NCBI GenBank assembly: GCA_051117555.1
Contig: JBNPEG010000218.1
Location: forward strand, 1-15,074
Direction: 5' to 3'
Origin: Elainellaceae cyanobacterium
GTDB taxonomy: Bacteria; Cyanobacteriota; Cyanobacteriia; CAZCXK01
DNA: 15,074 bases
Shown in pieces: positions 1-15,074 of the stretch (position 1 is its first letter; every line of letters begins with the position of its first letter). A model generated the notes under the pieces. The model did not search any database, was not told the origin of the DNA, and saw only the letters and a program-made list of their open reading frames with translations. A program made the position numbers and the translations under genes.

Positions 1-86
1 GATAGAACTTAGATATCGCGAGATATCACACAAACTATCACCCCAACTGTACTTCATCAGCACAACCAGAGTGATAGTCGTAATGA

Positions 87-713
87 TTAGTAGATGCTTT
101 GAACGCCTAGGCGAGACGCCAACGTATTTCGCAACGTTTCAGGAAGCAGCACGCGATTGACCGCATGAATGACTCCATTACTGGCTTGGATATCAGGATT
201 CACAACGCTAGCATTATTCACAATCACGCGATCGCCATCAACCCGCAGAGATAGGCCTCCACCCAAAGCGTCAACGGAACCCGTAGACACTTCACTAGAG
301 GTCACTTCACCTTGAATGACATGATAGGTCAATACTTGCCGCAAAATGTCTTGATTTTCAGGCTGAAGCAGATAATCCAGCGCGCCTTCAGGTAGTTGAC
401 TAAATGCTTCATCAGTGGGAGCAAATACGGTGTAAGGACCTTCACCCGACAAGGTATCTGCTAATCCAGCTGCCTGTACCGCTTGCACTAGCGTATTAAA
501 CGAATCACTTCCAGATGCAACATCTACAATATTCATCGCGGCACTATCAGATTGCTCCATCTGCTGCATTTCAGATGACTGACCAGACCCTTCATAGGAA
601 TCGGTATGCTGGTCTGCTAGTGCTGGAGCGCCTACCAACACGCTTGCTCCTAATCCTAGTCCTAGAGCTAGAGCAGTCCGCTTTGTAATACGTGTGAGGA
701 AATTAATAGTCAT
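87..713 (-). CDS. Fasciclin (FAS1) domain protein with Sec signal peptide
   Basis: FAS1 motifs 'GPYTVFAPTDEAF', 'VLTYHVI', 'DIQASNGVIHAVNRVLLP'. Start moved from 863 to the ATG at 713 (MTINFLTR...), which follows an AAAGGA RBS and begins a signal peptide (basic N-region, hydrophobic core, APALA cleavage site). Confidence 0.92.
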   Translation of the reverse strand: MTINFLTRITKRTALALGLGLGASVLVGAPALADQHTDSYEGSGQSSEMQQMEQSDSAAMNIVDVASGSDSFNTLVQAVQAAGLADTLSGEGPYTVFAPTDEAFSQLPEGALDYLLQPENQDILRQVLTYHVIQGEVTSSEVSTGSVDALGGGLSLRVDGDRVIVNNASVVNPDIQASNGVIHAVNRVLLPETLRNTLASRLGVQSIY

Positions 714-968
714 AAATCCTTTCGATTTGCTGCTTATTAAGATTAGTAAATGCAATATCATAATCCCTCTCACGATTTGCAGATTTCTTGAGATATAGAT
801 GGCTTTATAACTCCCTCTAGGGAAGGAGTCCATCTCCTTAGAATGGCGATCGCCCTTTTGCACAGTCTCATGAGAAACTAGGATTGGAATTTAATCAAAG
901 TCGTGATCAACAATCATTGACGACTCGCGCTATTGATAGCGATTGATCAACGTATTTGTTACGTCAGC

Positions 969-2195
969 ATGAGTGTGCAAAATAGCCAGGGGCAACAATC
1001 CCGCACCCGTCCGAGAGAATGGCAGTGGTCGTTTTGGCCCCTCGTTCCGATTTATCCGTATGGCAAACGACGAACCTTGCGCCAGGAAGTCGTCAAAGAC
1101 ACCATTTGGACGTTTGACCAACAGCAAGGCATTTTCTATGTAACAGTGCCGATTCGGATGACGGTCATCAGGCTAGAAGCAGGCGGATTGCTGGTTTATG
1201 CGCCCGTCGCGCCGACGACAGAGTGCATTAGTTTGATTCGAGAGCTTGAAGCGCAGCATGGCACCGTGAACTATATCATTTTGCCGACCATCTCAGGATT
1301 AGAACATAAAGTATTTGTAGGGCCATTTGCGCGGAGATTTCCCCAAGCTCAGGTATTTGTTGCCCCGAACCAATGGAGTTTTCCGGTGAACTTGCCGCTT
1401 AGCTGGCTGGGGTTCCCCATCGGACGAACTCAGAGACTTCCCAATGACAGCACTCAGACTCCATTCGCAGATGAGTTTGATTATTCTATTCTCGGTCCCA
1501 TCGACTTAGGATTGGGTCCGTTCGAGGAAGTCGCTTTCTTTCATCGGCGATCGCACACATTGCTACTAACAGACACAATTGTTTCAATTCCTGAGACTCC
1601 GCCAGCGATCGTGCAGCTTGACCCCTATCCGCTGCTGTTTCACGCCAAAGACGACGCATTCGATGAAGTGGAGGACAGTCCTGCAATTCGCCGCAAAGGA
1701 TGGCAACGGATTTCGCTATTTGCGTTTTACTTCCGCCCCAGTGCATTAGAGGCAATTCCGTTAGGGCACGCTATTCGCGATTCTGTAAATGCGAGCGATC
1801 GCTCAAAGAAAGCCTACTTTGGCATCTTCCCCTTCAAGTGGAATAAAGATTGGAAGCACTCCTTCGACATACTTCGCGGAGGGGGACGTCCATTGGTTGC
1901 CCCAATTCTCCAACGGTTAATTCTCAATCGCGCCCCTCAAGCGACCCTAGATTGGACCTGTCATGTCGCCTGCTGGGATTTTCATCAGATCATTCCGTGC
2001 CACTTTGATGCGCCGATTAAAGCAACTCCCCATCAATTTCGGCAAGCCTTTGCCTTCCTTGAAAAAACACCGTCGAGCTTAACGCCCAGTAACGGATATC
2101 AGCCGCTACCGGAAGACGATTTTGAAGTTCTCAATGAGCTCAACAACAGCTTGAATAAGCGAGGCATCACGCCACCCGCCAAAGAAAAAGTATGA
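969..2195 (+). CDS. DUF4336 domain protein (metallo-beta-lactamase-like fold, cyanobacterial/plastid type)
   Basis: Motifs 'WPLVPIYPYGKRRTLRQE', 'PIRMTVIRL..GGLLVYAPVAPT', 'GLEHK', 'EVAFFH..SHTLLLTD', 'WDFHQIIPCHF'. ATG at 969 preferred over TTG at 933. Confidence 0.85.
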   Translation: MSVQNSQGQQSRTRPREWQWSFWPLVPIYPYGKRRTLRQEVVKDTIWTFDQQQGIFYVTVPIRMTVIRLEAGGLLVYAPVAPTTECISLIRELEAQHGTVNYIILPTISGLEHKVFVGPFARRFPQAQVFVAPNQWSFPVNLPLSWLGFPIGRTQRLPNDSTQTPFADEFDYSILGPIDLGLGPFEEVAFFHRRSHTLLLTDTIVSIPETPPAIVQLDPYPLLFHAKDDAFDEVEDSPAIRRKGWQRISLFAFYFRPSALEAIPLGHAIRDSVNASDRSKKAYFGIFPFKWNKDWKHSFDILRGGGRPLVAPILQRLILNRAPQATLDWTCHVACWDFHQIIPCHFDAPIKATPHQFRQAFAFLEKTPSSLTPSNGYQPLPEDDFEVLNELNNSLNKRGITPPAKEKV

Positions 2196-2239
2196 AAGCA
2201 AACCCTCAGCTACACACCAATGATTTGTCGGTCAACTAA

Positions 2240-2530
2240 TATAGCCGTACGCTCTTGCGTTAGGACGTTGAACGTGTGTGAGCTCCCGCGACGCGGGGTA
2301 TGCGTTTAGCGCACGTGTAAGTGCGACCGTCCTCGGTCGCGTGTTCCTTAACTGTAGGGTCGCCGAGACGTTATGCTCCGCATTGCCGGGGCAAACGCAC
2401 TTTCACACAAAATTCTGTGCAGTCTCGAAACCCTTTCGTTGGGGTACGCTATCGCTTTAGCGTAGCCATGCCTGAAAGGCTATACAGCACCCTACCTAAT
2501 GTACTACTTAGACGTGCCACGCCACTACAC
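2240..2530 (+). repeat. Cluster of short inverted repeats (REP/SDR-like mosaic or structured RNA) between convergent genes
   Basis: Stems seen: CCCGC-gac-GCGGG (2285-2297), GCGACCG-tcct-CGGTCGC (2323-2340), TGCTCCG-cattgc-CGGGGCA (2374-2393), CGAGAC/GTCTCG (2364-2369/2422-2427), TACGCTA-tcgctt-TAGCGTA (2445-2464), GCCT-gaa-AGGC (2470-2480), and enclosing GTAGGGT/ACCCTAC (2354-2360/2489-2495). Confidence 0.65.
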
Positions 2531-2617
2531 AGGTCTCATATTTATTAGTCCCACCTACTTACTGGTCAGTCATTTTCAAGCAAGTCCCTAAGCAGTACAA
2601 AAAAGTGAGTGGATTCG

Positions 2618-5600
2618 CTATGCGCTGAAGTACTTCGCGACGGGGTGATGGACGACGATCGCCGTCGTAGACTGCTCGGGGTAAAGCTGTTCGCTTTCAT
2701 CCATGACTAAATCAATGCGCGCCGTATCGAGCAGATCTAGCAGGGTATATTGGTCTTGAATATTCGGACATGCTGGATACCCAAAGCTATAGCGCGATCC
2801 ACGATAGCGTTGCGCCAGCACATCACGAATCGTGTCGGGTTCTTCATCTCCAAAACCTAGCTCATGCCGAATGCGCGTATGAATCCATTCAGCCAACGCC
2901 TCTGCTATTTGAACGGCAAGCCCGTGGAAGTAGAGATAGTCAGTGTATTGATCCGACTCAAATAGTTGTTTGGCAACCTTAGTAGCAACATGCCCCACCG
3001 TTACAGCCTGCATGGGAAAGACATCGATCTGCTCAGAGCCTTTGGGAGCAAAGAAATCAGCAATGCAAAGCCGCCGCAAAGACTTTTGCCGGGGGAAGTT
3101 GAACGTGGCGATCGCCCCTGGTTGAGAATCGACTTGAATGGGCATTGCATCCGGATCATAAAGGTAGAGCGTATTGCCCTCAGCCTGACACGGAAAGTAA
3201 CCGTAAATGATTTGCGGATGCAGCAGATTTTCGGTCACGATGCGCTGTTTCCATTCGTCGAGAATGGGATAGACCTTCTCAGCGAGAAAAGCATCGTAGT
3301 CTTCACGAGACTGTCCTTTGGGTTTGCGGAATTGCCACTGACCTGCAATCAAAGCTTGTAGGTCAAGGTATGCAAACACCTCCTCCATCGGAATGTCATC
3401 AGGGTTGAGAATTTTTGTACCCCAAAAGGGTGGAGTGGGGCGATCGATATCGATGGCAACTGCCTCAGAACGCCTCGTATCCTCGGCATGAACCGTGGAG
3501 GGGTGGGCAGGAGAAGCGGATTCGTCAGACTCTTGAGTGGCTGAAAGAGTAGAGGTGGCTGATTTCTTCTGACGCTCAGCCGCTTTGCCATCGTCATGCT
3601 CACCTAGCGCTTCATCGGGTACTTCATTGGATACTTTATCCGGTACTTCATCGGGTACTTCATCAGATACTTCATCGGGTACTTCATCTAAGAAGCCCTT
3701 GAGATTGTCCCAGGCGTTGCTTGCCTTGGCGGGCATCAGCTTATCCATAAAATTGAGATCCGCAAAGGCATCTTTGCCGTAGACCAATTTGCCATTGTAA
3801 ACATTCTGACAGTCTTCATAGACAAACTTCGGCGTCAGGGCTGCCCCTCCCAAAATCACCGGCACCGTGATGCCTCGTTCGTTGAAGACCTGCAAATTTT
3901 CTTTCATGAAGGCAGTCGACTTCACCAATAGACCGCTCATTGCGATGCAGTCGGCGTTGTGTTCAAAGTAGGCATCGATGATGGTGTCAACGGGCTGTTT
4001 GATGCCGAGGTTAATCACCTTATAGCCGTTGTTAGACAGAATAATATCAACCAAATTTTTGCCAATATCGTGAACGTCACCCTTCACGGTGGCAATTAAG
4101 AAGATTCCCTTTGAACTATTCGAATCCTGCTTATCCATGTAGGGTTCTAAGTAGGCGACTGCCGACTTCATCGTTTCAGCAGACTGAAGCACAAACGGAA
4201 GCTGCATTTGTCCGGCACCGAATAAATCGCCCACGGTCTTCATGCCGTCTAGTAAGAAGGTATTGATGATTTCCAGAGGCGGATATTGGTCTAGGGCTTG
4301 AGTTAGGGTCTCCTCCAGACCTTGCCGCTCGCCGTCGATGATGTGGAGTTTGAGTCGCTCCTCTAGGGGAAGATGTTGGGTAGCAGTGCGATCGCGCTTC
4401 GTTGAAACCCCTTCAAAGAGTTGCGTCAGCTCGGTTAGGGGATCATAGGTACAGATGTTATTTTCATCGTATCGACGGCGATCGTAGATTAGATCCCGGC
4501 ATAGGTCTTGATGGGCGGGGTCAATTTTGGCAAGCGGCAGAATCTTTGCCGCGCTGACAATCGCGGCATCTAGGCCGACCTGCGTTGCTTCATGCAGAAA
4601 CATCGAGTTGAGCGCGATCCGGGCGGCTGGGTTTAGACCAAACGAGACATTAGACACTCCCAAAACAATGTGAACACCAGGAAGCTGCTCTCGAATGTGG
4701 CGAATCGCTTCAATCGTTTCTCGACCGTTGACGCGGTCTTCTTCGATGCCTGTGGAGATGGGCAACGCAAGCGGATCATAGAAGATCTCGTAAGGCGGAA
4801 TGCCATGCTCGACAATATCTCGATAGGCGCGTTGGGCGATCGCCACCTTTCGTTCTGCCGTTCGTGCCATGCCGTCTTCGTCAATGGTGCCAACAACAAC
4901 GCCTGCACCATATTTTTTCGCGAGGTCTAACACCTCAAAAAATCGCTCGTCGCCGTCTTCATAGTTGGTGGAGTTAAGAATGCACTTGCCGCCCGCCACC
5001 TTTAGACCAGCTTCCATTTTCTGCCAGTCGGTCGAGTCGAGCATGAGCGGGATCGTGGCGTTGGTCACCAGGCGTGATACGACTTCTCTCATGTCATGGA
5101 CGCCGTCTCGCCCCACATAATCGACGTTGACATCTAAGACGTGGGCGCCCTCTTTCACCTGAGACTTTGCCAAAGACACCAGCCCATCCCAATCCTCGGC
5201 ATTTAACATTTCGCGGCATTTTTTAGAGCCGCTGGCATTGAGCCGTTCTCCAATAATCAGGAAGGAATTATCTTGATCGTAGGGCTGAGCCGAATAGATG
5301 GACGCGGCAGATGGAACATACTGCAACGGCTCGCGCACCGTTGTGGAGGCAGATGCTGGATTCACGGATGAGTCATCCAATGAATCATAATAGGCCGACG
5401 AGATGCGGACGGGGCGGGTTTTGGGAGTGAGCTCTCTCGAAATGTCTGCGAGGTGTTGAATGTGGTCGGGGCGCGTTCCGCAGCAGCCACCAATCACCTG
5501 CACGCCCAAATCTTCCACAAAGTGCATCAATGCCATGCGCAGCTCCATCGGAGTCAGCTTGTAGTGAGCATGTCCTCCAACGTTTTCGGGAATGCCTGCA

Positions 5601-6364
5601 TTGGGAATGCACGAAATCACAAAGGGAGAATTTGCCGACAAATAGCGGATGTGATCGGCCATGCGATCGGGCCCGGTGGCGCAGTTGAGCCCCAAAATAT
5701 CAATGGGATAGGGTTCCAAAATGGTCAGCATGGCGCTGACATCTGAGCCGACGAGCATGGTTCCGGTGGTTTCCATTGTCACCGATACCATCAGCGGACG
5801 GCGATCGCCCTTTTTCTCAAAGACGTCTTCCACTGCATTCAGCGCTGCCTTGATTTGCAGCACGTCTTGGCAGGTTTCCACGATAAACAGGTCGGCACCG
5901 CCATCGTATAGCCCGTCTGCCTGCTCGACGTAGGATTCTTTCATCGTGTCGTAGTCGATGTGCCCCAAGGTCGGCAGCTTGGTGGTCGGCCCCATTGACC
6001 CGGCTACAAATCGGGGTTTCTCAGGGGTGGAAAATTCTGCGGCAACGCGCTTTGCCAATTCTGCGGCGAGTTTGTTTAGCTCATAAGCGCGATCGCCCAA
6101 GTCATATTCCGCTAAAACAATGGACGTGGCGCCAAACGTATCGGTTTCGACCACATCAGCCCCGACCGCCAAAAAGTCACGGTGGACTTTCTCAACGGCG
6201 TCTGGCTTTGTCACGACGAGATACTCATTACAGCCCTCGTACTCTGCGCCCCCAAAATCTTCAGCCGTTAAATTTTGAGTTTGAAGCGAGGTTCCCATGG
6301 CTCCGTCAAAGACAATGACGGGATGCTCAGGACTATGAAGACGAGTCAGAAACGCATTAGTCAT
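2618..6364 (-). CDS. metH: Cobalamin-dependent methionine synthase
   Basis: 1248 aa with 'FDGAMGT', Zn ligands 'LNCATG' and 'GGCCGT', pterin-binding domain '[13 protein letters not shown]', B12-binding 'GDVHDIGKN' and 'MSGLL', and a C-terminal reactivation domain '[10 protein letters not shown]'. Confidence 0.98.
3610..3688. repeat. 12-bp tandem repeat (consensus CTTCATCGGGTA, ~6.5 copies) within metH
   Basis: Units: cttcatcgggta / cttcattggata / ctttatccggta / cttcatcgggta / cttcatcagata / cttcatcgggta / cttcatc. Encodes [26 protein letters not shown]. Confidence 0.95.
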
Positions 6365-6783
6365 GACAGGGAACTAAATAAATCGTGATCACTCAGTAAA
6401 AACGCTCGTAAATTCTAGAGTACCAATCTCTTCATAAAGATGAGTGCCTTTTTAGAATTTAGGGGACTGTTTAGATGTCTTTAGGTTAGTTCTTGGGCGA
6501 ATGTATCGTATTGTTGCGATCGCACTTTCTGGACCCGATCCTCATGACTTCTTGCTTTGATAGACAGCATTCGTGATTAAAACCGATTAACCAAATCCTA
6601 CGCTTGCCCAGCTTGAGCCACAGCTAGCTTGAATCTCGAAGTTTTTTGCTTAGTCGGATCGCAGGCTTGACGGCGGAATTGATCACCCCAGGCTGCTTAT
6701 GCAGTCTTACCGTCGTTTGTTTCCAAATACACAATCATTAACGATTGTCAATTCTAGATCTGCTCAATCCACTCAAGTAGGGC

Positions 6784-6789
6784 TACAAT
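6784..6789 (+). promoter_or_regulatory. Putative -10 element (TACAAT) for the 60-aa ORF
   Basis: TACAAT lies about 55 bp upstream of the ATG at 6844 and is followed by AT-rich sequence. No convincing -35 at canonical spacing. Confidence 0.35.
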
Positions 6790-6843
6790 AAATAACCTCT
6801 CGTTATCCATGAGGGGGCACCTTAATCTAGGGCTTGTGAACTT

Positions 6844-7026
6844 ATGGACTATCTTGCCATTGCCCAGTCGATCCTCCAGGATCTCCCCGAGCCAGATATT
6901 AAACCGATTCAGCGCGTCCAACCTAGTGATGACGAGCGCATTGCCGAAATCGCATGGATGCGGATGAAGCTGATGTTTGCAGAGCGATCGTCATCATCGG
7001 GAATTCGATACATGACGCTGGTTTAG
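6844..7026 (+). CDS. Small hypothetical protein (60 aa)
   Basis: ATG-started ORF in otherwise empty intergenic space, with a candidate upstream -10. Protein-like layout: amphipathic helix, Pro-rich linker, helix 'DERIAEIAWMRMKLMF'. Confidence 0.55.
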   Translation: MDYLAIAQSILQDLPEPDIKPIQRVQPSDDERIAEIAWMRMKLMFAERSSSSGIRYMTLV

Positions 7027-7074
7027 CAAAAATCCTGAGAGTCAGCCAATAGAAGCGAGTCATAGCGTTTCGCG

Positions 7075-7101
7075 AAAAATCCGGCAGGGTGTCTGCCGGA
7101 T
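7075..7101 (-). terminator. Intrinsic terminator-like hairpin, U-tract on the minus strand
   Basis: 9-bp perfect stem ATCCGGCAG (7079-7087) / CTGCCGGAT (7093-7101). The minus strand reads ...CTGCCGGATTTTT. Confidence 0.6.
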
Positions 7102-7249
7102 ATGAGGAGCGACTGCTTTTGGTTATGGTCATTAAGAGTAGGATACCCATGTGTCGTGGGTAGTTCATGGGTGTGTCGCTGATGTGTCAGATGCGATTAC
7201 GATAAGCTAGTCGGTCTTGTCATCTCCACCCAACCTTGAACCACACCTC

Positions 7250-8233
7250 ATGCGGCGACTTTCGTTCATCGGTCTACTGATCGGATTTGCCATCTTAACG
7301 GCGTTGGTCATCCGAGAAGGACTCGATATTCTCGACCAAATTCTTGACGAGATTGGTTGGCAAATTCTTTGGTTACCTGTGTTTTATACGGTGCCTATTC
7401 TTTGCGCGATCGCCTCGTGGTGGTGGCTGTTCGAACCTAGAAAGCATCCTTCGTTTCGATTTAGCACCTACTCAGTCTGGATTAGCTTTGCGATTAATTG
7501 GCTGTTACCCGTTGGGCAAGTCGGGGGAGAAATTGTTCGCGCTCGGATGCTGATTAAGCGCCAGTTTCCTAAAGGTGAGGCGATCGCCACGGTAGTCGGA
7601 GATCAAACGCTGCAAGTGGCCACTCAAGCTGTTTATACGCTCGTCGGCTTTTTGCTGTTTGCCTATACTCAGCTTGGAGACGGCACCGCCAATCTGCAAC
7701 TCTTGCTGGCCGTGCTCATTGGCATTGTGATTTTCGCGGCAGCTAGCTCCCTGTTGTATTGGCTGCAACACGCGGGGCTATTCAAACTGTTCGCTCGAAT
7801 TGCCAAACGCTTTCCAATGGTGCGCGCTGACGAACCCCTCGAAGCCGGAGCTGCAAAGATAGATGCTGCCCTCAAACGCATGTATCGTCGGCGCGATCGC
7901 CTCCTGGTTGCTGCCCTGTGGCGCTTAGCCTTTCGCGTCACGGCGGCTGGAGAGACGTGGCTTGCGTTCTATTTTTTGGGGCGACCGATCACGATATTAG
8001 ACGCACTGATTTTGGAGAGCATTGGGCAAGCCATTCGCTCGGCAGCGTTTTTTATTCCGAGCGGATTGGGGGCTCAAGAAGGAGCGATTGTATTAGTTGG
8101 GAGTGCGTTAGGAATTCCGTCAGGGGTGGCGTTGGCATCGTCGTTGTGCAAACGAGTTAGAGAACTGGTGATCGGCATACCAGGGCTAATAGCATGGCAG
8201 CTCGAAGAAGGCAAACGAGCATTGGGGCCGTGA
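7250..8233 (+). CDS. HpnL-like integral membrane protein (lysylphosphatidylglycerol synthase TM / flippase-like family)
   Basis: Multiple hydrophobic segments and family motifs 'INWLLPVGQVGGEIVRARML' and 'ESIGQAIRSAAFFIPSGLGAQEG...ALASSLCKRVREL..GIPGLIAWQ'. ATG at 7250 preferred over TTG at 7217. Confidence 0.8.
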   Translation: MRRLSFIGLLIGFAILTALVIREGLDILDQILDEIGWQILWLPVFYTVPILCAIASWWWLFEPRKHPSFRFSTYSVWISFAINWLLPVGQVGGEIVRARMLIKRQFPKGEAIATVVGDQTLQVATQAVYTLVGFLLFAYTQLGDGTANLQLLLAVLIGIVIFAAASSLLYWLQHAGLFKLFARIAKRFPMVRADEPLEAGAAKIDAALKRMYRRRDRLLVAALWRLAFRVTAAGETWLAFYFLGRPITILDALILESIGQAIRSAAFFIPSGLGAQEGAIVLVGSALGIPSGVALASSLCKRVRELVIGIPGLIAWQLEEGKRALGP

Positions 8234-8300
8234 CTTTGAAACGAAAGTCACCCAGAATGGAGAATCGGCTAGACAGCCTCGAACCAGAGCCGAAGACTTA

Positions 8301-8401
8301 TACCAATTCTCGATTTTGGATTTGCGATTTTGGATTGACGGTCATCAGCCTTGCAAGGATTATAGCCTGTTCATTTGTAGCCTTACTTTGAAGAATTGGT
8401 A
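8301..8401. mobile_element. MITE-like element, 101 bp
   Basis: Perfect 10-bp terminal inverted repeats TACCAATTCT (8301-8310) / AGAATTGGTA (8392-8401), flanked on both sides by TTA (8298-8300, 8402-8404). No credible coding capacity. Confidence 0.7.
8312..8339. repeat. STRR-like heptamer tandem (GATTTTG/GATTTGC)
   Basis: gattttg-gatttgc-gattttg-gattgac; the reverse complement is the cyanobacterial CAAAATC-type short tandem repeat. Confidence 0.75.
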
Positions 8402-8586
8402 TTATTCGGTAGCCAACGTCTATCAAATGCCGGATGAATTAGGCAGAGATCGGATGTTAGAGTGCGATCGCCATCTTTGTTTACGTCCGTGTTTACATCC
8501 ATTCATAGGGGTCGAGAGCAGGCGCGATCGCCATCTCACCCTGTTGGATCTACGTCATGTAATCCCAATTTTTCTTACTTGCATCC

Positions 8587-9162
8587 ATGACTGCACACAT
8601 TCGATCCATTACGCTGGCCGAATTTCTAAAATTGCCAGAAACCAAACCTGCTAATGAATATTTTGAGGGACAAATTTATCAGCGGGGTATTCCCCAAGGC
8701 AAGCACAGCACGCTTCAATCTCGGTTGGTCAACACTATCAATGCAGCAGGGTTTCCAAATCGAGTTGCCTATGCCTTTCCAGAGCTACGCTGTACCTTGG
8801 GCGGACGATCCATCGTTCCGGATGTAGCGGTATTTCAATGGGCTCATATCCCCTTCGATGTGGACGGGGAAATCGCCAATATATTCGAGCGGGCTCCCGA
8901 TTGGATGATTGAAATTTTTCTGCCGGATCAATCTCCCACTCGCATGATCGACAATATCGCGTTTTCTGTCAGTCAGGGCACCCAGGTCGGTTGGCTGATT
9001 GACCCCGATGAAAAAGCGGTTGTGTGCTTTCAGCCCAATCAGGCTCCTCACGTAAAACGCCGCGCTGACGAATCCTTACCCGTTCCCAATTTTCTCAATT
9101 TAGAACTGACTGTTGGGCGAGTGTTTGATTGGTTAAAGCTAGGCGAAGGAATGCGCACTTAA
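8587..9162 (+). CDS. Uma2 family (DUF820) putative restriction endonuclease-like protein
   Basis: 'ITLAEFLKLPETKPANEY', 'PQGKHSTLQ', 'AFPELRCT.GGRSIVPDVAVF', 'APDWMIEI', 'GWLIDPDE'. The 191-aa length is typical for the family. Confidence 0.93.
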   Translation: MTAHIRSITLAEFLKLPETKPANEYFEGQIYQRGIPQGKHSTLQSRLVNTINAAGFPNRVAYAFPELRCTLGGRSIVPDVAVFQWAHIPFDVDGEIANIFERAPDWMIEIFLPDQSPTRMIDNIAFSVSQGTQVGWLIDPDEKAVVCFQPNQAPHVKRRADESLPVPNFLNLELTVGRVFDWLKLGEGMRT

Positions 9163-10205
9163 CTTTCTCTCAGTGTTCCGCAGTGCGTTGAGACGTCCTG
9201 GGTGGGGGTGCGGGTCAGCAAACCGCGCCGTTGATAGTCGCAAATCGCATCGGCAAGAGACTCGCGCAACGGGCGAAAGGTCAGCCCTAGCTCTGTTTGG
9301 GCTTTGGTGGTGTCAAATTGTAGGGGCGATCGCGCCAGTTTGACACCGGTAAGCGGGGCGGACGGCGCTTTCTGGGTCACGTAATCAGCGATGAATTCTT
9401 GGATGAAACTCACTGTAAACGCCAGCCAGTAAGGAATCTGACGCGTCGGCATGGGCAGCCCGGTCAGCTCTTCAAGAATTTCGAGCAGGTCGCCAAGCCG
9501 GAGGTTGGCATTGCCTAAGATATATCGCTCGCCGGGTTTGCCCTTCTCGGCAGCTAACAGGTGCCCCAGCGCAACATCGCGCGCATCGATGATATTGAGG
9601 GTGCTGTTGAGATAGGCGGGATAGGTGCCATTGAGAAAGCCCAGCATCATGCGAGTGGGTGGCGTAATGCGGCGATCGCCCGGTCCAATGGGCACCGTGG
9701 GATTCACAATCACCACGGGCAACCCCTTTTGAGCGGCTGCAAATGCCTCTTGTTCGGCAACAAATTTGCCTCGGCAATAGGCACCTGCCATGTCGTCGAG
9801 ACTGAGCCTCACCGATTCGTCAGTCGGGTGGTTATCGGATGAACGGCGCACGCTCTTGAGAATCGACTCGGTGGAGCAGTGCACCACCCGATCAACGCCT
9901 GCATCCATCGCCGCGTTCATCACGTTGCGCGTCCCCGTTTGGTTGATGGAGATAAATTCATCTTTGCGCGGCGACCACAGCCCCGCATTCGCCGCTAGAT
10001 GAAAGACCTGATCGATTCCATGCGTGGCGGCGTCCACCGTCGAGCGATCGGTGATGTCGCCCTGCACATAGTCTACTCCGTCTAGGGGCGGGTCAGGAGG
10101 TGCCAAATCGAGAATGCGCACCGCATCCCCCCGTTCTCGCAGCAGCATGACGATATGTTGACCAATAAATCCTGACCCTCCTGTAACCAGACACCGCTTG
10201 CTCAT
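9159..10205 (-). CDS. NAD-dependent epimerase/dehydratase, HpnA-like (hopanoid-associated sugar epimerase / DFR-like extended SDR)
   Basis: Rossmann 'VTGGSGFIG', 'VFHLAA', catalytic YxxxK 'YCRGK', and HpnA-type 'VIVNPTVPIGPGDRRITPPTRM', 'DARDVALGHLLAAEKGKPGERYILG', 'KAQTELG'. Confidence 0.85.
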   Translation of the reverse strand: MSKRCLVTGGSGFIGQHIVMLLRERGDAVRILDLAPPDPPLDGVDYVQGDITDRSTVDAATHGIDQVFHLAANAGLWSPRKDEFISINQTGTRNVMNAAMDAGVDRVVHCSTESILKSVRRSSDNHPTDESVRLSLDDMAGAYCRGKFVAEQEAFAAAQKGLPVVIVNPTVPIGPGDRRITPPTRMMLGFLNGTYPAYLNSTLNIIDARDVALGHLLAAEKGKPGERYILGNANLRLGDLLEILEELTGLPMPTRQIPYWLAFTVSFIQEFIADYVTQKAPSAPLTGVKLARSPLQFDTTKAQTELGLTFRPLRESLADAICDYQRRGLLTRTPTQDVSTHCGTLRES

Positions 10206-10253
10206 GATGTGCTCATCCGTGAATGCTTACTGATCGTATCAGGTGAGCCCATT

Positions 10254-10267
10254 GGGGCGATCGCCCC
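10254..10267. promoter_or_regulatory. 14-bp perfect palindrome (extended HIP1) in the divergent promoter region
   Basis: GGGGCGATCGCCCC near the middle of the 123-bp gap between the hpnA-like gene and the sulfotransferase. Confidence 0.3.
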
Positions 10268-10328
10268 TTCAGCATTTCATGGTGTAATGATTGAAGCCTT
10301 ATCATGTCACAGGGGTCACGATTGAGCC

Positions 10329-11489
10329 ATGTCTCCCGCACCGTCTAACCCAGCAACCCCTCGACTGCTGCATCCCTTGATGGGAGCCGACATTCAAACC
10401 CTTTTGCAGGTGCTCAGCGCCAATGGTGGCATCCCGCTCCGCTGCTGGCCGCACGTCTCGTTGGCGATCGCCACCTCCCTCGCCCGTCTGCCCATCACAG
10501 CGGTTGAGCGATTGCGGGTCGCTCAGCTTCGTCAACGCCATGCCATTAATCAGTCGGATCGGGCGGGTCGAGCGAGTCAGTCCCTTCATCAGCCTCCCGT
10601 CTTTGTCGTGGGACACTGGCGCAGTGGAACGACATTTCTCTACGAGCTGCTTTGTCAGTCGCCTCAATTTGCCTATGTGTCTCCGTTTGCCGTCGGCTTG
10701 CCCTGGGAATTTCTCACCCTAACTGAGCTGATGCGCCCGGTTTTAGAACGAGCCCTGCCGCGCGATCGCTTCATTGATTCAATGCAGGTCAACCCTGACT
10801 CGCCCCAAGAAGATGAAATTGGGCTTGCCAATATGCAGCCCGTATCTTTCTATCACGGGCTCTACTTTCCGGCTCGGTTGCGAGAACATTTCAATGCAGG
10901 AATCTTCTTCGATGGCTGTAGCCCAGAGCAGATTGAAACTTGGCAACGCGTCACCCGCCTCTTTTTTGAGAAAATTCAGCTTGAGCAACCTGGAAAACAG
11001 CTTCTGATCAAAAACCCGGTCTACACGGCGCGGGTGGCGATGCTGCGAGATATGTTTCCCGATGCCAAGTTTATTCACATTTACCGTAATCCTTACATTG
11101 TCTTTCAATCGACGCGCAATTTTTATTGGAAACTCTTCAAAGAGCTTGCGCTACAGCCGTTTGAGAATGCCCCCGTCGATGATTTGATTCTCGATAGCTA
11201 TCCTCGCATGATGGACAGGGTGCTAAAGGAAACGGCTGATCTGCCGGATCATCAATATGTTGAACTACGATTTGAAACCTTTGAAACCGACCCCATTAGC
11301 CATCTTCAGCACATCTACCACACCCTTGAAATTGAGGGATTTGATCAGGTAAAACCTAGATTTGAACGCTATCTCGACTCTAAAAAGCAGTATCGCAAAA
11401 ATCGCTATCAGTTTCCTGAGGCAGATAATCAGAGAGTGACGCAAAAATGGCGATCGCTCATTGAGCACTGGGGCTATGCGCCTCCTTGA
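10329..11489 (+). CDS. PAPS-dependent sulfotransferase (Sulfotransfer_3; resembles mycobacterial Stf3 lipid sulfotransferase)
   Basis: 5'-PSB loop 'PVFVVGHWRSGTTFLYELL' and 3'-PB 'FIHIYRNPYIVFQST', plus 'PQEDE', 'LIKNP', 'LRFETFETDP', 'YRKNRY' and C-terminal 'WGY'. Confidence 0.9.
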   Translation: MSPAPSNPATPRLLHPLMGADIQTLLQVLSANGGIPLRCWPHVSLAIATSLARLPITAVERLRVAQLRQRHAINQSDRAGRASQSLHQPPVFVVGHWRSGTTFLYELLCQSPQFAYVSPFAVGLPWEFLTLTELMRPVLERALPRDRFIDSMQVNPDSPQEDEIGLANMQPVSFYHGLYFPARLREHFNAGIFFDGCSPEQIETWQRVTRLFFEKIQLEQPGKQLLIKNPVYTARVAMLRDMFPDAKFIHIYRNPYIVFQSTRNFYWKLFKELALQPFENAPVDDLILDSYPRMMDRVLKETADLPDHQYVELRFETFETDPISHLQHIYHTLEIEGFDQVKPRFERYLDSKKQYRKNRYQFPEADNQRVTQKWRSLIEHWGYAPP

Positions 11490-11520
11490 TTTTTTTAGAA
11501 CCTAGTTGAATATAGAGCAT

Positions 11521-12066
11521 TCAAAATGCATCGATCGCCCCTTTCACTACCTCAGCAATTTTGGCTCGCTGCTCTGCGTCATAGCCCCATTTGTCTAGAA
11601 ATGCCTGATATTCACCTGTTCCTGTAGCTGCGCTTTCGTGCAATTGCTGAGCCAGCTCACTCAGATGGGGGATCTTTAAGGTTTCGATGAGATGAACCGT
11701 GCGCGATCGCACCCGATCTGATCCCTGCGCCATATCGTCGTTATTGTTGCGTCGATGGGCGATCGCCATTGCAGTCGACATAGCTACGTTTTTGACCAGC
11801 AGCTCGGCTACCGTATCGGGCGATGATTGCAACCCTTGAACCACGCCATTAGAGGGCTGATCGGCGAAGGAACGATCGTCGGTGAGGTAGGTGACAAAAA
11901 ACCCGCGTGCGCCGTTTTGAGTGTGGACTAACGAGGCGATCGCCTCCTGAATCTGAGCATCTGACAAGGTGCCCGCGTCCATTTGCTGCATCAATGTCTG
12001 GGTAAGGGCGATCGCCTGTTCAAAGGTGACATCATCTGGAACCGAAAATGCAACTGCTTCTGCCAT
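11521..12066 (-). CDS. Conserved cyanobacterial hypothetical protein (helical)
   Basis: Motifs 'TFEQAI..TQ', 'NGARGFFVTYLT', 'LLVKNVAMSTAM...H', 'YQAFLDKWGYDAEQ'. ATG at 12066 (MAEAVAF) preferred over 12144. Confidence 0.8.
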   Translation of the reverse strand: MAEAVAFSVPDDVTFEQAIALTQTLMQQMDAGTLSDAQIQEAIASLVHTQNGARGFFVTYLTDDRSFADQPSNGVVQGLQSSPDTVAELLVKNVAMSTAMAIAHRRNNNDDMAQGSDRVRSRTVHLIETLKIPHLSELAQQLHESAATGTGEYQAFLDKWGYDAEQRAKIAEVVKGAIDAF

Positions 12067-12250
12067 CGTTTCTCTAAAACCCGTTGTTGCCGATGATAGC
12101 ATTCCTGTTGGGAAGGGGCTTTTAGCCCTCTGCCATAGGTGCATTACGCTGGCGCAACAGCACTCTACTCCTGCCTTCTGCCCTCCGCCGCTATCTACTA
12201 AATTTTGGTTCTGTGTCGATTAATCCATACATCGGTACTACAATGACCAC

Positions 12251-13351
12251 ATGGCGATCATTTCTTCTCAACAACCCTCTCCCGAAAAGCGCCAACGCAC
12301 TCCCTCTGCCAAGCCTGTCGCCCATGCCTCAGAGGATGCGTTGCTCAATGCGGATGCCCAATCTTCAGAATACGGCAAGCCTGAGGAAAGTCTGCGTCCT
12401 CAGCGCATTGCTGACTATATTGGGCAAAAGTCGCTCAAGGAGGTGCTCGACATTGCCATCAAAGCGGCGCAAGCTCGCAACGAGCCGCTTGACCATTTGC
12501 TGCTGTACGGGCCACCCGGTTTGGGCAAAACCACGATGGCGCTTGTGTTGGCAACTGAGATGGGCGTCAACTGCAAGATTACAACCGCACCGGCGTTAGA
12601 ACGTCCGCGCGATATTGTTGGGCTGCTGATTAACCTCCAACCCGGCGACGTTCTCTTTATCGATGAGATTCATCGATTGCCGCGAGTCACCGAAGAAATC
12701 TTATACCCGGCAATGGAAGACTTTCGGCTCGATATCACCATTGGCAAAGGGCAAAGCGCTCGGACTCGCAGCCTTCCGCTGCAGCGATTTACCTTGGTGG
12801 GCGCAACGACACGAGTGGGCGCATTAACCTCTCCCTTGCGCGATCGCTTCGGGTTGGTGCAGCGTTTGCGCTTCTACGAGCTAGATGAACTCACCCAAAT
12901 CGTTTCGCGGACGGCAGACATTCTCAGCACTGCCATCACACCGGATGGTGCTGCTGAAATCGCCCGTCGCGCCCGTGGCACGCCCCGCATTGCCAATCGC
13001 CTCTTAAAGCGAGTGCGCGATTATGTCGAAGTCAAAGCATCCGGCGATATCACGAAATGGGTGGCGGCAGAAGCATTAGAGCTATTTAACGTCGATCCGG
13101 TTGGCTTAGATTGGACAGATCGCCGCATGCTGACCGTCATGATCGAAAATTTTGGCGGCGGCCCTGTAGGCATTGACACCCTTGCCGCCGCCACGGGCGA
13201 AGATGCCCAAACCATTGAGGAAGTCTATGAGCCTTACCTGATGCAAATCGGCTACCTGCATCGCACCCCGCGCGGACGCATCGCAACCGCCTCAGCGTGG
13301 CAGCATTTGGGCTATCAGCCGCCCGATAGCCAGCTTTCGCTGCTGTCTTGA
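12251..13351 (+). CDS. ruvB: Holliday junction branch migration helicase RuvB
   Basis: 'LRP...DYIGQ', Walker A 'GPPGLGKTT', Walker B 'LFIDEIHRL', 'LYPAMEDF', 'GATTR', 'PLRDRFG', '[16 protein letters not shown]', 'GGPVG', 'EPYL', 'RTPRGR'. Confidence 0.98.
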
Positions 13352-13370
13352 TCGCATCATGCCATGATGA

Positions 13371-13396
13371 TTAAAGATGAAACTTAAAGATGAAAC
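13371..13396. repeat. Perfect 13-bp tandem duplication TTAAAGATGAAAC x2
   Basis: Copies at 13371-13383 and 13384-13396 in the ruvB-TPR gap. Confidence 0.85.
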
Positions 13397-13420
13397 GCGA
13401 TCGCCATCTTTTACATCGTC

Positions 13421-14248
13421 ATGCTAAATGTCATGCTGAAATTTTTTCTCTCCTGCCTCTTGATTCTCACGATGGTGTTTGGTGTTGGGTTTGGCACCTA
13501 CACGTCTGCTAATGCTCAGTCTCTAGCCGATTCAGACCTGAGTTCAACATCAGTCGAGGATCTCCGCACTCAGGTCTTTAAGGCGACAAATCAGGGCGAC
13601 TTTGCCACAGCCGAAGAATATTGGAGCGAACTCATCGAGCGCATGCCCGATAACCCTGCTCTGTGGAGCAATCGCGGCAATTCTAGAGTCAGTCAAAACA
13701 AGCTAGAAGCGGCGATCACAGACTACAACCAAGCCATTGAACTCGCACCCGATGCGCCTGACCCTTATCTCAATCGCGGCACCGCTCTCGAAGGCTTAGG
13801 GCAATGGGAAGCAGCGATCGCAGACTATAACCGCGTGTTAGAACTTGACCCGCAAGACCCCGCCGCCTACAACAACCGAGGCAACGCCAAAGCCGGAATG
13901 GGGGAATGGGAAAGTGCGATCGCAGACTATCGCAAAGCCACCGAAATTGTTCCGGACTATGCCTTTGCCTATGCCAACTATGCGCTAGCGCTCTATCAGA
14001 CCGGCGACACCGACGAAGCCATTCGGCAGATGCGAACCTTGGTGCGAAAATATCCGAAGTTTGCTGATATGCGAGCCGCCTTAACCGCAGCGCTGTGGGC
14101 AAATGGGCAATCAGGAGAAGCCGAAAGCAACTGGTTTTCTGTCGTTGGGCTAGACACTCGATATAAAGATTTAGACTGGGTGGAACATGTCCGTCGCTGG
14201 CCCCCCTCCATGGTGGACGCCTTAGGTAAATTTCTGAATTTACGTTAA
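13421..14248 (+). CDS. Tetratricopeptide repeat protein with N-terminal signal/TM segment
   Basis: 34-aa repeats (WSNRGNSR..., YLNRGTAL..., YNNRGNAK..., YANYALAL...), a hydrophobic N-terminus ending ANA-Q, and C-terminal 'DTRYKDLDWVEHVRRWPP'. The start may be 13421 or 13433. Confidence 0.92.
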   Translation: MLNVMLKFFLSCLLILTMVFGVGFGTYTSANAQSLADSDLSSTSVEDLRTQVFKATNQGDFATAEEYWSELIERMPDNPALWSNRGNSRVSQNKLEAAITDYNQAIELAPDAPDPYLNRGTALEGLGQWEAAIADYNRVLELDPQDPAAYNNRGNAKAGMGEWESAIADYRKATEIVPDYAFAYANYALALYQTGDTDEAIRQMRTLVRKYPKFADMRAALTAALWANGQSGEAESNWFSVVGLDTRYKDLDWVEHVRRWPPSMVDALGKFLNLR

Positions 14249-14252
14249 TGCC

Positions 14253-15071
14253 GTGCAGCTTTCTCATCAGCCACACTCTCACGATGCAGTATTAGGAGGT
14301 CAATCCACCGCTCCCACAAGGGGTGCAGTGCTGGGAGGGCTTGACGGAATTCGACATCGGCTGTCCAGTAACAGTGTTGAGCAACGCATCGCTGCCCTTC
14401 GACACCTTCAACCCTATGGCGATGCGGCACTAGAACTGATTATTCAGGCGTTGAATGATCGATCATGGGAGGTTCAAAAGGTAGCGTTTACCCTGCTGCA
14501 ATCGCACCCCTCAGCCGACGCCCAAGCTGCCCTTCAGCACTACGATACCTACCCATTGTTTGAATGCCTGGATTTATTAACGGGCCATGCCGGGGGCATC
14601 ACAGCGGTTGCGATTAGTCCCAACGGTCAGCTTGCCGCCAGTGCAGGCAGAGATGCCACCCTCCGCATTTGGGATTTAGGCTACCGGGAAGAAAGGCTCA
14701 CCCTTATCGAACCGTCGTTTATTTATGCGATGACCATCCAACCCGACGACCGCACCATCACGGTGAAGACCTCCAAACACACCATCAAAGCGTGGGACTT
14801 AAAAACCGAAAACTCAATTGACCCGGACGACGTGCGATCGCGGACGATTTCATCCGTCACCACCAGCGCCAACCAGCACCAAACCCACAAGCATCTCATC
14901 AGCGGCAGCCAAAACACCATTCGCATCTGGAACTTGCAACTTGGCAAAGAAGTTCGCGTCTTGCGGGGACATACCAGCTTAGTGACGGCTGTGGCTGCTA
15001 ATCCTGATCATCGCCTCATCATCAGCGGCAGCGAAGACCAGACAGTGAGAATTTGGGGCATAGATTTTTAG
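14253..15071 (+). CDS. HEAT-repeat plus WD40-repeat protein
   Basis: N-terminal 'DAVLGG...GAVLGGLDG' followed by a PBS-lyase HEAT-like segment 'RIAAL...LIIQALND.SWEVQ', then about four WD repeats (GH...LRIWD, IKAWD, IRIWN, GH...VRIWG). GTG start lies 4 bp after the TPR stop. Confidence 0.85.
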   Translation: MQLSHQPHSHDAVLGGQSTAPTRGAVLGGLDGIRHRLSSNSVEQRIAALRHLQPYGDAALELIIQALNDRSWEVQKVAFTLLQSHPSADAQAALQHYDTYPLFECLDLLTGHAGGITAVAISPNGQLAASAGRDATLRIWDLGYREERLTLIEPSFIYAMTIQPDDRTITVKTSKHTIKAWDLKTENSIDPDDVRSRTISSVTTSANQHQTHKHLISGSQNTIRIWNLQLGKEVRVLRGHTSLVTAVAANPDHRLIISGSEDQTVRIWGIDF

Positions 15072-15074
15072 TTG

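Follow-up and report, generated by a model that had tools for sequence, protein, structure and literature searches.

Do the hpnL-like gene, the HpnA-like SDR gene and the sulfotransferase gene that lie close together in this Elainellaceae cyanobacterium serve one pathway, and if so, on which lipid do they act? Hopanoids are major, sterol-like membrane lipids and widely used biomarkers. The sequence analysed here (the window) is the whole stretch of 15,074 nt. The initial annotation had placed the three genes within 4.2 kb; family profiles confirmed all three ORFs, which are present at the positions first given. The features of the locus are:

7250..8233, + strand: hpnL-like gene, 327 aa from ATG, LPG_synthase_TM / flippase-like multi-pass membrane protein (TIGR03476, PF03706)
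8587..9162, + strand: Uma2 putative restriction-endonuclease-like gene (PF05685), a bystander
9159..10205, - strand: HpnA-like extended SDR ("HpnA2", a label coined here), best family TIGR03466
10206..10328, no strand: divergent intergenic region, 123 bp, presumed shared promoter region
10329..11489, + strand: PAPS-dependent sulfotransferase, 386 aa (PF13469), predicted hopanoid side-chain sulfotransferase

The sulfotransferase is divergent from the SDR across exactly 123 bp, the length first reported. No sigma-70-like site was called in this gap; the promoter scan of the region was at chance (5 found vs 4.9 expected), and so was the terminator scan (2 found vs 5.5 expected). The strands alternate from hpnL (+) to SDR (-) to sulfotransferase (+), so the genes do not form one operon. 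The first description had also omitted the Uma2 gene between hpnL and the SDR. Uma2 was considered as a member of the module and rejected, as the same-genus genome G002 carries only a 3' remnant and the gene is missing from the trios of G003 and Litchfieldella. Base composition gave no clear signal of lateral transfer (GC3 of 0.54-0.64 vs 0.40-0.60 in the other window genes).

The sulfotransferase matches PF13469 (Sulfotransfer_3) with 106 bits vs 27; the genome holds 12 PF13469 matches. Both PAPS-binding motifs are kept: the 5'-PSB-type motif GHWR[S/G]GTT at residues 95-102, in which G95-R98 and G100-T102 are invariant, and the 3'-PB region with R253 and S261 invariant (28 aligned rows for each). 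The predicted model has a pLDDT of 90.9 and its best folds are mycobacterial STF9 and STF1. Trees were built with FastTree on 132 rows and with IQ-TREE on 38 chosen rows without a mixture model, leaving out rows shorter than 300 aa (L118 among them). The sulfotransferase clade is supported at 100/99 (IQ-TREE, 38 chosen rows), and the window enzyme groups with hpn-embedded copies from Litchfieldella and Leptolyngbya at 81/90.

Scoring against the HpnL and HpnA families gave a divided result. The hpnL product, encoded by a single-copy gene, scores 277.8 bits in the profile search, above the TIGR03476 HpnL cut-off of 195.65, and PF03706 was also matched; a PDB profile search of HpnL against solved structures returned no match. 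The best family of the SDR is TIGR03466 HpnA with 351 bits, just under the cut-off of 367.65, and this SDR is the genome's best HpnA match. Its motifs are intact: a Rossmann TGGSGFIG, Ser111/Tyr143/Lys147 (YxxxK at 143-147) and an NAD-type Asp33. SDR relatives linked to the sulfotransferase score 242-358 on TIGR03466, and the canonical cyanobacterial copy in L089 scores 442. In a quick tree the sulfotransferase-linked SDRs form a separate clade of 25 rows (SH-aLRT 98; canonical HpnA 97), and the SDR and the sulfotransferase form matching clades. The cofactor signature is Asp in 25/25 HpnA2 sequences, while 27/27 canonical HpnA sequences have Arg one column further on. Judged by its sequence, the SDR is not a canonical HpnA and belongs to a separate sister clade of the NAD type. 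The split between HpnA2 and canonical HpnA, with different predicted cofactors, is new here.

G002, G003 and the gammaproteobacterium Litchfieldella carry the trio with gene order and strands unchanged, in Litchfieldella inside a full hpn cluster; the grouping is therefore not due to chance. The expected clustering across genomes is thus present and not fixed: in G013, G039 and G060 hpnL lies apart from the other trio members, in G054 and G058 this query did not find it, and the Parvularculaceae and Azospirillum brasilense loci showed none. Sulfotransferase orthologues lie within hpn clusters in Parvularculaceae, and within full ones in Hyphococcus and relatives and in A. brasilense Sp7, which has the order SDR-hpnM-sulfotransferase-lactonase-hpnN-shc-hpnG-hpnH; in Leptolyngbya BC1307 the sulfotransferase directly follows hpnH; and Microcystis has hpnO-sulfotransferase-hpnL-like, with HpnO in the place of the SDR. 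In alphaproteobacterial carriers, sulfotransferase and SDR flank a conserved gene that is PON1-like (a paraoxonase-like lactonase). We also considered this gene as a diverged HpnL and rejected it (no similarity, 0-1 hydrophobic segments). Leaving hpnL and the SDR aside, a core hpn gene is found at 20/47 clade loci vs 2/85 other loci of the family (L270, whose hpn label comes only from a squalene/phytoene synthase, was not counted as hpn-linked); the remaining 27/47 clade loci show none, among them six close cyanobacterial orthologues (L021-L025, L090) that have no such hpn neighbour at all. Among the relatives of Litchfieldella, a match (36%) turned up in 1/100 other genomes, which makes the cluster sporadic around this genus.

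The occurrence of the sulfotransferase follows that of hopanoid genes. In 151 alphaproteobacterial genomes, hpnH is present in 74/76 carriers vs 3/75 non-carriers, and where both genes are on one contig 50 of the 52 pairs lie within 20 kb; groups of related genomes (Parvularculaceae, Microcystis) dominate this and the other counts given here, which are thus not independent, so that significance tests are overstated. All eight cyanobacterial carriers have shc, vs 33/61 genomes overall, as do further carrier sets (5/5, one of them shared with the eight, and 3/3 orthologue carriers). HpnL-positive genomes have shc in 6/6 cases (among the 61 genomes), and 8/8 HpnL-bearing cyanobacteria carry the sulfotransferase (401 cyanobacteria examined). 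An HpnI-like match is found in 0/8 carriers vs 16/25 other shc-positive cyanobacteria (G049, with no shc match, was not counted) and in 0/18 carriers in a second search, with a positive control run. The link of the sulfotransferase is hopanoid-specific. In the available part of the account, a published cyanobacterial co-occurrence module comprises HpnA, HpnB, shc and HpnH plus a phosphorylase.

The hopanoid version of the module had been made to depend on shc in the host, and the host carries it. The genome also encodes a squalene-synthase-like protein, hpnH, hpnG-like and hpnB genes, and an APS kinase, which supplies PAPS; shc and hpnH score over cut-off. Counting against the hopanoid reading, the trio shares its contig with none of shc, hpnH and hpnG. 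Canonical hpn tailoring, as far as described in the portions of the papers available, leads to glucosamine and cyclitol ether through HpnI/K/J and to aminotriol through HpnO (PMC12583986, PMC12324291, PMC5862535). The window locus shares with it the upstream pathway, the occurrence in gene clusters and an HpnL that is a TIGR03476 member. In contrast to the HpnI/J/K cyclitol-ether pathway, hpnI and hpnJ were not found in this genome: the best HpnI score is 43 bits vs a cut-off of 310, and HpnJ gave no match at E<=1e-20. An HpnO orthologue (best 31%) and the PON1-like lactonase were likewise not found in it.

In several bacterial groups, relatives of the three genes lie within hopanoid gene clusters, which indicates that the trio likely makes a sulfated hopanoid. 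Together with shc in every carrier tested for it, this conserved linkage supports the hopanoid form of the lipid-tailoring module first proposed. We concluded that the trio is probably a hopanoid-tailoring branch in which C35 hopanoids would receive a sulfate group on their ribose-derived side chain and so become anionic membrane lipids. Ribosylhopane would be made by HpnH and HpnG, and the NAD-type HpnA2 would then set the redox state of C35. Oxidation to ribonylhopane (lactone or acid) is favoured, at about even chances, because alphaproteobacterial carriers pair HpnA2 with a paraoxonase-like lactonase; reduction to bacteriohopanetetrol is a less probable reaction, and epimerisation less probable again. 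The cytoplasmic sulfotransferase would move sulfate from PAPS to some side-chain hydroxyl, and HpnL, a predicted flippase or handler of polar hopanoid, may take the charged lipid across the inner membrane by flipping it or passing it on. In this way sulfation would offer a polar head alternative to the HpnI/J/K sugar route.

Could the enzyme act on another lipid? Its substrate might be a different isoprenoid, such as a carotenoid glycoside or, as for Stf3, a quinone, with the hpn neighbourhood reflecting a shared squalene/isoprenoid supply; we regard this as unlikely. Three clade members (Azospirillum oryzae, A. ramasamyi and Palleronia) end C30-carotenoid operons (desaturase-desaturase-acyltransferase-glycosyltransferase), so the substrate cannot be read off from clade membership. 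Support for the name "Stf3-like" consists of JGI names of relatives, some of which read menaquinone sulfotransferase. The predicted staphyloxanthin-type operons seen here share with the window the sulfotransferase clade and an isoprenoid lipid context. However, their partners are desaturases, an acyltransferase and a GT2, their sulfotransferases form a long-branched subgroup of their own within the clade, and the operon genes have no close counterpart in this genome (desaturases 24-27%; acyltransferase no hit). The window enzyme groups instead with the hpn-embedded copies, and the recurring partners are the side-chain genes hpnH, hpnG and hpnO, not squalene genes alone. In the available part of its description, Stf3 (Rv2267c) of Mycobacterium tuberculosis makes sulfomenaquinone S881 from a hydroxylated isoprenoid acceptor (PMC6469627). 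The window enzyme resembles it as a predicted lipid sulfotransferase with mycobacterial STF9 and STF1 as nearest solved folds, and differs in that no CYP128-type P450 or menaquinone context is found among annotated neighbours and the predicted substrate is a hopanoid; no P450 of any kind was seen in the window or among annotated neighbours of the clade loci. The sphingolipid and glycolipid versions of the initial annotation, in which a ceramide-type reductase or sugar epimerase (the SDR) would accompany head-group sulfation, fared poorly and are highly improbable. The genome does hold two AONS/Spt-like sequences besides its several PF13469 proteins, and the HpnL fold family acts on phospholipids and sugars elsewhere (PMC12324291, in the part available). 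Yet the AONS genes lie on contigs other than that of the trio (one is fused to a 2696-aa PKS), no ceramide gene is found among annotated neighbours of the clade loci, gene neighbourhoods gave neither version support, and the co-occurrence of the sulfotransferase follows hpnH almost exactly.

Two further proposals keep the hopanoid and change the role or place of the sulfate. Sulfation could be transient, the sulfate serving as leaving group when a ring closes (anhydro-hopanoids) or when, after C35 oxidation to the acid, a decarboxylative elimination shortens the side chain. Olefin-synthase and curacin sulfotransferase domains and retinol dehydratase perform leaving-group chemistry, and all appear among the fold neighbours; an NAD-type SDR plus the PON1-like lactonase would supply the beta-hydroxy acid. 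With TMq values of 0.31-0.38 these matches are weak and come after STF9/STF1, the enzyme also occurs beside HpnO or canonical HpnA, a pairing from which no C35 acid would result, and A. brasilense Sp7 is reported with only adenosylhopane and no anhydro product, all of which makes a transient sulfate quite unlikely. Sulfation of the C30 core (the diplopterol hydroxyl or a ring-hydroxylated hopanoid) is very unlikely, although it has a precedent: BT_0416 (BtSULT) of Bacteroides thetaiotaomicron is, in the part of the report available, a proven cholesterol sulfotransferase (PMC9417993), acting on the sterol 3-OH. The closest characterised-type relative compared is a Bacteroides finegoldii protein in the matching cysQ-SLC13-cysC-cysD-cysN-ST cluster, inferred from synteny to be its orthologue and 30% identical to the window enzyme over 374 aa (full-length, E 6e-54). 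As a precedent within the family, this relationship also counts in favour of the main reading. BT_0416 and the window enzyme have in common the Sulfotransfer_3 family, the PAPS donor and a polycyclic triterpenoid-type acceptor, predicted for the latter. BT_0416, however, uses a host sterol and has its own PAPS genes alongside, whereas the window enzyme falls in an hpn-tied clade of its own and its predicted acceptor is the cell's own lipid. No ring hydroxylase recurs among annotated neighbours, and the recurring partners hpnH, hpnG, hpnO, HpnA2 and lactonase all act on the side chain or are predicted to do so. That the three genes are merely unrelated neighbours, as the alternating strands, the intervening Uma2 and the broken linkage in several close cyanobacteria might suggest, is largely refuted by the conserved linkage: the trio recurs in one orientation in a gammaproteobacterium, its SDR and sulfotransferase clades match, and co-occurrence is near-exact.

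Sidechain sulfation thus being the preferred reading, the locus predicts new hopanoid head-group chemistry. No report of sulfated hopanoids, cyanobacterial ones included, was found in the literature searched, and none appears in the available part of an alphaproteobacterial survey of 63 compounds. The functions of hpnA, hpnB and hpnL were not established in the available part of a 2025 survey, which gave no further candidate genes near the studied clusters (PMC12583986); that of HpnL is also called unknown in the part available of PMC12324291. With this locus HpnA falls into two clades, and cyanobacterial HpnL becomes linked to sulfation. More tentatively, sulfated bacteriohopanepolyols may be a widespread unseen class of anionic lipids in Microcystis, Parvularculaceae, A. 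brasilense and filamentous cyanobacteria, made there in place of sugar head groups, jointly with HpnA2 as an NAD-dependent ribosylhopane dehydrogenase, the paraoxonase-like lipoprotein as a lactonase and HpnL as a polar-hopanoid flippase; this combination is possible and rather doubtful as a whole. If standard hopanoid surveys miss sulfated products, this would explain why A. brasilense Sp7 seems to stop at adenosylhopane, and that report makes the claim of a sulfated hopanoid directly testable in this strain. Among the carriers are a cyanobacterium that forms blooms and a plant-associated bacterium amenable to genetics. If true, a sulfated pool would change the reading of hopanoid inventories and of sulfur-bearing sediment hopanoids.

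In the window, which is the full length of contig C5 of the cyanobacterial host genome G000, the initial annotation had grouped three ORFs (an hpnL-like gene, an HpnA-like SDR and a sulfotransferase) as a lipid-tailoring set. Their positions and the grouping were confirmed:

7250-8233, plus strand, hpnL (TIGR03476 score 277.8, cut-off 195.65)
8587-9162, Uma2 gene, located between hpnL and the SDR, with a 4-bp overlap at the SDR stop
9159-10205, minus strand, HpnA-like SDR (TIGR03466 score 351, cut-off 367.65)
10329-11489, plus strand, sulfotransferase (PF13469)
11521-12144, minus strand, 207-aa ORF that matches nothing in Pfam or NCBIfam and runs convergently with the sulfotransferase
Flanks: fasciclin, DUF4336, a MetH-like ORF (identified by its sequence), ruvB, TPR and WD40, with no relation to the trio

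The HpnL-like call passes its cut-off and stands, while the HpnA-like call was upheld in part, as a match slightly below the cut-off. The SDR and the sulfotransferase diverge across a gap of 123 bp. Only the 3' end of Uma2 survives in the same-genus genome G002, and thus we regard this gene as a bystander. The closest relative of the sulfotransferase (92%) carries the label Elainellaceae, and among the loci compared the 207-aa ORF adjoins the sulfotransferase in the same genus only. The MetH-like ORF (1248 aa, minus strand) carries a short acidic Val-Pro-Asp-Glu-type repeat insertion at approximately 3590-3690, in the linker preceding the C-terminal domain.

The hopanoid version of the proposal hinged on shc in the host, and G000 (completeness 100%) carries shc over the cut-off. 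It also encodes APS kinase, hpnH adjoining a squalene-synthase-like gene, hpnB neighbouring an hpnG-like phosphorylase gene and one copy of hpnL, and its best genome-wide HpnA match is the window SDR. The best HpnI score in G000 was only 43 bits and the best match to an HpnO-type query 31%; HpnJ gave zero matches at E<=1e-20, and queries with HpnN and HpnM had no hit.

Eight of 61 cyanobacterial genomes, counting G000, encode the sulfotransferase with at least 56% identity; 2 further genomes have distant paralogues only. All 8 carriers have shc (33/61 genomes overall), 7 have a close SDR (58% or more) and 6 have hpnL. G000, G002 and G003 have the trio as one contiguous group; G013, G039 and G054 keep the SDR and sulfotransferase as a divergent pair; and in G058 (Leptolyngbya BC1307) the sulfotransferase immediately follows hpnH, with canonical hpnA and an hpnG-like gene nearby. 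In a wider survey of 401 cyanobacterial genomes the sulfotransferase profile matched 12, 9 of them strongly (E<1e-150), and TIGR03476 matched 8, every one among these 9. Six of these carriers belong to a single genus, Microcystis (name taken from cluster members). The Microcystis loci examined have the order aminotransferase (HpnO per one source)-sulfotransferase-hpnL-like, and the 2 genomes tested both have shc, with zero HpnA matches at E<=1e-50. Such loci are included in L113:6504-10058, L246:8526-12330 and L248:9571-12096 (clusters of 386-613 members), among which a second cyanobacterium has an hpnO-like-sulfotransferase pair. A sulfated aminohopanoid or sulfamate is a candidate product of the hpnO-sulfotransferase loci.

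Outside cyanobacteria, the trio occurs in identical orientation inside an hpn cluster of Litchfieldella qijiaojingensis (squalene synthase-like, shc, hpnM, hpnN, mevalonate genes, hpnH and hpnG); a match turned up in only 1 of 100 Litchfieldella relatives and was a distant one. The mevalonate set joined to this cluster (L252 / L030) includes an HMG-CoA reductase-mevalonate kinase fusion. In 151 genomes around Hyphococcus luteus, the sulfotransferase was found in 76, hpnH in 77 and both in 74, and 50 out of 52 same-contig pairs lie within 20 kb. The usual alphaproteobacterial order is sulfotransferase-propeller-SDR-hpnB-hpnCDE-(shc)-hpnG-hpnH, the propeller being a paraoxonase-1-like putative lactonase gene. 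Seven plasmid records of the Azospirillum brasilense/argentinense group place the sulfotransferase ~1 kb from the SDR, and the A. brasilense Sp7 block, labelled by BLAST to annotated reference loci, reads SDR-hpnM-sulfotransferase-propeller-hpnN-shc-hpnG-hpnH. H. luteus itself (L103, G062:C15:26453-28282) has shc over the cut-off and a full hpn cluster, contrary to the passages of PMC12583986 that place Hyphococcus among shc-less genera. The co-occurrence with shc and hpnH raised in the initial annotation is thus borne out (shc in all 8 carriers among the 61 cyanobacterial genomes, hpnH in 74 of the 76 carriers around H. luteus). The suggested clustering of the trio holds for G002, G003 and Litchfieldella, but six close orthologues (L021-L025, L090), several of them close to contig ends, have no hpn neighbour, which counts against linkage.

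The sulfotransferase has PAPS-binding motifs conserved in 28 aligned rows, and its confident model (pLDDT 90.9) best matches mycobacterial STF9 and STF1. It shares 30% identity over the full length with a Bacteroides finegoldii protein located within a cysQ-SLC13-cysC-cysD-cysN cluster, the same layout as for BT_0416. According to passages of PMC9417993, expression, purification and deletion proved that BT_0416 makes cholesterol sulfate; those of PMC6469627 describe Stf3 as the sulfomenaquinone sulfotransferase. The window enzyme falls in a strongly supported clade (support 100 in a tree of 132 rows; 100/99 in a careful second tree of 38 rows). With hpnL and the SDR left out of the count, a core hpn gene is found at 20/47 clade loci vs 2/85 other family loci, or 20/41 vs 1/48 for loci of at least 8 kb. 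The link is seen in ~7 separate branches, though many tree rows are kin. Two distant paralogues outside the clade (31-34%; L145:1131-3746 and L037) also lie by hpnH/hpnG or hpnG/hpnO-like genes, and therefore the association with hopanoid genes may have more than one origin.

The linked SDR is also distinctive. In a quick tree, 24 sulfotransferase-linked SDRs and the G060 copy group as a clade, HpnA2 (SH-aLRT 98), while the canonical HpnA of cyanobacteria and proteobacteria groups separately (97). In SDRs, an Asp residue ending strand beta-2 generally indicates NAD(H), and a following Arg NADP(H). Because Asp occupies this position in 25/25 HpnA2 (Asp33 in the window SDR) whereas 27/27 canonical HpnA have a hydrophobic residue and then Arg, the two are predicted to be of NAD(H) and NADP(H) type, respectively. 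The best PDB match of the window SDR is 3wj7, a Gluconobacter aldehyde reductase that depends on NADPH. SDR matches at E<=1e-40 number one per genome in all 32 matching genomes, indicating that HpnA2 and canonical HpnA replace each other in this set. The propeller beside alphaproteobacterial HpnA2 matches serum paraoxonase 1 (E 2e-19) and retains the motifs that correspond to the calcium ligands of that enzyme; no homologue was found in G000. The propeller, which is unannotated, is a conserved feature of alphaproteobacterial hpn clusters and lies between sulfotransferase and SDR at L029:11118-12200, L234:8835-9977 and L264:16038-17207, and some alphaproteobacterial copies have a lipoprotein-type signal. 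The pairing of HpnA2, as a putative dehydrogenase, with a lactonase would be compatible with ribosylhopane being oxidised to ribonylhopane, an inferred step. Ribonylhopane is a described compound whose formation is assigned to no enzyme in passages of PMC4263297.

The hopanoid interpretation of the trio is well supported by comparative genomics, and judged from the genes the product is probably a sulfated side-chain hopanoid. Another isoprenoid lipid as substrate appears unlikely: three members of the clade (from A. oryzae, A. ramasamyi and Palleronia) are a counter-example at the end of C30-carotenoid operons, but they form their own long-branched subgroup, and the window branch joins the hpn-embedded Litchfieldella copy at moderate support (81/90). 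Since the hpn link recurs, yet these three members end carotenoid operons, the most fitting description of the clade is one of isoprenoid-lipid sulfotransferases, the majority of them linked to hopanoids. The operons themselves (L265:6955-13083, L273:902-7113, L270:1010-7080) contain two desaturases, an acyltransferase and a GT2, and are candidates for making sulfated C30 carotenoid glycosides.

On a hopanoid, the sulfate could be transient, which we consider a shade less likely still. The sulfotransferase partners HpnA2, canonical HpnA or HpnO by host, so the acceptor of the sulfate may be a C32-C34 hydroxyl or the terminal heteroatom. Sulfation of the hopanoid core is very improbable, and a sphingolipid or glycolipid substrate slightly less probable again. 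Elsewhere, G000 has a PKS of 2696 aa with an AONS/Spt-like domain at its end (L274, G000:C132:13543-21630) and a stand-alone AONS-like gene (L275, G000:C54:54574-55698), possibly a sphingolipid-like or amino-lipid route. Chance grouping of the genes is hardly credible given the recurrence of the trio.

No sulfated hopanoid was found in the literature searched, where coverage is thin for the subscription journals that hold much hopanoid chemistry. The hopanoid survey that included A. brasilense Sp7 was reportedly run in positive mode. Passages of the PMC12583986 methods section leave ion polarity unstated; others report adenosylhopane only and zero Rohmer products for Sp7, and describe hpnA, hpnB and hpnL as without established function. 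The Sp7 profile fits an overlooked downstream product or, equally, low pathway flux. In PMC12324291 'sulf' is absent from the main text and HpnL is termed unknown, and the five-gene cyanobacterial hopanoid module in passages of PMC5862535 does not include a sulfotransferase.

An HpnI-like match was present in 16 out of 25 shc-positive cyanobacteria without a sulfotransferase orthologue vs 0 out of 8 with one. None was found in 18 sulfotransferase carriers, 2 of which are plasmid records only (one being a carotenoid-linked copy), and the positive control on known HpnI carriers worked. Because HpnI-like matches were not found in the carriers searched, sulfation looks like an alternative head-group route to glycosylation.
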